Positions 1 to 64,000 of a stretch of DNA of 64,000 nt are shown here, piece by piece. Made by a program: the position numbers and the translations under genes. The notes beneath the pieces were generated by a model that did not search any database, was not told the origin of the DNA, and saw nothing but the letters and a program-made list of their open reading frames with translations. Numbering within the stretch: the stretch's first letter is position 1; each line of letters opens with the position of its first letter. Location of the stretch: positions 1-64,000 of the IMG/VR virus record IMGVR_UViG_3300025696_000001; one strand, written 5' to 3'. The DNA comes from a virus.

Positions 1-1
1 A

Positions 2-304
2 AGAGATAATTTTACCACCGAAACTGATCCTCCTTATAGTGACCCAGAAGGAGATGAAGCATCTTTACTCAAAGTTACTAGCTTACCTCAATTAGGTGAA
101 TTATTTTTAAACAGTACGCCTGTATCAATTAATCAAATAATAGATTTTAATCAAATTGACAGTGGACAATTTACATATATATCAGATATATCAGATGATA
201 ATCCAAATGTTTACATAGAAGATTCAGAAGGAAATAGATTTTACACAACAACTTTTGAATTTGAAATAGCAGATGAAGGATCTGGAATATTTACAGCTCA
301 ATAA
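2..304 (+). CDS. 3' end of a window-truncated gene; tail-fibre/adhesin-like C-terminus
   Basis: Frame is open from the window edge to TAA at 302-304. Translation ..DPPYSDPEGDEASLLKVTSLPQLGELFLNSTPVSINQIIDFNQIDSGQFTYISD.. resembles cadherin/VCBS-type adhesin repeats. Confidence 0.4.
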   Translation, partial: RDNFTTETDPPYSDPEGDEASLLKVTSLPQLGELFLNSTPVSINQIIDFNQIDSGQFTYISDISDDNPNVYIEDSEGNRFYTTTFEFEIADEGSGIFTAQ

Positions 305-331
305 TTATTAACAAAAAAATTGCTCAAAATA

Positions 332-700
332 ATGAACCATACGGTAATGAAATTTAAAGAAAGAAAACATAAATTAATAACATATAAAGAAATAGAAGAT
401 CTTCCTTTTAATAAACAAATAGACTTTTCACAAGAACAGGATAATTCCATACTTTGTACAAGACTTGCTGATACAAAAACAGGAATGAGTTTTAGAGTGG
501 TAATGAAGAAAGGAAAAAAGTGGGAAGAGCATGAGCATGATTGTGATGAGACTATATTAATGTATAAAGGAATCCTTAAAGGATTACTAACTAAAACAAT
601 AGTATCAAGAGGTTCATTAATAGAAATGCCCGCTGGTACACATCACGAAATATATTCAGAAACAGACGCAGAATTTTACGTAGAATTTAAAAAACCCTAA
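332..700 (+). CDS. Cupin-fold protein
   Basis: Both cupin motifs are present: HEHDCDETILMYKG (HxH-x3-E-x6-G) and GSLIEMPAGTHH (G-x5-P-x-G-x2-H). ATG at 332 lies inside the ORF that the track opens at TTG 320. Confidence 0.6.
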   Translation: MNHTVMKFKERKHKLITYKEIEDLPFNKQIDFSQEQDNSILCTRLADTKTGMSFRVVMKKGKKWEEHEHDCDETILMYKGILKGLLTKTIVSRGSLIEMPAGTHHEIYSETDAEFYVEFKKP

Positions 701-713
701 AAAATAAGATATA

Positions 714-1112
714 ATGGAATGGTTATTAAATAACATCTTTCAAATAATAACCTTGCTGGGGATACCAATTACTTGGTTTGTAAAAGATAGGTATTTTACC
801 AAAAAAGATTTAAAAGATAGAGATGTTAATACTGAATCTAACCAGTCTGAAATTGTATCTAAAAATTTAGAGTTATATCAACGAATGCTCGATGATATAG
901 AAAAGAGATATGAAGAAAGGTTGTTTAAGTCAGACAGAGAAAGAGAAGAATTAGAAAATATTATAAAAGAATTAAAACAGATAATAAAGGAATTAGAACA
1001 AGCATTAGCAGAATCAACTGAATTAAACCATCAGTTAGAAATTAAAACCAAAAGATTTGTTAATGAAATAATTAATCTAAAAGCTAGATTAAAAGAACAA
1101 GATGAAAAATAA
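714..1112 (+). CDS. Membrane-anchored coiled-coil protein, holin/spanin-like lysis accessory
   Basis: N-terminal TM segment IFQIITLLGIPITWFV followed by a long K/E-rich coiled coil. Overlaps the start of the endolysin gene. Confidence 0.4.
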   Translation: MEWLLNNIFQIITLLGIPITWFVKDRYFTKKDLKDRDVNTESNQSEIVSKNLELYQRMLDDIEKRYEERLFKSDREREELENIIKELKQIIKELEQALAESTELNHQLEIKTKRFVNEIINLKARLKEQDEK

Positions 1113-1653
1113 TAATATGAAAGATCAATTACTTAAAAATCCAAATGCAGATAAACTTACTGTAGAAAGGATAGGTAAGGTACATCCATTTCTTAGAGAG
1201 GCTGTATATTGTATATATGAAGAAATTTGTAACAAAGTAAATTCACAATATACCAGAGTTAGATTTAGTGATACTTTAAGAACGTTTAAAGAACAAGATG
1301 AGCTATATAAACAAGGTCGTACTAAACCTGGCTCTAAAGTTACATGGGTACGTGGTGGAGGTTCTTATCATAATTATGGTCTTGCTGTGGATATAGTTCT
1401 TATTAGAGATAAGGATAAAAACGGATCTTTTGAAGCAGCTAGTTGGGATACTATATTTGATGGTGATGGTGATGGTATTGCTGATTGGGCTGAATGTGTA
1501 AAGATATTCAACAAGTATGATTGGCAATGGGGTCTTAAGCGTAGTAATGGTACTCGTTATGATTTACCTCATTTTCAAAGAACACTGGGTTATACAACAA
1601 AACAACTTAATGCATTACCTAAAGATGGTGATGGTTATCCAATAATAAAATAA
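1102..1653 (+). CDS. Peptidase M15 (VanY / L-Ala-D-Glu peptidase type) endolysin
   Basis: Motifs SDTLRTFKEQDELYKQGR, GGSYHNYGLAVDIV and DLPHFQ match the zinc D,D/L,D-peptidase M15 signature. Confidence 0.8.
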   Translation: MKNNNMKDQLLKNPNADKLTVERIGKVHPFLREAVYCIYEEICNKVNSQYTRVRFSDTLRTFKEQDELYKQGRTKPGSKVTWVRGGGSYHNYGLAVDIVLIRDKDKNGSFEAASWDTIFDGDGDGIADWAECVKIFNKYDWQWGLKRSNGTRYDLPHFQRTLGYTTKQLNALPKDGDGYPIIK

Positions 1654-2270
1654 TGAAAATAACAGATAAAGTTAAAGACATAAGTCTTTTGGTATTAAGT
1701 ATTCTAGTAATACTGTTTGGATTTTTATACTTCAATAGAGTTGATGACGAAATGGTGGTAGAAGTTCCTGTAAAAATAGAAGTTCCAGTTCCTATAGTAG
1801 AAAAACAATTTGATACTATATATGAACCATATCCTGTATACGTTAAACCTGATACAGTTAAGGTAGTAGAATACAGAAATAGTGATATTCAAACCAAGGA
1901 TAGTTTGTACGTAGTAGCTACAGCTAAACGTAAGTATACCAATGTGTATGAAGATGAATATCTTGTTGCAACAGTAAATAGTGAAACAAGTGGTTTTTTA
2001 AATAAAGAAACTTTTGGTTATAAAACTAAACCTAGATCTATTGCAGTAGATACTGTTGTGCCAGTTACAATAGATGTTCCTTATAGATCAAGAATATTTA
2101 TAGGTGGTGAAGTTTCAGCTCCCGTATTAACAGGTGTTTTAACTCAAGATCTAATAAGACAAAGTGCCAGAGCTGAGATAGGAGCTGGTATAGATACCAA
2201 GAATTATATATTCAAGGGATCATTAGCAACAGATGGTTTTGTAGGACTAGGTGTATATTATAAGTTCTAA
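1653..2270 (+). CDS. N-terminally anchored membrane protein, function unknown (possible lysis accessory)
   Basis: TM segment ISLLVLSILVILFGFLYF. ATGA overlap with the endolysin stop. TAA stop. Confidence 0.5.
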   Translation: MKITDKVKDISLLVLSILVILFGFLYFNRVDDEMVVEVPVKIEVPVPIVEKQFDTIYEPYPVYVKPDTVKVVEYRNSDIQTKDSLYVVATAKRKYTNVYEDEYLVATVNSETSGFLNKETFGYKTKPRSIAVDTVVPVTIDVPYRSRIFIGGEVSAPVLTGVLTQDLIRQSARAEIGAGIDTKNYIFKGSLATDGFVGLGVYYKF

Positions 2271-2357
2271 TATTATAAAATAATATAAAATAAACCTTTA
2301 TTTATTAGGTTATTAAAAATATTGTTCGTAACTTTGTAATGAACTTAAATTATAAAT

Positions 2358-2942
2358 ATGAAATCTTATATTAATTACTATGTTTATTCACATATAAATA
2401 AAGAAAATAATGAAATATTTTATATAGGAATTGGATCTACTGTAAATGAAAACGAATATAAAAGATCTAATACTAAATTTCATAGAAATAATTTTTGGAA
2501 AAATTATACTAATAAGTACAGTTATAAAGTGGAAATCTTATATGAAAATATAAATAAAAAATCAGCTATAGATTTTGAAATATTTTTAATAAAATTATAT
2601 GGTCGCAGAGATCTTAATGAGGGTACTTTAGTTAATTTAACCGATGGAGGAGAAGGAATAAAAAGATATAAACATACTAAGGAAACTAAAAACAAAATGT
2701 CCAAATCTCATTTAGGAAAAGTAATGAGTAAAAAAACAAAACAAAAACTTAGTAATTTCAGAAAAGATATACCTTCTAATAGATGTAAACCTGTAATAGA
2801 TAATAAAACTGGAGTAATTTATAATTCATTAAAAGAAGCTTGTAAACATTACGATTTTAAATATAGAACATTACATGCTATGCTTATTGGTCAAAATCCA
2901 AATAAAAGCAACTTAACTTATATTAAAAAAAATGGAAATTAA
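2358..2942 (+). CDS. Free-standing GIY-YIG homing endonuclease (I-TevI-like architecture)
   Basis: YVYSH..EIFYIGIG (GIY-YIG). NUMOD3-like repeats HTKETKNKMSKSHLGK and SKKTKQKLSNF. C-terminal HTH-like PVIDNKTGVIYNSLKEACKHY. Confidence 0.8.
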   Translation: MKSYINYYVYSHINKENNEIFYIGIGSTVNENEYKRSNTKFHRNNFWKNYTNKYSYKVEILYENINKKSAIDFEIFLIKLYGRRDLNEGTLVNLTDGGEGIKRYKHTKETKNKMSKSHLGKVMSKKTKQKLSNFRKDIPSNRCKPVIDNKTGVIYNSLKEACKHYDFKYRTLHAMLIGQNPNKSNLTYIKKNGN

Positions 2943-3864
2943 AAAAATTAAACAATTTTTACGAGATAAGCCTGGATATCTTAAAAAGTCAGGAGTAGTA
3001 TTAGCTGAAAGGTTATTTGATAACCCTACTGACGAAGAAGTAGTAAATTGTTACAATGCATTAGCTGAAGTTAAACTACAGCTTAAAGAGGCTGAAATGA
3101 AGCCACAAGAACAAGGAGGTAAAGTATTAATTTACGATATAGAAACCAGTCCTAACATTGGATGGTTTTGGAGAGCTGGTTATAAGCTTAATATCTCACC
3201 AGAAAATATAACTAAAGAAAGAGCAATTATATGTGTGTCTTATAAATGGTTAGGTGAAGATGAAGTATATAGTCTTAGATGGGATAATGATCAATGTGAT
3301 AAATTTCTTATTGAACAGTTTGTAGAGGTAATGAATGAAGCTGATCTTATGGTAGCTCACAACGGTGATAGATTTGATCTTAAATGGATTAAGACTAGAG
3401 CATTATTTCATAGTATTACCAGTATGTTAATTGATTATAAATCACTTGATACACTTAAACTAGCTAAAAAGAAATTTAACTTCAACAGTAATAGACTTGA
3501 TTATATAGCTAAATACCTTGGATTTGAAGGTAAGATTAAAACTACAATAGGTCTTTGGACTGATATAGTCTTTAAAAAAGATGAACAGGCTCTTAAGGAA
3601 ATGATTGAATACTGTGAAGAAGATGTTAGACAACTTGAAAAAGTATATTGTAAGCTTGTTGGATGGGAGAAACCTAAGTTCCATGCAGGTGTATTGGAAG
3701 GAAAGGAGAGATTTAGTTCACCAATTAGCGGAGGCTATAACCTAAAGAAAATTAAAGAAACTGTAACTACAGCAGGAACAGTTAAACATATAATGAAAGA
3801 TCTAGATACAGATAGAATGTTTGAAATGAATGATTCAAACTATCGTAAATATTTAGACAGATAA
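2932..3864 (+). CDS. DEDD-type 3'-5' exonuclease (DnaQ / PolB-exo-like)
   Basis: ExoI LIYDIETS, ExoII AHNGDRFDL, ExoIII YCEEDVRQL. Confidence 0.7.
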   Translation: MEIKKIKQFLRDKPGYLKKSGVVLAERLFDNPTDEEVVNCYNALAEVKLQLKEAEMKPQEQGGKVLIYDIETSPNIGWFWRAGYKLNISPENITKERAIICVSYKWLGEDEVYSLRWDNDQCDKFLIEQFVEVMNEADLMVAHNGDRFDLKWIKTRALFHSITSMLIDYKSLDTLKLAKKKFNFNSNRLDYIAKYLGFEGKIKTTIGLWTDIVFKKDEQALKEMIEYCEEDVRQLEKVYCKLVGWEKPKFHAGVLEGKERFSSPISGGYNLKKIKETVTTAGTVKHIMKDLDTDRMFEMNDSNYRKYLDR

Positions 3865-3887
3865 ACAAATAATTTAAGTTGAGTGTA

Positions 3888-3918
3888 AATCTCTCTCTAA
3901 TACAGGGAGAGATTTTTT
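3888..3918 (+). terminator. Intrinsic terminator
   Basis: 10-bp stem AAUCUCUCUC / GGGAGAGAUU, 7-nt loop, followed by a U-run. Lies between the exonuclease stop and the next ATG. Confidence 0.7.
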
Positions 3919-3929
3919 ATTTAAAAACT

Positions 3930-4613
3930 ATGGCAAAACTAGAAGAAATATATTACGACATAATAGAAGGTATTAAAGAATATTCAGATGATTCTGAATT
4001 TAGCTATGAATACATAATCTATTTATACAATATCAAAAGGGCTAAGTACCTTAAACAAAAACTTGATCAATTAGGTCGTAAGTTTGATAATAGAACCTTA
4101 CAATCACTTTGTTTGACTTTAGAAGAGGTAGATTCAAATATGTGTGGAATAGAAGGTTGTGAAAAGATAATGCGTACTAAACAAGTATTACCTAAACTAT
4201 TACAACTTAGTGATAAGGATGCAGTTGAAAGAATATCACCATCAGATCAGTTAAGTAAAAAATACAATACCATTCCTAGAGAAAAGGCTGTTTACTACTT
4301 GAATAGTAATTTTGCAAGTAAGATAAAAGCATATATTCATAATGATGGTCATATATATTTAATATCATCACAGCCAGTATTTACTGATTGTATAACCATA
4401 AGTGGTGTATTTGAAGATCCTCTTAGTTTAAAAGAATATAAAAACTGTTGTGATTGTGATGATTTAAGTTCTGTATGTTTTGATGAAGCTACTACTGATT
4501 ATCCAATTACACCTGATTTACTTGATTTAATAAGAACAGAAATCATTAATGAACTATTAGGAAGAAAAGATCCTAGACTACAAGACAAAGATAACGACTC
4601 AGATGATCAATAA
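3930..4613 (+). CDS. Hypothetical virion-module protein
   Basis: First ATG after the terminator, in frame with track ORF 3879..4613. Acidic C-terminus. No motif recognised. Confidence 0.6.
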   Translation: MAKLEEIYYDIIEGIKEYSDDSEFSYEYIIYLYNIKRAKYLKQKLDQLGRKFDNRTLQSLCLTLEEVDSNMCGIEGCEKIMRTKQVLPKLLQLSDKDAVERISPSDQLSKKYNTIPREKAVYYLNSNFASKIKAYIHNDGHIYLISSQPVFTDCITISGVFEDPLSLKEYKNCCDCDDLSSVCFDEATTDYPITPDLLDLIRTEIINELLGRKDPRLQDKDNDSDDQ

Positions 4614-5115
4614 AATAAAATCACATTACGGAATAAATGATTATTATAAATATTATAAATCAAAGTATCCCAACGATAATATATCTAAAAAGGATTTTAA
4701 AAATATATTTACTATTTTTAATAAAGAACTTACCAAAGAAATTATAGAAAAAGGTAAAGTTAAGCTACCAAAGAGATTTGGTGAAATAGAAATTATAAAA
4801 AAGAAAAGAGAAGTTTATATAAATAAAGAAGGTGTTGTAATAAACAATAAACCTATTGATTGGAAAGCTACAAAAGATCTTTGGGCTATTAATGATGAGG
4901 CTAAAGAAAATAAAGTTCTTATAAGACATAATAACAAACATACTGGAGGCTATGTCTTTAGAATTGCATACAATAAAAAAGTGGCTAAATATAAAAACAA
5001 GTCTGTTTATTTTTTCAAACCAGTAAGAGATTTTTCAAGAAGTATTAATAAAAGGATAAAAGATTACTCAAAAAGTAAGTTTGATGCCTATGTAAAAAAA
5101 GATTATCATGTATAA
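4603..5115 (+). CDS. Possible HU/IHF-like DNA-binding protein
   Basis: ISKKDFKNIFTIFNKELTKEIIEKGKVKLPKRFGEIEIIKKK follows the HU/IHF pattern (sKKD..i...l..G..V.L..fG.f.v). crAss-like phages carry an IHF-like gene in this module. Confidence 0.4.
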   Translation: MINKIKSHYGINDYYKYYKSKYPNDNISKKDFKNIFTIFNKELTKEIIEKGKVKLPKRFGEIEIIKKKREVYINKEGVVINNKPIDWKATKDLWAINDEAKENKVLIRHNNKHTGGYVFRIAYNKKVAKYKNKSVYFFKPVRDFSRSINKRIKDYSKSKFDAYVKKDYHV

Positions 5116-5605
5116 TGATTTACCATATCATAAACGACCTGATTATATATTAAAAAAGAAAGAATACGATAAAAAATATAGATCTCAAGAACATGTTAAA
5201 GCTAAGGCTAGATTATTTATGACATCAGAAGATCAAAAAAAGAAAAGAAGAATTAGAGATAAAAAAAGATACCATAATGATAAATTATATAAATTAAGAT
5301 CTTGTATAAAAGCTAATATGTTAACTCAACTTAAAAACGGAGGTTATACAAAAAAATCTAGAATGAATAAAATATTAGGTTATAGTTATGAGGAATTAAT
5401 TATACATTTAGAGAGTCAATTTAAAGAAGGTATGACATGGGATAATCATGGTGAATGGCATATAGATCATATAATACCTTTAATGGCAGCAAATAATAAT
5501 GATCAGTTTATGAAATTATGGAATTATGAAAATCTTCAACCTCTTTGGGCAAGTGAAAATTTAGCTAAAAGAAATGAAGATAGTTTATTAACATTTAAAA
5601 TATAA
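5108..5605 (+). CDS. Free-standing HNH endonuclease
   Basis: HGEWHIDHIIPL...NYENLQPLWASENLAKRN (H-N-H core). Confidence 0.75.
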   Translation: MYNDLPYHKRPDYILKKKEYDKKYRSQEHVKAKARLFMTSEDQKKKRRIRDKKRYHNDKLYKLRSCIKANMLTQLKNGGYTKKSRMNKILGYSYEELIIHLESQFKEGMTWDNHGEWHIDHIIPLMAANNNDQFMKLWNYENLQPLWASENLAKRNEDSLLTFKI

Positions 5606-5658
5606 ATATTTTGTACAACGGAAAAAATGTATCTTTTCAAAAGGTACTATGGAGAGTA

Positions 5659-6354
5659 ATGAATAAATCATTTATGTCTGACATAAGTGAAGAACAAGCT
5701 GCTGATTATGCTTATGAGCTAATTAGAAGATTACAAATGGGTTTTTTACTAAATGCTAAACCTGAAACTTTAAAAATAGTAAACCACAAGGCTAAGTTAC
5801 CCAACGATCTTGTTACACTTAGAGGTGTGAGATATAAGGTAGATAAACAATCATCATCTTATCTCTCAATGAGATATAATGGTGATATTTTTGCTAGTGG
5901 TTATCACTGTGAAGAATATGAACAAGACAAAGCTTGTGATATAACATATACACTCAATGACAACTACATAGATGTATCAGAAAAAGATGGGTTTGTAGAA
6001 TTATCTTATTATGCAATTATACTTGATGAAGATGGGTATCCCAAGATTCCAGATAATCAATCATTTCAAGATGCATTGTACTATTATATAATTAAAGAAC
6101 ATCTATTTGGTCTTACTGCAATAGGAAAGGTTTCAGAACGTTTTTATAATAGAGTGGAGCAAGAATATGCATGGGCAGTTGGACAAGCTACAAATAGTCT
6201 TAAATTAGCTGGTATGGATCATTGGGATACCACCATGAAAGGTATAAATAGACTTATACATGATTCTTCAATGTCAACAGGAGGATTCAAGGGATTACAT
6301 CAACAGGAGCAGATTAGACATAGACATGGTAACAGTAATAATTTAAAAGGATAA
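5659..6354 (+). CDS. Hypothetical tail/virion protein
   Basis: First in-frame ATG of the ORF that the track opens at TTG 5611. Sits directly upstream of the 1312-aa tail giant. Any 'ring protein' label would rest on position alone. Confidence 0.55.
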   Translation: MNKSFMSDISEEQAADYAYELIRRLQMGFLLNAKPETLKIVNHKAKLPNDLVTLRGVRYKVDKQSSSYLSMRYNGDIFASGYHCEEYEQDKACDITYTLNDNYIDVSEKDGFVELSYYAIILDEDGYPKIPDNQSFQDALYYYIIKEHLFGLTAIGKVSERFYNRVEQEYAWAVGQATNSLKLAGMDHWDTTMKGINRLIHDSSMSTGGFKGLHQQEQIRHRHGNSNNLKG

Positions 6355-6358
6355 AGAT

Positions 6359-9300
6359 ATGCCTATTAAAAGTGCAAAATATACGTATGGTGGAATGAAT
6401 CAGGATCAAAGTAGATCCAAGCACAATCCGTCATTATACTTTGAAGGTAAGCACATTAGAATTACAAGTGAGGATTCTCAAACTACAGGTAGTGTGGTCA
6501 ATGAAAAAGGTACTAAAAAAGTGTTTAGTATACCTAATGATTTGTCTATTAATACCATTGGTAAAGTAATTACCTATAATGATAAATCCATATCTTATAA
6601 AAATTCTAAAATTGATAATCTTATAGTAAGTAATAACCACCTTATAATAGGTAGTGTAGTTACTAAGAATTCTATAATACTTATAACCAATTCTGGATCT
6701 ATTGATTGTATATGGGAAGTTAAGAATATATATGATAATACATATAATATTGAACTACTCTATATTGGTAATCTTGAAATGTCAATTGATAATCCAGTAC
6801 AGATTATATATAACTACGAGAATGAAATTAATGAAAAAATATATTGGGTTGATGGAAAAAATCAATTAAGGTTTTTAAATTTAAGACATTCAATAGAAAA
6901 TGGAGATAAGGAAAACCTTATAGATCTAGATGATGATTTAATTAATACAGTGGGTAATATATCAATGTCACAACCTGTTGTTACTGGATTATCACAAGGT
7001 GGTATTCATACATCAGGTATGGTACAATATGCTTACAATCTTTATAAAACAAACCTTAGTCAAAGTACACTTAGTCCATTTACTCCATTAATACCTTTAT
7101 CAAAGGGACTTTATACAAAAGGAGGAAATGTAAATGAAATTGTTGGAACCATTCCAATATTACAAATACCAAATATAGATTCTTCATATACTAATATAAA
7201 AGTATATGCAATTAAATATACCTCATTAAATGAAGATCCATCTGTATCACTTATAGCAGATAGAGCAATACCTGATAATAACTTTGTAACAATATATGAT
7301 GATGGTAATGTTATATCCAATTTATCAATAGAAGAATTTGCTTTCCTTGGATCAGATCCAATAGTACCCAAACATATAGAAAGTAAGGACAATCAATTGT
7401 TTTTATTTAATACAAAAGAGCAATCTTATAGTATTAAAGGATTGGATACAAGAGCCTACTCATTTAATTCTTCAGGGTCTTCATCACTTGCTACTTCACA
7501 AAATCCAATTGTTAACGGTAAACCAAGTGGAGCATTTACACAAGTACCTACTACATATACAATTAATCCAACTCATGATTCCATTAATCCAGATTATAGT
7601 GTATTTAAATATCAAAAAAATGGAACAGTACTAGGAGGAGAAGGTAAGTATCTAAAATATGAACTTAGTACCACCAATTTAAATAATGGACTGAACCAGT
7701 ATCTTAAATCAAATGAAATATATAGAATATCAATAGAGTTCTATAATAAGAAAGGTCAGCGTAGTCTACCTGAGTGGATTGCTGACTTTATTGCACCTGA
7801 TAACAATCTAAACAATAAGTTTAATACACTAACATTAACTCTTAAACCAGAATTCTATACATTTATAAATTCATTAAATGAGGATGAAAGACCTGTAGGT
7901 TATAAAGTACTTAGAGCAGATAGAACAATATCAGATAGAACTATACTTTGTCAAGGTCCTATTAATGGAATGATCGCAAATAAGATAGATAGTTCTCAAA
8001 AATGGTACCCTGGCAAATCAGGATTTCCTGAAATATTGTTTGATCAACAAGTAGTTAAATATCCAAGTTTAATTAGAACTTTTGATGATGTAAAACCAAT
8101 ACTTAGAAATACTGATTATTTACCATTGGCTTATGCAAACCATACTGACACTGGATTTGATAGATTAGGTGGAGCTGCTGATAGTGAAGGATTCAAAAAT
8201 CAAGATCCAAATGGGCGGAGAGGGCAATTGTTTCAATTCAATAAATTGATGCAAATGTATTCACCTGATATATTATTTAACAATGTGGTACCTGATAGAT
8301 CATATGATTTAAATATTAAGGGTATAAAAGAATCAAGTAGTAATCAAGCATGGAATGCTGAAATAAATACAATAAGTAAAGAAGTAGTCAATTCAAGTAA
8401 AATAGATAACGGAGTTACTCACTTTACACCTGGGGCAACACTAACACCAATAGTAGGTAGTCCAGCAGGACCATCTGATAGAGGTATATTTTCTCCAGCA
8501 GGAAGAGATAATGTAAATAATTATTTCCAGTTTTATAGGGAATTCAATGGTTCTTTTGAATCATCAAATCGTTCTTATAATATATATGGTAGTCCTGAAG
8601 TACAGGTATTGGGTCAGGGAATAGAATCTTATAATTCTGATTCTGAATTTAGATATAGTAATAATTATCAAACCATACTTCAAGATAGGAATGTACAGGG
8701 AGCTAATTCCAATTCAATTAATTCAATTACTTTTGCTGAAGGTCCAGATGAAGTTTCCTTTCCAAACAATCAAAGAAAATCATTGGATCAGATATATAAT
8801 GAATGTAATTTCAATATAACAAATGGTATAATTATAGCAGAACTTAAAAAACCAGAATCTTATATATATGAGGGTAATGTATATGGAGGTAATAATTATG
8901 AGGCAAAACGTCGTACTGACTATATTGAAATAGGTAATTATAAGAATATAGCTGATTCTACAAACGTTATAAATTCACCTGGAGATACATATGTATCTAA
9001 TTTTACATTTACAAAGATATCTAAGGATGATGTTGATTTGGTAGATAATACAAAATATCAAATAACTGAAATAGTTTCTTTACCTTTAGAAACAACTGTT
9101 GATTTAAAAAATAGAAATGATAATTCAAGAGATCAATGGGATGCTACATTTCAACCTGAATATGATGACTTTCAAAAATACAATAGAGTATATAGTCAGA
9201 AAAACAATATATTTAAAAGACGTAATGTAGATGCCAATTTTAAAGAGGTAAAAGAATTTGGAACAACCATATTAGCTAGTAAAAAGAAAATAGCAGGAGA

Positions 9301-10297
9301 AATCATTGATAGCTGGACAGATCTTCTTATCAATGAAACAATGGATCTTGATGGTAAATATGGTTCCATTAATGGTACAATTAATTTTAAGGACCAAATA
9401 TTTACATTTCAAGATAAAGCAGTAGCTGCATTGTCTATCAATCCACGTGTACAAACTCAAGCTTCCGATGGACTTTCACTGGAACTTGGTACAGGTAGGG
9501 TATTACAAGACTATCAATATATAACTACTAACTCAGGTTCAATCAATAAGTGGGGAATAATAGCTGGAAACAAAGGATTTTATTATTATGATGCATTGAA
9601 TAAAGCATTATATAGATCACCTGATTCAACACAAGTTAGCCTTTCTGATATGAAGGGAATGAGGAGTTATTTTGATAAATATCATCAACATGATATTATG
9701 ATAGTAGATAATCCATTAAAACAAAAAGGTGTATTATTGGGATACGATAACTATAACAAAGATGTATACATTACAATACATGGTCCAGGATTACAGAAAA
9801 CACTTACCTTTAGTGAAAAGAGTGATCAATTTATAGATGAAAAATTATATTATCCTAAATTATATATAGATTCTTCTCATAAGTTTATGGGATCTGAAGA
9901 TATAAGTAATGTACATAAACACTATGAGGGAAGGTATAATGAATACTATGAAAGAAATATAGATTCATCAATAACTCTTATGATCAATCCTGAAGCTGAT
10001 CTAGATTGTATATTCAATAATATAATATTTAAATCACAGGTAAGTGAAGGTCCAAGAGATCAACCTGATAAAACTATAACCTATATAAGAGCCTACAACG
10101 AATATCAAGATAGTGGTGTTGTTCCATTAACCAACAGAGTTAATATAGCACGTAAGTTTAGAGATTGGAAAGCTTTGATACCAAGGGATGGAAGAGATAG
10201 AATGAGAAATCCATGGTTGTTTTTAGAACTTGGATTTGAAAATGAAGAGAATTTAAAACTAGTATTGCACGATTTGAACGTGCTCTATACTATTTAA
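6359..10297 (+). CDS. Large tail protein (1312 aa), possibly crAss 'muzzle'-like by position
   Basis: Uninterrupted 3.9-kb ORF. N/S/T/Y-rich, beta-rich composition. No catalytic motif seen. Confidence 0.6.
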   Translation: MPIKSAKYTYGGMNQDQSRSKHNPSLYFEGKHIRITSEDSQTTGSVVNEKGTKKVFSIPNDLSINTIGKVITYNDKSISYKNSKIDNLIVSNNHLIIGSVVTKNSIILITNSGSIDCIWEVKNIYDNTYNIELLYIGNLEMSIDNPVQIIYNYENEINEKIYWVDGKNQLRFLNLRHSIENGDKENLIDLDDDLINTVGNISMSQPVVTGLSQGGIHTSGMVQYAYNLYKTNLSQSTLSPFTPLIPLSKGLYTKGGNVNEIVGTIPILQIPNIDSSYTNIKVYAIKYTSLNEDPSVSLIADRAIPDNNFVTIYDDGNVISNLSIEEFAFLGSDPIVPKHIESKDNQLFLFNTKEQSYSIKGLDTRAYSFNSSGSSSLATSQNPIVNGKPSGAFTQVPTTYTINPTHDSINPDYSVFKYQKNGTVLGGEGKYLKYELSTTNLNNGLNQYLKSNEIYRISIEFYNKKGQRSLPEWIADFIAPDNNLNNKFNTLTLTLKPEFYTFINSLNEDERPVGYKVLRADRTISDRTILCQGPINGMIANKIDSSQKWYPGKSGFPEILFDQQVVKYPSLIRTFDDVKPILRNTDYLPLAYANHTDTGFDRLGGAADSEGFKNQDPNGRRGQLFQFNKLMQMYSPDILFNNVVPDRSYDLNIKGIKESSSNQAWNAEINTISKEVVNSSKIDNGVTHFTPGATLTPIVGSPAGPSDRGIFSPAGRDNVNNYFQFYREFNGSFESSNRSYNIYGSPEVQVLGQGIESYNSDSEFRYSNNYQTILQDRNVQGANSNSINSITFAEGPDEVSFPNNQRKSLDQIYNECNFNITNGIIIAELKKPESYIYEGNVYGGNNYEAKRRTDYIEIGNYKNIADSTNVINSPGDTYVSNFTFTKISKDDVDLVDNTKYQITEIVSLPLETTVDLKNRNDNSRDQWDATFQPEYDDFQKYNRVYSQKNNIFKRRNVDANFKEVKEFGTTILASKKKIAGEIIDSWTDLLINETMDLDGKYGSINGTINFKDQIFTFQDKAVAALSINPRVQTQASDGLSLELGTGRVLQDYQYITTNSGSINKWGIIAGNKGFYYYDALNKALYRSPDSTQVSLSDMKGMRSYFDKYHQHDIMIVDNPLKQKGVLLGYDNYNKDVYITIHGPGLQKTLTFSEKSDQFIDEKLYYPKLYIDSSHKFMGSEDISNVHKHYEGRYNEYYERNIDSSITLMINPEADLDCIFNNIIFKSQVSEGPRDQPDKTITYIRAYNEYQDSGVVPLTNRVNIARKFRDWKALIPRDGRDRMRNPWLFLELGFENEENLKLVLHDLNVLYTI

Positions 10298-10358
10298 TCA
10301 TATAAAATAACCTATATAAAATTAGGTTAATATAAATTAAAACAATATATTTGTAGTT

Positions 10359-12095
10359 ATGCCAGATACAGTAAATAAATATGATAGCCTTTATCAAGAA
10401 ATGTTATCAAACATAGTAAAAGAAAAAGGTGGTTCACCTGAGATTTATAACAATCTACTCAATAAGATTGGATTTATGGAATCAGGTCTTGATCCTACTA
10501 TAAAGCAACGTAGTGGAGGTCCAGGAAGAGGTAAATACCAATTTGAGACAGGTATGGGTTATGAAAAAGCTTATGACAGTGATGGTAATCACAAACCTGG
10601 TCATTTTAAAGGTACAAGTAATAGAATATTTTATTCTGCTGTTCGTACCAAAAACTATCTTAAAACACTAGGTAAGAAAATTCCAGACTATATAAACAAT
10701 ATAATAGACAATGAAACTGGTGATGCAAGTACCTTATCAGAATCTCAACAAGATATACTAGCTTTGGGAGACTTGAGAATGGGTAAGGTTGATTTATCAG
10801 ATTATGCAAGTGGTAATTTATCTGGTAAAGACATATATATAAATAACTGGTGGGCTGGTAATGATTCTGAGCATAGAGAAAAACTAAATAAAAGATGGGA
10901 TAGTAGAGATGCTGATTTTAAAAATACCTCTCATTATCAACCAACAGAAAAAGATTATCAACCCAAAATGAGTCAGAATGATAAATCATCAATGGCTATA
11001 CAACAACCTTTTACACAACAATCCAGTAATCAACAGTCTCAAAGACCAATGATTGATGATAGGGTATCATCTCCTGAATTTACAAAAGGTAAATTTGATG
11101 AGTTTTTAAATGAAAGATTTAATAAAATAAATCAAAAACCAGCTATCTCAAGTCAAGCAAAGGGTACAGAAATGGCACAAGGTGGAATGCTTAATCATTT
11201 TAAAGGTGGTGGTACACATGAACAAAATCCTCTTGGAGGAATACCTCAAGGTATGGGAGCCAATGGTGCGCCCAATACTGTTGAAGAAGATGAGACAAGT
11301 TATGATTTTCCAGAAGGTAAGTTCATATTTAGTAATAGAATATTTACAGATGGTAAAGGGTCTTTTAGTAACACCACCTCTAACAAAATGGCTGATGGTG
11401 GTAAGCTTAATAGCAACTGTGGAGGTAAAGGGCAACCTCCTTGTAAAGATCCAAAACAATGGACTTTAGACTACATAAGCTCTGACAAATATAAAAATAG
11501 ACTTGTTAATTCAGGCTATGATAATGTTGATAATCTGATTAAAAAAAGAAAAAACAAAGTACAAAATGTAAAAATAAAAAATCAAGAAAGAGAACCTGAT
11601 TTTTTAGATAAGGTTTTAAATACATTAAAAGGGGAAGACTACACTGATGGTACAAGTAGGTATAATTATGATAAGAATAGTATAATTCTTGATAAAAAAC
11701 AAATTAAAAAATTAAATGCTAAATCAGAAAACGTGGAGGCTCATGAAATAGCCCATGCAGAAAGCAGTTTATTTGATAAAAATATATCTTTGAATAAATA
11801 CGATAAAGATCAAATAAAAAAAAGATATAGCAAAAGATATTTTGAATTTTATAAAAAAAATAAGCATAATTCAAGTCCACACGAAGTAAAAGCAGACCTT
11901 AATGCACTTAAATACCAATTATATAAAGAGGGAATAGACTTGGATAAAAATGATTTTACTAAAGAAATGCTTTATCAAACCGATAATAAGTTTATAATGA
12001 AAAGACTTTGGGACAAGTTTGAAGAGGAAGATCTAGTTTGGTTAATGAACAATATAGCTAGCAATGAAAAACCTAAAAAAAATAATATAGCATAA
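10359..12095 (+). CDS. Ejected/internal virion protein with SLT-like N-terminus and a zincin HExxH motif
   Basis: FMESGLDPTIKQRSGGPGRGKYQFE is lytic-transglycosylase-like (E-S ... Q). HEIAH at 11742-11756. Gly-rich linkers. CGGKGQPPCK motif is shared with the next gene. Confidence 0.5.
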   Translation: MPDTVNKYDSLYQEMLSNIVKEKGGSPEIYNNLLNKIGFMESGLDPTIKQRSGGPGRGKYQFETGMGYEKAYDSDGNHKPGHFKGTSNRIFYSAVRTKNYLKTLGKKIPDYINNIIDNETGDASTLSESQQDILALGDLRMGKVDLSDYASGNLSGKDIYINNWWAGNDSEHREKLNKRWDSRDADFKNTSHYQPTEKDYQPKMSQNDKSSMAIQQPFTQQSSNQQSQRPMIDDRVSSPEFTKGKFDEFLNERFNKINQKPAISSQAKGTEMAQGGMLNHFKGGGTHEQNPLGGIPQGMGANGAPNTVEEDETSYDFPEGKFIFSNRIFTDGKGSFSNTTSNKMADGGKLNSNCGGKGQPPCKDPKQWTLDYISSDKYKNRLVNSGYDNVDNLIKKRKNKVQNVKIKNQEREPDFLDKVLNTLKGEDYTDGTSRYNYDKNSIILDKKQIKKLNAKSENVEAHEIAHAESSLFDKNISLNKYDKDQIKKRYSKRYFEFYKKNKHNSSPHEVKADLNALKYQLYKEGIDLDKNDFTKEMLYQTDNKFIMKRLWDKFEEEDLVWLMNNIASNEKPKKNNIA

Positions 12096-13900
12096 TGAAA
12101 AATAAAAAACAAAATTTAATAAAACAATTCAATTTACCTAAATATATTAAAGGTAAATCATTTGCTGATGCATCTAAAGCTATTGAAAGTAAGTTTGAAG
12201 GACTTAATGATAAAGCAGCTAAAGATACCAAGCAAGCTCTTATGCAACGTCTTGCTGATATGCAAGAATATGTTAAAGAACAACAAGCACCAAGTCAAGA
12301 ACAATATGTAAACCCAATGCAAACACAAATGGCAATGGGTGGTTTTGATCCTACATCAATGCTTATTGAAAAAGGTATTCAAACAGCTCAAGGTCTTACC
12401 ACTGGAGCTATTGATGCTTTTGGTAAAACAAACATAGATACTTCAGGTAATCAACAATATCAAAAAGAAAAAGTTGACTTTGCTGGTGCTGGTATGAATA
12501 TGCTTTCAGGAGATCCTTCTGCTGGAATGCAGTTGTTGGGTAATATAGTAGGTGTAGGTAAAGCAAATAAAGATATTATACAAGCCAATAAAAATTTTGA
12601 AGTTGGTTCAGCAATGAAAAACATAAATTCATTTGGAATGGGTGGATCTACTGAATGTGGTGGTCCAGGACAACCTCCTTGTAAACAAAGACTTACTTCA
12701 GCACCAAAAGAAATTCAAGGTCAAGTAGATCAAAAAGCATTAGATCATCTAAATAAAGAATCAGGTGTAGGTTTTGATATGGAAACTGCACGTAGATTGT
12801 TTTATACACCAGAGTATGATGATCCTAAAGTACCTGAAATTAACTATGGTAAATATAAAGACGTAGGATATTTTGATGCATCTCTTACAGGTAATGGATT
12901 ACAGGTAAGTCCTACCAGTAAGAATCCACAAAATGCTAGAGGTTTTAGACAACAAATGGATTATATAAAAGGTTTGAATAAAGATATAGATTTTAATGAT
13001 ACTCAATATACTGATTTTCAAAATAGAAAAGCAATGGGTGGATTTCAAAATGATAAAGATCCTAGATTTTTAGATTTAAATGTTAATCAAACAAATCCAG
13101 AAGGTATAATAAGAATAGAACCTACTGAATCAATAGGTAATTCTTTTGAACTAAGAAATGGTAATATGAATATAGATAATACTAAATCTTCTGATAGTAA
13201 ATTGAATAAAGCTGATCTAAGTGGAATTGCAGATTTTGGTAAAAGTGCTTTAAGATATGCACCAGCACTCATGAATGCATTTCAATTAGCCAATATGGAA
13301 AAACCAGAGGTAGAAACCAGACAAAAAATGAACAGTAAATATAATCCTCAGTTAGTAGATGAAGAAAGAATTCAAAGATCTATAGCAGCTAACCAAGGTA
13401 ATACCAGTAGAAGTTTACAGAACGTTGCTAATGGATCTAAAGGATTTGTAGCAGCTAACATGCTTGGATCAGATATTAATACATCTAAAGCAATTGGTCA
13501 ATCTGCTGTAGCTGCTCAAGCACAGAATAATGCACAACTTCAATATGGTCAACAGTTTGATAGACAAGCTGATCAATTTAATATTAGTCAAAATAATCTC
13601 GAACAAGATCTTACTGATAGAAACAAAGGTGTATATGATACTAATAAATCAACACTACTTAGTCAAATTGGTAATGATTTAGGTGCTATAGGTAAAGAAG
13701 AATTATTTAAGCAATATCCTGTAATGATGGGTAAGAACTATAAATGGAATGGAGAGTATTTTGTAAATGATAAAGGTGATAAAAAAACAAAAGAAGAAGC
13801 TGCTGCAATAGAGGCTAAAGGTAATCAATCATCTATGGGTGGTTATCAATCTACTTTTAATGATCACATGAACATGTTAATGAATCCAAAAAAGAAGTAA
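12095..13900 (+). CDS. Ejected/internal virion ('cargo'-like) protein
   Basis: 601-aa ORF with a TAATG overlap upstream. Repeated M-x-GG motifs and CGGPGQPPCK. Q/N-rich. Confidence 0.55.
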   Translation: MKNKKQNLIKQFNLPKYIKGKSFADASKAIESKFEGLNDKAAKDTKQALMQRLADMQEYVKEQQAPSQEQYVNPMQTQMAMGGFDPTSMLIEKGIQTAQGLTTGAIDAFGKTNIDTSGNQQYQKEKVDFAGAGMNMLSGDPSAGMQLLGNIVGVGKANKDIIQANKNFEVGSAMKNINSFGMGGSTECGGPGQPPCKQRLTSAPKEIQGQVDQKALDHLNKESGVGFDMETARRLFYTPEYDDPKVPEINYGKYKDVGYFDASLTGNGLQVSPTSKNPQNARGFRQQMDYIKGLNKDIDFNDTQYTDFQNRKAMGGFQNDKDPRFLDLNVNQTNPEGIIRIEPTESIGNSFELRNGNMNIDNTKSSDSKLNKADLSGIADFGKSALRYAPALMNAFQLANMEKPEVETRQKMNSKYNPQLVDEERIQRSIAANQGNTSRSLQNVANGSKGFVAANMLGSDINTSKAIGQSAVAAQAQNNAQLQYGQQFDRQADQFNISQNNLEQDLTDRNKGVYDTNKSTLLSQIGNDLGAIGKEELFKQYPVMMGKNYKWNGEYFVNDKGDKKTKEEAAAIEAKGNQSSMGGYQSTFNDHMNMLMNPKKK

Positions 13901-13901
13901 A

Positions 13902-16277
13902 ATGAACAACAGATATAGTAGAGTACAACCAAGTCAATTTGATCCATTATCTTTACAAGAGATTATGGCAGTGCCACTTGCTAGACAAAAAACTCATGAT
14001 AATAGTTTAAAAGCTATAGATGAATTAGGTTTGTTTGAACTTAATAGACTTCAAAAAGATGATCCTGCAGCTAGTGATTTTATAAATAATTATACGGGCG
14101 AACTTCAGTCACAAGCAGATCAAATACTTGAAAAAGGTGTTAATCAATCCACAATGCGTGAAATGATGAAACTTAAGAATAAGAGGGATAACTTTTTACA
14201 GAATGATGGTAAAAAGATGGAAACTGCCTATAATAAAAGAATGGAAGATGAAAAAATTCTTAAATCTCAAATAGGTAAAAATGGAATGACTGCTGAAAGA
14301 GTGCAAGAAATTCTTAAGTATGGAATGGATCAATATCAAGGTATAGGAAAAGGACAATATGAATCCTATTATGGAGCTGGTCAAGTTGATGCGGGAGCAT
14401 TAGCAGATGAAGTTGGTAAGTCTATGCCTGAAAACTCAAGTACTTCTCATCAAGGATTAACTCCTTATCAAACACCAGATGGTCAAATGTTTTATAAATA
14501 TGCAAATACAGAAATTGCATCTAGAGACCCTTTTAGAATAGGAGCTGATGGTTCAATAAGTCAGGCGGGTCTTGTTAGACAGAATATTACACAGAGATTA
14601 ATGTCAAATCCTGAATTACAGGCTGATATAAATCACATGAAAAAGATTAACCCTAATTTTAATGAAGCTGAATATTTAAAACCTATAATTGACAATGCTG
14701 AAAATGTATGGCAGGCTGTGCAAGAAAAAACTTCTAATAATTATATGAATGCTCCTAGAGAAGCTGCTGGATCAAGACCTTCTAGTAAAAATGATGAAAA
14801 TAGTGGTTCAGGTATTGCAGAACAAGTAAGTAAAACACAATTTTATAGTCAATATAATGATTATTCAGATTTAGCAAAAAAAGCTAAACAAGATGAAAAA
14901 AATGGTGTTACTTCAAACGAAACTAGAGCTTATAAACAATTCGAACAAACATTCAAAAATACAGACTTTTATAAAAGAAAACAAGAACGAATGGTTTCTG
15001 ATATAATGAAAAATACAAATAATAATCTTTCATTAAATGATGTTACATCATTAATAGATGCACCTACTGCTAAAATACAAAAACTTAGTGATGGTAATTA
15101 TTATATGAAAAGTCCTGTTGATAATAAGGTAGCTAGAATAAGTCAAGAATTTATAGATGAGCAAATAAATAAAACAGATGCTAAATCTTTTGAAGAAATA
15201 GATTATAGAAATGTATTTACGGATAAAGGTGTTGTTAAAATGAGAGGTATAGATAATCAGAATGAATTTATTGCTAATCTTAATAATAATGATCTTAAAG
15301 ATATAGAAAATTATAAAATGGCTGAATATGAAAAATTTGCAAGCCCAGAAACAGCATTTATATTTACAGATATGAAACCGTCTGAAAGAACTGCTATGAA
15401 TGATAATCTTAAAAATACACTTTGGAATTCAGTAAATAATTTTGAATTACTAGAAATAGAAACAAGTGACGTAGAAGGAGAGGCTTTAGATATAGAATCT
15501 GAATTTTATGACCAGGATTCAAGTGAAAAAAGTAAGATGAAAATATCTAGATTAATGGATCAATCGGATAAACTCGAATTTGTAAATACAGGAGTTGATA
15601 ATAGAACAAATAAACCTTATGTAAGGGTTAAATTTAATAGAAAAAATGATGATGGTGAGGATAATGGTTATGTCGTAAAAGTTGGTATAGATAGTCTTAC
15701 AGGTAAGTCAGGAATACAAAGTGGAGAATCTGAGATACTTAGATTACTTAAAAAACACGGTGGAGCAGCAGGAGAAAAAGTAGCTGAAAGACTTCAACAA
15801 AAAATTATATATCAAAATGAAAATATAAATTATAGACAAGACGAATTTAATTCTACATCATCATATGTAAAAGATAGTTTAATGTCTTATAATATGAATA
15901 CTAAATTTAAATCAATATTTGGAGATGAATTTGATGTAAATTTATATGAAAATGAAGATGGTAAATATGTAATGCAAGGTAAAGGAAGAGGTCAGAAAGA
16001 AGGTAATTTCGTATCATGGAATGATGTAGTATCTCCCAAAAATATAAAGTTAAATCAAGAAAATCTTTCTAGTAGAGATGCTTCTATTCAAACAGCTATG
16101 ATGCAATATGCTATTGAAAATGAAGTTTTACAAACTTCTGATATCATGTTACCAAATGGTCAATATAATACTAGAGCAATTGAACAAGCATTTAATGATA
16201 TAATAGAAAATCCAGATCTTCATAAATTAGTATTAGGAGATAAATATTTACTTTATGATATGTTAAAAGATTACTAA
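13902..16277 (+). CDS. Large virion protein (791 aa), unknown function
   Basis: Uninterrupted ORF tightly coupled to both neighbours. Confidence 0.6.
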   Translation: MNNRYSRVQPSQFDPLSLQEIMAVPLARQKTHDNSLKAIDELGLFELNRLQKDDPAASDFINNYTGELQSQADQILEKGVNQSTMREMMKLKNKRDNFLQNDGKKMETAYNKRMEDEKILKSQIGKNGMTAERVQEILKYGMDQYQGIGKGQYESYYGAGQVDAGALADEVGKSMPENSSTSHQGLTPYQTPDGQMFYKYANTEIASRDPFRIGADGSISQAGLVRQNITQRLMSNPELQADINHMKKINPNFNEAEYLKPIIDNAENVWQAVQEKTSNNYMNAPREAAGSRPSSKNDENSGSGIAEQVSKTQFYSQYNDYSDLAKKAKQDEKNGVTSNETRAYKQFEQTFKNTDFYKRKQERMVSDIMKNTNNNLSLNDVTSLIDAPTAKIQKLSDGNYYMKSPVDNKVARISQEFIDEQINKTDAKSFEEIDYRNVFTDKGVVKMRGIDNQNEFIANLNNNDLKDIENYKMAEYEKFASPETAFIFTDMKPSERTAMNDNLKNTLWNSVNNFELLEIETSDVEGEALDIESEFYDQDSSEKSKMKISRLMDQSDKLEFVNTGVDNRTNKPYVRVKFNRKNDDGEDNGYVVKVGIDSLTGKSGIQSGESEILRLLKKHGGAAGEKVAERLQQKIIYQNENINYRQDEFNSTSSYVKDSLMSYNMNTKFKSIFGDEFDVNLYENEDGKYVMQGKGRGQKEGNFVSWNDVVSPKNIKLNQENLSSRDASIQTAMMQYAIENEVLQTSDIMLPNGQYNTRAIEQAFNDIIENPDLHKLVLGDKYLLYDMLKDY

Positions 16278-19200
16278 TGAATAAAAATTTAAAACATTTA
16301 AACGCAGTTGTAACAAAAGCAACTACATCACCAAATAATAACTTACCTGACCCTATAAAACAAAAAAATATAGGTTCAATGTTATCTAAACTTAATGGTG
16401 TTGATATTGATAGTGCTCAGAAGTCTAAAAATATAGGAACAGAATATAATGAAGATTTTATAGATGAAGATTGGTTATCTTATACCGATTCATCTATAAA
16501 TTTAGATGAATTGAGAGCACAAAGACAGTCTAACTTTTCTAAAACAATGTCAGGTCTTGGTAGAGTAGGTGCTAAAGTAGCAGCTGAAGTAGCTAAAATG
16601 CCAGGTATGGTAGGTGGTTTAATTGCTTCACCTTTCTCTAAAGCACCTGCCGTTGAAACTATATTTAATAATGCTTGGATTAATTCAATAGAAGATGCTA
16701 ATGAATATGTTAATAATGAATATTTACCTGTTTATATTAAAGATTCCGTAAAAAATGGTAATATTATAGATAATCTTACATCAATAGACTTTTGGGCAAC
16801 AGAAGGAGCTGATGGTGTAGGATATATAGCATCTATGTTTGTTCCAGGTGCAGTTCTTAAAGGATTAGGTGCTGGTAAAGTAGCAATGAAAGGATTGTCA
16901 AAAGCATCTAAAGGAATGTTTAAAACAGCTGATTCTGCACAAGATGCACTTAAAGCAATAGGAGCTACTGAAAACAATTTAAATGCATTTAATGCTACTA
17001 TAGCAAATACATTCTTTGAAGCAGGAGCTGAAGCTGGTGGAGCAATGGATGCATATGAACAAGGTCAGTTACAAAAGTTACAATCTGGAGAAATAACCCA
17101 AGAACAATTTGATAAAAACCTGGAAACTAAAGCTGATATAGGTAGAAATATATTCTGGTCTAACGTAGGTATTCTTGTTGGTCCAAATATGATTACTAAT
17201 AAAATACTATATGGTGCTAAAAAAGGTAAATTAGGAATAGATGCATTTAAAGATGAGGCTGGTAAATTTTCAATAAATTCAGTTAAAAAAGGAGTAAAAA
17301 AGAAAACTTTAGATTACACAGGAGAGTTTGCTAAAGGATTTGTACGTGAAGGTTTCTGGGAAGAAGCAATGCAAAGTTCTGTCGAGCATATGTTTTTAGA
17401 GAATGCAAATGGTAATGATATAGGTTTATTTGATTCATATATACATACACTTACTTCCGTAGAGGGACAGAAAGCAATTGCATTAGGAGGACTTTTAGGA
17501 GGTCCAATGAATGTATATGGTAAATATTCCCAGGATAAAGCTACAGACGCTAAAAGAAAGGCTATAGCTCCTCATATGGAAAATATGATAGAGTTGTTTA
17601 CAATGAGTCCATCACAAATATTTGACGTAGATCAAGAAACTGGTAAACGTACTATAAAACCTAAATACGCAATTAAGTATGGAGAGGAAATAAAGAAGGT
17701 AGAAGAAATAGAAAGTTTTTATGATAAAATCCAAGCTTATAAAGAAAAAAATGGAGGTAAGCTTCCAGCTAATATAAAAGCAGTTGCTGATGCAAGGGAA
17801 AATAAATTTATATCAGCTATGATTCTTCCTTTTATAACAGAAGGAGAACAAGGTATTCAAATACTTAAAAAAGCACTTGAAGCTAATGAAGATATTCAAA
17901 AGAAAGTAGATGAAACTAATGAAATATTAGATATAAAAGAAACTAAAGGTGAAAGGGTAGCTAAGATTGTAAAACAAGCTGAACAAATGCAAGATGATTA
18001 TTCTAAATCATCTGAATACTTGAAGTTTTTTACACCTGTAAATAGAAAAGGAGCTAATCAACAAGATCTTGACAGTTTTTACAATCAAATGAATATGTTG
18101 GAAACTGTTACAAAACAAAATAAAAGGTTTCTTGAGGAAAATAAAATAAAAATTGAACAAGAAGTATCTAATATAGAATTTGAATCTTTAAAAAAGTTTC
18201 AAAATAAAACTACTATATCTAAAAATAAGTATAATAAAATATTTAAGGGATTAAGAGGTACTAATAAAAAACAATTTACTGATTATCAACAAGAGAATGA
18301 CGGATTTAATAGTCAAGAATCTTTTCTTGAATGGTATAAAAATCAAAATGATGGTGTAATATATAAAAATAAAATAGAAGAAATAGAATCTATTTCTAAT
18401 GCATTATCACAACAATATGATATACTTGAAACTCTTTATGATAAAAAAGAACTTCAAAAAGCTTTTGATTATAAAGTAAGTAAAGAAAATCAACAACAAG
18501 AAGAACTTAAAGAAAAAGAAGCTGAAGCTGCTAAACAAGAAGCTGAAGCTAAAGAAAATATAGAAGAAGAAATAATAACTGAAGACAATAAAGCTAAAAA
18601 AGTAGAAGAAAATAAACAAACTGCTGCTAAAAAGAAAAAAGTATTTAAAGAGATTAATGATAATAATAAAGCATATGATTACTTTATGAGTATCTTTAAA
18701 TCTTCAAGTATTAATACTCAAACTGAACCTATAGATTCGGTAATGGTAAGTATTCTTAATAATTTAAATCTTGATCTTAATGGTATTGAAAATGATAATA
18801 TTATTACTTATCGAAAAAACGATGACAATTCAATTGAAGTTGAAATAATGAACAGTGGATATAAGTCCATTGATAAAGCTGTAATTGAGAAGAGAGAAAT
18901 TAAAGAAGAAACTCCTACTGTTAACAAAGAAGAAGATACTGTTGACAATACCACTAATGATAATTTAGATGAAGGTAGTTCTGAAACTAATAAGGATATA
19001 TCAAATAGTATAAATAATGAACCTCAAGTTAAAAATCTTGATGGAAGTATATTACATTCTAAGTTAGTAGATTCAAAAGATAATGAATTTGCTGATGAAG
19101 CTTTTTTTGCTTATTCTGAAACACCCAGAGATAAAAAAGGTGAAGAGGTAACATTTAAGCTAGGTGTACCTGGTAATAATACTAAAGCACAAGAAGCTTT

Positions 19201-20974
19201 AGATATGATGAATAATCAATCTAACGATGCAGTAGCTGATATAGAAAAAAGAAGACAAGAAGAGTTAAAAAATTCTAAAAAGAGAATCATATCCAACACA
19301 CCTATAAACGAGTATGATAATATAGATTTATCTGGTTATGTTCAAATAGGAATGACTTTGACAGAAGAACAAAAAAATCAAGGTTTAGCGGATGATATAG
19401 AACTATTTGTAGAAAATAACAACCATCAAACTGTTGAAGACTATGAAGAGTATAAAAAAACTCAAGGGCATACTTATTGGAATTATTCTTATATAAATAA
19501 TAGAAAAGCTTTAAAACAAGGTGTAAATCTTTATAGTAAATTAAAGAAAAATAAAGATAAAATTAACGCTAAATATGATTCCGAATTAGAAGAAGCTAAA
19601 TTTTTAAATAGATCTGATACAAAACAAAATCTAACAGATCAACAAAAAGAATTTTTATATGATTATCTACCTATTAAGGTTAATGTAAAGAATGGTGGAT
19701 TTAGTCATTTATTCTTTAAAGGATATAATGTGGCATTACCTAGTTCTCAAAAAGCAATTAGAAAAAATATTATTGATAAAATGCTTAAAGGTGAAACACC
19801 TAAAAGTAAAATAATGTTTCAAAAACCAGGTATGATACAACTGGATAGAACTAGTGATGGGTCTTTTGCTACCAATAAAGTTTTTGATACTGACGGTAAC
19901 AGTAATTTAGTAGGTGGTAAAAATATAGCAGAAACTACCATTATGTTTTCAAATGCTACAGGTTATCTTGTAGATTATAACAATAAAAACGTTGGTAATT
20001 TTGGAACTGTTAAAAATGCAGGTCAGATATTTATAGAAATACCAATGGCTAACGGTACAGTTATACCTCTTAAACTTAACCAAAGACGTATCAATTCAAT
20101 AGAAGCTGAAATATTGTTTAAAATAGTTAAGTCAATGATAGACCCTTCTATTAAATTATCATATAAAGATAATTTGGAAAAGTTAAAAGAAAGTGTTACC
20201 TTTACACAAAATGAACTAGATTATATAGAAACAGAAGTTAAAGCATTGGGTAAAAAAGTTAAAACAATCTCTGTAAGTGGTATAATGAATAATTTTGTAT
20301 TTAAGGGTAACACTGATGTAAATACTTTTGAAGTTGATGGTTCATACCTTAGAATGGCTGATAAAGCTATTGCTTCAGATAATATGGATGCTTCCAAAGA
20401 AGAAATTATAGAATGGCTTACTACAGAAAAGAATAGACAGATAACCAAGAAAGCAGTAGCTTTGAAATCTTATAAAAAGCATTTGTTTAATACTGTTCTT
20501 ACTACAGATGCTGTATTGGGTAAACCTTTATTTTCAGAAAAAACATCTCTATACATAGATCCTAATTTAGGAGAAGATCCATTATTGGTACAAATAGAAC
20601 GAGCAGAAAAGAAAATTACTGAAAGAAAAGAAAAGTCACCTAAAAGTACTTTACAAGATATTAAAGACAAGAAAAAATCTGAAGTAATTAAAGATCAAAT
20701 TAATAATTCAAGTACTAAAGAAGAAGATGTAAATAGTATGACTGATGAAGAAGCTATGTTCTTAGGATTAGTTGAAGAAACAAGAAGTGAAGATAATACG
20801 GTTAAAAAGGAATCTGTTAATGACACTAAAGAAACTGAACCTGAAAGCTTGGAAGAAAAAGTAAAACTTAATGTTGATTTAAGTAATACATCTTCAGTAG
20901 GTCTTGCAGCAGCTTTACTTGCAAAGTTAAATGAGAATAAACCAAAAGACAATCCTTCTAAGGAAGAATGTTAA
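16277..20974 (+). CDS. Giant virion protein (1565 aa) with a central K/E coiled-coil region
   Basis: Uninterrupted 4.7-kb ORF. Gly/Ala-rich hydrophobic segment near the N-terminus (GRVGAKVAAEVAKMPGMVGGLIASPF). K/E low-complexity stretch at about 18.45-18.65 kb. Confidence 0.6.
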   Translation: MNKNLKHLNAVVTKATTSPNNNLPDPIKQKNIGSMLSKLNGVDIDSAQKSKNIGTEYNEDFIDEDWLSYTDSSINLDELRAQRQSNFSKTMSGLGRVGAKVAAEVAKMPGMVGGLIASPFSKAPAVETIFNNAWINSIEDANEYVNNEYLPVYIKDSVKNGNIIDNLTSIDFWATEGADGVGYIASMFVPGAVLKGLGAGKVAMKGLSKASKGMFKTADSAQDALKAIGATENNLNAFNATIANTFFEAGAEAGGAMDAYEQGQLQKLQSGEITQEQFDKNLETKADIGRNIFWSNVGILVGPNMITNKILYGAKKGKLGIDAFKDEAGKFSINSVKKGVKKKTLDYTGEFAKGFVREGFWEEAMQSSVEHMFLENANGNDIGLFDSYIHTLTSVEGQKAIALGGLLGGPMNVYGKYSQDKATDAKRKAIAPHMENMIELFTMSPSQIFDVDQETGKRTIKPKYAIKYGEEIKKVEEIESFYDKIQAYKEKNGGKLPANIKAVADARENKFISAMILPFITEGEQGIQILKKALEANEDIQKKVDETNEILDIKETKGERVAKIVKQAEQMQDDYSKSSEYLKFFTPVNRKGANQQDLDSFYNQMNMLETVTKQNKRFLEENKIKIEQEVSNIEFESLKKFQNKTTISKNKYNKIFKGLRGTNKKQFTDYQQENDGFNSQESFLEWYKNQNDGVIYKNKIEEIESISNALSQQYDILETLYDKKELQKAFDYKVSKENQQQEELKEKEAEAAKQEAEAKENIEEEIITEDNKAKKVEENKQTAAKKKKVFKEINDNNKAYDYFMSIFKSSSINTQTEPIDSVMVSILNNLNLDLNGIENDNIITYRKNDDNSIEVEIMNSGYKSIDKAVIEKREIKEETPTVNKEEDTVDNTTNDNLDEGSSETNKDISNSINNEPQVKNLDGSILHSKLVDSKDNEFADEAFFAYSETPRDKKGEEVTFKLGVPGNNTKAQEALDMMNNQSNDAVADIEKRRQEELKNSKKRIISNTPINEYDNIDLSGYVQIGMTLTEEQKNQGLADDIELFVENNNHQTVEDYEEYKKTQGHTYWNYSYINNRKALKQGVNLYSKLKKNKDKINAKYDSELEEAKFLNRSDTKQNLTDQQKEFLYDYLPIKVNVKNGGFSHLFFKGYNVALPSSQKAIRKNIIDKMLKGETPKSKIMFQKPGMIQLDRTSDGSFATNKVFDTDGNSNLVGGKNIAETTIMFSNATGYLVDYNNKNVGNFGTVKNAGQIFIEIPMANGTVIPLKLNQRRINSIEAEILFKIVKSMIDPSIKLSYKDNLEKLKESVTFTQNELDYIETEVKALGKKVKTISVSGIMNNFVFKGNTDVNTFEVDGSYLRMADKAIASDNMDASKEEIIEWLTTEKNRQITKKAVALKSYKKHLFNTVLTTDAVLGKPLFSEKTSLYIDPNLGEDPLLVQIERAEKKITERKEKSPKSTLQDIKDKKKSEVIKDQINNSSTKEEDVNSMTDEEAMFLGLVEETRSEDNTVKKESVNDTKETEPESLEEKVKLNVDLSNTSSVGLAAALLAKLNENKPKDNPSKEEC

Positions 20975-20986
20975 TAAAAATATAAT

Positions 20987-23900
20987 ATGAGTTGTAAAAA
21001 TACAATAATATACAAACAATTACTTGATGTTTATAAAGAAGAGAAATTAGCCAAAGAAAGATATGATTGGTTGACTTCACCTAAATTCTTGCAGTTATTC
21101 GGAGATTGGACAGAAGGAGAAAACAGAGAAATTGATCCTAGTTCAAATAGAACCAATAACGATGAAGATAATACTCCCAGACTCTTTAGTGAATCCAAGA
21201 TGGGTAAGACCATTAATTATTTTCTTGACCGTTATGAGAATAGAATTGATGTAACACCACGTAATTTTGAATATCTTAATATAGAAAATAGAACTACTAA
21301 AATCAATGAAGTAGTTAATAGTATATCCAATATTATATTTCTTGAAAATATTAAAGAAAATTTCAATGATCTCAGTCTTATAGAGAATATAGATATTGAT
21401 TCTTATATAGATTCATTTTTAAACAATCTTGAGAAAAGGGAATTAGAAGGTGATGCCAATGATATTAAACAGCTAAAAAACCTTAGTGAAGAGGTTCTTC
21501 AAACTGTTGGTTATAGTAAAGAAAAAGTTCAAGTACTTGAAATGATGTCTGATGAAAGACTTAGAATCATTAATGGTCTAAGAAAGGGTAAATTAGAACT
21601 TAAAGAAGAGATTAAAAACTTTTTCAGAAATAAAGGTCTTGATATAAACGATCAAGTCGATACTTTAGATAGTGAAGATCTAGATGATAATAGTGATAGG
21701 GGAGAAAAAGAAAATTCAGTAGAGCAAAATACAAAAGATAAGGCTTCTACCAATGTTAAGCTTATGCTTTCTTTTATACCGAGCTATGAAACAAATCCTT
21801 CATTTGGTGCTAATATACAAAGTAATAGGTTTCAAGAGTCCAGTACATCCACATTTAGTTCTCAAAAACTAATGTCAGGAGATATAGTACATGAAAATCT
21901 ACTTAAGGATCTTGCTGATATAGTAACTTTAAAAGTACCTACCGGCGTCACTGATTTGTTTGAATCAATGAAGGCTATACTTGCTGAAAATCAATATAAC
22001 AAACCTTATTATAAGGATGTATTACAGATAGTAAATAGTGTAGATCAAAATAAACAAAATGAGTTTGTATCAGCAATGATGCATTCTCGTTATTCTCATT
22101 TGGTTTCTGAAAATGATTTAGTTGATAATGTATTTAAAACATTTGACGCAGCTAAACAAACAAGTATAGAATCTAAAATTACTAAAAACTGGCAAGAAAG
22201 ATTTAATGCCAAATTTTTTAATGATGAAAGTAAGCTTGACACTAGTGAAATAGATTATTTATATACTTATTCAAAAAAGACAAAAAATATTGTTGATACT
22301 ATATTTTCGACAGGTTCAAAATTAGATGAATTAACAGATGATCAATTTGCAAATAAAATTGTTAGAGCTTTATTTAGAGGTGAACATAATATATTAGGTG
22401 TATTTAAACAGATGGGTATTGAAAATATTACATCCAATGTTATATATTCCCAGATATTTAATGTGGAGCCAGATTTGAATACTATTGATTTTAGAAAAGC
22501 AGTTAAGACAAATATACAAAACCTTAATGATAGTATAATTAAGAGTGTTAATGATCTTAGATCTAATAAGAACAATGATAACTATAAATTTATTGATAAC
22601 AATAAATCATGGTTATTCAATGATTTAGCTGTTTATACTGCAATGTCTGAAAATGATATTAAGGATTCTACAGTATATAGTATGAATAAGATGTTTTGGT
22701 CGTATGGTAATCCATCATATATATCAAACATGGTATCTATATTTAAACAAGATCCCAATAGTCTTAGAGAACTAAAAAAAGATCCTATCAATAAACATAG
22801 TCTTTGGGTTGATTATTTACTTGCTGAAGAAACAGACGATCAAGGTGAGTACTTAATGTATAAAGATGATAGAGAAAAAGAATCAGCTAAGAGGCTAGAT
22901 GAATTCTTTGTTGGTAGAATGTTACAATATCAAACCAAGCAAAATATATCTGAAGCAACTGACAATAAAAAAATTAGTCCAGTAGATCAAACAATAGATA
23001 GGGTAAATAAAGTAATGAAGGGTGGTGTTAAGAACGCAGCTGGAACACTTACTAAGTCTACACCATCTATATATGCTACAATAGTTCCCGCAGATAAATC
23101 AACTTCTTTTGAGATTTCAATAAACCATTTCATAGATGAAACAATGGAGTCTATGGAAAATGTTGACAATATTCAGTTTTCAAATAAAGTTAAAAATATA
23201 TTATTTAATTATTTTACTGATGAATACAGTAGAATGGTTAATGCATATAAAGTTATTCAAGAATTTGAGGCATTACCAGAAGAAGAAAAACCAGAGGCTT
23301 TTAAAAACCTGAATGTTCATTATCATGTTAATCCAAAAGGAATTAATATAGATCCCAACAACTATAGAAATAATACTTATGGTATAAGAAAGGATAATAA
23401 AAAAGACGGTGAGTTATTAGGTCAAGCTTTTGTATCTCAAATAATGACTGATATTAATTATAATAGTCTTAATAATGCATTGGCTAAAGGTAATATTTTT
23501 AGAAATGATAATTCTCCTAAATTTCCGCAAGGTTTAAACAAAGACCAAGAAAAAGTAATTAAAGATAAAATTAATTCAATGTTACAACAAAGAGTTGTTG
23601 ATAACGTTGGTAAATTAATGGCTCAAGGTATAATCAAAAAAGATAAAAATGGTTATACAATGAATACAATTGATAAAGATGTGAAAAAAACATATAATGC
23701 TGAGAATGGTAATTTTACCCAACCTTCATTATATCATTTAGTATCTGATTACACCATAAATACAATCATAGCAAATGTAGAATATACCAAACTGTTTACT
23801 GGTGATCCTGCATACTATAAAAATATGGTTGATTTCTTTAAGCGTGTACCTGCTACTTACACAGATGGTACTCAGCTTAGGCTCGGTATTGAGGGAACAA

Positions 23901-26900
23901 ACGATGCTACTTTTAATATGGTTGTAGTTGAAAATCAAATAGTAGGTTCCAATTTTTATAATGAGCTTAAGGATTCATTAAAGTTAACAAATAGTGATAT
24001 AACAGAAGAAGAAATAAATGACATAATAGGAGCCTATGAAAATGGTATCAACCAAACAGATGCTCAAGCTTGGATAACACCAAATAGATGGAAGTTTATA
24101 TTGGAAAGAACAGGTAAATGGTCAAAAGCCCATGATGTAGTATATGATAAAATGCTTGAAAAGAATACAGAACCTTTTACTGCAAAGGAACTTAAGCTTT
24201 CAGCACAACCTCTTAAGGGTGTTTATTTTGGTGTAGTTCAGGGAGTACCTACTTATATGAAATATTCTCAAGCCGTATTATCACCAATGCTTGTAAAAGG
24301 ATCCAAACTTCAGACTCTTTATGATGCTATGGAAAAGCAGAATATAGATGAAGCTGTAACATTGGATGGAGTTAAGGTTGGAGCTAAAGTACCTACAAAT
24401 ATATCAAGAGATAATATAGACTTTAATATTCAACGTTTAAATAACTCTGAATGGAAACTTCAACAGGATCTTCCTGTTAAGTTAATGAAGCAAACACTTT
24501 TGGGTAGTCAAATACAGAAAAACATATATTCTACCATTCAATTGGATGAACAGTATGATATAGAAGGTACAACCATGACTGGTTCAGAAATGATATTACA
24601 TATTAACGATATCATTTCTACAATGTCTAATAAAGCTATTGATAACCTTAGTGTAACTCTGGGTATGGATAACAATGGTAAAATAGATAAAGATCAGTTA
24701 TATAAGATAGCAGAGGATGAAATAAATGATAACCCAGACCAATATACAAATAATGTAAAAGATGCTATTAGAAAGCAGATTCCATTTGAGGCTATACCAG
24801 GTCTTAAGGATAAAATCTACTCTATTGTATTTTCAAAAATAAGAAAGTCTGCAAGTAACATAAAAACCAATGGTGGATCATTTATACAAATGTCCAATTA
24901 TGGTCTTGATCAGGTAACTGCAGATGAAGCTGGTGTTACATGGTTAGTAGAACCTAATGAACTTAGACCACCTACTTTATATCAAGATAAGGATGGTAAT
25001 ATAAAACAACGTCCTGGTCAGATATTTATATCTCACTCTGACATTGCTAAAGCTATTCCTAACTATAGAGAATTAGCTAAAAAAGGTAAACTTAAAAGTA
25101 TGTTAGACAATGACATACTTAAAGCTATTGGATACCGTATACCAAACCAAGGGATGAGTTCTAATGACGCTTTGGATATAGTTGGTATATTACCTCCATA
25201 TATGAATGATACTATTGTAGCATACACTGAAATCACTACTAAGACAGGTTCTGACTTTGATATTGATAAGATGTATGTAATGTTACCTGAAATAAAGACA
25301 TTATACAACAAAAGAACATATGGACAAGCTAAAAAATATTTAAATAGTATATTAAGAAATGATGATGTAGATTTAAATAACGTAGATTCATTAAATGAAT
25401 TTTATGAAGATTTACTTGAACAAACAGGTATTGAGTTAAATACTGAAGAACTTACAAAATTATTATTATCATCTGATGAATATTTGGTGTCAGATAACTA
25501 TTTTCAAATTATAGTAGATAATATAGTTAAAGGTGATTCTATATTATCAGAAAAGTTTGAAGAACAGTATGAAATAGGTGAAATTAATAAAATAGTAAAA
25601 ACAAAATCCAACAAAGATTCAAAAGCAGGTATGAACAATATGCTCTTTGATGCTTATTGGTCTATACTTACTAATAAATCTACTTACACAGATTTAATTA
25701 AGCCAATTGATTTTGATTATTTACAAAATCATATTAAGTCACTTAATGAAACTCAGGATCTAAATGAAAACTTTAAATTTTATGATGGTCTTTATCAGTT
25801 ACAATTAAAGAATACATATACATTGGGTAAATCAGGTGTTGGTATATCAGCTAATCATGCTGTTGATCATAATATATCCAAAAATGGTGTAAATCTTACT
25901 TTTAATGGCTATTATTTAGGTGTAGGTTTTGAAAATAGTATGGGTGAAACTGTGTTTGATAGAAATCCAAGTACAATGTCGTCTAATTCTGTTGAATTAA
26001 CAACTGAAGAAGCTAAAGAAGCTGCAGAAAGAATCAATAAAGGTAGAAAACAAGAAGATAAAGTAAACTACAAGACTTTAAAATCATTTAAAATTGGAGA
26101 TACCATATCTGCATTTATGAATGCTTTTGTTGATAATGCAAAAGATCCTTATATAGAAAAAGGTAATTATGATACATATACTTCAGCAGTTGCATTTATG
26201 CTTACTAGAGCTGGTGTTCATCCATATTGGACTGATGCTTTTATTGGTCAACCTATATTAAAAGAACTTACTGCTTATATTAAAGATTATGAATCTCAAT
26301 CTATAGAAAAGAATCCAGCGTTTAAAGGAATGTCTGGTTTTGATATTATATTGGCTAGAGAAGTATCAGAACTAATCAATAACAAAAGTAAGTCAGCTAT
26401 AAACAAAAAATTAGCTGATATTAAAAAGCGTAAATTAGAAGTTTATACATACAGTGATCTTATTAATACTTATGATAATGATAGTAGTAATGAAAAGAAT
26501 ATTCAAATACTTCTTAAATTTAAAGAATTTCAAGATCAGGCTAAAAAATTAGATGCATCTGTTAATCTTTCTAGATTTGATACATTAGGCTCAGGTAGAA
26601 ATTTTGTAGATATGTTGGTATATAGAAATAATCTTCTTAATATACTTAACAAACAAAGTGAAAAAAATGAAATTAGAAACCACTATAACAAGTATATAAA
26701 AAATGGTGTATATACATCACTTGGTACACAGCTTAATAATTCTGTAATTTATGCAAATGATCTATTGGAAGATAACTCACAGATATTTTTAAGTGCTAAT
26801 AGTTCTTTTTTAAATGTTATCAACAACATATCGATGAATACAGCATCATCTTATGGTGGTTCTATGGGTAGATCTACCAATAAAGATATGATAGGTAAGA

Positions 26901-28252
26901 TAAGTAAAGATATCTACACTGCATTTATGTCTAAATATCCTTTGTTTCAAGTAGAAGAAAACCCATTGGTATTTATTAAAAAAGTTAAGTCCGACTTATT
27001 TAATTATAAAAATTCACAGGATAAAAAATTTCCAAATGCATTTATAGAAGCTATTACATTTTATGAAAATTCATTTGGTCTTGATATAGGTAGAATACCA
27101 ATTGAAACCAAAAATAACATATCTAATTCATTTTATGATATTTATAGAAAAGATAAAAAACTTGCAAAGAATGTAATTAAAGCATCATTTTTAATGACAG
27201 GATTTAATCAATCATTAATAGATTTTAATGAAATGATTCCTCATGAATTCTTTTTGGAAAACCATAGAATGCCTAATGGTGGATATATGTCAGTACAGGA
27301 ATTTATAAGACAGGAACTTTTAAAAGTAAATAATGCGGCTTATATGTCTTCATTTCATAAAGAGTATGCTCAAAATAATGTAGAAGACAATGTTATAGTT
27401 CCTAGTATTTCTGAAAGTTATCTGCAAAAGATAAAAGGTAGTAAAAATCTTTTCAAAATATCTAATTCTAATATTTTAAGTTCATATAAGCTTGCTGAAC
27501 GACGTAACTATAAAGGTGAGGTAATAGAGGAAGAAACTTCTTATACAGCATTTCTAAAAACAAGTGAACCTATTGTATCTGATGATGAAATGGATTATCT
27601 AGCTGCTTTTGATGATTTTATAGAAGAAGAAGTTTATAATCCACTATTGTTTGAATATATGGGTAATATAGAAGAAAATGGAGAGATTTCACCATTATAC
27701 AAACGTATTGAAAAGAAAGGATATAGAGATAGAACTTCTAAAGTTCATTATAAAGAATATAATGTAGAAGAAAGTAAGTTTAGAGATAATAGAGAATCAG
27801 TAATTGAAGGCAACGACAATCTTGATAAACTACCTTCTCAATACACTTTATATGAAAATTATAAACTAGCTGAATATGGTGAAAAAGAATCTTACAGAGG
27901 TAGTGAAGGACTTAAAAGATATATATCAGAATTAAATAGAAATGAATCTGAAGAAACTAGTGTATCTGAAGAAAATGTTGTATCTTTACAAAATGAAGAT
28001 ATATATGTATCATCTATACATGATAAAATAGATGGAAATGCTTATAACATAGCTTTAGAATATAAAGGAGTAGAATATGATATGGTTATATCTAGAGATG
28101 GTGAGATTATAGATCCTACTTATGTAGAAGGAACTAAAGAAAAAAATGCTGATCCTAGAATGTTTAAAATATCTAAAGAAAAATTAAATAGTATATTTAA
28201 ACAATTAGATACTTTTGAACAAGAATCAAATAACCCATTAGACTGTAATTAA
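20987..28252 (+). CDS. crAss-like virion-packaged DNA-dependent RNA polymerase (2421 aa)
   Basis: Size and position match crAss-like giants. The metal-binding loop KTGSDFDIDKMYV (DFDID at 25253-25267, in frame) matches the DxDxD catalytic loop of two-barrel RNAPs described for crAss-like phages. Confidence 0.7.
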   Translation: MSCKNTIIYKQLLDVYKEEKLAKERYDWLTSPKFLQLFGDWTEGENREIDPSSNRTNNDEDNTPRLFSESKMGKTINYFLDRYENRIDVTPRNFEYLNIENRTTKINEVVNSISNIIFLENIKENFNDLSLIENIDIDSYIDSFLNNLEKRELEGDANDIKQLKNLSEEVLQTVGYSKEKVQVLEMMSDERLRIINGLRKGKLELKEEIKNFFRNKGLDINDQVDTLDSEDLDDNSDRGEKENSVEQNTKDKASTNVKLMLSFIPSYETNPSFGANIQSNRFQESSTSTFSSQKLMSGDIVHENLLKDLADIVTLKVPTGVTDLFESMKAILAENQYNKPYYKDVLQIVNSVDQNKQNEFVSAMMHSRYSHLVSENDLVDNVFKTFDAAKQTSIESKITKNWQERFNAKFFNDESKLDTSEIDYLYTYSKKTKNIVDTIFSTGSKLDELTDDQFANKIVRALFRGEHNILGVFKQMGIENITSNVIYSQIFNVEPDLNTIDFRKAVKTNIQNLNDSIIKSVNDLRSNKNNDNYKFIDNNKSWLFNDLAVYTAMSENDIKDSTVYSMNKMFWSYGNPSYISNMVSIFKQDPNSLRELKKDPINKHSLWVDYLLAEETDDQGEYLMYKDDREKESAKRLDEFFVGRMLQYQTKQNISEATDNKKISPVDQTIDRVNKVMKGGVKNAAGTLTKSTPSIYATIVPADKSTSFEISINHFIDETMESMENVDNIQFSNKVKNILFNYFTDEYSRMVNAYKVIQEFEALPEEEKPEAFKNLNVHYHVNPKGINIDPNNYRNNTYGIRKDNKKDGELLGQAFVSQIMTDINYNSLNNALAKGNIFRNDNSPKFPQGLNKDQEKVIKDKINSMLQQRVVDNVGKLMAQGIIKKDKNGYTMNTIDKDVKKTYNAENGNFTQPSLYHLVSDYTINTIIANVEYTKLFTGDPAYYKNMVDFFKRVPATYTDGTQLRLGIEGTNDATFNMVVVENQIVGSNFYNELKDSLKLTNSDITEEEINDIIGAYENGINQTDAQAWITPNRWKFILERTGKWSKAHDVVYDKMLEKNTEPFTAKELKLSAQPLKGVYFGVVQGVPTYMKYSQAVLSPMLVKGSKLQTLYDAMEKQNIDEAVTLDGVKVGAKVPTNISRDNIDFNIQRLNNSEWKLQQDLPVKLMKQTLLGSQIQKNIYSTIQLDEQYDIEGTTMTGSEMILHINDIISTMSNKAIDNLSVTLGMDNNGKIDKDQLYKIAEDEINDNPDQYTNNVKDAIRKQIPFEAIPGLKDKIYSIVFSKIRKSASNIKTNGGSFIQMSNYGLDQVTADEAGVTWLVEPNELRPPTLYQDKDGNIKQRPGQIFISHSDIAKAIPNYRELAKKGKLKSMLDNDILKAIGYRIPNQGMSSNDALDIVGILPPYMNDTIVAYTEITTKTGSDFDIDKMYVMLPEIKTLYNKRTYGQAKKYLNSILRNDDVDLNNVDSLNEFYEDLLEQTGIELNTEELTKLLLSSDEYLVSDNYFQIIVDNIVKGDSILSEKFEEQYEIGEINKIVKTKSNKDSKAGMNNMLFDAYWSILTNKSTYTDLIKPIDFDYLQNHIKSLNETQDLNENFKFYDGLYQLQLKNTYTLGKSGVGISANHAVDHNISKNGVNLTFNGYYLGVGFENSMGETVFDRNPSTMSSNSVELTTEEAKEAAERINKGRKQEDKVNYKTLKSFKIGDTISAFMNAFVDNAKDPYIEKGNYDTYTSAVAFMLTRAGVHPYWTDAFIGQPILKELTAYIKDYESQSIEKNPAFKGMSGFDIILAREVSELINNKSKSAINKKLADIKKRKLEVYTYSDLINTYDNDSSNEKNIQILLKFKEFQDQAKKLDASVNLSRFDTLGSGRNFVDMLVYRNNLLNILNKQSEKNEIRNHYNKYIKNGVYTSLGTQLNNSVIYANDLLEDNSQIFLSANSSFLNVINNISMNTASSYGGSMGRSTNKDMIGKISKDIYTAFMSKYPLFQVEENPLVFIKKVKSDLFNYKNSQDKKFPNAFIEAITFYENSFGLDIGRIPIETKNNISNSFYDIYRKDKKLAKNVIKASFLMTGFNQSLIDFNEMIPHEFFLENHRMPNGGYMSVQEFIRQELLKVNNAAYMSSFHKEYAQNNVEDNVIVPSISESYLQKIKGSKNLFKISNSNILSSYKLAERRNYKGEVIEEETSYTAFLKTSEPIVSDDEMDYLAAFDDFIEEEVYNPLLFEYMGNIEENGEISPLYKRIEKKGYRDRTSKVHYKEYNVEESKFRDNRESVIEGNDNLDKLPSQYTLYENYKLAEYGEKESYRGSEGLKRYISELNRNESEETSVSEENVVSLQNEDIYVSSIHDKIDGNAYNIALEYKGVEYDMVISRDGEIIDPTYVEGTKEKNADPRMFKISKEKLNSIFKQLDTFEQESNNPLDCN

Positions 28253-28261
28253 AATAATAAT

Positions 28262-31200
28262 ATGAGTTGTAATACACAAACAAATACAATAAACTACCTT
28301 AAGAAAAAGGAGTTAATAGAAGACAATAGAAACGTACCTATTGATAAGCGTGAAGCTTTTGATGCTGAAAATGAACGTCTTACAGAATATGCTAAGACTG
28401 ATAAAGGTATTGACATGGGTCCACTGTTTACGGTTGAGAATAAAGAAATTAAAAGATCTGGTAAACAAGGTACTGTTATTATTAATAGAGCTAATCCTAA
28501 TGTTAAAGCATTTGAAGCTATTGAAGCATTTAATGAAAAGTCTAAAAAAAATAATCAAACCTTTGAAAAAAGATTAGAGGAACAACAGGAAAGTAAGATA
28601 CAATATAAAGAATTTTTATTTGATAGTACAAAAAAGTCTATAGCTCCAACCAATGAATATCTACCCAGTGAAAGAGAGCAAAATAGAGTTGATATACTTA
28701 ATAAATTGTTTGATGGTACTACTAATCCAACTACAGCTAATAAGTTTCTTAAAAACCTTTATAGCAATGGTGAAATAGATATTAATGAAGAAGGTATGGA
28801 ACTTATTAAATCTATGCTTCCTACCAGGTCTAAGATTGTATTTACTACTTCTGATAAAATGAAAGTTAGTAAATATTCATATGCTGAATATACTATAGAT
28901 AATAATACAATATCCATTAATCAAGATTTAATGGTTAAAGGTAATTTGTATTTTGCAATAGAATCTATATTACATGAAATAGCTCACGATAGATTTCATA
29001 AAGCACTTAGTCAACCTAAGACCAATAAGCAAATTGCATTTAGAAATAGTATGGTTTCCAGCTATGAATTCTATAAGAGAAATCTTGAAATAGATCCTAA
29101 TAATAATGATGATTATGGATTTACCAATGTAGACGAATTTGTATCTGAAATACTTACCAATAAAGCATTTAGAGATAAGCTAAAAACAGCTGAATCAACC
29201 AAATCAATATGGGATTCATTTATAGACGCTATTAAAACTTTGTTTGGACTAGGTGCCTCACTAAAAGTAAATGAAATATTAGACTCTATTATTGATTTAG
29301 CTCAAACAGAGTATAATGAAAATACTGAATCACCGTTAAACAAAACTTTTGCAAAACAGGTTAAGACACAAAGTGATATTAAAGTTGATCTTGAAAAAGA
29401 ACTAACCAATGTTAAAGGATTACTTACACGTATTTACGCTACTTTAGAAGCTGTTAAAATGAAGACCGCAACTAAAGAAGGTGAAAAATACAAAGGTAAA
29501 TATAAGGATATTCAAGAATTACTTAATGATCTAAAGACAGCATCTTCTAAAGAAGCTGTATTAAACTTTATGGAATTTTCTGTAAGAGAACTTAATAATT
29601 TGCATAAAGGTATTTTAAAGCAAAAAAATCCAGATGCTGGATATTTAAGTAGATTTAAGGCTTATATGAGTGTATTTTCAAACAATCAAGAAATACGTGA
29701 GATACTTGAAAATCTTAAAGCATATGGTAAGATATCAGATGCTGAATATAACAAAATAGATATTGCTCTTAATCAAGCTGTTGCTAAATATAATTCCATT
29801 GATCAGATTATAACGAATAAAATGAAAGATGTGGTAACTAAAATATACGCACCTCATAATAAAAGGGTTGATACTAAATATGAAGAACTTTTTAAAGCTG
29901 AATATAAGCAAAATAAACCTATTGGTATAACTGAATCAGAATATGTAAAACAACAGTTAGATGATAATTATGATGCTATAATGGCAGAAAAAGAAAAGAA
30001 TATTCGTATTGGTCTTAATATGATGAATAAGGATATAACATCTGCAGAATTTGCATTATTTACTGAAAAAGATATTGATAATACCTTTTTAAGTATAATG
30101 AGTGAAAGAATTGATGATTTAGATAAAAAAGTTAGAATGGTTGGTATGAACGTTAGGAATAAAATTGCTACTGCTACTAAAAAAGCTAATTTACAAGGTA
30201 GATCAAGTAAAAGTGTTCATAGTTTTATGCTCGATCTTACTAAAGACAATTCTTATTATGTAACTAAATATAAAGGTAAATTTAATGATAAAATTGAGTC
30301 ATTTCAACAAAGATTATCTGAAGAAGAATTTGGTTCTAAAAAATATAAGAAAATAGAGAATGAAAGAAATAAATGGATAAAAGAAAATTCTAAAGGTGGA
30401 ATTCCAACTAGTAAATGGTTAAATCCTAAGTTTAATACTATGACTAATACTCAAAAAGAGTATTATGATACTATGATAGATCAAATGAAGGAAAATAACA
30501 AGAAGACTAATGGTAATAATAGTTTATTTAGGCAACCTATAGAAGATGGTCCTGTATTCATTAAAATGCATGGTATAACTCAATCCACATCTGATAAAAT
30601 ACTTAGTGGTGAAGCTGGAAATGCTGTTAAAAAAGGATTTGGTGATTTATTTAAAATAAGAAAAGATCAAGATGAATTTGGTCAAATGGAAGATGAATCA
30701 TTTTATGAAAGAACATCCACTGATTTAAATAATAAAGCAGTTAATTCTATTCCTATATTTTATAGAGGTAGAATAGAATCCAATGATCAATCATTTGATG
30801 TGGGGACTATGGTTGCTATGGAATCTATTATGGCTGAAAATTATAAACAAAAGAAAGTAATGGAAGCTGAAACTGATATTCTTCTTCATGTTCTTGCTAC
30901 AACGAAAGTACAAAAAAGAACTACAATGATGAAAGCTCTTATTGGTAAATTTAGTAAAGATGAAGACGTAGATAGTACAGTTAAGGAAATTGGTATAAAT
31001 ACAAATATCTATAAGAAAATTAAATCTGTTGTAGAAAATAGAATGTATGGTATTACAGATGTATATGCAGGTAAAATATTGGGTAAAAATATTAGTGTAA
31101 ATAAAATATCCAATTCCATAGCTGGATTTACTGCTGACTTACAATTAGGTCTTAACTGGCTTACTGCTATTCCTAATGTTGTGCAAGCTAAATTACAAAA

Positions 31201-32437
31201 TCTTATTGAAGGTATAGGTGGGGATATTTATACAATAAAAGATATTAAAAAAGCAGAACAAATTTATTTTGCTGACATTAAAAATATAATGGATGATGTA
31301 GGATCTTATACTAATAAAAGTAAAATTAATATATTACTTGAAACATTTGATGTAATGGGAGATTTTAGTGCTGTTAAAAATAAGTTTGAAAATAGAACCA
31401 AGCTTAGATCATTAGCAAGCAAAGATAGCATACATGCTTATAACGCAATGGGTGAACATTATGCTCAATCTACTTTAATGCTTGCTATAATGAATGGTGT
31501 TAAAGTAAAAAATGCTAAAGGTCAATTTATAGATTCTAAAGGTAATGTAACAACTAAAGATAAAGCAATGTCTTTATATGAAGCTTATGAAAAGAAAACA
31601 GATAAAGACGGTAATGTAACACTTGAATTGAATAAATTAGCAGACCATACTTCTCATAGTTCTCAAAAACTATCTGAATTGGGTGAAATACATCATCAGC
31701 AATTAATAAGAAAACTAACTATTAAATTACATGGTCAGTATGATACTAAATTTCAATCTCATTTACAGAGATCTTGGTACGGTAAAGTATTTTCTATGTT
31801 TAAAAAATGGATGGTACCAGCTTATCAACGTAGGTATAAAGGTGTAATGTATTCACTTAAAGATTCAAGTGATCTTACTGATGAACAAAAATTCTATGAC
31901 TATGAAATGGGTAGATTTGATGAAGGTATCTATACTAGCTTTATAAGATTTATCAAAAATGGATTTTTTCCAGCAGTTAAAAATCTTAACTTAGAATTAG
32001 CTAAAACAAATTGGAGTGAATTAAGTGATATGGAGCGTTCTAACATACGTAAAACCATAGCTGAGTTGATGATAACAGGTATGATGATTACAGCTGCTAT
32101 GTTAACCTATGCTGCAGCAGACGATGATGATGATGAATTATTGTTTACACTTGCTTATGTATTTAGAAGACAACAATCTGAATTTATGCAATTTTATCAT
32201 CCAGCTGAAAACTTACGTGTATTTAGATCACCAGCAGTAGCTTTAAATACTGTAGAAAAAACATTTTCGTGGATGCAGCAAATAATGCCCTGGGCAATTA
32301 CTGAAGAATATGAAAATGGTAAAAATAGAGGTGAATATAAATCTTGGATTAAAACTAAAAAACTAATACCTATTATGGCACAGTTTGAACGTAGTCCAAA
32401 AGAACTGTTTAATTTCTTAGAGAATACTACAAACTAA
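28262..32437 (+). CDS. Giant virion protein (1391 aa) with a zincin HExxH motif and a C-terminal TM segment
   Basis: ESILHEIAHDRFH (HEIAH at 28973-28987). Hydrophobic MITGMMITAAMLTYAAA followed by DDDDDE. Last gene of the plus-strand block. Confidence 0.6.
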   Translation: MSCNTQTNTINYLKKKELIEDNRNVPIDKREAFDAENERLTEYAKTDKGIDMGPLFTVENKEIKRSGKQGTVIINRANPNVKAFEAIEAFNEKSKKNNQTFEKRLEEQQESKIQYKEFLFDSTKKSIAPTNEYLPSEREQNRVDILNKLFDGTTNPTTANKFLKNLYSNGEIDINEEGMELIKSMLPTRSKIVFTTSDKMKVSKYSYAEYTIDNNTISINQDLMVKGNLYFAIESILHEIAHDRFHKALSQPKTNKQIAFRNSMVSSYEFYKRNLEIDPNNNDDYGFTNVDEFVSEILTNKAFRDKLKTAESTKSIWDSFIDAIKTLFGLGASLKVNEILDSIIDLAQTEYNENTESPLNKTFAKQVKTQSDIKVDLEKELTNVKGLLTRIYATLEAVKMKTATKEGEKYKGKYKDIQELLNDLKTASSKEAVLNFMEFSVRELNNLHKGILKQKNPDAGYLSRFKAYMSVFSNNQEIREILENLKAYGKISDAEYNKIDIALNQAVAKYNSIDQIITNKMKDVVTKIYAPHNKRVDTKYEELFKAEYKQNKPIGITESEYVKQQLDDNYDAIMAEKEKNIRIGLNMMNKDITSAEFALFTEKDIDNTFLSIMSERIDDLDKKVRMVGMNVRNKIATATKKANLQGRSSKSVHSFMLDLTKDNSYYVTKYKGKFNDKIESFQQRLSEEEFGSKKYKKIENERNKWIKENSKGGIPTSKWLNPKFNTMTNTQKEYYDTMIDQMKENNKKTNGNNSLFRQPIEDGPVFIKMHGITQSTSDKILSGEAGNAVKKGFGDLFKIRKDQDEFGQMEDESFYERTSTDLNNKAVNSIPIFYRGRIESNDQSFDVGTMVAMESIMAENYKQKKVMEAETDILLHVLATTKVQKRTTMMKALIGKFSKDEDVDSTVKEIGINTNIYKKIKSVVENRMYGITDVYAGKILGKNISVNKISNSIAGFTADLQLGLNWLTAIPNVVQAKLQNLIEGIGGDIYTIKDIKKAEQIYFADIKNIMDDVGSYTNKSKINILLETFDVMGDFSAVKNKFENRTKLRSLASKDSIHAYNAMGEHYAQSTLMLAIMNGVKVKNAKGQFIDSKGNVTTKDKAMSLYEAYEKKTDKDGNVTLELNKLADHTSHSSQKLSELGEIHHQQLIRKLTIKLHGQYDTKFQSHLQRSWYGKVFSMFKKWMVPAYQRRYKGVMYSLKDSSDLTDEQKFYDYEMGRFDEGIYTSFIRFIKNGFFPAVKNLNLELAKTNWSELSDMERSNIRKTIAELMITGMMITAAMLTYAAADDDDDELLFTLAYVFRRQQSEFMQFYHPAENLRVFRSPAVALNTVEKTFSWMQQIMPWAITEEYENGKNRGEYKSWIKTKKLIPIMAQFERSPKELFNFLENTTN

Positions 32438-32460
32438 ATTTTAAATTGTAAAGTCTAAAA

Positions 32461-32497
32461 AAATCCTCTAACCTTAACTGGCTAGGGGATTTTTTTA
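32461..32497. terminator. Bidirectional intrinsic terminator at the convergence point of the two gene blocks
   Basis: 10-bp stem AAAUCCUCUA / UAGGGGAUUU, 12-nt loop. A-run upstream and T-run downstream. Confidence 0.7.
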
Positions 32498-32573
32498 TAT
32501 TTAAGAAGCAACACATTGATTGTCAAACCAACCGTCTTCTTCCATCTTATCTAAATACTCTGTTTTCATATTA

Positions 32574-32909
32574 TTAAATTAAGGTTGATAAATAAGCTCC
32601 TAATATAAAACCTATAGTTTTAGGTAAAGGAAATATTACATTTCTACCAAGTTTAGTTACATATTTATTTCTATTAAGAATTTTACTTTCTATTTGATAA
32701 TGTGAAAATAATCCAATAAAAAATAATATTAAATTAATTAATACGTTATCACTATTTTTTACTGCAAAAACAAATAATGTCAAAAATGCAATACTTGTTC
32801 CTCCTGTAAAACCATATAAAAAGTTTACAAAACTATGTTGTAGTATCTCTTGCCATGATACATCTTTTGCATCAAGAACTTTTCTTTTTTCTACTAAAAA
32901 TCTAGTCAT
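32574..32909 (-). CDS. Small multi-pass membrane protein
   Basis: Three hydrophobic segments: FTGGTSIAFLTLFVFAV, LINLILFFIGLF, IGFILGAYLSTLI. Confidence 0.55.
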   Translation of the reverse strand: MTRFLVEKRKVLDAKDVSWQEILQHSFVNFLYGFTGGTSIAFLTLFVFAVKNSDNVLINLILFFIGLFSHYQIESKILNRNKYVTKLGRNVIFPLPKTIGFILGAYLSTLI

Positions 32910-33135
32910 CTTTGATTCCTTTTAATAATACTTTACCTGTAATATTTAAACTATATCTTTTAATATTCCAACCTTCAAAAGAAACATTTACTAAAGGATT
33001 CCATCTACTACTCCAAACTCTACTTTCTTTATCTGTATTCTTTATCCAATTATAAACTTTAATACATTCTTCAGCATCTTGTCTATGATCAAGCTCTCTA
33101 AGTTGTTTTTCTAAATGGTTCATTAATTTTCCCAT
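32902..33135 (-). CDS. Hypothetical protein (77 aa)
   Basis: ORF with TAG stop, overlap-coupled to both neighbours. Confidence 0.5.
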   Translation of the reverse strand: MGKLMNHLEKQLRELDHRQDAEECIKVYNWIKNTDKESRVWSSRWNPLVNVSFEGWNIKRYSLNITGKVLLKGIKDD

Positions 33136-33407
33136 TATGAGTATTTTTTAATTAAATGTTGTTCTTTTTTGTTAATTTCAGCTTGTACTTCTTTTTTACC
33201 AAATACTTTAATCATATAGTCAAGTCTTATACGTGCATGTGCAAGCTCTTCTGTAATTTTATCATCTGATACTCCAGCTCCCTTGTTTAAACGTTGCAGA
33301 AGTACTGTAGTAGCTTCAGTTAGTTCTTCACAACACTTTGCAATGTTAAATTTAGGTTTATTGTTTTTTTCAAGAAGTACACGTACTGCTCTACTTGTCT
33401 TTACCAT
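33135..33407 (-). CDS. Small all-alpha protein, possible MazG/HisE-type NTP pyrophosphohydrolase
   Basis: KCCEELTEATTVLLQRL ... ITEELAHARIRLDYM resembles the EExxE...D helices of the all-alpha NTP-PPase fold. Weak call. Confidence 0.35.
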   Translation of the reverse strand: MVKTSRAVRVLLEKNNKPKFNIAKCCEELTEATTVLLQRLNKGAGVSDDKITEELAHARIRLDYMIKVFGKKEVQAEINKKEQHLIKKYS

Positions 33408-34386
33408 ATATTTTTTCTTTAATTATTTCTAACAATTCATTTCTTTGTGATCTACCATTATTATAACGGTTATAATCTGGATTAGCTGTTTTATAAACTT
33501 TAGCTATATCCATTAAAGAAAGTACAGGTTTGTTGTAGATTATATATTCTTCTGCATTACCTGTGTCGTAAAACCATTTACGATTTTCTGGAAATTTAGT
33601 AAAACTAGGTCCGTGAAAATGTTTAGTTTTTAAAATATCATGATCTGTTGATAATATAGAAACACCATAAAGAGTTTCTTCCATGTTAGAGTATAATTCT
33701 TTACCATCTTCAGTAGTCATTACTAATTTAGGTTTTTTAGAATCAATATATTCTTGAGTAGCTTGTTTTGTTGAAAAATAAATCATATTTAAACCATGAC
33801 CTTTCCAATTATAGTAAATAAAACCTGATATACTAGTACGATTTTTATATCCACCATAACATTTATCATCTTCAAATATATCAACACCGTCTTCTGTTAT
33901 AAATAATGGTTTTTTAACGTGTTTAGCTTCTTTAATTTCACGAATAAAAGTATCTTCTTTATACTTATTGTTCCCTAAACCATAATGCATTTTATTGTTT
34001 TTTATTAAAAAACTAGTTATATGTATAGCTTCTATAAAACCAGAATTTAACTCATCACCAATAGTAAATACTTTACCATCTGACAATCTTTTTACAGATT
34101 GTATAGATACTCCTTTATTTGTAAAAAATGCATCTTGAGTTATATTCCAAAAATTATCATTTTTATTAATTATACCTGTTGAAGTTTTAAAAGACAATAT
34201 TTTATAATCTTTTTCAATAATTTCTTGCCAAAATTCTGGATAATCTTGTGGAGTATTAACACCAGATTGAAATGAATTAGATCCTACTTTATACATATAA
34301 TGAGTACTAAACTCAGTATGTTTTTTAATTTCAGTTCCAAGTTTTAAACTACCTGGATATTCTTTGATTAATTTATACTTTTTCAT
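33391..34386 (-). CDS. Hypothetical protein with internal repeats (331 aa)
   Basis: Two clear repeats of about 65 aa: KP-x-x-x-TEDG-x-(D/E)-(I/L)-(F/Y) ... (Y/W)F-x-T-x-x-x-A-x-EYI. Confidence 0.6.
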   Translation of the reverse strand: MKKYKLIKEYPGSLKLGTEIKKHTEFSTHYMYKVGSNSFQSGVNTPQDYPEFWQEIIEKDYKILSFKTSTGIINKNDNFWNITQDAFFTNKGVSIQSVKRLSDGKVFTIGDELNSGFIEAIHITSFLIKNNKMHYGLGNNKYKEDTFIREIKEAKHVKKPLFITEDGVDIFEDDKCYGGYKNRTSISGFIYYNWKGHGLNMIYFSTKQATQEYIDSKKPKLVMTTEDGKELYSNMEETLYGVSILSTDHDILKTKHFHGPSFTKFPENRKWFYDTGNAEEYIIYNKPVLSLMDIAKVYKTANPDYNRYNNGRSQRNELLEIIKEKIYGKDK

Positions 34387-34493
34387 TGCATTACATACAT
34401 TACACTGTTATTAATATTTAATGCTATTGCATTATCTTGTGTTATAAAATCCTGTGGATCATTATATAACGTTTTTTCAAATATATTCATTTT

Positions 34494-35435
34494 TTAAAAA
34501 TTATTTGGGTGAATTATATGAGGAGAATTTATCATAGTTTGAGTATAACCATTTATCATTCTTTGTTGATGTTCTTGCTGTTTAAGTTTTCTTATTCTTA
34601 AATCAAACTCTTTTTGAGTTTCATTTATTTTTTTATCATATTTATTAGGCATTTGATAAGTACGTTCAAACCTTAAATCTCTTGTTTGTTCTTTCCAAGA
34701 TAATGGTCTAGGTTTTACAGGTTCTTTTATTTTACTAATATAATCAGATTGAGGTCCGTTATAATTAATTGTATCACGTAATTGATCATATACAGATCTA
34801 CCTATAATTCCTCGGCTTATCCAACTATTATCAGGTTGAAACCATTTTTTATAATATTTATCATTTAATTTAAACATTATAATAGTCATAGATGATCCAT
34901 TACTATTTTCATAAGGAGTTTCAAAATGAATAGTATGAGATTTTTTAAATACTTTATATATATCTTTTATTACTGCTGTTTGAATATCTACTAAAACCAT
35001 CTTTTTACTACCATATTTAGTAAATTCTTCTATAATTTTTAATGAATCTTCATTATTTATTAATGCTTGACTATTAAATATAGATATCCATTGACAATTT
35101 TTAGTAGGAGATTTAATTGCTCTAATAGGATTTGATCTAGTATTAAAGTTCTTGTATATACTAGTATCATTATTATTTCTAGTAACTTGTGGTTGTTCTC
35201 GAATTTGCTCTACAATACCTCTACCTACTTGAGGTTGGTTTTGTTGTTGTACAACTTGTTCTAAATGTCTAACTACGTCAGCTTGATTGTTAAATCTTAT
35301 TCTTAATCTACTGAGCTCGTCATTTAATCTAATGTTATTACGAAGCACACGTTCATTCTCTCTAATAACACCTTCAAATGTTAATTCATAATCAGATAAA
35401 AATATTTTAATTAACCATTTTATAAATTTTTTCAT
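34494..35435 (-). CDS. Hypothetical protein (313 aa), N-terminal hydrophobic segment plus coiled coil
   Basis: Uninterrupted ORF with TAA stop. No motif recognised. Confidence 0.6.
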   Translation of the reverse strand: MKKFIKWLIKIFLSDYELTFEGVIRENERVLRNNIRLNDELSRLRIRFNNQADVVRHLEQVVQQQNQPQVGRGIVEQIREQPQVTRNNNDTSIYKNFNTRSNPIRAIKSPTKNCQWISIFNSQALINNEDSLKIIEEFTKYGSKKMVLVDIQTAVIKDIYKVFKKSHTIHFETPYENSNGSSMTIIMFKLNDKYYKKWFQPDNSWISRGIIGRSVYDQLRDTINYNGPQSDYISKIKEPVKPRPLSWKEQTRDLRFERTYQMPNKYDKKINETQKEFDLRIRKLKQQEHQQRMINGYTQTMINSPHIIHPNNF

Positions 35436-35453
35436 ATTTTATTTTAATTAAAA

Positions 35454-35473
35454 AGCAGGCTGTTACACCTGCT
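35454..35473 (-). terminator. Intrinsic terminator after the small MazG-like gene
   Basis: Minus-sense hairpin AGCAGG-UGUAACAG-CCUGCU followed by UUUUUAAUU. Confidence 0.55.
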
Positions 35474-35478
35474 TTATT

Positions 35479-35661
35479 TTATAGTTCTTTAATTGCTCGT
35501 TTTAAGTAAAGAGCTTGATCTAATGTTTCTTCATAAGCGTGTTGTAGTCATTGTTTATGGTTTAGATCTGTACGATCCAATGTTACACCATACTTTTTGA
35601 TTCCAACTTCACTACGTTGCTTTAGATCAGCTCTAACGCTTTCTACTATTTGGTCTGTCAT
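35479..35661 (-). CDS. Small MazG-like / dNTP-pyrophosphohydrolase-like protein (60 aa), one in-frame TGA
   Basis: MTDQIVESVRADLKQRSEVGIKKYGVTLDRTDLNHKQ[TGA]LQHAYEETLDQALYLKRAIKEL. The pattern R..G..KYG....W...A.EE..D..YL is typical of small phage all-alpha NTP-PPases. TGA at 35548-35550. Confidence 0.55.
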
Positions 35662-35747
35662 CTACTTTCTTTTTTATTTTAAGTCTCTTGAGCCAGCCTG
35701 TGCTGTCAAGATGTCTATAATGCTGTCTTGCTTTCATTGTTTAAATA

Positions 35748-36938
35748 TTATTGTTTTATATATTTAATGCAATCATATATGCTGTCATGTTCAATAACAT
35801 TATATGCATTAATGTTGCTAATCATTCGTTGATACCACTTTTCTTCTTGTGTACCTTTAGTTACAAGTATAAACAAGCCACCCGTTTCCTTATTGTCTTT
35901 TCTGATACGTCCAGCACGTTGTATTAAATCCTTTTCAGAACTGTAATACGACATTGCTATTACATTATCTAAGCCTTTAATGTTGGCGCCTTGTTTTAAT
36001 ACTTTAAAACTAGCTATTTCTTTTAATTTACCATCTTCAAAATCTTTCCTTATTTTATCATTTACATCGGAGCTATTCCTCGACGATATAACGTTCTTTG
36101 TTACCTTTGATAAGGCATCTAATGAATTACCAAATATTATGGTATTTTTAAGGTGCGGAAGTAATAAATTTATAGCATTTACTTTACTTTCCAAATTATA
36201 TAGAAGTGTTGCACGTTTGTTTATAGCAATGCGAGCAAACAATTCTTGTTTTGATTTATCATCCACAAATTGACTTTGCATTAGTCTTTTGGACCAATAG
36301 CTATAAGCTTCTTTTTCTGTTTGATAAAATGGTTTTTTGATACTACCAGCTTTTACTGTTTTTTCTATCTCTTCGAGCTGGTTATATATGATATGTATAT
36401 CTAAGTTTCTATTTAGATCATCTTCTCGTGCATCGTCAATAGTATATCTATATATTATAGGGCAATACTTGTTAAGATATGTGCCTTTATTTATAAGATC
36501 CCCTGTTCTGGTTTCATACTCTGTTTTGACATCTATCTTTGCTGAAAGACCTATAATAGCTTTATACTTGTTGTTTTTATAGAAATTGGAATATGATGGA
36601 GTGAGACTATCATGGATCTCATCTGCAATTATTAAACCGAATTCTTTACCTTTTCACTTATATGCTGACTGATAACAATAAAACTTAAGGTTATAAGATT
36701 TCATTGTATCTACATTATTTAACTTATCAAAGAGAGATATAGATTTTAATAAATCTTTTTCTCGTTCTTTAGTTTCAGCTAAATAAAGGTGTAAATCCTC
36801 ATTAGGATTCATTGAATGCAAAGCAAGCAATGCTATAAAGGTTTTTCCAACACCTGTACTTACCTCTACTGTACCACATTTACCAGCAGCAATTCACTTA
36901 TCTCAAGCTTCTTTCTGGATTTTATTTCTTTTATCCAT
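35748..36938 (-). CDS. SF2 (DExH) helicase, 396 aa when three in-frame TGA codons are read through
   Basis: Motif I STGVGKT, motif II ADEIH, motif VI QRAGRIRK. The N-terminal 219 codons are joined to track ORF 35748..36281 only if the TGAs at 36903-05, 36894-96 and 36654-56 are sense. Confidence 0.8.
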
Positions 36939-36974
36939 GCTTATGTTTATTAAGTTTGGTATGAAGCTTAAACA

Positions 36975-37142
36975 CTAATCCCAATATGTATTTAAGCCTA
37001 TTGTTTTTAGCGCTATAAACCTTTCTACGTCTTGAGAGCAATAAGAACCCTTTTCCATAGACTGGGTCGTTGTTCATTTCTGGAAATTCTCCCATATTAA
37101 ATTATTTTTTTGTAGCATTTCTACTACTTCTTGTTTAATCAT
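36975..37142 (-). CDS. Small hypothetical protein (55 aa), tentative, one in-frame TGA
   Basis: The ATG overlaps the upstream stop (AATGATTAA). Ends in TAG. TGA at 37074-76. A competing 48-aa basic ORF in another frame cannot be excluded. Confidence 0.25.
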
Positions 37143-37257
37143 TACTTTCTTTTTTTAATAAGAAAATAATACTATTAATTTCAGATACTTCATCTGAACC
37201 AAGTCTATCGCTCCAATCTAACATTTGTTGAAGTCTTTGTATAGCTTTTTTATTCAT
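37135..37257 (-). CDS. Small hypothetical protein (40 aa)
   Basis: MNKKAIQRLQQMLDWSDRLGSDEVSEINSIIFLLKKESND. The ATG sits 3 nt after the upstream stop. Confidence 0.3.
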   Translation of the reverse strand: MNKKAIQRLQQMLDWSDRLGSDEVSEINSIIFLLKKESND

Positions 37258-37259
37258 AA

Positions 37260-37673
37260 TTATTTTTTGATAATATTAAAAACATCTCTTTTTTTATCAT
37301 TTATTCTTTTAAATTTTTGTTTATAGTTTGATGAAATTACAGATAATCCAGTACAATGAGTATTTTTATTTATCATATTTAATTCTCTCCAGCAATCATC
37401 AAAATGAAAATGAAAATCACCTAAATAATTAAATTTATCTTCAAAATTAGTAAACCGTATATTATTACGATCTATTTTTAGCTTATCTGATATTTTAAAT
37501 AAATCATCATTGTTCATATCAGGTCTATTCCATTGAAGATCAGGTCTTTCATATCTACTTGTAGTTATGTAAATATCATAGCCTTTTCTAATCAAACTAA
37601 AACAAAAATCCTGAACGTCTTGTCTTGAAAGAGTACTGTCAAAATCAAAACTTATCTTATTTTTTTTATTCAT
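37260..37673 (-). CDS. HAD-superfamily phosphatase (possible 5' nucleotidase)
   Basis: Motif I ISFDFDSTL (DxDxT) near the N-terminus, motif II ITTSR, acidic motif HFDDC. Start taken at ATG 37673. Confidence 0.65.
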   Translation of the reverse strand: MNKKNKISFDFDSTLSRQDVQDFCFSLIRKGYDIYITTSRYERPDLQWNRPDMNNDDLFKISDKLKIDRNNIRFTNFEDKFNYLGDFHFHFDDCWRELNMINKNTHCTGLSVISSNYKQKFKRINDKKRDVFNIIKK

Positions 37674-37809
37674 ATATTTTAATCCACCTCCCACCCGCCA
37701 TTACGCTGTTTAAACAATATAGTTAAAGGGCGTATAAATACACACTTTATAAAATAGATTCTTACTTGTAACCTATGCATCGGTGCCTATACCTGCTATT
37801 GTTGTTTAA

Positions 37810-38058
37810 TTATTCTACTTCTACAATATGTTTTATTAAAGAAATACTACTTACATTATCTTTCATATTGTTTCTATCAATTTTATTAATAGGAATATTA
37901 AAATATACTGTACCTTTACTTGTTTCTGTTTTATAACTAATTGAAGAAACGTCTGTAACTAATAATAAATCATTAGTTCTTTCTGCCATAGGATTTTCTT
38001 TCTTTAATGTTTTTACTGCAATAGCTTTGTAGTTAACTGTTTTTAATATATCATTCAT
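37810..38058 (-). CDS. Hypothetical protein (82 aa)
   Basis: ORF with TAA stop. No motif recognised. Confidence 0.5.
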   Translation of the reverse strand: MNDILKTVNYKAIAVKTLKKENPMAERTNDLLLVTDVSSISYKTETSKGTVYFNIPINKIDRNNMKDNVSSISLIKHIVEVE

Positions 38059-38060
38059 AA

Positions 38061-38222
38061 TTATGACTCTCCGATTTCAAGTATTTGGTTTTCTAATTCA
38101 ATTACCTCATCTTCCATTTCTTCTACTACTGTATCTAAATATTCAAGTTCTTGAATTAATCTTTGATTAGTAATATTTCCATTTTTTACGTCGGTAATTA
38201 TAGCTTTTAATAGCTCTGACAT
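38061..38222 (-). CDS. Small coiled-coil protein (53 aa)
   Basis: MSELLKAIITDVKNGNITNQRLIQELEYLDTVVEEMEDEVIELENQILEIGES. Fills the gap between nrdA and the next gene. Too short to appear in the ORF track. Confidence 0.4.
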   Translation of the reverse strand: MSELLKAIITDVKNGNITNQRLIQELEYLDTVVEEMEDEVIELENQILEIGES

Positions 38223-38244
38223 TTTATTTAAATTTAAATTTTGT

Positions 38245-39891
38245 TTAACTTTCGCATGCTACACATGTATTAATATCTCTTGCAAAACTTTGTGCTGCAC
38301 TTTGACTAAATTGATAATAAAGTGTTTTAACACCTTCTTCCCAAGCATATATGTAGAGCTTATTAACCTCTTTTGCTGAAACAGAAGGATGTATCATCAA
38401 GTTGAGTGACTGACTTTGATCAATGTGTTTTTGTCTTTGTGCTGCTTGTAATACAAGTTCTTTTGGTGATATTTCTATAAATGATTTAAATACTTCTTTA
38501 GTAGGAAAATCTAAGTGTTGTACACTTCCATCATTATCAAGAATGCTTTTCCAAACCTCTGGTGTATCAAGATTGTACTGCTCAAGTTGCTGCCTAAGCA
38601 TTTCATTCTTATATACTGATTTGACTTTAGCAAGATCTTTAATAAAATAATTGGACTTTATTGGTTCGATACCCATACTTACTTGTCCAAGTATATAACT
38701 ACTTGATTTTGTTGGTGCAATAGCCATTACCGTTGTATTGGCATATCCTTCTCGAATAGATTTCATTTCTAGAAAATCATGACACCATTTACTAGCTGCT
38801 TGAGCTTTTTCATTTATAGTTTTAAAAATTATACTATTCCAATATTTAGCCTTCAGACTATCTACTTCTAACAATTCACTTTGTAAAAAAGAATGCCACC
38901 CTAACACACCAAGACCTATAGCCCTGTGGTCCTTTGCAAATCTCCACGCTCTCTTCATACCAGGAAGGTGCTCAGACTTTTTAATAAAGTCTTCTATCAC
39001 GGCGTTAAGGAATTGTATGTAAACTTCTACAGCATCAGTATTCGCAATCTCTTTCCAGTGAAGTAGATTGATACTACCCAAACAACAGACAAAGCTGTTA
39101 TAAGTGTCCTGTGGTAGCTGTATTTCTGAACAAAGGTTGCTAGCTTTAATATCTAGACCAAGCTCTTTGTACGGACTGTTGTTATTGGAATTATCCTTAA
39201 ACATTATATAAGGGAAACCAAAATCTTTACGTTTCTGTATGATTTTAGCCCAAATCTTTCTCTTTCCAGAGTCTCCATCTTTCATGGCATTCATCCACGC
39301 ATCCGTGACTGTGACGCCAAATTGAAGATTTTGAATGGGATTGCCCTCGTCCCCAATTTTAAGGAATTCCATTATATCTGGGTGTTCAACGGGTAAATAG
39401 AGAGCACATGCCCCTCTTCTGGATTCACCCTGCTTACATCTATCGATAATGGTATCGTAGATTTTAGCGTAATGAACAGGACCGTCTGCATAGCCACCTC
39501 CTGATATTACTGAACCTCTTTTTCTTATATTGCCTAAATACATGGATGTACCACCTCCATATTTAGACATCATTCCTATTTCTCTTGCTCCATTTAGGAT
39601 ACTATCCATTGTGTCATCTACATCAGAACCATAACAACTAATAGGCAAAGCCTTTTCATATCCAAAATTACACCATACGGGAGTTGATAGACTATAATAG
39701 CCCAGTGCCATGTAGTTTTCAAACTTTTCAGCTCATCCTTTTATCCCTAAAATCTTTTCTGCGTAATTTCCTATGTCTTTAATCCTCTGTTCTGCTGTGA
39801 TACCGTTTTTAAGATATCCTCTATTTAGGAACTTTCTTGACTCGTCATTAAGCCAATAGTACTTCTCTCTTTTCTTTTTCTCTATTTCCAT
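38245..39891 (-). CDS. nrdA: Ribonucleotide reductase class I large subunit (548 aa), one in-frame TGA
   Basis: NLCSEI active-site Cys, APTKSSSYILG, C-terminal CVAC pair. The N-terminal 60 codons (MEIEKKKREKYYWLNDESRKFL..GIKG[TGA]AEKFENY) join in frame through the TGA at 39733-35. Confidence 0.85.
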
Positions 39892-39955
39892 TAATGTTTT
39901 TTAAACACCTATGGATATTATTTAATGTTAACAATACCCATAAGTGGATATTGTT

Positions 39956-40930
39956 TTAGAAGAGGTCATCTTCTGTAATACTTTCTGATTTCTTGTTATA
40001 ATCAATTGATTTTTTATAAAAGAAATCACCTTCTTTGGTTGATTTAATTTCAACATCAAACCACATTGTAGATTCTAAAGATTGAGTTTGGACCTCAAAT
40101 ACTTCTTTCATACCAATGCTCTGTAGGCTATTGTTAAATCTATTTTTGATAAACTCGGTTATTGTTTCTTTTGATAAAAAACTTAATTCACCTTTCTCAA
40201 ATATCCAATCTAATACTTTACATTCAGCCTCGAAAGCTTTTACACATGCAGATCGTATTAGTTCTTCAAATTCTTCATCAAACCATTCAGGGTTTTCTTT
40301 TTTAATAATATTGATTATATCTATACCAAAATTACCATGTACATCTTCTTCTTTGCTGGTTGCCTCGACTATATTACTCACACCCTTAAATAAGTTAAGT
40401 TCCTTATTGAATGACATCATTATAAGGAATTGACTAAATAAAGATACATGCTCTATAAACAAACTAAATAAAAGGACAGATTTTGTATACATCTTATCAC
40501 TTTTACTTCTGGTTCCAGATAAGTATTTTTCAAGATAGGAAATTCTATCTTTAATTGCTGGTACATCAGTAATTGTTTGAAATTCATCTTCAAGACCCAA
40601 TACTTCGAGTAAATGTTTATAAGCATCAAAGTGCCTAGCTTCACTTTCACTAAAAGTAGCTCCTACAGCTTGAATTTCATATTTAGGTAGACGTTTATAC
40701 AGATCACCCCAAAAAGCCTTTACATTGACTTCTATCTGAGCTATTGCAAGCATGGAACGCTTGATTGCCTCACGTTGACTGTCTGTAACTTTAGTCATGA
40801 AATCAGAAATATCTTCTGTAACATTAAATTCACTATGTATTCAATAAGAATGCCTTATAGCATCCTTATACTTGAGAAGCTCAGGATACTCATAAGGCAA
40901 TACTGATTTACGTTTCTCAAATATATTCAT
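39956..40930 (-). CDS. nrdB: Ribonucleotide reductase class I small subunit (324 aa), one in-frame TGA
   Basis: Di-iron ligands SESEARHF and KEEDVHGNF. Acidic C-terminal tail ITEDDLF. N-terminus MNIFEKRKSVLPYEYPELLKYKDAIRHSY[TGA]IHSEF places the TGA (40841-43) at the conserved FFW-x-x-EE Trp. Confidence 0.85.
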
Positions 40931-41109
40931 TATGATATCATTTCTTCCAATTGGTTCATTCTATCATTTACAGCATCTTTCAGCTTAGAATGTATTTTTG
41001 TATAACGACCATTACTGGTACGAAGATTAACTTCGTATTTTCCAATACTCGTTCCACTCATTCTTTTTGTTACTCCTTTAAATCCTGTATTCGTTCTAAT
41101 TTTATTCAT
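40930..41109 (-). CDS. Small AP2-domain DNA-binding protein (59 aa)
   Basis: TGFKGVTKRMSGTSIGKYEVNLRTSNGRYTKIHSKLKDAVNDR matches the AP2 (GV...KY.a.i..nGk...g.f...eA) pattern seen in phage HEG-associated domains. TAATG overlap with nrdB. Confidence 0.5.
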   Translation of the reverse strand: MNKIRTNTGFKGVTKRMSGTSIGKYEVNLRTSNGRYTKIHSKLKDAVNDRMNQLEEMIS

Positions 41110-41125
41110 TTTCTCTTTTTTTAAT

Positions 41126-41434
41126 TTAGTTTTCTTTTACAAATGCACCATTTACCATAGTACCTTTGCGTTTGTTAATAATATTGTAAGCTCCTTCTAA
41201 ACATTCTAATAAGTTTAATTCTTGCAATTCTGCTTGTAGTATTATTGTTACCAATATATCACCTAGAGCGTCCTTTATTTCCTCTCGGTCGTTACTATTT
41301 ATTGCTGCAAGAAGCTCATTGACTTCTTCTAATGTTTTAATGGCTTGTGCCATTGGTGTTGCTTTTTTAAGGATACCTTTATCTGCTCCTCATTGTACTA
41401 TTAACGGTTGTAATTTACTATAACTATACTCCAT
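41126..41434 (-). CDS. MazG-type nucleoside triphosphate pyrophosphohydrolase (102 aa), one in-frame TGA
   Basis: EEVNELLAAI...DALGDILVTIILQAE core. N-terminus MEYSYSKLQPLIVQ[TGA]GADKGILKKATP joins through the TGA at 41390-92. Confidence 0.7.
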
Positions 41435-41450
41435 ATCTCTCTTTTTGGAT

Positions 41451-42038
41451 TTAGTTTTGTTTGAAAATATCTGACATATTTTCAAGTGTTATATTTGATT
41501 TATCATTAAAATCAAAAGTTTCAGATTCAATGTCTATTGGATCTTTTAGTTCAGAACCTTTGTCTATAGAAACACCTAATTCTTTTTCAAGTTCTTTTCT
41601 TAAATCTTCAGATTTATCGAATACTTGCTTCATTTTTTTTATGTTCTTTCTTATAAACCCAGGAACATGACCAAACATATCAGTCCAATATTGTATTATT
41701 ATTAATTTATAATCTTCTGAAAGCTCTGAATATCTTCCAGCTATAAATCTAGCTATATCTTCAATATATTCTTCTGGTATCTTATATTCATACAATACCT
41801 CATCTTCAACAGAATAAGATTTTAGATAAAGTTCATTATCTGTAAATACACTTTCATTTTTTGAAAAATTTATATCTCTATAATTAAACTTGCATTTTAT
41901 ATAAAATTTACCAATTTTCAAATCTCTACTTGTAAATAAATAGGTATTTGTAATAAAAGATCTATTTCTGTTATCTATATTTATTCATTGACATAATAAT
42001 GGAAGAATATAGCTTTTGCTTTTGTTTACATTTACCAT
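41451..42038 (-). CDS. Hypothetical protein (195 aa), one in-frame TGA
   Basis: The ATG overlaps the upstream stop (ATGGTAA). Its frame is continuous with track ORF 41451..41921 through the TGA at 41985-87. Confidence 0.55.
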
Positions 42039-43333
42039 TCATTACTCTTTTCTGATTTAGTTGATTCAAAAGTAGCTATTGATGATTTAATAGACTTGTT
42101 CTTTAAAGTATTTATTCCTATTTTTCGTTCAAGATCTTTTTGATGTTTTTCCATCATATCTTTATATCTCTTATGAACATTATCTGCATCAGAATACACA
42201 TTAATTGAAGAATCTATCACCTCTTGTGGTACATCTCTTAATTCTTCTTCAAAAGATTTTTCTTTTTCTCCCTTCTTAAGATTTTTAGAAAACTGTTTTA
42301 CAAATGAAAAATGTCTACCATCAAAATAGTTTGCTCTACCTGTTTGAATTGACATTAAACCTCTTTTATAATAATCAATTGGATAATCATATAGATCTTT
42401 TTCTATATGTTCTTGAATTTCTTTTAAATAGTCTTTTATTCCTTTAAAATATCTTTCATCTCTATTATCCCATCCTAACCATGTTGATACAATATCTTTT
42501 CTTTCAACTTTATATAAAACAGGTTCTTCATCCTTGTTTACAATTATAAAAGAAGGTTCAAGTATTGCATAATCTTTTAATTCTGGTTTTTCATCAACAT
42601 AACATTTTAAACCAATTGTATACAGACATGCTTGTATATCATATCTATATTTAAAAAAACTTTTTATAAAATCAGAAGTCTTAAAAGAAGTAAACTTTAG
42701 ATCATTTATCTGAATAGTCTTTTTATTGTGGTTAATATGAATGTTATCAACTACACTTTTAAATTTAAAACCTTCATACTCAAACTCTAAAACAATTTGA
42801 TTGAGATTTTGATATATCTCAATATTTTTATTGTTGAAAAACTTTTCAGTATACTGATTGTTTTTTAATTTATTAGCCATATTGACAATATCAATATAAA
42901 AAGAACTTGTAATAATCTTTTTACCTTTTGATTTAATATTGTCAAGAATAAATAATTTTATGTTATCTATTCTTTCATCTTTGATTGTATTGCTACCACT
43001 TGTCCTATCTGATTTAAATAAACCAGCTTCTACAGCAGTATCATTACATAACTCTACAAACTCTGGACTATTTAATATTTCTTGATTAATTACACCTGCG
43101 GTATTTTTTTCAATTAATTCAAGAAGGGTATTTTCCATTGAAGTAAGTTTTACATCAATATCACTTATATAATATTTTTTGTCAAAATCATCATATATAT
43201 AATCATCAAGAGCTTTTCCTTGAGAAAGTCCTTTACTTGATTTTTTTCTTTCTGTTATAAGTGATTTAGGACCTTCTTCAATAAATCTTAATATAGAGCT
43301 ATATGAATTATAATCCTTATCTTTGTTTAACAT
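42032..43333 (-). CDS. PD-(D/E)XK (RecB/Cas4-like) nuclease
   Basis: VDNIH...INDLKFT (D...D-x-K) followed by YDIQACLY (QxxxY). Confidence 0.55.
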   Translation of the reverse strand: MLNKDKDYNSYSSILRFIEEGPKSLITERKKSSKGLSQGKALDDYIYDDFDKKYYISDIDVKLTSMENTLLELIEKNTAGVINQEILNSPEFVELCNDTAVEAGLFKSDRTSGSNTIKDERIDNIKLFILDNIKSKGKKIITSSFYIDIVNMANKLKNNQYTEKFFNNKNIEIYQNLNQIVLEFEYEGFKFKSVVDNIHINHNKKTIQINDLKFTSFKTSDFIKSFFKYRYDIQACLYTIGLKCYVDEKPELKDYAILEPSFIIVNKDEEPVLYKVERKDIVSTWLGWDNRDERYFKGIKDYLKEIQEHIEKDLYDYPIDYYKRGLMSIQTGRANYFDGRHFSFVKQFSKNLKKGEKEKSFEEELRDVPQEVIDSSINVYSDADNVHKRYKDMMEKHQKDLERKIGINTLKNKSIKSSIATFESTKSEKSNEW

Positions 43334-43354
43334 TTAATTAGTTATTAAATTTTG

Positions 43355-43735
43355 TTAGTAGACTTTTATATAAACTCCAGGTTTATCCTTACTATAAGTA
43401 GAATATTCTCCCTTTATCTTAAAAGGAAAAGGAACCATTTCAGTAATGTTATCATCCTCAAGCCATTCAGCATGAACCATTTCGTCCTGTACTGTCTGTA
43501 TTGGATTTACCCAGTCATATTTATGACGAGTACCTCTTACAAAATGAAAACCTATTTTATATGGTTTCTCTTTTCCTTCTAATAATTCTAAAAATCTATC
43601 TTTATTCTCTTCCCACCATTTAGCGGTGTTTTTCTTTCATACTTTGGTAGCTTTTGATGCTATAAAGTATCTTCCAGTTCATCTACGTCCATTTTTACTG
43701 GATGGACAATTAGATGGGCAAAATAATAATTTCAT
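43355..43735 (-). CDS. RusA-like Holliday junction resolvase (126 aa), two in-frame TGA
   Basis: CPSNCPSSKNGRR[TGA]TGRYFIASKATKV[TGA]KKN...FHFVRGTRHKYDWVNPIQTVQDEMVHAEWLEDDNI parallels the RusA pattern PPSNNRY...R.DlDN..K...D.L....DD. TGAs at 43679-81 and 43637-39. Confidence 0.5.
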
Positions 43736-44092
43736 CTATTTCATTTTTTCTTCGTTTTGTTTGTTATACCATTGTATAAATTCTATTACTGCACCATATA
43801 CAATTTCCAATTTAGATTCTCCTTCTCCAAAAAAACAATAAATTTCTTTATTATTATTTTTATCTAAAATAGTAATAGTTTCTTGTCTAATTGTAATATC
43901 AAATCTATAATCTTCTAAATTTTCAATCTTTTCAACAACTGGTATTAACCAATCCCATGATTTGTGATACATTTCTAATGGCTTATCTCCTACATAAGGA
44001 CCTTTTGGTGTATTATAATCTACTGGATAATGTCCAGACATAGATTCATCCCATCCCATAAAGTTAGCAATAAGTCTATTATTTTCTTTCAT
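43736..44092 (-). CDS. Hypothetical protein (118 aa)
   Basis: ORF with TAG stop directly abutting the next ATG. NFMGW...SWDWLIPVVEKI motif of unknown function. Confidence 0.55.
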   Translation of the reverse strand: MKENNRLIANFMGWDESMSGHYPVDYNTPKGPYVGDKPLEMYHKSWDWLIPVVEKIENLEDYRFDITIRQETITILDKNNNKEIYCFFGEGESKLEIVYGAVIEFIQWYNKQNEEKMK

Positions 44093-44104
44093 TATTTTCT
44101 ATTT

Positions 44105-44803
44105 TTATTCCCATTTAATACAAAATTCTTTTCCATTTTGACCTTCTATTATTTCGTTAACTTGTTTAAAATGTGTACAATTCCAATCTATGTTATTATC
44201 ACAAGCATATGCTGGATGTGGACATGTAAGTTTTTCATAAAAATTCTTTTTTGAGGTTTTTACACTTGAGTTAAATGCATGTTGAGATTTATTTCCCCAC
44301 AAACAAAATATAACTCCTGCATTGTTATCAATAATAAAATTTATTATAAATTTTGTAAAATCATTCCAAATTTCTAAATGACTGTTTACCATACCTTTTT
44401 GTACAGTCAATGCTGTATTATATAAGAATACTCCTTGTCTTACCCAATTTTCAAGTGTAACATCTGGATCTATGAGTGTTGTATCATATTGCGTTTCAAT
44501 ACATTTAAATATCTTGTTTAAAGAAGGTGATAAATTAATAGCATCATCATTGTTAGCAAATGCATAACCGTTTGCATGACCAGTTGTATATGGATCTTGA
44601 CCCAGAATTACAACTTTTATATTCTTGGGATCACTATTTCTAAATATTCTAAAAACATCTTTTTTATTTGGATATATTTCTGACTTATCATAGCTTCTAC
44701 TTAAATTTTTAATAAGATTAACAAAATAGTCAGACTTTACATACTGTGCAAATTCATCAATTTTCATCCATTTTTCTCCAAATATTTCATTATATTTTAT
44801 CAT
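44105..44803 (-). CDS. ung: Uracil-DNA glycosylase, family 1-like
   Basis: VVILGQDPYTTGHANGYAF (GQDPY motif) and CPHPAY (the HPSP-equivalent His loop). Confidence 0.7.
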   Translation of the reverse strand: MIKYNEIFGEKWMKIDEFAQYVKSDYFVNLIKNLSRSYDKSEIYPNKKDVFRIFRNSDPKNIKVVILGQDPYTTGHANGYAFANNDDAINLSPSLNKIFKCIETQYDTTLIDPDVTLENWVRQGVFLYNTALTVQKGMVNSHLEIWNDFTKFIINFIIDNNAGVIFCLWGNKSQHAFNSSVKTSKKNFYEKLTCPHPAYACDNNIDWNCTHFKQVNEIIEGQNGKEFCIKWE

Positions 44804-44807
44804 CTTA

Positions 44808-46304
44808 TTAATTTATATCATTGGTAAATTTAGAATAAAACTTGTGTTCGGTAACACCTTCTGGATCAACCTTGTTAAGATTTTCCATTAATGATTTTCT
44901 TTCAGAATTATATTTTAAATTTGAATTTAGAATACCATCAGTAAATTCTTCATTATCTTTTGCAACCATTTTTATTATGGTTTCAAGGATATTTGATTTA
45001 TTACTTATTGAATTTAAAAAACTACTATCAGTAAACTTTTCAGTATATTGATTTGCTGCAGCAACCATAGCTGCTGAACTAGCTATAAAATGAAATATCT
45101 TAAAGAAATCAAAAGTATTGTTATGCTGTCTAAACTCTACTGTTTGCTTATTGGTAAATATAATGGGAATTATATTAAACCACGCATAACGAGGAGCAAT
45201 ATTCCATTTTCTGTTACCACTTGGATCATTTGGATGTTTTGTTACATTGTCAAGATCATTATCATACATTGAAAAATCATGACCCATTGAAAGATAATTA
45301 AATAAACTGTTAAACAGTGACTTAACACCTGTTCTGGTTGACTTTAGATTCTGATTAAAAACATCCTTGTTGATTGGGGCACTATAATTCTTTGATTTAC
45401 CATATGCAATTGAATCTTTTTTATAATGAGGCTGCATTGCATATATATCATTTTCTACAAGACATGATATGTTGTTCATTGCAAGAATATTATTTGGATC
45501 TCTTTTAAGACCACCCAAATGAATATGCATTGAACATTTAAAATCATATTTGGTTCTGTCTTTTAGCAATTCACATATATCCATTAAATTATAAAGACCC
45601 TTAGCTCCAGACAACGGAATTGTAACATATTCAAGACCCTGAATACTACCATCACGAAGAGGTATTAAACCATGTTTATAACATAATCTTTCAGGTATAT
45701 AACCTGATGAAGTCTCAAATTCAACACCATATGTAATACCGTTCTTTTCAAGAAATTTACCCAGTTCATCTATCATTTTATTACCTCCAGATGGTTTATA
45801 AAATGTATCATATGCCCTTTTGGTCATATCACTGGCAAATCTACTATCATAGATTAAATCATTTTTATTGATTGGAGGTCTCTTTATTGATTTAAATTTT
45901 GCATCGGACATTACATTAGACTCATAAAATGTTCCACTGTTATAATGCTCTTTATAATTATCACCCAAGATTTCTTGATTTATTGCTAAATTATTTAATC
46001 TTGAGCTTAATGAAACATTTACATTTTTTGTTATATTGGAGGTAAAGAACCCCAATATTGGAGTTCCATCTTTTTCAAATCCTACAACACCTCTTCTCAA
46101 AGGAACTTTATTTGTTAGAACATATTCTTTTTTTTCATAGTCATATTCTATAAGTCCATTGTTAAATCTATGATATTTACCATCAACCTTATAACATTCA
46201 CCGCTATCCTTTACTTTTGTGTCACCTATTTTATAAAAAGTATTTTGTATCTTTCTACAGTGGCTTCGTTCTATCATTTCTCCACTATACGTTTTTACTT
46301 TCAT
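44808..46304 (-). CDS. Glutamine-synthetase-fold amidoligase (Amidoligase_2-like)
   Basis: GVEFETSSG, LRDGSIQGLEYVTIPL, CSMHIHLGG and VEFRQHNNT match the phage COOH-NH2 ligase family signature. Confidence 0.65.
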   Translation of the reverse strand: MKVKTYSGEMIERSHCRKIQNTFYKIGDTKVKDSGECYKVDGKYHRFNNGLIEYDYEKKEYVLTNKVPLRRGVVGFEKDGTPILGFFTSNITKNVNVSLSSRLNNLAINQEILGDNYKEHYNSGTFYESNVMSDAKFKSIKRPPINKNDLIYDSRFASDMTKRAYDTFYKPSGGNKMIDELGKFLEKNGITYGVEFETSSGYIPERLCYKHGLIPLRDGSIQGLEYVTIPLSGAKGLYNLMDICELLKDRTKYDFKCSMHIHLGGLKRDPNNILAMNNISCLVENDIYAMQPHYKKDSIAYGKSKNYSAPINKDVFNQNLKSTRTGVKSLFNSLFNYLSMGHDFSMYDNDLDNVTKHPNDPSGNRKWNIAPRYAWFNIIPIIFTNKQTVEFRQHNNTFDFFKIFHFIASSAAMVAAANQYTEKFTDSSFLNSISNKSNILETIIKMVAKDNEEFTDGILNSNLKYNSERKSLMENLNKVDPEGVTEHKFYSKFTNDIN

Positions 46305-46319
46305 TGTTTTATTATTTTT

Positions 46320-48434
46320 TTAAAAATTACCATTTTCATCTCCAGTATTTGATCCATCCATATTAAAATTTGGTGAAAATTCATTGTACATATCTTCAGA
46401 AGCTCTCATTGCTATATAAGTATATTCCTCTTCATCCAACTGTTCATCTTCATCAACTTCACCACAACTGTCACAATCATTCTCAAATATTGTAGATTCT
46501 ATATAGTTTTTAATTGGTTTATAACTTTTTTCAAAATTATCTAGCCATTCAGCTATATTCAATTCCTGATCATATTTTTCTGGATGTTCAAATACTATAC
46601 TTTTACCTATTTCAATTGATTCATCCATTGCATTTATAAAATCATCATATTTGTTGTAAAGATCTTCATCATCAAGTTCACTTTCCTCATCATCAGTATC
46701 AGTTTCCTTAATTGTGTTCTTTAAAACATTTTGAATATTCTTTTTGAAATCACCAGATTTTATACTATCATTTTCATCTAATATTTTATCTTTGTCATCT
46801 ACGGGATTAGGTACCATTTTTATAGATGAATTATCTAACATGCCATTTCTGACAACATATGAATACGTACTACCTATTGGTTTAAAGTAGTCATAAAGGC
46901 AAATTTCACCATTTGCTATTATTTTATTCTTATACTCATCTTTCTTACTTTCAAGTATTTCATGCTTGTTTACAGTAAGTTCATTACCAGTATAATAATG
47001 ACACACTGGATATTTAGACATGTGTGACATTTGACTATTTGTAAAGAAATTATCTGCAGAATCCATACATACAATATAATCATGCTCATTTTTAAGCATT
47101 AATCCATTATATAGATAGTATAATGTTAAATCTGAACAATCTCCAAATACCTTTGAAATATTACTTTTTGAATTATGTGATATAATTTTATAATCCTTAA
47201 GAATTTCTCTAGTTTTAGTAATTGAATCACTAACATATATAAGACCTCTTTGTTTGGAATAGATATAAACACCATTCTTTGCAAAACTGTCTCCATTCAT
47301 GTACCTAAGTCTTTCATATCTAAGAGAATTATCATCTAATTCATCACATGTTCTTAATATCTTCTCAAAAAATATACTTTTGGATTGAAGTATTTCAGTT
47401 TCAGTTAATCCCTCACTGTTACCCAAATGGTTTTTAACAATAGTTTTCTTTCTATGATTTTCCTTAGGCTCTTCTTCTTTTCTTACATATTTAGTTTTCT
47501 TTTTTTCTTTATCTTTTAAAGCCCTGTTATATTCAACCATAGTAGAATATTTTTTATTCTTTGTACGATCAATATCAATTGCTTTACCAAGTCTACCTCC
47601 TTTTACTGCAACAAGACCATTATCTGGAAAAGTATATATTTCTACATCTTCTTCAGTATGTCTTTTTCCAGCAATTATTTCAAGATGTTCAGGTAATGAT
47701 GACCAATACATACTTCCTTCTTGATCATACCAATAATGAAGAGGTCTTTCGACTTCAGTAATTGCATTTGCCCATGTATCAACTTTTGATTTACCTTTAA
47801 AAAACCATACATTCTCAGGTTCTCTTTCAGAAAACATAACAAGAGCAGCTCTACCTGTATATTCTTGTAGAACTTTGATATTCTTATTGGAGTTATCATC
47901 TTTTTGTTTTGATAATATTTCCAAAAGAATCTCACTATCAACTTTTAGTCTACCGTTATCTCTTTCATCAATACCATATTTCTCAGCAAGAAAAGAATGA
48001 TTTTTTAAAGTACCATTATGAGCACCAATAAAATACTTACCATCTTCCATTATAAATTTAAATGGATGGGTATTTTCTACACTTTTGGTACCTCCTCTTG
48101 AGGAATTTCTGGTATGACCAATAATGACAGGGATATCTTTTGGATTGGGAAACTTATGTTTTATCATCATATCCCTAAACTTGGCTTCATTGTTGGAACC
48201 TATGTTATCACCTCTATAAAGCTCTCCATCTACAAATATACCACATGAGTCAGTACCTCTGGATTCATTCAGTATACCGAGTGTTATAAATTTATCTCTG
48301 TTGAATTTACTAACATCATCACCTGTCCATCCAAAATTACCACATGATAGGATATTTTTATTACTATTTGGTCTTATTAAATTTGATAACATTGTAGATA
48401 TCAAAAATAATAATATTATATTAAATATAAGCAT
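46320..48434 (-). CDS. Class II (Ntn) glutamine amidotransferase fused to a C-terminal region of about 400 aa with unknown function
   Basis: LSC|GNFGW, RGTDSCGIFV, GHTRNSSRGG..NTHPF, GAHNGTLKN, DSEILLE. The catalytic Cys is preceded by a hydrophobic leader of about 30 aa. Acidic C-terminal stretch. Confidence 0.7.
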   Translation of the reverse strand: MLIFNIILLFLISTMLSNLIRPNSNKNILSCGNFGWTGDDVSKFNRDKFITLGILNESRGTDSCGIFVDGELYRGDNIGSNNEAKFRDMMIKHKFPNPKDIPVIIGHTRNSSRGGTKSVENTHPFKFIMEDGKYFIGAHNGTLKNHSFLAEKYGIDERDNGRLKVDSEILLEILSKQKDDNSNKNIKVLQEYTGRAALVMFSEREPENVWFFKGKSKVDTWANAITEVERPLHYWYDQEGSMYWSSLPEHLEIIAGKRHTEEDVEIYTFPDNGLVAVKGGRLGKAIDIDRTKNKKYSTMVEYNRALKDKEKKKTKYVRKEEEPKENHRKKTIVKNHLGNSEGLTETEILQSKSIFFEKILRTCDELDDNSLRYERLRYMNGDSFAKNGVYIYSKQRGLIYVSDSITKTREILKDYKIISHNSKSNISKVFGDCSDLTLYYLYNGLMLKNEHDYIVCMDSADNFFTNSQMSHMSKYPVCHYYTGNELTVNKHEILESKKDEYKNKIIANGEICLYDYFKPIGSTYSYVVRNGMLDNSSIKMVPNPVDDKDKILDENDSIKSGDFKKNIQNVLKNTIKETDTDDEESELDDEDLYNKYDDFINAMDESIEIGKSIVFEHPEKYDQELNIAEWLDNFEKSYKPIKNYIESTIFENDCDSCGEVDEDEQLDEEEYTYIAMRASEDMYNEFSPNFNMDGSNTGDENGNF

Positions 48435-49257
48435 TTTCTTTTTTTTCTTTTTTATTATATTTTACCAATAATTCATTTACTTTTTCCAAATCAAGATCTT
48501 CTTCTGGATTTATGTACATAGAAACATCTTCAAGTAGATCTTCAGTAGATATATGACTGTTTTTTGCCATTTCCACTGCTTTTAAAGACCTTCTGTATAT
48601 ATCTCTTACACTATCTTCATCTTTTAGAAAATAACCTCCTAGAGAGCGACATTCAACACCATAGTCTTTTTCTCTTATGTCACCTATCTTACCATAGAAC
48701 TTTCTACGGTTATGATCATCATTATCTTCCAATAACAAAGGTAAGCTAACACATATCTCAAAAAATACAGCCAATCTATCAATCTCATTTTCTGTTGGGT
48801 TATCCCATCCAAAATGAATGTGAAAACCTGAAGATCTCATTTTAATACCTTGAATTTCTTCTTGATCAATTTCTATGATTCTTTTTGCAATTACATTATA
48901 TGCAGGTTCACATCCAAAAATATGAGCTTTTTCATCTTCTAATATCTCATCAGTAGCAAGCTCACTACTAGAATAATGAAGATCCATGTTCAATGGTGCT
49001 ATAAGTAATTCAATATATGATTTTGCATAATTTATTGAATCAACAAATTGATCTTCAGATCTACATGGTGGAATATTAAATTCAGCAAGAATATTATCTT
49101 CTTGAATAAAACATCCTTCACCAATATCTTGTGGGTTATTTTTGTCAGCATTAAAAACACCTATTATAGAACCTATTTTCCCTGTCTTTGATCCTTTTAC
49201 AAATACTTCTGGGTCTGATCCTATTGTTAAATTACTATAACTGTTCTTGTAATCCAT
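48421..49257 (-). CDS. Second amidoligase (phage COOH-NH2 ligase type 2-like)
   Basis: IGSDPEVFV, EDNILAEFNIPPC, GFHIHFGW, ECRSLGGYF. Confidence 0.6.
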   Translation of the reverse strand: MDYKNSYSNLTIGSDPEVFVKGSKTGKIGSIIGVFNADKNNPQDIGEGCFIQEDNILAEFNIPPCRSEDQFVDSINYAKSYIELLIAPLNMDLHYSSSELATDEILEDEKAHIFGCEPAYNVIAKRIIEIDQEEIQGIKMRSSGFHIHFGWDNPTENEIDRLAVFFEICVSLPLLLEDNDDHNRRKFYGKIGDIREKDYGVECRSLGGYFLKDEDSVRDIYRRSLKAVEMAKNSHISTEDLLEDVSMYINPEEDLDLEKVNELLVKYNKKEKKENAYI

Positions 49258-49891
49258 TCTCTATTAGTTTTATTGTATATTCTTTAAATTCATTACTCGC
49301 ATGTGCAAACTCAGGATGTCCCTGAATACACAAACTGTTTGTATTGTTGTAATACACTACTTCACACTCTTCAAAATCATCAGGTATGTCAATGCTGACA
49401 TTATCTCCATTGAGATATTTTTCTGAAAGGAATTCAGTTGCTGATGCGAGTATTTTATAGTTTGATTTATCCATATTAAATGGATACATCATTTGATGGT
49501 GTGTTGAGGTTACTTCAATTATTTCATTATCGCTTGTATTTATATAATGACTGTTACCATGACCTGTTACATGCTGAATAAGTTTACCTCCACTCATTAC
49601 AGTCAAAAACTGAGATCCTCTACATATACCTAATTTTAATAATCCATCTGGTAAAGAATTAAAGAATTCTTCTTCTATTACATCTCTACGAATATTTATA
49701 CCTGTTTGGTTTCCTCTATTTTCATTATAATATTCTGGATTAACATCTGCTCCTCCAGTAAATAATGCAAATGTTATACCTTCTTCATTTGGATTATCAG
49801 TTAATTCAACATCATAATATTTATTTAAAAATGTTAAATAATTGTTACCAAAATAATCAAAATTTGTAAATACCTTAATCTTCTTTTTCAT
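49235..49891 (-). CDS. Class I glutamine amidotransferase / gamma-glutamyl hydrolase (peptidase C26-like)
   Basis: FTGGADVNPEYY, nucleophile elbow GICRGSQFL, HHQMM, QGHPEF. Confidence 0.65.
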   Translation of the reverse strand: MKKKIKVFTNFDYFGNNYLTFLNKYYDVELTDNPNEEGITFALFTGGADVNPEYYNENRGNQTGINIRRDVIEEEFFNSLPDGLLKLGICRGSQFLTVMSGGKLIQHVTGHGNSHYINTSDNEIIEVTSTHHQMMYPFNMDKSNYKILASATEFLSEKYLNGDNVSIDIPDDFEECEVVYYNNTNSLCIQGHPEFAHASNEFKEYTIKLIENGLQEQL

Positions 49892-50642
49892 CTTGTTCTA
49901 TTCTATTTAATAATGTGTTAATAAGTCCAATTGCAACAAATGGATAGTTTCTTTCTTCAGGATGTGACTGTTCTGCCGCAATAGGTAAAATCTTGTGAAT
50001 CATAAATTCTATATTGTTATGATTCTTATCACGTGCTAATTCAAGGAATTCATCAGATAAATCTTCTTCAAATATAGCTTGATGATGTATTGAATTAGTT
50101 TTAAATTCTCTTGGTATATTACCTGAAAACTTAATTTTATCCTTATTGGATTCAATATATCTTTCACCAGCATAATCTTCTGGAAAATTGTCTAATATTG
50201 TTACCAGATCATCTACCAATTCACCTCTAAAAGTTTTGGATCTCTCGTTATAGACATGCTGTGTAAGAGTACCACCAAAACATACATTTAGATTTTGAAA
50301 ACCTGCACATATTCCATATATTGCTGTTTTTCCCTGTTTTGCTTTTTCGATATATTTCCAAAAAGCACCTACTTTTTCGTCATAGAATGATTCATACTCC
50401 ATATCTGGGGAATCAGTCATTACGTGTGGTCTTTGACCATATCTTAATGGATTGACATCTCTACCTCCAGGAAGTATAAGTAAGTCTACATCTACTGCAT
50501 TTTCATTGTGTGCATCTATCATAATTACATCTGCATCAAAACTTCTTGCAAATTCTACATACATTGCATTCTGACCGTAACCTGGTTGATATTTACCCAA
50601 ATGGTTATGAGCTAGTATTCCTATTATTCTTTTTCTTGACAT
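49875..50642 (-). CDS. Second class I GATase / peptidase C26-like protein
   Basis: LPGGRDVNPLRYG, GICAGFQNLNV, HHQAI, QSHPEE. Confidence 0.65.
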   Translation of the reverse strand: MSRKRIIGILAHNHLGKYQPGYGQNAMYVEFARSFDADVIMIDAHNENAVDVDLLILPGGRDVNPLRYGQRPHVMTDSPDMEYESFYDEKVGAFWKYIEKAKQGKTAIYGICAGFQNLNVCFGGTLTQHVYNERSKTFRGELVDDLVTILDNFPEDYAGERYIESNKDKIKFSGNIPREFKTNSIHHQAIFEEDLSDEFLELARDKNHNNIEFMIHKILPIAAEQSHPEERNYPFVAIGLINTLLNRIEQDEKED

Positions 50643-50650
50643 TTTATTTT

Positions 50651-50788
50651 TTATTTTTTATTATTTAATAATTTTTTACTTTTAAAATCAGCTATCATAC
50701 TATAAAATATTTCTTTTTCTTCTTCAGTAGCTTCACTCCATACTGCATCACTAAAAGGACTTTTATTAGTCTCTTTATAATCAGCCAT
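50651..50788 (-). CDS. Small acidic protein (45 aa), tentative
   Basis: MADYKETNKSPFSDAVWSEATEEEKEIFYSMIADFKSKKLLNNKK fills the only gap inside the ligase cluster. Confidence 0.3.
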   Translation of the reverse strand: MADYKETNKSPFSDAVWSEATEEEKEIFYSMIADFKSKKLLNNKK

Positions 50789-50795
50789 GTTAATT

Positions 50796-51683
50796 TTAGT
50801 TACTTTCATTATATTTATTTTTTAACATTACTGGTATATGTTCGATATACTTTTGTTTTACAACAGTATCTTCATCCACTTCACCAAAACTTGGTGCTGA
50901 ATTAATTTCCACTATTATAAAATCTGGATTGTCTCTTCTATTACCATCTCTATCTGTTGCTGATTGTACTCTTAAATCAATTGCACCAAAATCCAATCCA
51001 ACAGAATTTAGAGCCTTCACTGATTCTGATACTATATCATCCCAATTTGTAGGTTTATCAAAAAGACCCGTTGCTGAATCTTCAAGTATCCATACACAAT
51101 TAGCATCGTTTCTAAACCATTTTTGATCATCTGGAGTATCTCTCTTCATCATTTTACGACATGTATAGAAACATCCATTAGCATCAACATGAAGTCTATA
51201 CTCCCTTGAATAATTATAATACCTTTCAAAAATTCTATTTTCTAGATTTACTCCCAATCTTAAGTAATTTCTTATTTCTTCAATTGTATTGAGTATTGTA
51301 TTACCCTGACCTCTACTACCATATAATGATTTGGCAACCAATGGTATTGGCATGTCATCTATATTTACGGATTCATTGTTTGTTTGTAAAACAAATTGTT
51401 CTAGATTACCAGAAGCTTTATACCAATCTGCTGTTTTTACATTATCTCTTGTAAAACAATTTTTCATTCTTAGCTTACTACTACTGTTTCTAACAGCTTC
51501 AATTGTATTAAGCTCTATTCTATCACCATTGTTTGTTACGCTATCTTTGATATCTGTAGTACTACCCAATCTTACAACTGACTTAAATGGTAACAATTGT
51601 AAATTTTTATGTCTTCTTCTAAGACATGAATGAGAGGGATGTCTAGTAAAGATAGTAGGTCTAAAGTTTGTATATTTTTTCAT
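50796..51683 (-). CDS. ATP-grasp ligase (RimK-like)
   Basis: VAKSLYGSRGQGNTIL, EYRLHV, FGAIDLRV, IIVEINSAPSFG. Confidence 0.7.
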   Translation of the reverse strand: MKKYTNFRPTIFTRHPSHSCLRRRHKNLQLLPFKSVVRLGSTTDIKDSVTNNGDRIELNTIEAVRNSSSKLRMKNCFTRDNVKTADWYKASGNLEQFVLQTNNESVNIDDMPIPLVAKSLYGSRGQGNTILNTIEEIRNYLRLGVNLENRIFERYYNYSREYRLHVDANGCFYTCRKMMKRDTPDDQKWFRNDANCVWILEDSATGLFDKPTNWDDIVSESVKALNSVGLDFGAIDLRVQSATDRDGNRRDNPDFIIVEINSAPSFGEVDEDTVVKQKYIEHIPVMLKNKYNESN

Positions 51684-52116
51684 TGAATTCTTTTATTAAT
51701 TTTTCTTTTGTGTATATTCTTTCATTAAATATGGAACCATAATTTTCGTTACTTTTATTGGGATCAAAAAAATATATATAATCTTTAGCCATTAAAGTTC
51801 TATTTTTAATTACAGGTTTATTTATATCGTTACAAAGTCTTATTATACATTGCTTTTCTCTTATAAGCTCTCTTACATATCTATTATATTGTCTAGTTCT
51901 AAACTTTGGATAATATGACTTAATTAATTTATATAAACCAGAAAGAGATCTAGCATAAAATTCACTTTTTATCTTTGTGCAATTTTTATTTTTATATGTT
52001 GCATATCTTCCGTTTCTACTGTATTGATTCAATAAAAACTTATGTAACAATTCTTTTGCTGTAGAATGTTTAAAGTTGAAATGCTCTTGTATGATCTGCA
52101 TAATCTCCTGATTCAA
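51661..52116 (-). CDS. Hypothetical basic protein (151 aa)
   Basis: ORF overlapping both neighbours. TAG stop. Confidence 0.5.
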   Translation of the reverse strand: MNQEIMQIIQEHFNFKHSTAKELLHKFLLNQYSRNGRYATYKNKNCTKIKSEFYARSLSGLYKLIKSYYPKFRTRQYNRYVRELIREKQCIIRLCNDINKPVIKNRTLMAKDYIYFFDPNKSNENYGSIFNERIYTKEKLIKEFNEKIYKL

Positions 52117-52477
52117 TTAATGTTTTGCCTTCTTTATCACCAAAGTAAATAGATGCTTCAATTTCTTCTCCATCATCAAGCTCAACTTGTATTGGAGTTC
52201 TTTTATACCATGATCCCTCATGATCATTTGGGTTATATCCCTCAAGCCCATCTACCGTAGGTAACTGTTCTGGAGTAACTGAATATACTTCTACCCTTAC
52301 TTTACTTACTGCTTCGTCTTTTTTTACAAAAGGGATTCCATTTGCTGTAAGTTTATATTTTTCTTTTGTCCATCCAGCAGATATAAGTTTGGAATCACCT
52401 AAAAATCGATGGTTTCCAAAATTACTTCTAAGTGTTCCATATACACAAATTAATGTATTATCATTTTCTTTATTCAT
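52070..52477 (-). CDS. Gamma-glutamylcyclotransferase (GGCT/AIG2-like)
   Basis: N-terminal ICVYGTLRSNFGNH (YGTLR hallmark) and GLEGY Glu loop. Confidence 0.7.
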   Translation of the reverse strand: MNKENDNTLICVYGTLRSNFGNHRFLGDSKLISAGWTKEKYKLTANGIPFVKKDEAVSKVRVEVYSVTPEQLPTVDGLEGYNPNDHEGSWYKRTPIQVELDDGEEIEASIYFGDKEGKTLIESGDYADHTRAFQL

Positions 52478-52481
52478 TTCT

Positions 52482-53510
52482 TTAAATATTTGTTTTAGAG
52501 TTTAATATTGTTTTTGCTAGATTTTTGTCATAATTATCAACAAGTTCAGAAAAATCCTTTGATTTATATACCTCTGAAAGACATACATTTCTTAAAGAAT
52601 ATTCTTTACATATTTCTTGGGCACTTAACTGTCCCCAATTTTCTTCTTTATCATAATCATTATCAAAGAATACAAATATATTATCAAATCTAAGTTTTAG
52701 TTGGTCTATAATATTATCTTTTGGCTTTGCTTTCTCATTTTGCAAAGAGATTGCTGGAATACCTGTTGTATTAATAATTGACATCACATCTTTTAGTGAT
52801 TTTGTAATTATTAATTTACTACCAGATTTAGGTAGTTGAGTCCATCCTTGCCATACTGAATTATCACTATTTGTAAACCATTTATATTCACTGTAAGGTT
52901 GATATATTTTTAGTGTTTGAACACTATCTTTCCATTCTGTATATACGTATGCATGCTTGTCCGCAGCTATAGGCTTTTTATTTAGGAATATATATTTTAT
53001 AGGGCTTACATTATAATCTTTTAATATCTTCAGATCAATATTGAATTTTGACCAATAATCAATATCATGCTTTTCCCAAGATCTTCTATTGACTTGTATC
53101 TCGCATTTTTCCTTTCTTGATATTTTTATTTTTCTTTTTCTCTGTTTTACTTTTTTATTACTATCTGAATCAAGATCTTCATTACATTTAAATCTTTTAT
53201 GTAATCCAAAATCAATAGCTATTCTACTATATACATCATACCATCTGGTATATTGAAACAATTCTTTTACAAATTTGAAACAATCACCTCCACCCTTTAC
53301 AAAATCATTATATATTATATAACCTTCTTTAGATTCAAAAAATCCAAAAGATGGTGTTTTATCATCTCTAAATGGTGATGACATAACTGATCCTATTTTG
53401 ATTTTATGGGTGTTCATGTAATATGTATATATTGACTCATCAAGTATATTATCTCTTATTACATCTCTTGTAATTAAGGGTTTTATTATACATTCATTTA
53501 TATCTACCAT
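52482..53510 (-). CDS. DNA primase (DnaG/Toprim-like) with a degenerate zinc-finger region
   Basis: SSPFRDDKTPSFGFF parallels CPFH.EKTPSF but lacks the Cys residues. VFFDNDYDKEE is a Toprim DxD. Confidence 0.5.
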   Translation of the reverse strand: MVDINECIIKPLITRDVIRDNILDESIYTYYMNTHKIKIGSVMSSPFRDDKTPSFGFFESKEGYIIYNDFVKGGGDCFKFVKELFQYTRWYDVYSRIAIDFGLHKRFKCNEDLDSDSNKKVKQRKRKIKISRKEKCEIQVNRRSWEKHDIDYWSKFNIDLKILKDYNVSPIKYIFLNKKPIAADKHAYVYTEWKDSVQTLKIYQPYSEYKWFTNSDNSVWQGWTQLPKSGSKLIITKSLKDVMSIINTTGIPAISLQNEKAKPKDNIIDQLKLRFDNIFVFFDNDYDKEENWGQLSAQEICKEYSLRNVCLSEVYKSKDFSELVDNYDKNLAKTILNSKTNI

Positions 53511-53522
53511 TTTTAAGTTTAT

Positions 53523-53550
53523 TAAAAAAAGGGGACTTTTACATCCCCTT
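53523..53550 (-). terminator. Intrinsic terminator downstream of the SSB-like gene
   Basis: Minus-sense AAGGGGA-UGUAAAAG-UCCCCUU followed by UUUUUU. Confidence 0.65.
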
Positions 53551-53574
53551 CATTTACTGTAAAATTTTTAACTA

Positions 53575-54207
53575 CTAAAAGAAGTCATCATTATCAACCT
53601 CTTCTTTAACTTCCTCATTTGGTGAAGTACTTCCAAATACATCATCACTTTGAGTGTTGCTATCAGGTTGAGGTCTGGACATTACATCATTATATTGAGC
53701 TTTTTCTGGATCAGAACTAGCTACTGGCTTAAGTCTGGTTGTATTCTCATCCTTATTGGCATTTTCAATAAAGTTAATACCTCTAAGAGTCAAATACTGT
53801 TTCGGATAAGCTTCATTACCATAGGCAACAAAAATGTTTACCTTATTTCCTTTACTTGCACCTTCATGGATTTTCTTCATTAGAAAATCGGTTGCTTCTT
53901 TATAATCTGGAAATTTGGGAAATTCTACACCCACTGTTTCTGGATTTACGGCATGAACAATATTTATAATTCTACCAAGTTTAAATTTAGGACTGTTGTC
54001 TCCTTCTTTAATATAGTAAAATCCTTCATTCATTTCACCATTTTCATCCTTGAAAAATACTTTATAATCAGGTGAATTAGGTTTATCCTCTGCTGATTTC
54101 TTTTTTACGGATACTGATACGTCTGTTACACGACCTGCATCTCCATTGTTAAAAATCTTTACTTCTTTTTCTTCACCGTTAGATGAAAATTCATTTAAAT
54201 CAATCAT
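53575..54207 (-). CDS. Probable single-stranded DNA-binding protein
   Basis: Acidic C-terminal tail EEVDNDDFF as in T7 gp2.5 and bacterial SSB tails. Sits between the ATPase and the primase. Confidence 0.45.
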   Translation of the reverse strand: MIDLNEFSSNGEEKEVKIFNNGDAGRVTDVSVSVKKKSAEDKPNSPDYKVFFKDENGEMNEGFYYIKEGDNSPKFKLGRIINIVHAVNPETVGVEFPKFPDYKEATDFLMKKIHEGASKGNKVNIFVAYGNEAYPKQYLTLRGINFIENANKDENTTRLKPVASSDPEKAQYNDVMSRPQPDSNTQSDDVFGSTSPNEEVKEEVDNDDFF

Positions 54208-54271
54208 TTATTATTTTTTTATAAGTTAAATTAATGACATTGCTAACTTATCTTACTAAATCTAATAAAAA

Positions 54272-54946
54272 TTAATCTACATAATCTCGTATAGCATTAT
54301 TAATTGCTTGGAGATCATTATCTACATACATTTCACTAAACATATCAATAGGAGTCTTACAACTATCAGTTCCATCAGTTTCGGTTTTGAACCTATAACT
54401 TGTAGGTTGACCTGGTTCTTTGATTGCATCTGCATAAAGAACTATTGAACTAAAACTTTCTGGTACAAATCTTTTGATCATTTGACCCTGTACTGCTATT
54501 CTTTGATTTAATGTTCCCATATCATCATAGTGCTTTTCTGGGTGACACATAAAATAGACGATAATATCATCTCTCATTGTATCATTGACAAAATTAATAA
54601 GCTTATACTGTTGAGCAGCCATGTTAGCCCATGCTTGCATACCATTTTTAGCATTTCTAAATTCATTGCTCATTACTGCGTCAGTCATGATTCTTGACCA
54701 TGTATCTACTACAACAGTTTTAATAGACTCATTATCACTTGCTTCTTTTAGTTTTCCAACTACCTGTCTTATGTCTGAAGTTTGTATATAGTTGCCTTTT
54801 TCTTCATTATAAATTTCTTTATATTTTCTGAATGGAAGGGCTTTTTGATCCGTATTTACGATTACGGTTTCGTCAGGGTTTAATGTCCTGAGACTTGTTG
54901 ATTTACCAGATCCTGATTCACCAACAACAAATACTAAATGTGCCAT
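54272..54946 (-). CDS. P-loop ATPase (AAA_24 / Sak4-like recombination ATPase)
   Basis: N-terminal LVFVVGESGSGKST Walker A. VVVDTWS Walker B-like. Confidence 0.6.
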   Translation of the reverse strand: MAHLVFVVGESGSGKSTSLRTLNPDETVIVNTDQKALPFRKYKEIYNEEKGNYIQTSDIRQVVGKLKEASDNESIKTVVVDTWSRIMTDAVMSNEFRNAKNGMQAWANMAAQQYKLINFVNDTMRDDIIVYFMCHPEKHYDDMGTLNQRIAVQGQMIKRFVPESFSSIVLYADAIKEPGQPTSYRFKTETDGTDSCKTPIDMFSEMYVDNDLQAINNAIRDYVD

Positions 54947-54995
54947 TTTATATTTTAATAAGTTAAGTTGACACTGCTGACTTATTAAAATTTAC

Positions 54996-55472
54996 TTAAG
55001 CTTTTTTGATAATTAATTCAGTTAATTTTTTAATTCTTTCATCCGAAGTCAATTCTGAATTTTCAATTAATTTAATTATATTGAATGTTTTATATTCTTC
55101 TTCATTAAAGATATCAGAATTACTTTCTCTAATGTAAGAAAGTTTATTGTTCATTGAATCAATTTCTTCAACTAAATTATCTTTTTGTTCAGTTAAATTA
55201 TTTAACTCTTCAACCAAATCATTTTCTGTTACCATATCAGGTACAGAAAACTGAGAATATTCTATAGTATTACCACCTGGTATACCTCTTTCCATTGATC
55301 TAATACCAACACGTGCATTTTCATCTATTTTAAAAGAATCACCTGTATTTCCATAATTATGACCATTTGCATTATTAAGTATTGTTAGTACTTTACCTGT
55401 CAAATATTCTTTGATTTTAGCAGGAGTATTTAATTTTCTTTTTCTTATTACGTCTGTAAATTTTGTTCCCAT
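54996..55472 (-). CDS. Hypothetical protein (158 aa)
   Basis: ORF with TAA stop. C-terminal coiled coil. Confidence 0.5.
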   Translation of the reverse strand: MGTKFTDVIRKRKLNTPAKIKEYLTGKVLTILNNANGHNYGNTGDSFKIDENARVGIRSMERGIPGGNTIEYSQFSVPDMVTENDLVEELNNLTEQKDNLVEEIDSMNNKLSYIRESNSDIFNEEEYKTFNIIKLIENSELTSDERIKKLTELIIKKA

Positions 55473-55478
55473 TGTTTT

Positions 55479-55838
55479 TTATTTATTATAAGCCAACATT
55501 TCTGCTGGAATTCTTGGATATGATTTATAATTTGATAAATTAAAATCTTTTATTCTAAAACAATCCAATAAAGAATCCAAGCTATTATCTTTTGAAGATA
55601 TTGCTGGTTTATTTCCTTTATTATAATTATCTATAAGACTAGGTATATGATCCATAATCGATAAATCACATTTACCATACTTATCAACATCCCTACTTAA
55701 TTGCTCTTTAACGGCATTAAGATGAGGCTCATAGATATGGACGTTGCTAAAATCACCTATAATACCTTTTGGGACCATGTTAGTCATCTTACCTATGATC
55801 TGTGCTAAAAGTGCATAAGAAGCAATGTTAAAGGGTAA
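55479..55838 (-). CDS. thyA: Thymidylate synthase, exon 2
   Basis: Begins LPFNIASYALLAQ, which is the ThyA core continuing from ..FLG. The Met in the track ORF is the last intron codon (AUG ending in omega-G). Confidence 0.85.
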   Translation of the reverse strand, partial: LPFNIASYALLAQIIGKMTNMVPKGIIGDFSNVHIYEPHLNAVKEQLSRDVDKYGKCDLSIMDHIPSLIDNYNKGNKPAISSKDNSLDSLLDCFRIKDFNLSNYKSYPRIPAEMLAYNK

Positions 55839-55875
55839 CATTTTATTCCATAAAGTGCGTAACTACTTTATGCGT

Positions 55876-56142
55876 TTAATTAATTTTAATAACTTTATTA
55901 CAATACACACATAAAGTATGTACATATATTTCTCTATTAGGTCTATTATTTATTTTTTCACAATGTTCAATATGTTTTTTCAAACTATCAGAACATTTCA
56001 TAATATCTGTACTTTTTATAAACAATGTTTTGCCATTTTTAGTATAACTAATTTTAGCTAATACTTGTTGTGATATTTTGTGATTAAAAAATATAATATC
56101 TCCTATATTTAAATTGTTATTGTTAAAATCTTTTATTTTCAT
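55876..56142 (-). CDS. Second intron ORF (88 aa) in the P9 region, unknown function
   Basis: Lies between the P9 hairpin and the terminal hairpin 55849-55872. Cys/His pattern C-x10-H-C ... C-x2-C. Confidence 0.45.
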   Translation of the reverse strand: MKIKDFNNNNLNIGDIIFFNHKISQQVLAKISYTKNGKTLFIKSTDIMKCSDSLKKHIEHCEKINNRPNREIYVHTLCVYCNKVIKIN

Positions 56143-56265
56143 AATATTTATTAATTAAACTGCTGCATATTACTATGCAGATTAGACTATATCTTCACTC
56201 ATTTCTGAGGTCTACCGTTTCCACTCACTTGAATGTACGTTCACAATGAACTAGTCGTTGCGCAT

Positions 56266-56976
56266 TTATTTATATTTATATTTATTAAATTTAACATTTT
56301 TACTATTTATCCTATAATAAATAGTTGATGATGGTATTTTTAATTGTCTAGAAGCTTCATTTAAAGATTTATACTCTATATTATTTATAATAATAGGTTT
56401 TTCTTGACCATTATTACATTTACCTAGATGAGCTATTCTTAATTTTTCTTTAGTTTCTATACTGTGTTTTTTACCATAAAAAGAATTATTTCTACCTTTT
56501 CTATTTGTACATTTAATACAGGCTTTAGAGCTACTATTAATTCTTGTACCACATTTACAATAAGTTAATCCACCTTTCCAATTAGGGTTGTTACTTCCTA
56601 TGTAAGATTTAGTTCTTTTAGGTGCTTTTAATAAAGCTTCAGTAGTTTTTTTTATAATCTCAGCTCTATTAGGATGATTAAATATTAAATCACCACCTGT
56701 AGCCATTTTTGAAATATTATAAGTATCCTTAAAATCAATAACATTATCAAATAGATATTGTTCTCTCTCAAGATAATTATAACAAGTTTCAATAATTATA
56801 AATTCAAAATTGTCTTCTGAATATTTATTAAAAGCTCTTTGTAAATGAATAGAATGATGTTTATTCTTTCTTAATTCATTAAAATGTTTTAATTTTCTAA
56901 CATGGCAGTTTTTACTACTACCAATATAGAATTTCCCGTTAATTCTATTACGAATTATATAAATGTATCCTTTCAT
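56266..56976 (-). CDS. Intron-encoded GIY-YIG homing endonuclease
   Basis: GYIYIIRNRINGKFYIGSS (GIY-YIG). NUMOD3-like GKKHSIETKEKLRIAHLGK. C-terminal HTH-like YKSLNEASRQLKIPSSTIYYR. Sits where T4-type introns carry their ORF (P6 loop). Confidence 0.8.
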   Translation of the reverse strand: MKGYIYIIRNRINGKFYIGSSKNCHVRKLKHFNELRKNKHHSIHLQRAFNKYSEDNFEFIIIETCYNYLEREQYLFDNVIDFKDTYNISKMATGGDLIFNHPNRAEIIKKTTEALLKAPKRTKSYIGSNNPNWKGGLTYCKCGTRINSSSKACIKCTNRKGRNNSFYGKKHSIETKEKLRIAHLGKCNNGQEKPIIINNIEYKSLNEASRQLKIPSSTIYYRINSKNVKFNKYKYK

Positions 56977-57129
56977 AGATACAAATATACAACAGATTAA
57001 ATGGAATACCAAATAATATGTCAACTAATTTATAATAAATTTAATTATAAAATTTAGCACAGGATTATCCCCAGCTTAATCTGGTAGGACTTTCCCTGTT
57101 TAGATAGATTTAACCTCAGCTTACATTTT

Positions 57130-57855
57130 ACCGAGGAAAGTGTCCACACTATGTTGATGCCATTTTAAAGTGAATTTATATCTAGATATATTCTTGTTAG
57201 GATTAGGATTTTTAAAGTCCATATCACTAACAGATTTACCTTCCCATAATTTCATTATTAATTCTGTTCTAGATAATGGCTCAACTAATATCTCAAAACT
57301 CCAATGACAAGGTGTTAATGCACATTGATCTTTTTCTGCTGGATTCCAAAAAGTTACTGTTTTCTTAGTAGCCATTGGATTACTTTTAAGAGTATTAATA
57401 AGTTCTGAAAATTGGTCTAATGTAGGTGATATACCATCTGATTTTCCTTCATCTGACCAACTTCTCAATTGAGCACCATATCCTCTACCTATATTTCCTA
57501 TTTCTGGAAAATGTTTTAGTTTTGATATATAATTTTCTACTCTCATTGTAGGTTTATTATTTTGTTTTTTATACCAATAATTAAAAGCATCTTTACTCCA
57601 AATGTTAATATCATTATCTACAAGATATTTAATATTTTGTTCCCCTCTTAAAATCCATAACAACTCTCCTACAACACCTTTCCAATATAACTGTTTAGTA
57701 GTTATTGCGGGAAAACCATCATTAAAATTGTGTACAATCTTATAATCTGGTATTTGAAGCCTATATACACCTTTACGATTTGGGTCTTCATATCTAAATC
57801 CATCATCTAGGATGTGTTGTAGTAATTTGTGATATTTTTTATCTATAAAAGCCAT
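57130..57855 (-). CDS. thyA: Thymidylate synthase, exon 1
   Basis: FPAITTKQLYWKGVVGELLWILRG, TFWNPAE, ALTPCHWSFE (catalytic Cys), ends ..WHQHSVDTFLG. Confidence 0.85.
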
Positions 57856-57903
57856 TTATTTTTTGTATTTTTTACGTTTATCATTTTTATTTTTTCATCT
57901 ATT

Positions 57904-58311
57904 TTACTCATTTTTTCTTTTTAAATGCGCTTCTATTTTTCTTAGTTCGGTAGTAATTCTAGCACAGATTTCATATTCTTTTCTGTCACTATATTTTCTT
58001 ATTTCAGATTTTAATTGTGCTATTCTACCTTCGAGATTTATTTTTCTAACTATACTCTTTTTTCTTGAATTGAATACAGAAGTAGCTATTGTAATAGTCT
58101 CTTCCCAATTCAAAGTTTCGTCAAAAGAACTATATTCTCTTTTTATTACGGTATATGGAATTTCTTTACCATCAATTTCCGTAATTGAATGTCTTAAAGA
58201 GCCTTTTTCCAATAAATCACTGTTATCTTCAAAAAAACTCTTTGTTGTATTCTCGTTAGAAATTGATTCAGTATCAATTTCAACATCTATTAACTGTTCA
58301 GCTCTAAACAT
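57904..58311 (-). CDS. Hypothetical protein (135 aa)
   Basis: Charged, protein-like composition. The overlapping plus-strand ORF 57863..58405 is F/L/S-rich antisense noise. Confidence 0.55.
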   Translation of the reverse strand: MFRAEQLIDVEIDTESISNENTTKSFFEDNSDLLEKGSLRHSITEIDGKEIPYTVIKREYSSFDETLNWEETITIATSVFNSRKKSIVRKINLEGRIAQLKSEIRKYSDRKEYEICARITTELRKIEAHLKRKNE

Positions 58312-58376
58312 ATTTTTATTTTATCAATCTCTAGTCATTATGACTGAAATCTTTTTTATTAAACTTCATATTTTCA

Positions 58377-59315
58377 TTATTTTAAAAATTTACGATAGAC
58401 TTTAGCTATCTCTAATTTGTCATCAGGCTTTGGTAATTCCATAAAATAGTTTACTGCTCCATCAAAATATAATGGACATAATGAATTACCACCACCTTCA
58501 CGTGATGCAAGTATTTCTAAGAATCTTATTTTATCTTTAAAGTGTAGTATATTGTATCCATCTTTTTCTGGATATGTTTTTATACTATGTCTAAAAGGAC
58601 TAAACAAGCCTAATATTACATCTGCATCACGCTGTGTAAGTTTATTGTCAGCAAGACCATCAAGACTAGGTTTTAACCTACTAGCCTTCATGTTTTCTAT
58701 ACTTTCTTGTGCTGCTGATTGCTGTTGTATTACTACTGGTGAAAAATTAAACCTATTTCTAAGTTTGACCAAATAGTCAGAAGAAAGTTTTGTTATTGAT
58801 TCATGTAGATTTCTATGCTCTTTTTCTTTGGATATTAAAGAGATGTGATCTATAATAATTATAACATATTCTTCTGGATCATGAGGTTCATAATAGTCAA
58901 ATATTTCATTTTCACTACTCTCACCAGTTTTTGAATCAGTAAATACTTTTGTTTTATAATGTGTTACACCATTTCTATTGGCATAATCTTCCATAAATTT
59001 ATAGATACCATATGGATTTTTAATATTATCAATGAACGTTACCGTTTTATCAAATTGATTAAAATATTCATCATAACCATCTATTTTATCAAGTACTTCC
59101 TGTTCTACAGCTCCTTTTACACTACGTAAACTTACTGGGTCTATTCTTACTTCTCCCCTTGTATCCATGTAAAGCTTGTTTGAGATTGCCTGTCTCAATT
59201 TTTGCTCTGCACTCATTTCCAGAGAGAAATAAAATATTTTTAATTTGGTATTATCATTTTTTTGTACATATCTTAAAGGATTGTACATAAACAAATGATC
59301 TGCTATTTGTGATTT
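58377..59315 (-). CDS. DnaB-like replicative helicase, exon 2
   Basis: KSQIADHLF.., FYFSLEMS (H1a), IIIDHISLI (Walker B), RecA-like core. The frame is open upstream of the track start to 59315. Confidence 0.75.
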   Translation of the reverse strand, partial: KSQIADHLFMYNPLRYVQKNDNTKLKIFYFSLEMSAEQKLRQAISNKLYMDTRGEVRIDPVSLRSVKGAVEQEVLDKIDGYDEYFNQFDKTVTFIDNIKNPYGIYKFMEDYANRNGVTHYKTKVFTDSKTGESSENEIFDYYEPHDPEEYVIIIIDHISLISKEKEHRNLHESITKLSSDYLVKLRNRFNFSPVVIQQQSAAQESIENMKASRLKPSLDGLADNKLTQRDADVILGLFSPFRHSIKTYPEKDGYNILHFKDKIRFLEILASREGGGNSLCPLYFDGAVNYFMELPKPDDKLEIAKVYRKFLK

Positions 59316-59378
59316 CTCTTTGTTACCTTATTTCTAAGGGTTAAGTCATTTCTGCTTAACTCTACAATTTAATATTAA

Positions 59379-60071
59379 TTAAAACTCATCATCTTCTTCT
59401 TCTTGGTCAACTTCATCATTGTTATTACCTTTTTCAAGATTAAAAACATATATGATAATTTCATTACCTGAATTAGGATTATGTACTCTAGAAGTAGATA
59501 CGTTAAATGTTTCCATTACCTCGTTAATATCTTCAAATCTATTACAATTTGTATTTGTTGAAGCAAGTATTGCACCTCTACCACAGTCATTAAACATTCC
59601 CAATAATATCTTTGAATAGATTCTATTGGTTATTTGTCTAATTTCATCGTTGGTAAGTTTTATATTTTCATCTAATCTATTGTTAACCCTAATAATTTGA
59701 TGACAAATATTATTATAACAAGCAGTTATGTTATTAATTTGCGAAACACCACAGCTCATATTAAGTCTTTCATTATAATTACCCATAGTATTATGAGTAA
59801 TTTCAATTATATCATTATCACTAACTCTAATTGAATATGATCTATCTCCATTATATTGAATCTCATTAAGTATTCTATCAAATGGATATTTTTCAATTAC
59901 AGGCTCTTCTACTACATCTTCAAAAAGATTTGTACCATATCTACTATTCAGGTTACGATCGTTTCTCAGAAGATATCTATTTTCATTCTGTGGATCTATT
60001 TCTACTTCATACTCATTACCTACTGTGAGGTTGTAATTTCTCGCATCTACGCAAGTTACTATTTTTGACAT
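59379..60071 (-). CDS. Intron-borne ORF (230 aa), unknown function
   Basis: Lies between the putative 3' core and the terminal hairpins. Acidic tail DQEEEDDEF. No HEG motif seen. Confidence 0.55.
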   Translation of the reverse strand: MSKIVTCVDARNYNLTVGNEYEVEIDPQNENRYLLRNDRNLNSRYGTNLFEDVVEEPVIEKYPFDRILNEIQYNGDRSYSIRVSDNDIIEITHNTMGNYNERLNMSCGVSQINNITACYNNICHQIIRVNNRLDENIKLTNDEIRQITNRIYSKILLGMFNDCGRGAILASTNTNCNRFEDINEVMETFNVSTSRVHNPNSGNEIIIYVFNLEKGNNNDEVDQEEEDDEF

Positions 60072-60329
60072 TGTTTTGTTTTTTAATTAATTTTTATTTT
60101 TGTAGTTCGGACTTTCCCTTCATCTTATTTACACCAATCTCCACCACAACAAGATGATCCTGTTGGACATGAATTTTTAATAAGATGTTCCTTTGAAGTC
60201 TCTACACCGTTTTGAAATATAGTAATTTCTGCTGCTAATTTACCAGAATTTAAATTTTTCATTAAAAGTTTATTTTTAATTTTATTTAAAAAATTATTAT
60301 ATTCATCAATTGACGGCACGGGATTGCCA

Positions 60330-60953
60330 TTATTCTTTGTATTTTTCATAAATAAGTTTTATTCTTCTTTCTGTTATATATTTCCATGATTTGATCTTTT
60401 TTTCAAAATTAATATCTGATACTCTAGATTTAAAAAAACCATTTACATAATCTTTTTTCTCATTTACTTTAAAAGATTTCATTACCTTACATACACCTTC
60501 ACAAAAAGAATGATTATAATTATAGACTCTTGTTGCATTTTTAAATACGTATAATATATACGAAATTGTTAAGAGCTCTACTTTAGTGTAGCCTTTTAAT
60601 TTCTTTATCTTATTATAATAATGTACTACATGTTCAAATCCATGTGTTGTATCTCCCCATATATATCTTATACACATTCCAGTAATTATATAATCTGATT
60701 TTCTAAATCCAGGTTTAACATCAACAATTATTTCATTTCTTTTTGTTTTGATATCACCTATTGGTAATTTCATCTTTTTCAAATCTTTTATATAGTCAAG
60801 AGATTGGGACATATTTTTGTTGTATAAATCCTTTCCTTGTATCAATATTGATCTTTCACCTTTTTTAAAGGGTCTTGAACAAGATGTATTAAAATCTGCA
60901 AAACAAGCTTGATCTGTTTTTTTTATTTTATCTATTATATAACTTGAAGCCAT
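60330..60953 (-). CDS. Intron-borne ORF (207 aa) in the P5 loop, unknown function
   Basis: Exactly bracketed by the two strands of P5. Its stop codon lies inside P5'. No GIY-YIG, HNH, LAGLIDADG or His-Cys motif recognised. Confidence 0.55.
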   Translation of the reverse strand: MASSYIIDKIKKTDQACFADFNTSCSRPFKKGERSILIQGKDLYNKNMSQSLDYIKDLKKMKLPIGDIKTKRNEIIVDVKPGFRKSDYIITGMCIRYIWGDTTHGFEHVVHYYNKIKKLKGYTKVELLTISYILYVFKNATRVYNYNHSFCEGVCKVMKSFKVNEKKDYVNGFFKSRVSDINFEKKIKSWKYITERRIKLIYEKYKE

Positions 60954-60999
60954 ATTTATTTTTTTTTAATAATGGGTTTCCCCGTTTAATTATATACTA

Positions 61000-61917
61000 T
61001 TATTTTTTGGGTATATAATCATTAAACAATTTTAATAACATTTTATTATTTCTTCTATACACTTTTTCAAAAGATTCAATACTTTTAAATGTATTTACAT
61101 TAACTCCTTTTGATAAACTTTTGAATAAATTAAGTGATTCTTCTTTATTTTTAATACCATTGGTAAAATCACCTAAAATATTTGAAATATTTATACAGTG
61201 ATTAAGTGATGTTATTTTTTTAATATCATTACTAATCAGTCTACAATGATATATAACAGACTTGTTATTTATTATATTTTCTATACTTTTTTTATCAATT
61301 AAATTATTAAATCTCAAAACACATCTATAACTACAATTATCAGGATTTTTACCTTTATCTTTATCCTTAGAGTTTAAAAAGTACAAAAAGTTATTATACA
61401 TATGATAGTCAGGAAGATATTCTCTATAGCATTTTACACTTCTTAAATCAGTAAATGCATATTCTTTTGTGTTTTCCATAATACTTATCATAAAAAGACA
61501 ATATAAAAGATTCTTTTTTCTCTTTGAACTATAGTCCATTGATTTTCTTAAATATTCTCTTCCTGATAAATAACATGAGCATCTTATAAATCTAATAAGT
61601 AGGATTTTTTTCATAATAGTATCACATTCTATAGTATACATATTATATTCACTTTTATCTATTTTAAATAAATGGGATAACTTATCAAGAAGCTCTTTAA
61701 GTACAGGTATTTCTGATATTTCAACATTTTTATTTTCATTTGAACTTCTTATTTCAAATTTAAATATATGTTTATTAGAATCGTAGGTACCTCTTGCAAA
61801 TACTCCATCCCAACATTGAAGTCCTCTTTGATTATTTGAATTCGTTATATTTGTTGAGTTGGACTTGTTGTTGGAATACACTGTAAGAATGTATTGCTCT
61901 TTTAATTTTTGTGACAT
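61000..61917 (-). CDS. Intron-borne ORF (305 aa), unknown function
   Basis: Follows P2. Preceded by a duplicated AAUUUAAAC string. No HEG motif recognised. Confidence 0.55.
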   Translation of the reverse strand: MSQKLKEQYILTVYSNNKSNSTNITNSNNQRGLQCWDGVFARGTYDSNKHIFKFEIRSSNENKNVEISEIPVLKELLDKLSHLFKIDKSEYNMYTIECDTIMKKILLIRFIRCSCYLSGREYLRKSMDYSSKRKKNLLYCLFMISIMENTKEYAFTDLRSVKCYREYLPDYHMYNNFLYFLNSKDKDKGKNPDNCSYRCVLRFNNLIDKKSIENIINNKSVIYHCRLISNDIKKITSLNHCINISNILGDFTNGIKNKEESLNLFKSLSKGVNVNTFKSIESFEKVYRRNNKMLLKLFNDYIPKK

Positions 61918-61987
61918 TGTTTTGTTTAAATTGTTTAAATTCGGAATTATTCAATATGTATTACTACATAAGGTGGCAAATCTGTTT

Positions 61988-62158
61988 ACCAACTTTACTA
62001 TTTGCAGTAACAAGATAATATTTACCCTGTTCTATACCAGCTAGTGATTCTTCAAAACGAGGCATCCCAAAAGGAATACAATTGCTTTTACCACTTATTG
62101 ATCTTTCTCTTCTTTGAGCTAGATCTCATCTTACTCTATTGAATAATGTTTTTTCCAT
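61988..62158 (-). CDS. DnaB-like replicative helicase, exon 1 (57 codons), one in-frame TGA
   Basis: MEKTLFNRVR[TGA]DLAQRRERSISGKSNCIPFGMPRFEESLAGIEQGKYYLVTANSKVG ends in the first half of the Walker A motif. TGA at 62126-28. Confidence 0.7.
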
Positions 62159-62328
62159 TATTTTATTTTATTAATTATATATATTTGAGGTTTAACTATC
62201 GTTTTTTTGTTAACACCCATTTTTCTGTGTACTTGTTTTTTAATATCTTTAAACTGATCTTGCGGATCAGCTTTTTCAGAAGACATTTCAAACATGTCTT
62301 CATTAACTAATACTTTCCATTTCGTCAT
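62158..62328 (-). CDS. Small hypothetical protein (56 aa)
   Basis: MTKWKVLVNEDMFEMSSEKADPQDQFKDIKKQVHRKMGVNKKTIVKPQIYIINKIK. TAATG overlap with helicase exon 1. Confidence 0.4.
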   Translation of the reverse strand: MTKWKVLVNEDMFEMSSEKADPQDQFKDIKKQVHRKMGVNKKTIVKPQIYIINKIK

Positions 62329-62334
62329 TTTTAT

Positions 62335-62922
62335 CTATTTCAATTCGGTTCTCCAATCGGAGTTTTCTGGTTCTTTTCTTGCTTGTTCAATCCATATTTC
62401 AAGTTCGGATGTTTCCTCACCTCTAAAATTTTGTTTGTATATAAAATAATCAGCACGTTTAATATATTTAAAGTTATTATTAAAACTTTCTATATATAAT
62501 TTTGTTGCTTTGATTATTTCATCAAAGTCTACGTCTGTATTTGTTTCAAGAAATCTTTCAAGTTTCTTTTTTACGGATTGTAAATTACCCATAGAACCAA
62601 CACGGATATCTTTAAATAGTAGTCTATATTCTTTAGTATAGTCTTCCATCTTTTCATCTTTTTGTTTATCAATTTTTATTGTAACAAAAAGTTTTACTAC
62701 TTTTTCACCTTTATCTCTTAAATATACACCTGTTTTATCAGATACCAAATATTCTTTTTCAATCAAATCATTGATATATACTTTATTTAAGTCATAGTCA
62801 AAATATATTTTTTTTGAACTAAGATATATTTTAATTAAACACATTATTTGGTTTATATTTATATTTAGGATTTTAAGGTCTTTAAAGTTAAATGATACGT
62901 TTTCTATATCTCATGTATTCAT
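62335..62922 (-). CDS. Hypothetical protein (195 aa if the in-frame TGA is read; 169 aa from ATG 62844 otherwise)
   Basis: The MNT[TGA]DIENVSFNF.. extension is in frame with track ORF 62335..62844 and closes the gap. TGA at 62911-13. TAG stop. Confidence 0.5.
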
Positions 62923-62932
62923 ATTTTTATTG

Positions 62933-63094
62933 TTAATAATCTAGTTCATCATCGTCTTCTACTACAACCATTCCTTCTTCATCACACAATGTACATTCTT
63001 TATAATGCAATCCTTTTGTCTTACCAGATACTTTTTCTGTCATATACTTTTTTTCTCCAAAGCATTGTGGACAAATATCTTTTTCTACTTCCAT
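62933..63094 (-). CDS. Small zinc-ribbon protein (53 aa)
   Basis: MEVEKDICPQCFGEKKY...KECTLCDEEG: two CxxC pairs and an acidic tail. Confidence 0.45.
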   Translation of the reverse strand: MEVEKDICPQCFGEKKYMTEKVSGKTKGLHYKECTLCDEEGMVVVEDDDELDY

Positions 63095-63095
63095 A

Positions 63096-63605
63096 TTATT
63101 TCAATTTAGATTGCTTAAACTTCTTAAATCCAGATGTAATATGATAAGATTTATCATTTCTACCAGCTCTAAATGCTTGTTCTAAAGCTTCATCATCCGC
63201 TGTTATAGTCATAAGTTCATTTTTAACACCTTCTTTTTCAAATCTACGTTTATAATCATTATCATGATGATTTCTAATATGTACATGCCATTGATAATTG
63301 TTTCCATAACCAATAGGTATTTTTAAAACAGATAAAACATCAAATTTTTCTTTCAGTTTATTTACTGTAAACTTATTAGTTACATGAGCCATTACAACTC
63401 TCATTGAAGTTTTTTTAGATAATATCTCTTCTATGATATTTAATTTATTATTAAAATCTCTAGGTGACATATTAACATATTCAAGTGTTCCAAACTTACA
63501 ATTGTCGCTTGATCTGTTAAATTTAACATAACTACCTGTTTTGTTACATCTATAATTACCAGCGTTGTCAGCTTTTATTGTATTTATTATTTCTTTTTCA
63601 TTCAT
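63096..63605 (-). CDS. Hypothetical protein (169 aa)
   Basis: ORF with ATGA-type coupling to the upstream gene. Confidence 0.55.
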   Translation of the reverse strand: MNEKEIINTIKADNAGNYRCNKTGSYVKFNRSSDNCKFGTLEYVNMSPRDFNNKLNIIEEILSKKTSMRVVMAHVTNKFTVNKLKEKFDVLSVLKIPIGYGNNYQWHVHIRNHHDNDYKRRFEKEGVKNELMTITADDEALEQAFRAGRNDKSYHITSGFKKFKQSKLK

Positions 63606-64000
63606 TATTTATTTTCAATTACGTTAATAATTTTATTTACTTCTCTTAAATAATAATCATAATTAATATTATAATTATCTTTTTCTTCAAATTTATTAAA
63701 TACTATTGCATCATAACCAGCTTCTATACTTGATTCTCTATCACCTTCATCAACTTCATTAAATATGTTGATCTGATAGGTTGGTGTTTTATCTGGTAAT
63801 GGTGGTAATTGTTTAACAAGCATATCACCATCTTCTGATATATAATATCTTGTTACTTTACCTAATTTATGATCTTCAGGCTGATAGTCTTTTACAACTC
63901 TTCTAATTAACTTGTTTTGACCTGTCATTTTTACACCAAGACAAAAATCATGTATTCCATAATTTTTTGCAAAAGTATAATCACCATTTTTTAAATGTTC
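63605..64000 (-). CDS. 3' end of a window-truncated gene, possibly a family B DNA polymerase C-terminus
   Basis: The frame stays open upstream of the track Met (63928) to the window edge. The INYDYYLREVNKII tail resembles the PolB C-terminal iD..YY...Q motif. Weak call. Confidence 0.35.
   Translation of the reverse strand, partial: EHLKNGDYTFAKNYGIHDFCLGVKMTGQNKLIRRVVKDYQPEDHKLGKVTRYYISEDGDMLVKQLPPLPDKTPTYQINIFNEVDEGDRESSIEAGYDAIVFNKFEEKDNYNINYDYYLREVNKIINVIENK

What the first reader, a model, noticed from the sequence alone, without database searches (positions are those of the whole stretch)
55839..57129. thyA is interrupted by a T4 td-type group I intron at the td insertion site
Exon 1 ends ..WHQHSVDTFLG (57130) and exon 2 starts LPFNIASYALL (55838). 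Together they restore the invariant ThyA core FLG|LPFNIASY. From memory, T4 td is split at the same Gly|Leu junction (its exon 2 starts CUACCGUUUAAUAUUGCG).
RNA evidence seen directly:
- The exon ends in U, and CCUCGGU pairs with the guide GCUGAGG (57120->57114). This gives P1 with a U.G at the splice site.
- GUAA immediately 5' of the guide pairs with the exon-2 start UUAC (P10).
- The core string AAUCUAUCUAAACAGGGAAAGUCC..AAUCCUGUGCUAAAUU is present.
- The 3' core has P7 GACUA / UAGUC, two inserted hairpins (P7.1 and P7.2, an IA hallmark), P3' GGUAGA pairing with UCUAUC, P8 CUCA-GAAA-UGAG, and J8/7 AAGAUAUAGUC.
- There is a P9 hairpin with a GUAA loop, and the intron ends in G.
- A GIY-YIG endonuclease occupies the P6 loop.
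Basis: partly seen in the sequence, partly recalled or inferred. Interest (0 to 1): 0.7.

Follow-up and report, generated by a model that had tools for sequence, protein, structure and literature searches.

The report
td-type self-splicing intron in phage thyA
The thymidylate synthase gene of this crAss-like phage is split, at the same codon junction as in coliphage T4, by a self-splicing group I intron that carries a T4-like homing endonuclease plus an unexpected second small gene; it is a new example of a well-known kind of mobile element.

Summary
Confirmed. thyA (minus strand) is split into exon 1 (57855-57130) and exon 2 (55838-55479) by a 1291-nt insert (57129-55839). The joined exons give a 361-aa ThyA colinear with the uninterrupted ThyA of Cellulophaga phage phi14:2.

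The insert is a subgroup IA2 group I intron homologous to T4 td. It sits at the same Gly|Leu junction and phase. P1 keeps U.G at the 5' splice site, with a guide that has compensated for synonymous exon changes. P3-P9 are supported by covariation, and the intron ends in G.

Rfam RF00028 finds nothing here, but it also misses T4 td itself, so that is a blind spot for ORF-bearing introns. Two covariance models built without this sequence each hit the window once (E 3.5e-21 and 7.4e-11), flanking the endonuclease ORF. That ORF is a full-length I-TevI homologue (39% identity).

P2 is absent. An 88-aa second ORF sits in the P9.1 loop; it belongs to a family of otherwise free-standing small phage genes. 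The 3' module carrying it is shared at 91% identity with a different intron in another gene.

Verdict: new member of a known kind. Splicing and homing are inferred, not shown.

The parts
57130..57855 (-). thyA exon 1 (242 codons used; ends GGT = Gly). The reading frame runs 3 codons into the intron (K M stop).
   Evidence: PF00303 profile positions 1-175, E 9.6e-41. Colinear with phi14:2 ThyA.
55839..57129 (-). Group I intron, subgroup IA2, td-type, 1291 nt. First base A at 57129, last base G at 55839.
57114..57136 (-). P1: exon CCUCGGU (57136-57130) pairs with the internal guide GCUGAGG (57120-57114), giving U.G at the splice site. The 9-nt loop includes GUAA (57124-57121), which can form P10 with exon-2 UUAC (55838-55835).
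   Evidence: Read directly and recovered in the centroid fold. Compared with T4 (CUUGGGU/GCCUGAG), two pairs changed on both sides.
57046..57113 (-). 5' core. J1/3 UUAAA follows the guide directly, so there is no P2. P3 5' UCUAUC 57108-57103. P4 ACAGGG 57099-57094 with UCCUGU 57064-57059. P5 GUCC/GGAU. P5a CCAG/CUGG. P6 5' GC 57058-57057. P6a 5' UUUAUA 57051-57046.
   Evidence: Model R2 hit 57117-57046, 45.7 bits, E 7.4e-11. Pair counts.
56266..56976 (-). ORF1: 236-aa GIY-YIG homing endonuclease, a full-length I-TevI homologue, in the P6a loop. Its stop codon lies in the P6 internal loop.
   Evidence: Pfam GIY-YIG, I-TevI_ZnF and NUMOD3. PDB 1i3j 3.5e-15 and 1mk0 6e-11. 39% identity to T4 I-TevI over 225 residues.
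56162..56274 (-). 3' core. P6a 3' UAUAAA 56274-56269. P6 3' GC 56263-56262. P7 5' GACUA 56256-56252. P7.1 56251-56239. P7.2 56235-56222. P3 3' GGUAGA 56216-56211. P8 56209-56198. J8/7. P7 3' UAGUC 56189-56185. P9 56180-56163 with a GUAA loop.
   Evidence: Model R1 hit 56274-56162, 98.5 bits, E 3.5e-21. blastn match to the td intron of phage HP3. Covariation.
55874..56160 (-). P9.1: an 11-bp stem, GUUUAAUUAAU (56160-56150) with AUUAAUUAAAC (55884-55874), enclosing ORF2.
   Evidence: Read directly and recovered in the fold. Relatives without ORF2 have a compact P9.1, GUUC-AUAAGA-GAAC.
55876..56142 (-). ORF2: 88 aa in the P9.1 loop. It is a member of a family of 70-95-aa phage proteins that are otherwise free-standing. 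No endonuclease motif was detected.
   Evidence: Homologues at 84% and 76% identity, frame kept, dN/dS 0.23-0.77. Remote family in free-standing contexts.
55839..55872 (-). P9.2 hairpin CAUAAAGU-AGUUACGC-ACUUUAUG (55872-55849), then the 3' tail GAAUAAAAUG ending in the terminal G at 55839.
   Evidence: The first pair is C-G here and U-A in L008 and L032. T4 has the equivalent GGUAAG-AUUAACGAC-CUUAUC.
55479..55838 (-). thyA exon 2 (119 codons plus stop; starts TTA = Leu).
   Evidence: PF00303 profile positions 176-265, E 1.2e-17. Colinear with phi14:2 ThyA.

Best explanation
This is a mobile self-splicing group I intron of subgroup IA2, homologous to the T4 td intron. It sits at the same Gly|Leu junction of thyA in an uncultivated relative of Cellulophaga phage phi14:2 (Crassvirales).

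Inferred mechanism:
1. thyA is transcribed through the intron.
2. The ribozyme core (P3-P8, with the P3/P7 pseudoknot and a guanosine site in P7) folds around the two looped-out ORFs.
3. An external guanosine attacks after U57130, which P1 presents as a U.G pair.
4. The freed exon-1 3'-OH attacks after the terminal G at 55839, with exon 2 aligned by P10.
5. The joined message encodes a 361-aa ThyA.

ORF1 in the P6a loop is an I-TevI-type GIY-YIG endonuclease. It should cut intronless thyA alleles of co-infecting relatives upstream of the insertion site, so that the intron is copied in by recombinational repair.

ORF2 in the P9.1 loop is a passenger small gene that rides with the intron.

Shown here: the homology, the insertion site, the conserved and covarying structure, and intact ORFs. 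Inferred: catalysis, homing and expression of the ORFs.
For: The gene is split exactly:
- Pfam PF00303 covers positions 1-175 in exon 1 and 176-265 in exon 2.
- The spliced protein is colinear with the uninterrupted phi14:2 ThyA: 61% identity overall, and identical over the stretch TLKWHQHSVDTFLGLPFNIASYALLAQIIGKMTNMVPKGIIGD that spans the junction.
- The junction and phase are the same as in T4 td.

The RNA is a td-type group I intron:
- The 3' core matches the td intron of T-even phage HP3 at 74% identity.
- Model R1 (3' half, built without the window, L009 or L011) hits the window once: 98.5 bits, E 3.5e-21.
- Model R2 (5' half) hits once: 45.7 bits, E 7.4e-11. The two hits lie on the same strand, in the right order, flanking ORF1.
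- On 14 ORF-deleted introns including T4 td, 97.4% of cells are paired, against 29-45% when the partner is slid. 26 of 39 pairs show changes on both sides, and 0 of 500 shuffles reach the observed values. P3 covaries at 6/6 pairs, P7.1 at 4/4, P7.2 at 5/5, P6 at 2/2 and P4 at 4/6.
- The P1 guide differs from T4's in step with synonymous exon changes.
- The ORF-deleted RNA folds with z = -4.7, and the centroid recovers P1, P5, P5a, P6, P7.1, P7.2, P8, P9, P9.1 and P9.2.
- RF00028 hits ORF-less relatives that share this intron's 31-nt J8/7-P9 string at 72-114 bits.

The endonuclease looks intact:
- ORF1 is colinear with I-TevI. The residues I recall as the I-TevI catalytic set (R27, H31, H40, E75, N90; numbering from memory) are identical in the alignment.

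The intron is not a one-off:
- The same intron at the same site is in L009, L011, L031 and L008.
Against: - RF00028 gives no hit in the window, even at E <= 10. The control shows that it also misses T4 td.
- P2, present in T4 td and in every other relative examined, is absent. Whether that costs activity is unknown.
- 8 of the 11 training sequences for R1, and 7 of the 10 for R2, were found through an exact 31-nt match to the window. The model hits are therefore not fully independent. T4, HP3 and RCIP0023 were not found through that 31-nt string, but they too came from similarity searches seeded with window sequence, so none of the training set is fully independent of the window.
- The window's own exon 1 has CAACA where T4 has the I-TevI cleavage motif CAACG. 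The critical G is missing (motif requirement from PMC5009752).
- There are no RNA data.
Confidence: 0.9

Rival explanations
1. The intron is a decaying relic. It is homologous to td but no longer splices well, because P2 is lost and 267 nt are inserted in P9.1. thyA would then be a pseudogene, or would depend on a protein cofactor.
For: P2 is absent. The ThyA position that I place, from memory, at Arg166 of E. coli ThyA is His in this allele, which could hint at relaxed constraint on the enzyme.
Against: - All core helices are intact and the P1 guide matches its exon.
- The P2-less form is kept in at least four diverged copies with intact exons: window, L009, L011 and L031.
- The intronless, cultured phage phi14:2 has the same His, so the His is not a consequence of the intron.
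- The exons remain identical in protein to phi14:2 around the junction.
Confidence: 0.06
2. ThyA is made as two separately translated pieces. Exon 2 would start at the in-frame AUG formed by the last three intron bases (55841-55839), and no splicing would occur.
For: the ORF listing shows an ATG-initiated ORF, MLPFNIASY..., from 55841.
Against: - T4 td also ends ...AUAAUG in frame with exon 2, and the AAUG end is shared across the intron family. The AUG is therefore an intron feature.
- The break falls inside the FLG|LPFN motif, which the finding itself treats as the invariant ThyA core (only 11 sequences were compared here).
- A conserved, covarying ribozyme would have no reason to persist.
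Confidence: 0.02
3. ORF2 is not a passenger gene. It would be the eroded remnant of a second homing endonuclease that once occupied the P9.1 loop. From memory, I-TevII occupies that loop in the T4 nrdD intron.
For: - There is a weak NUMOD3-like match in the homologue P0003, E 0.041, below the Pfam cut-off.
- The C-terminal part is Cys/His-rich.
- L010 carries a 245-aa ORF after P9.
Against: - The profile search finds a family of complete 70-95-aa proteins of the same length and no larger endonuclease. The two large hits, P0005 and P0013, carry Ig-like, PKD-like and, for P0013, CHU_C secretion-signal domains.
- Family members sit free-standing in packed small-gene clusters with no intron core nearby.
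- The frame is kept across an in-frame 6-nt indel, and dN/dS is 0.23-0.32 in two of three comparisons.
Confidence: 0.15

Closest known systems
T4 td intron with I-TevI (subgroup IA2; record M12742)
   Same: - Same host gene, same Gly|Leu junction and same phase.
- Same core, including P7.1, P7.2, a P9 with a GNRA loop, P9.1, P9.2 and the AAUG 3' end.
- The endonuclease ORF is in the P6a loop and runs into the P6 region.
- The endonuclease is 39% identical and colinear, with GIY-YIG, zinc finger, NUMOD3 and C-terminal DNA-binding domain.
   Different: - No P2. An extra P5a. P8 is 4 bp rather than 7.
- P9.1 is expanded into an 11-bp stem that holds an 88-aa ORF2.
- 1291 nt rather than 1016 nt.
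- The host phage is a Crassvirales relative presumably infecting Bacteroidota, not a T-even coliphage.
- The exon lacks the G of the CAACG cleavage motif.
Bacillus mojavensis thyA intron with I-BmoI
   Same: It is a GIY-YIG endonuclease encoded in a thyA intron. I-BmoI binds and cleaves the site homologous to the I-TevI site (PMC5009752). This shows that thyA introns of this kind occur outside the T-even phages.
   Different: - From memory (Edgell and Shub 2001), I-BmoI lacks the I-TevI zinc finger. The enzyme here has it (PF22635).
- I-BmoI cuts close to the insertion site (PMC3161791).
- I did not compare sequences with the B. mojavensis intron.
thyA intron of Klebsiella jumbo phage RCIP0023 (and, from memory, Bacillus phage beta22)
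   Same: It is an IA2 core with an I-TevI-like ORF in P6. Its endonuclease is the closest in the phage collection to ORF1, at 41% identity.
   Different: It is inserted 21 nt upstream (QR|SADTFLG) and it has a P2.
IStrons (IA2 group I intron with an IS605-family element in its 3' end; PMC3984707, PMC4227781)
   Same: This is a precedent for an IA2 intron that carries extra protein-coding cargo in its 3' peripheral region.
   Different: The cargo there is a transposon that supplies mobility. Here the cargo is an 88-aa protein of unknown function with no transposase, and mobility is supplied by a GIY-YIG endonuclease in P6.
Group I introns of crAss-like phages (Yutin et al. 2021, PMC7886860)
   Same: Group I introns in core genes of Crassvirales have already been reported.
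   Different: They were reported for the Delta and Zeta groups from the human gut, in MCP, PolB, primase, ATP_43b and other genes, and were recognised by endonuclease domains. That paper does not list a td-site thyA intron or a phi14:2-like phage.

Membership tests
Group I intron (Rfam RF00028), subgroup IA2, td-type | P1 formed by the exon end and an internal guide, with U.G at the 5' splice site | tested here: met
   CCUCGGU (57136-57130) pairs with GCUGAGG (57120-57114) and is recovered in the centroid fold. Two pairs are compensated relative to T4.
Group I intron (Rfam RF00028), subgroup IA2, td-type | The intron ends in G (terminal guanosine) | tested here: met
   G at 55839. The same AAUG end is found in T4 and in relatives.
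Group I intron (Rfam RF00028), subgroup IA2, td-type | Conserved core P3-P8 with the P3/P7 pseudoknot, supported by covariation | tested here: met
   97.4% of cells paired, 26/39 pairs with changes on both sides, 0/500 shuffles reach the observed values, and slid controls give 29-45%. P7 is invariant, so it is uninformative. P8 was checked by eye only.
Group I intron (Rfam RF00028), subgroup IA2, td-type | P7.1 and P7.2 hairpins between P7 and P3' (the IA hallmark) | tested here: met
   P7.1 is at 56251-56239 and P7.2 at 56235-56222. All 9 pairs covary across the family.
Group I intron (Rfam RF00028), subgroup IA2, td-type | P2 hairpin between P1 and P3 (present in T4 td and typical of IA2) | tested here: not met
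   The guide is followed directly by UUAAA and then P3. L009, L011 and L031 are the same. This is a peripheral element, not part of the catalytic core.
Group I intron (Rfam RF00028), subgroup IA2, td-type | Match to the Rfam RF00028 covariance model at the gathering score | tested here: not met
   No hit in the window. The control shows that T4 td itself is also missed, while the ORF-less HP3 td intron scores 70.3 bits and ORF-less relatives with the same core score 72-114 bits. My own half-models hit at E 3.5e-21 and 7.4e-11.
Group I intron (Rfam RF00028), subgroup IA2, td-type | Guanosine-dependent self-splicing | not testable with these tools
   This needs RT-PCR, RNA-seq or in vitro splicing.
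Group I intron (Rfam RF00028), subgroup IA2, td-type | Insertion at the td site of thymidylate synthase | tested here: met
   FLG|LPFN, between the GGT and Leu codons, in both T4 and the window.
I-TevI-type GIY-YIG homing endonuclease | N-terminal GIY-YIG domain with catalytic residues | tested here: met
   PF01541. PDB 1mk0 and 1ln0. The residues I recall as the I-TevI catalytic set (R27, H31, H40, E75, N90; numbering from memory) are identical in the alignment.
I-TevI-type GIY-YIG homing endonuclease | Linker zinc finger, NUMOD3 helix and C-terminal DNA-binding domain | tested here: met
   PF22635 1.3e-08 and PF07460 5.6e-06. PDB 1i3j matches residues 124-226, E 3.5e-15.
I-TevI-type GIY-YIG homing endonuclease | Cleavage at a CNNNG motif 23-25 nt upstream of the insertion site in intronless alleles | tested here: inconclusive
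   At -27..-23 the window, phi14:2 and L009 have CAACA (no G5). L011 and L031 have CAAAG, and L006, which is intronless at this site, has CAACG. A CATAG lies 3 nt downstream. Activity was not tested.
Thymidylate synthase ThyA (PF00303) | Full-length match to the family profile after exon joining | tested here: met
   Caveat: the position that I place, from memory, at Arg166 of E. coli ThyA is His here.

The most novel reading that the evidence does not exclude
The P9.1 loop of this intron lineage may serve as an exchangeable cargo slot. Small genes that are not endonucleases, and that belong to families otherwise found free-standing in phage genomes, lodge there and spread with the homing intron.

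- Three unrelated ORFs and one ORF-less insert occupy the same slot in sister copies of the thyA intron.
- The same ORF2 with its P9-P9.1-P9.2 module occurs at 91% identity in a different intron in another gene.

This suggests that modules are swapped by recombination through the near-invariant J8/7-P9 string. If so, phage group I introns would be vehicles for accessory genes, not only for their own endonucleases.
Probability: 0.4. Interest if true: 0.6.

Novelty: new member of a known kind. Interest (0 to 1): 0.4.

Why it matters
- It extends the td/I-TevI intron, the textbook mobile phage intron, from T-even coliphages to a phi14:2-like Crassvirales phage. The site and the endonuclease architecture are the same, which is further evidence that this intron-endonuclease pair has crossed very distant phage lineages or has repeatedly targeted the same conserved ThyA sequence.
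- For annotation, it means that thyA here is one gene and not two fragments.
- It shows that RF00028 scans miss ORF-bearing phage introns, T4 td included.
- The side observation is the part worth following up: a second, variable passenger ORF in the P9.1 loop, shared as a module between introns in different genes.

Tried and rejected
- **Rfam on the window.** No group I hit at the gathering score or at E <= 10. I rejected this as evidence after the control on T4 td, which is also missed.
- **Function of ORF2.** Pfam, PHROGs and tblastn against phages gave nothing usable.
- **Structure of ORF2.** The AlphaFold model was too poor to search with (pLDDT 57.8), so I ran no fold search.
- **DUF7205.** It appears only as a weak or faint precomputed hit. 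It was not reproduced by hmmscan and is absent from the papers library.
- **Promoter for ORF1.** A Bacteroidetes-type promoter pattern (TTTG-N20-TAnnTTTG) lies upstream of ORF1 at 57013-56982. The pattern occurs 3 times in the window against 2.8 expected, so it is not evidence. The sigma-70 scan was not above chance either.
- **Other introns in the window.** The second-best model hits (24417-24518, E 4.9; 39322-39374, E 0.71) are treated as noise.
- **Alternative explanations.** An intein and a group II intron were considered and dropped: the exon-1 reading frame ends at a stop codon 3 codons into the insert, and the core is group I.
Full report
**Observation**

On the minus strand, an ORF from 57855 ends WHQHSVDTFLG and then runs K-M-stop into the insert. 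A second ORF begins at 55841 with M-LPFNIASY. Pfam PF00303 (thymidylate synthase) matches the first piece over profile positions 1-175 and the second over 176-265, which is exactly contiguous.

Joining GGT (57132-57130) to TTA (55838-55836) gives a 361-aa protein. It is colinear with the uninterrupted 358-aa ThyA of Cellulophaga phage phi14:2: 61% identity overall, and identical across the stretch TLKWHQHSVDTFLGLPFNIASYALLAQIIGKMTNMVPKGIIGD that spans the junction.

Gene order around thyA matches phi14:2 (DnaB-like helicase upstream, Sak4-like AAA_24 ATPase downstream). phi14:2 is classified in Crassvirales, Steigviridae. No phage in the collection is closer than 77% in DNA, and that only in exon 1. 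The source scaffold is about 100.6 kb.

**The site is the td site**

The T4 record M12742 reads ...GTTTTCTTGGGT|TAATTGAGGCCTGAG ... CATAATG|CTACCGTTTAATATTGCG, with a 1016-nt intron. Both genes are cut between the Gly codon of FLG and the Leu codon of LPFN.

By contrast, the thyA intron of Klebsiella jumbo phage RCIP0023 lies 21 nt upstream (QR|SADTFLG).

**The RNA**

Rfam RF00028 finds nothing in the window, at the gathering score or at E <= 10. I ran controls:
- RF00028 hits the ORF-less td intron of T-even phage HP3 (70.3 bits).
- It misses T4 td itself, the RCIP0023 intron, and the relatives L008 and L009.
- It hits ORF-less introns that share this intron's 31-nt J8/7-P7'-P9 string: L027 113.7, L023 80.1, L024 75.2 and L010 72.0 bits.

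The miss is therefore a blind spot for introns with long ORF insertions.

Positive evidence:
- blastn links intron nt 850-972 to the HP3 td intron and to unannotated gaps or endonuclease-bearing regions, consistent with introns, in Staphylococcus, Enterococcus and Bacillus phages; only the HP3 context was inspected. It links the 5' core to similar places in Lactococcus, Aeromonas and Staphylococcus phages.
- I built two covariance models from relatives, excluding the window and its closest copies. R1 covers J6/7 to P9 (26 pairs). R2 covers P3 to P6 (9 pairs).
- Each model hits the 64-kb window once: R1 at 56274-56162 (98.5 bits, E 3.5e-21) and R2 at 57117-57046 (45.7 bits, E 7.4e-11). The hits are on the same strand, in order, either side of ORF1.
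- Caveat: most training sequences were retrieved through an exact 31-nt match to the window. T4, HP3 and RCIP0023 were not found through that 31-nt string, but they too came from similarity searches seeded with window sequence, so none of the training set is fully independent of the window.

Covariation was counted on a MAFFT alignment of 14 ORF-deleted introns, using the structure I wrote from the window sequence (P3, P4, P5, P6, P7, P7.1, P7.2, P9):
- 97.4% of cells are paired, against 29-45% when the 3' partner is slid.
- 26 of 39 pairs have changes on both sides.
- 0 of 500 shuffles reach the observed values.
- P3 covaries at all six pairs, P7.1 at 4/4 and P7.2 at 5/5. P7 is invariant.

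P1 also covaries. T4 pairs CUUGGGU with GCCUGAG, and the window pairs CCUCGGU with GCUGAGG. Two positions have changed on both sides in step with synonymous exon differences.

An ORF-deleted construct folds with z = -4.7. Its centroid recovers P1, P5, P5a, P6/P6a, P7.1, P7.2, P8, P9, P9.1 and P9.2, and the minimum-energy fold adds P3.

**Differences from td**

- The guide is followed directly by UUAAA and then P3, so there is no P2. Sister copies L009, L011 and L031 are the same, while the five other relatives whose 5' end I read (HP3, L010, L016, L023, L027) have a P2.
- P5 is extended by a P5a.
- P8 is short.

**The endonuclease**

ORF1 most likely starts at the ATG at 56976 (MKGYIYIIRN). 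It has Pfam GIY-YIG, I-TevI zinc-finger and NUMOD3 matches. It matches both solved I-TevI domains: 1mk0 and 1ln0 for the catalytic domain, and 1i3j for the DNA-binding domain at 3.5e-15. It is 39% identical and colinear with T4 I-TevI, and the residues I recall as the I-TevI catalytic set are identical in the alignment. Its closest relative in the phage collection is the RCIP0023 thyA-intron enzyme, at 41% identity.

As in T4, the ORF sits in the P6a loop and ends inside the P6 region.

According to PMC5009752, I-TevI cuts at CAACG upstream of its binding site, and C1 and G5 are critical. The equivalent position here, -27..-23, differs between alleles:
- CAACA in the window, phi14:2 and L009.
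- CAAAG in L011 and L031.
- CAACG in L006.

The cleavage site of this enzyme cannot be read from sequence.

**Relatives**

A search of IMG/VR with the spliced ThyA found the following:
- L009 has the same intron at the same site (1258 nt).
- L008 has a partial copy.
- phi14:2 is intronless.
- L006 and L007 have a 427-nt insert after residue 72.

R1 hits the L006/L007 insert at 88.5 bits, so it is a second td-type intron site in thyA. L011 has R1 hits at both places.

**The second ORF**

It is closed by an 11-bp stem, GUUUAAUUAAU/AUUAAUUAAAC. This stem is an expanded P9.1: relatives have the compact GUUC-AUAAGA-GAAC there.

Sister copies of the thyA intron carry different contents in the same loop:
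- L009 has an unrelated, very acidic 78-aa ORF.
- L008 has a third, unrelated 80-aa ORF.
- L011 has an ORF-less insert of about 100 nt.

ORF2 has homologues at 84% identity (L031, same intron) and at 76% identity (L032). In L032 it lies in the P9.1 loop of a different intron. That intron splits an AAA_24 gene and has a Cys-rich 164-aa ORF upstream, apparently in P6, which I read by eye as HNH-like (not confirmed by a profile search). The window and L032 share 91% identity only over intron nt 932-1291, that is J8/7 through the 3' splice site.

The reading frame survives an in-frame 6-nt indel, and dN/dS is 0.23, 0.32 and 0.77 in the three comparisons.

A profile search of 1.8 billion representative proteins finds eight proteins of 70-95 aa, plus two large proteins carrying Ig-like, PKD-like and, in one, CHU_C secretion-signal domains. 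The two small ones I could place sit free-standing in packed small-gene clusters with no intron core nearby.

The acidic ORF of L009 likewise has 26 homologues. Those I checked are free-standing, and R1 finds no intron core near them.

I could assign no function.

My reading is that ORF2 is a passenger gene, not an endonuclease, and that the 3' module is exchanged between introns. An eroded endonuclease remains possible; I put it at about 0.15.

**Comparison with what is known**

- The intron meets every core test for a td-type IA2 group I intron except P2, which is peripheral, and the RF00028 score, which the control explains.
- thyA introns with GIY-YIG enzymes are known from T4 and from Bacillus mojavensis. 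I-BmoI cuts the site homologous to the I-TevI site (PMC5009752).
- Group I introns are already reported in crAss-like phages, in other groups and other genes (PMC7886860).
- IA2 introns with extra cargo at the 3' end are known as IStrons (PMC3984707).

This is therefore a new member of a known kind. The variable P9.1 cargo is the only part that goes beyond that.

**Limits**

Splicing, homing and expression of either ORF are inferred. The following statements rest on my memory, not on a tool result:
- that subgroup IA2 typically has a P2;
- that I-TevII sits in P9.1 of the T4 nrdD intron;
[quoted passage not shown] - that the His in this ThyA corresponds to Arg166 of E. coli ThyA, and that Arg166 matters for activity;
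- that R27, H31, H40, E75 and N90 are the catalytic residues of I-TevI.

Noticed in passing
window 55876-56142 (-), with loci L031, L032, L033-L035: An 88-aa ORF2 sits in the P9.1 loop of the intron. It belongs to a family of 70-95-aa phage proteins that are otherwise free-standing. No endonuclease motif was found and its function is unknown. The window version has a Cys/His-rich C-terminal part.
   Followed up: yes
L032 1604-1970 versus window 56198-55839: The 3' module (J8/7, P7', P9, P9.1 with ORF2, P9.2, terminal G) is 91% identical to that of a different group I intron. That intron splits an AAA_24 gene and carries a Cys-rich ORF I read by eye as HNH-like. The rest of the two introns is unrelated. 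This suggests module exchange between introns.
   Followed up: partly
L009 4106-4342, L008 404-646, L011 (oriented) about 2160-2270: The same P9.1 slot of sister thyA introns holds three other contents: an unrelated acidic 78-aa ORF with 26 homologues (those checked are free-standing), an unrelated 80-aa ORF, and an ORF-less insert of about 100 nt. The insert includes a T-loop-like hairpin, GGUGGUUAGAUUCCAUCAC.
   Followed up: partly
L006 3217-3643, L007 2006-2432, L011 raw 3450-3568: There is a second td-type group I intron site in thyA of this phage clade, after ThyA residue 72. It is ORF-less, about 427 nt, and scores 88.5 bits with R1. L011 appears to have introns at both thyA sites. The window has none at this site.
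   Followed up: partly
window 57153-57151 (codon CAT in WHQHSVD): The ThyA position that I place, from memory, at Arg166 of E. coli ThyA (QRS motif, dUMP phosphate binding) is His in the window, phi14:2 and L009. It is Arg in L006, L011, L031, T4 and RCIP0023. The change also removes the G5 of the I-TevI-type CNNNG cleavage motif at -27..-23. It could be escape from cleavage or an altered enzyme.
   Followed up: partly
L001 2939-4015 (NC_021806 g032): RefSeq names the phi14:2 gene 'flavin-dependent thymidylate synthase, ThyX', but its own note cites PF00303, the same family that both window exons match, and it is 61% identical to the window's joined ThyA. This is a ThyA, so the record appears to be misannotated.
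   Followed up: no
IMG/VR loci L010-L030: The 31-nt string GATATAGTCTAATCTGCATAGTAATATGCAG (J8/7-P7'-P9) is exactly identical in 22 viral loci (L030 is the same contig as L009). The contigs range from 2.6 to 168 kb and the introns sit in different genes, while the helices around the string covary freely. Either the constraint is unusually strong or the introns recombine.
   Followed up: partly
window 56982-57013 (-): A Bacteroidetes-type promoter pattern, TTTG-N20-TATATTTG, ends 5 nt before the ORF1 start codon. This would recall the intron-internal promoters of I-TevI in T4. The pattern is not more frequent in the window than chance (3 matches against 2.8 expected).
   Followed up: partly
window 57129-57121 and 55841-55839 (-): The exon-1 reading frame stops 3 codons into the intron (AAA AUG UAA). 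The last three intron bases are an AUG in frame with exon 2. T4 td has the same two features (TAA at once; ...AUAAUG).
   Followed up: no
L003 (T4 td), L004, L008, L009, L011, L031, L032: Rfam RF00028 does not detect T4 td or any other ORF-bearing intron tested, even with permissive settings for L003, L004, L008 and L009 (E <= 1; L011, L031 and L032 were scanned at gathering score only). Genome scans that rely on it will under-count phage introns.
   Followed up: yes

Follow-up and report, generated by a model that had tools for sequence, protein, structure and literature searches.

The window analyzed here (64,000 nucleotides [nt], positions 1 to 64,000 of IMG/VR virus record IMGVR_UViG_3300025696_000001) comes from a marine crAss-like phage and carries, on its minus strand, a DnaB-like helicase gene in two pieces. 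Exon 1 (61988 to 62158) has 57 codons, with an ATG at 62158 and ..YYLVTANSKVG at its end, where the last codon is GGU. The first-pass annotation had given these limits correctly, as well as the in-frame TAG that follows, but had placed that stop six codons further on, whereas the distance is seven codons (KQICHLM). Exon 2 (58377 to 59315), of 312 codons plus a stop, begins with KSQIADH at AAA TCA, and its frame (KSQIADHLF..), reported earlier as open up to 59315, runs to the stop at 58377. Joining 61988 to 59315 gives a DnaB-like protein of 369 amino acids (aa) without a gap and, as had been proposed, restores the P-loop TANSKVG|KSQIADH. The joined protein matches DnaB_C (Pfam) with 46.5 bits (cut-off, 27) in one stretch, residues 28 to 107, that crosses the junction, and it also matches PHROG 19 (E = 1e-18). 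The Walker A motif (A/GxxxxGK[ST]) is intact solely after joining (ANSKVG|KS); the cut falls between the G and the K of the GKS P-loop (residues 57 and 58), and exon 2 made alone would be a protein without Walker A.

A comparison with intron-less helicases, suggested earlier as a check, was run. The joined protein aligned without gaps to uninterrupted homologues of 365 to 381 aa that read TANSKVGK[ST]QIADW, with 52 to 60% identity over 97 to 100% of the length; in the protein database, no spliced full-length helicase above 60% identity to it was found. Exon 1 aligned to the N termini of the uninterrupted helicases and was 63 to 81% identical to exon 1 of the other split loci (below). Codon 11 of exon 1 is an in-frame TGA, which was absent from the first reading. 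TGA terminates none of the 43 long open reading frames (ORFs) of the window, and in exon 1 it is probably a sense codon by recoding.

Embedded ORFs

The interval between the exons (59316 to 61987, minus strand) is 2,672 nt long, is 92% coding, and consists of four ORFs and the spacers between them. Three ORFs had been claimed; we found four of at least 60 aa (305, 207, 74, and 230 aa), all on the minus strand. ORF 1 lies in the loop of a helix termed X here, ORF 2 in that of P5, and ORF 4 in that of P9, and these closing helices covary across related loci (L numbers).

ORF 1 (61000 to 61917; 305 aa) had no match in Pfam, PHROGs, or NCBIfam, and its single-sequence AF2 model was unusable (pLDDT, 38). 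L006 to L008 carry a homologue as a gene of its own, upstream of their uninterrupted helicase. ORF 2 (60330 to 60953; 207 aa) likewise had no family match in these three collections; a homologue is present in the L038 intron, and a short hairpin takes its place in L004. ORF 4 (59379 to 60071; 230 aa, with an acidic C-terminal tail) belongs to a family with 525 representatives at an E value of ≤1e-3, and a homologue is the immediate upstream neighbor of the uninterrupted helicase in L005 to L008 and L037. The AF2 model of ORF 4 (pLDDT, 83) combines an SH3-like barrel with a weakly GNAT-like alpha/beta domain; against the PDB the model had no match at an E value of <1e-3, and the fold is not nuclease-like. 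The families of ORF 1 and ORF 4 are thus ordinary helicase neighbors in intron-less relatives, a point absent from the first reading. Searches of Pfam, PHROGs, and NCBIfam gave no match for any of the four ORFs and revealed no recognizable homing endonuclease (LAGLIDADG, GIY-YIG, HNH, His-Cys, or PD-(D/E)xK) among them; a LAGLIDADG domain occurs in just 4 of the 19 related helicase introns.

ORF 3 (60125 to 60349; 74 aa, with a Cys-rich tail) is the fourth ORF, which the first reading missed. It starts in L5 and ends in the P8 loop; in between it runs through the catalytic core, reading the Q element as NPVPS and the R element as NGVET. This frame is open for 55 to 240 codons in 35 of 36 loci and for 37 codons in L047, while the other two frames are open for 2 to 30 codons; L079 was excluded from the scan, as its flanks do not fit the family. 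All 38 Q-to-R distances equal 1 modulo 3 over 15 different lengths, and differences in L6 are distributed over the three codon positions as 78/40/84. These patterns point to translation of ORF 3 across the ribozyme core, and all family members found keep it in frame.

Splice signals

An internal guide at 61972 to 61982 consists of GAUUU, which pairs with AAAUC at the start of exon 2 (P10), and GCCACC, which pairs with GUUGGU at the end of exon 1 (P1). Both pairings had been claimed, together with the U.G pair at the junction; both were found, and both covary with exon changes that are synonymous or conservative. All 22 loci have the U.G pair at the 5′ splice site; the two P1 pairs that follow it are G-C, and a single U.C mismatch is conserved. 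The fourth P1 pair covaries with the wobble position of the Val codon: it is U-A in the window, G-C in 11 loci, and C-G in L009. Six loci, the window among them, have GAUUU/AAAUC as P10, while in a seventh locus with AAAUC in exon 2, L090, the guide side is AAAUU; GUUUU/AAAAC is the alternative in L032 and L047, and in the remaining AAAAC loci P10 has just 3 to 4 bp.

The U that ends the 5′ exon and the G that ends the intron are as described before. The terminal G is present in 19 of 19 helicase introns, and (G/A)UAAC stands a short distance upstream of it in 18 of them, including that of the window (..GGUAACAAAGAG|); the intron of Cellulophaga phage phi14:2 is without (G/A)UAAC, P9.1, and P9.2. 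Because AAA is common to both junctions, the cut site in the window is ambiguous by up to 3 nt, with an identical mRNA product either way; those relatives whose intron begins with AGA narrow it to 1 nt. Only with GGU| ... G| is the 5′ cut preceded by a U and the intron closed by a G. Members of the family that sit in three further host genes have guides fitting their own exons (..ACCGU/GCGG, ..GGGCGU/GCGCC, and ..AUGGGU/GCCC). The coding strand of the intron contains no terminator-like sites.

Catalytic core and peripheral helices

All elements described in this section lie on the minus strand. P2 (61956 to 61969) is the hairpin AUGUA-GUAA-UACAU, with a GNRA loop, as first described. The P3 5′ strand, UUCC (61943 to 61946), lies upstream of ORF 1 and pairs with GGAA (60191 to 60188). 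Nine pair combinations of P3 occur across loci (UUCC/GGAA, UUCA/UGAA, CUCA/UGAG, CUCA/UGGG, CUCU/GGAG, CUCU/AGAG, CUUU/GAAG, CUCC/GGAG, and CUCG/CGAG); it is 97.7% paired, and three of its four pairs vary on both sides. Helix X, which closes ORF 1, is formed by UUAAACAAUUU (61928 to 61938) and AAAUUGUUUAA (61022 to 61032). In its place, L009, L004, L012, and L001 have different, perfectly complementary helices of 10 to 13 bp, and in compact relatives a GAAA-capped hairpin replaces the ORF-bearing helix. Hairpin Y (60990 to 61018; UUAUAUAC..GUAUAUAA, with an A-rich loop) lies between P3 and J3/4, and its stem covaries in L012, L001, L011, L031, and L049. In every member examined, helix X and hairpin Y are found between the P3 5′ strand and the AAA ahead of P4, so that no canonical short J3/4 links the P3 5′ strand to P4; neither this strand nor the hairpins were part of the first reading. 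P3 is just 4 bp long, and two hairpins and a 918-nt ORF separate it from P4, unlike in the textbook layout.

The P element (60968 to 60985) comprises the P4 5′ strand ACGGGG, J4/5 AAAC, and the P5 5′ strand CCAUUAUU; the RF00028 alignment places the homologous segment of L004 on P4-P5 (model positions 60 to 96). The segment 60313 to 60334 consists of AAUAAUGG (P5 3′ strand), the Q element CAAUCCCGU (P4 3′ strand), and GCCGU (P6 5′ strand). P4 (ACGGG/CCCGU) and P5 (CCAUUAUU/AAUAAUGG) thus bracket ORF 2 as proposed, and both helices covary. P4 is 100% paired, with four pair types at one position and variants such as ACGGUG/UACCGU, ACGAGG/UCUCGU, and ACGGCG/CGCCGU; P5 is 93% paired, with five of six pairs double-changed. 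The 16-mer CAATCCCGTGCCGTCA from the P5 3′/Q/P6 5′ region was found in 37 IMG/VR stretches, and the 15-mer AACGGTGTAGAGACT from the P6 3′/R region in 82. The latter region (60188 to 60210) contains the P6 3′ strand ACGGU, R (GUAGAGACU, with the P7 5′ strand GACU), J7/3, and the P3 3′ strand GGAA, and RF00028 aligns homologous segments to AGACUA plus P3′.

P8 (60121 to 60187; CAUCUUAUU ... AAUAAGAUG, with a 49-nt loop) is 94.4% paired, with six of eight pairs varying on both sides; variants are CAACCUAU/AUAGGUUG in L009 and UAUCCU/AGGAUA in L004. It is followed at 60100 to 60120 by J8/7 (AAGGGAA), the P7 3′ strand AGUC (S), and the P9 5′ strand CUACAA. The earlier assignment of GAUGAAGGGAAAGUCC (60124 to 60109) to J8/7-P7′ survives comparison with relatives, which also bore out the guess that P6 to P8 sit in 60330 to 60072. 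P7 (GACU/AGUC) is complementary in 21 of 21 loci without variation, and the homologues fit the Rfam consensus AGACUA..AUAGUC; covariation is uninformative on P6 and P7 because both are invariant. J8/7 of the window (AAGGGAA) deviates from the family consensus (AUGAGAU), and the window copy could therefore be weakened. The 3′ end (59316 to 59367) comprises UUGUAG (P9 3′ strand), GUUAAG-CAGAAAUGA-CUUAAC (P9.1), CCUUA-GAAA-UAAGG (P9.2), and GUAACAAAGAG with the terminal G; the two terminal hairpins (59360 to 59340 and 59339 to 59326) are present as first described. The long-range spans amount to 918 nt for helix X, 633 nt for P5, 732 nt for P9, and 1,751 nt for P3.

Covariation, Rfam searches, and folding

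Covariation was assessed in 22 loci (the window and 21 related introns, five loci having been patched by hand), with shuffled and slid alignments as controls. Paired cells made up 94.9%, compared to 81.2% in shuffled and 34 to 40% in slid alignments. Both sides change in 31 of 56 pairs, and the covariation score was 0.358 versus 0.123, with 0 of 500 shuffles reaching 0.358. P3, P4, P5, P8, P9, P9.1, and the ORF 1-closing helix covary, and all five P2 pairs vary on both sides (22 loci), with P2, P9, and P9.1 biased upward because their anchors were chosen with help from complementarity.

A search with RF00028, proposed earlier as a check, had a divided outcome: there was no match at an E value of ≤10 on the window or on its 286-nt Q-to-S stretch, while homologues with more contiguous cores matched colinearly, RF00028 being the sole family with colinear matches on the homologous introns. 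L031, whose homologous intron occupies the same position, scored 30.9 bits (E = 5e-6), which is in the range of the T4 controls below, and L004 matched in two pieces (12.4 and 10.7 bits) on P4-P5 and on R-P3′-P8-S. The gathering score (50 bits) was reached by neither the window nor any homologue. The proven T4 td and nrdB introns, used as controls, are likewise below it (40.3 and 35.7 bits), so the gathering score is not decisive for ORF-carrying phage introns. A 424-nt mini-intron adopts the group I topology by minimum free energy, as the earlier reading demanded; this fold contains P2, helix X, hairpin Y, P3, P4-P5, P6, P8, P9, P9.1, and P9.2.

Related introns

At least 19 distinct related phage contigs share this helicase split and its RNA blocks, with introns of 1,157 to 3,574 nt. 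These carriers include the cultured phage phi14:2, whose record lists the helicase pieces separately (g024, hypothetical; g029, truncated DnaB), and a TARA phage with 82% identity. L107 and L058 have the same intron family at a site 4 nt upstream, that of cr111_1 and cr112_1 (see below). The coding share of the intron across the family is 71 to 94%.

Alternative explanations

Anatomy, conservation in relatives, and covariation support the original reading of a 2.67-kb group I intron, and from these sequence comparisons we put the probability that 61987 to 59316 is a cis-spliced group I intron within the Walker A codons of the DnaB-like helicase gene at roughly 0.85. The interval does resemble a normal gene-dense operon (92% coding), ORF 1-like and ORF 4-like genes stand free beside an intact helicase in L006 to L008, and the phi14:2 annotation matches a gene in pieces, in which a 64-aa N-terminal part and a body of about 305 aa would assemble noncovalently, without RNA splicing, around ordinary intervening genes. 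This arrangement, however, severs the GKS P-loop between G and K and leaves exon 2 without a start codon at the junction, the first ATG lying 9 codons in. It also leaves unexplained the P/Q/R/S elements in the spacers, the U.G and terminal G at the junctions, the guide covariation with synonymous exon changes, and the covarying ORF-closing helices, and we consider it very improbable.

Only slightly more credit is due to a decayed group I intron, that is, a copy that no longer splices or that needs a protein, with the helicase being nonfunctional or replaced by that of the host or another. The S and J8/7 segments of the window are off consensus, Rfam finds nothing there, the window copy has no endonuclease, and exon 1 contains a TGA, all of which would fit decay. 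Yet recoding accounts for the TGA, the exon frames are intact with 63 to 82% identity to relatives, and all window helices are intact, with window-specific compensatory pairs in P1 (U-A), P8, and P9; moreover, the replicative helicase is a core gene of crAss-like phages (PMC7886860). A discontinuous intron, whose halves on separate transcripts from internal promoters would assemble via X, P5, or P9 and splice in trans, is as improbable as the gene in pieces. The long closing helices (10 to 13 bp for X; P9 with a possible 10-bp extension seen by eye) would allow association, and the promoter scan does not cover crAss-like phage promoters; against this, the interval contains no terminator-like site and fewer promoter-like sites than shuffled sequences (27 versus 35.7), its genes are co-oriented and tightly packed, and the cis arrangement is plain in compact relatives, for example L031 (1,157 nt).

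Discussion

Like the window intron, the T4 td and nrdB introns (IA2; I-TevI and I-TevIII) are group I introns in phage DNA-metabolism genes, with an ORF looped out from a peripheral stem, a P/Q/R/S core, the U.G pair, and a terminal G, and like the L031 homologue they score below the RF00028 gathering threshold. They are 0.6 to 1 kb long, carry one homing-endonuclease ORF in one loop, and contain P7.1/P7.2, which the window family is without; unlike that family, they have no core-crossing ORF and nothing between P3 and P4. In mitochondrial group I introns, the maturase ORFs of yeast bI4 and aI4 extend through core helices, and the fungal rnl intron mL2449 houses rps3, so coding overlaps the ribozyme core, or cargo other than a homing endonuclease is carried, as in the window. 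Those ORFs are usually in-frame fusions to the upstream exon, one per intron, whereas ORF 3 is free-standing, starts in L5, and crosses P4′, P6, P7, P3′, and P8, and the phage family has up to six separate ORFs in different loops. Friedrich and colleagues are said to have described, in 2007, how mobE splits the nrdA of Aeromonas phage Aeh1 into genes in pieces. There, too, an insertion breaks up an essential gene of phage DNA metabolism; no ribozyme is known there and two polypeptides assemble, while the RNA signals around the window helicase argue for splicing.

The DnaB introns of the gut phages cr111_1 and cr112_1 (Crassvirales, Steigviridae) interrupt the same gene in the same P-loop codons but lie 4 nt upstream, after the GU of the Val codon, and end in ..GGUAUG|A; they are about 900 nt long, with a single GIY-YIG gene annotated as "intron endonuclease," and their core sequence differs. 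Yutin et al. 2021 (PMC7886860) described group I introns of crAss-like phages, beside stop-codon recoding, in core genes for replication and structure. [quoted passage not shown] Unlike those introns, the window family is mostly without a recognizable endonuclease, and an endonuclease-based search would therefore miss it.

We propose that a single pre-mRNA extends over both exons and the four ORFs between them. Within it, five short blocks of RNA (spacers of 70, 46, 53, and 63 nt and the 225-nt small ORF) would meet via the long-range helices and build the P1-to-P10 ribozyme, with the ORFs looped out. External guanosine would attack after the U of GGU (61988), held in the U.G pair by the guide GCCACC; exon 2 would be aligned by P10 (GAUUU with AAAUC), the terminal G (59316) would be released, and the ligated mRNA would encode the 369-aa helicase with its GKS P-loop intact. 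Both catalysis and one transcript over the whole interval are what we infer from these elements. Since ORF starts and stops lie in or beside the closing helices and ORF 3 crosses P4′, P6, P7, P3′, and P8, any one RNA molecule should be able either to have its embedded genes translated or to fold as a ribozyme, but not both at once.

A tentative further idea, which we regard as possible but rather doubtful, is that this lineage is a gene-carrying scaffold instead of a selfish endonuclease vehicle. What is left of the ribozyme may be just the spacers in a small operon, with two to six unrelated cargo genes at six or more insertion points; the ORF 1 and ORF 4 families may have been taken in or be common to intron-less relatives, and a translated ORF may run through the intron's own catalytic core, where ribosomes would unfold P4′, P6, P7, P3′, and P8. 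If so, a translation/splicing switch would tie helicase timing to embedded-gene expression.

As read from its sequence, the ribozyme is reduced to spacers among embedded genes plus a small gene read through its catalytic core. The family would be an extreme stretching of the group I ribozyme, with helix spans of 0.6 to 1.8 kb, cargo in many loops, and two hairpins between P3 and P4 as extra features, and it escapes endonuclease-based searches and default-threshold Rfam alike. In phi14:2 and many marine crAss-like genomes, the replicative helicase would accordingly be misannotated as fragments. The core-crossing frame would be a natural RNA under dual ribozyme and protein constraint, and phi14:2 and its host, both in culture, offer a tractable system. 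An essential replication enzyme would rely on an RNA fold that translation of the embedded genes should disrupt, which suggests a timing or regulatory link between the two.

The helicase gene is divided within Walker A

The window (28% G+C) derives from a crAss-like phage, and DNA and protein matches identify Cellulophaga phage phi14:2 (Crassvirales, Steigviridae, Akihdevirus) as its nearest cultured relative. The intron locus is part of the minus-strand replication module, in the gene order PolB, three small genes (one Rep_Org-like), a 56-amino-acid (aa) gene, helicase exon 1, four open reading frames (ORFs 1 to 4), helicase exon 2, a 135-aa gene, and thymidylate synthase. Exon 1 extends from 62158 (ATG) to 61988 (GGT) and encodes MEKTLFNRVR(TGA)DLAQRRERSISGKSNCIPFGMPRFEESLAGIEQGKYYLVTANSKVG; past its end, seven more in-frame codons precede a TAG. 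Exon 2 (59315 to 58377, minus strand) begins KSQIADHLFMYNP. Joined, the exons form a frame of 369 codons whose product matches Pfam DnaB_C at 46.5 bits (cutoff, 27), in one segment that spans the junction (residues 28 to 107), and PHROG 19 (DnaB-like helicase) with an E value of 1e-18. Uninterrupted homologues (365 to 381 aa; 54 to 63% identity over the aligned N-terminal part) align with it gap-free through TANSKVGK[ST]QIADW. The cut therefore falls between the G and the K of Walker A, so that the comparison with intron-less helicases, proposed in the first-pass annotation, bears out the position claimed there.

Codon 11 of exon 1 is a TGA (62128-62126). TGA is probably a sense codon, likely Trp, because not one of the window's 43 ORFs with ≥150 codons uses it as a stop (37 end with TAA and 6 with TAG), internal TGAs occur in several long frames, where they join neighboring ORFs (for example, 36974-35751, 39900-38248, and 40960-39959, minus strand), a TGA in exon 2 of the related TARA contig L009 is aligned with a Trp conserved in relatives (..ADWLF), and TGA reassignment is described for crAss-like phages (PMC7886860). 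A tRNA and suppressor search detected no tRNA gene within the 64-kb window.

The best database relatives of the helicase (63 to 100% identity) are all exon 2-only proteins of ∼305 aa. In phi14:2, exon 1 corresponds to g024 (hypothetical) and exon 2 to g029 (DnaB), separated by 2,616 nucleotides (nt) that hold g025 to g028; the RefSeq record (NC_021806, 12,982-16,707) carries no annotated intron here and starts g029 at an internal Met, and in the same record PolB is already annotated as a join of two pieces. The same split arrangement was found in L009 (82% identity) and in IMG/VR and Logan contigs. Once IMG/VR had been searched with two conserved intron motifs, 19 distinct sequences proved to be split between residues 57 and 58, with introns of 1,157 to 3,574 nt.

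The splice signals follow the exons

In all helicase loci, exon 1 ends with ..AA(A/G)(G/A)UNGGU and the intron starts with A(A/G)A..UUU-GCCNCC; the final intron base is always G, with (G/A)UAAC a few bases earlier in 18 of the 19, and exon 2 starts with AAAUC or AAAAC. P1 consists of U.G, G-C, and G-C, followed by a pair between the wobble base of a Val codon and the guide. The window has U-A as this last pair, L009 has C-G, and eleven loci have G-C; these changes are compensatory and tied to a synonymous exon position. P10 is GAUUU/AAAUC in the loci whose exon 2 begins with K-S; of the loci with K-T (AAAAC), two have GUUUU/AAAAC and the others a weaker AUUUU or AAUUU. Members of this intron family also reside in three further host genes and have guides that fit the exons there (..ACCGU with GCGG, ..GGGCGU with GCGCC, and ..AUGGGU with GCCC).

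A predicted group I core is distributed among the ORFs

When six and later ∼35 related introns were compared, the conserved nucleotides proved to be the spacers between the ORFs. In 5'-to-3' order on the minus strand, the predicted core opens with P2 (61969-61956) and the P3 5' strand UUCC (61946-61943), followed by helix X (61938-61928 paired to 61032-61022) around ORF 1 and by hairpin Y (61018-60990). AAA, P4 (ACGGGG), J4/5, and P5 (CCAUUAUU) occupy 60985-60968, with ORF 2 as the P5 loop; P5' (AAUAAUGG), CAAU, P4' (UCCCGU), and P6 (GCCGU) follow at 60334-60313 and lead into a 102-nt P6 loop. At 60210-60179 lie P6' (ACGGU), GUAGA, P7 (GACU), UCAAA, P3' (GGAA), and P8 (CAUCUUAUU), and, beyond the P8 loop, P8' (AAUAAGAUG), J8/7 (AAGGGAA), P7' (AGUC), CGAA, and P9 (CUACAA) at 60129-60100. 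ORF 4 forms the P9 loop, after which P9' (UUGUAG), P9.1, P9.2, and GUAACAAAGAG complete the intron at 59367-59316. In the established nomenclature of group I introns, these blocks are the P, Q, R, and S elements of the classical core, and their placement is confirmed by Rfam alignments of homologues.

In every member examined, helix X and hairpin Y separate the P3 5' strand from J3/4-P4. By our own reading, helix X is a perfect duplex of 10 to 13 bp, with unrelated sequences, in the window, L009, L004, L012, and phi14:2; in compact members, it is a short hairpin with a GAAA cap. The minimum free energy fold of a 424-nt mini-intron, in which ORFs 1, 2, and 4 were replaced by GAAA, contains P2, X, Y, P3, P4-P5, P6, P8, P9, P9.1, and P9.2.

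With the group I model RF00028, which the first-pass annotation had proposed for use on the ORF-excised intron, there was no match on the window itself, either at the gathering threshold or at an E value of ≤10 on 59200-62100 or on 60060-60345 (the 286-nt Q-to-S stretch). Homologues with more contiguous cores gave colinear matches, and to this family alone. L004 matched RF00028 with 12.4 bits (P4-P5-P4') and 10.7 bits (R-P3'-P8-S), and L031, with a compact intron of 1,157 nt at the same insertion site, matched with 30.9 bits (E = 5e-6). Rfam searches revealed no group I match in phi14:2, cr111_1, and cr112_1 at an E value of ≤1 or in 16 family loci at gathering. The T4 introns in td and nrdB, whose status is established by experiment, served as controls and scored 40.3 and 35.7 bits, also below the gathering score of 50 bits, and failure at this threshold is therefore expected for ORF-carrying phage introns. 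We file the element as a putative group I intron on structural evidence, with the missing direct Rfam match on the window as a weakness.

Covariation was assessed by excising the helix strands of 22 loci at fixed offsets from sequence anchors, concatenating them, and counting pairs. Standard pairs filled 94.9% of the cells (shuffled, 81.2%; slid, 34 to 40%), 31 of the 56 pairs had changed on both sides (shuffled, 19.9; slid, 4 to 11), and the covariation score was 0.358, a value reached by 0 of 500 shuffles (shuffled, 0.123; slid, 0.027 to 0.050); the anchors of P2, P9, and P9.1 were partly picked by complementarity, the P8 5' strand was located by complementarity in the four loci that carry an insertion between R and P8, and cells of five loci (L001, L011, L038, L042, and L090) were set by hand or to N. 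P3 showed nine pair combinations over the loci. In P4, the common pair at one position has three alternatives, and at a second position G-C replaces G.U. P5, P8, P9, and P9.1 vary freely in sequence with pairing kept; P6 and P7 are invariant.

Ordinary cis-splicing is the best-supported reading

Guanosine-initiated cis-splicing of the ordinary type, which would restore the P-loop codons, is the best-supported reading of these data; in phi14:2, the ligated junction would be the expected ..AAAGUGGGU followed directly by AAAUCACAA... We put the probability that the element is a group I intron and also competent for splicing at about 85%. A helicase encoded by genes in pieces, an intron that has decayed, and splicing in trans were weighed against this reading, and each explains less of the evidence. 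Two other types of element were rejected: for an intein, protein splicing would have to cross a frame that the TAG closes, and intein blocks are absent; for a group II intron, a reverse transcriptase ORF is missing, and both the boundaries and the core have group I features.

Group I introns are already known in crAss-like phages (PMC7886860). The annotated endonuclease-bearing intron of cr111_1 and cr112_1 lies in the same P-loop but 4 nt from the present site. In the literature searched, we found no description of the helicase intron (including that of phi14:2), its family, or its core-spanning ORF, nor of multicargo phage group I introns or elements intervening between P3 and P4, an absence that is not proof of novelty.

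Family introns and other interruptions occur at further sites

In some relatives (L016 10420-11546, L085 ∼9635-8560, L107 ∼2436-2074, and L042 7602-6607), the same helicase gene carries extra interruptions, located close to residues 160/161, 280/281, and ∼134, and is evidently an insertion hotspot. In L027, L029, L045, and L101, the helicase intron family resides inside other host genes, with Q and R identical or nearly so and guides that fit those exons; L027 seemingly holds two copies, ∼2.3 kb apart. Rfam at gathering detected tmRNA genes, which scored 74.9 and 68.8 bits, as well as two tRNAs on viral contigs that bear this intron family (L024 8081-8424, L045 708-1042, and L032 7369-7547).

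In the window, the thymidylate synthase gene is also split, with residues 1 to 252 at 57855-57130 and residues 253 to 358 at 55838-55482 (minus strand). The interval of ∼1.29 kb (55839-57129), which contains an ORF (56266-57024), has a P4-like AAACAGGGAAAG..AAUCCUGUGC motif at its start; it is a second group I-like intron, of a sequence family other than that of the helicase intron.

The introns are filled with embedded genes

Coding sequence takes up 92% of the window intron, in four ORFs of 305, 207, 74, and 230 aa. Across the 19 helicase introns, there are 2 to 6 ORFs apiece (71 to 94% coding) from ∼17 families, and cargo sites include the J2/3 region, helix X, L5, the P6 and P8 loops, the stretch between R and P3', L9, and a position 3' of P9.1. 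LAGLIDADG is the only one of these families above noise in Pfam, at 4 loci other than the window, and a Pfam search of 30 cargo representatives yielded nothing else. In L012 and L015, a LAGLIDADG_2 endonuclease gene lies between the P7 5' strand and P3', an unusual site within the core; L049 and L105 have insertions at the same point, with that of L049 encoding a closely similar protein, and in all four the core-spanning ORF ends directly after NGVETK. In L090, a LAGLIDADG gene follows a short P8 hairpin, and a normal S element was not found.

ORFs 1 to 4 gave nothing significant in Pfam, PHROGs, or NCBIfam. For ORF 1, a homologue search for function returned nothing, a single-sequence model was too poor to use, and hhalign linked its family weakly to three other cargo families (50 to 75% probability); hidden Markov model iteration with ORF 2 recruited no sequences. 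The ORF 4 family has 525 representatives. Its predicted model comprises an SH3-like barrel and an alpha/beta domain, with weak resemblance to SH3 and GNAT folds, and had no PDB match at an E value of <1e-3. ORF 4 (59379-60071) ends with an acidic tail and a terminal Phe (..DQEEEDDEF), and acidic C termini recur in several relatives; the tail recalls those of phage SSBs and helicases.

The ORF 4 gene always lies immediately upstream of the helicase body, with or without an intron. Three relatives with an uninterrupted helicase (L006 to L008; 58 to 59% identity) have the order Rep_Org, 56-aa gene, ORF 1-like gene, ORF 4-like gene, and full helicase, with gaps of 4 to 36 nt flanking the ORF 1-like and ORF 4-like genes and no intron remnants. 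The window keeps this order, and exon 1 and the RNA blocks are interspersed among the genes. The intron may have engulfed its neighbors, or the intron-less arrangement may be derived; the synteny fits either.

An ORF runs through the ribozyme core

One frame translates Q to NPVPS and R to NGVET; in the window, it belongs to the 74-aa ORF 3, and the phi14:2 counterpart is g027. Of the 36 loci scanned, not counting L079, 35 keep this frame open for 55 to 240 codons and L047 for 37, and the other two frames through the core are closed after 2 to 30 codons. The Q-to-R distance is 1 modulo 3 in all 38 cases, over 15 different lengths from 103 to 196 nt, and differences fall on the three codon positions as 78/40/84 among pairs with the same L6 type. 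In many members, the P8 loop encodes a CxxC..CxxC cluster at the C-terminal end. Some have an in-frame fusion of the L5 cargo with the core-spanning ORF (L019, 222 aa; L015, 236 aa); the N-terminal part of the L019 fusion is GNAT-like by eye, and that of L015 resembles a separate cargo family (L020_969/L047_1525).

The positions of start and stop codons relative to the helices suggest that translation and RNA folding might be linked. Covariation in P4 alters the encoded residue, from NPVPS to NTVPS, NLVPS, or NAVPS, and the noncoding P element changes in compensation; RNA and coding constraints therefore both act on the core sequence.
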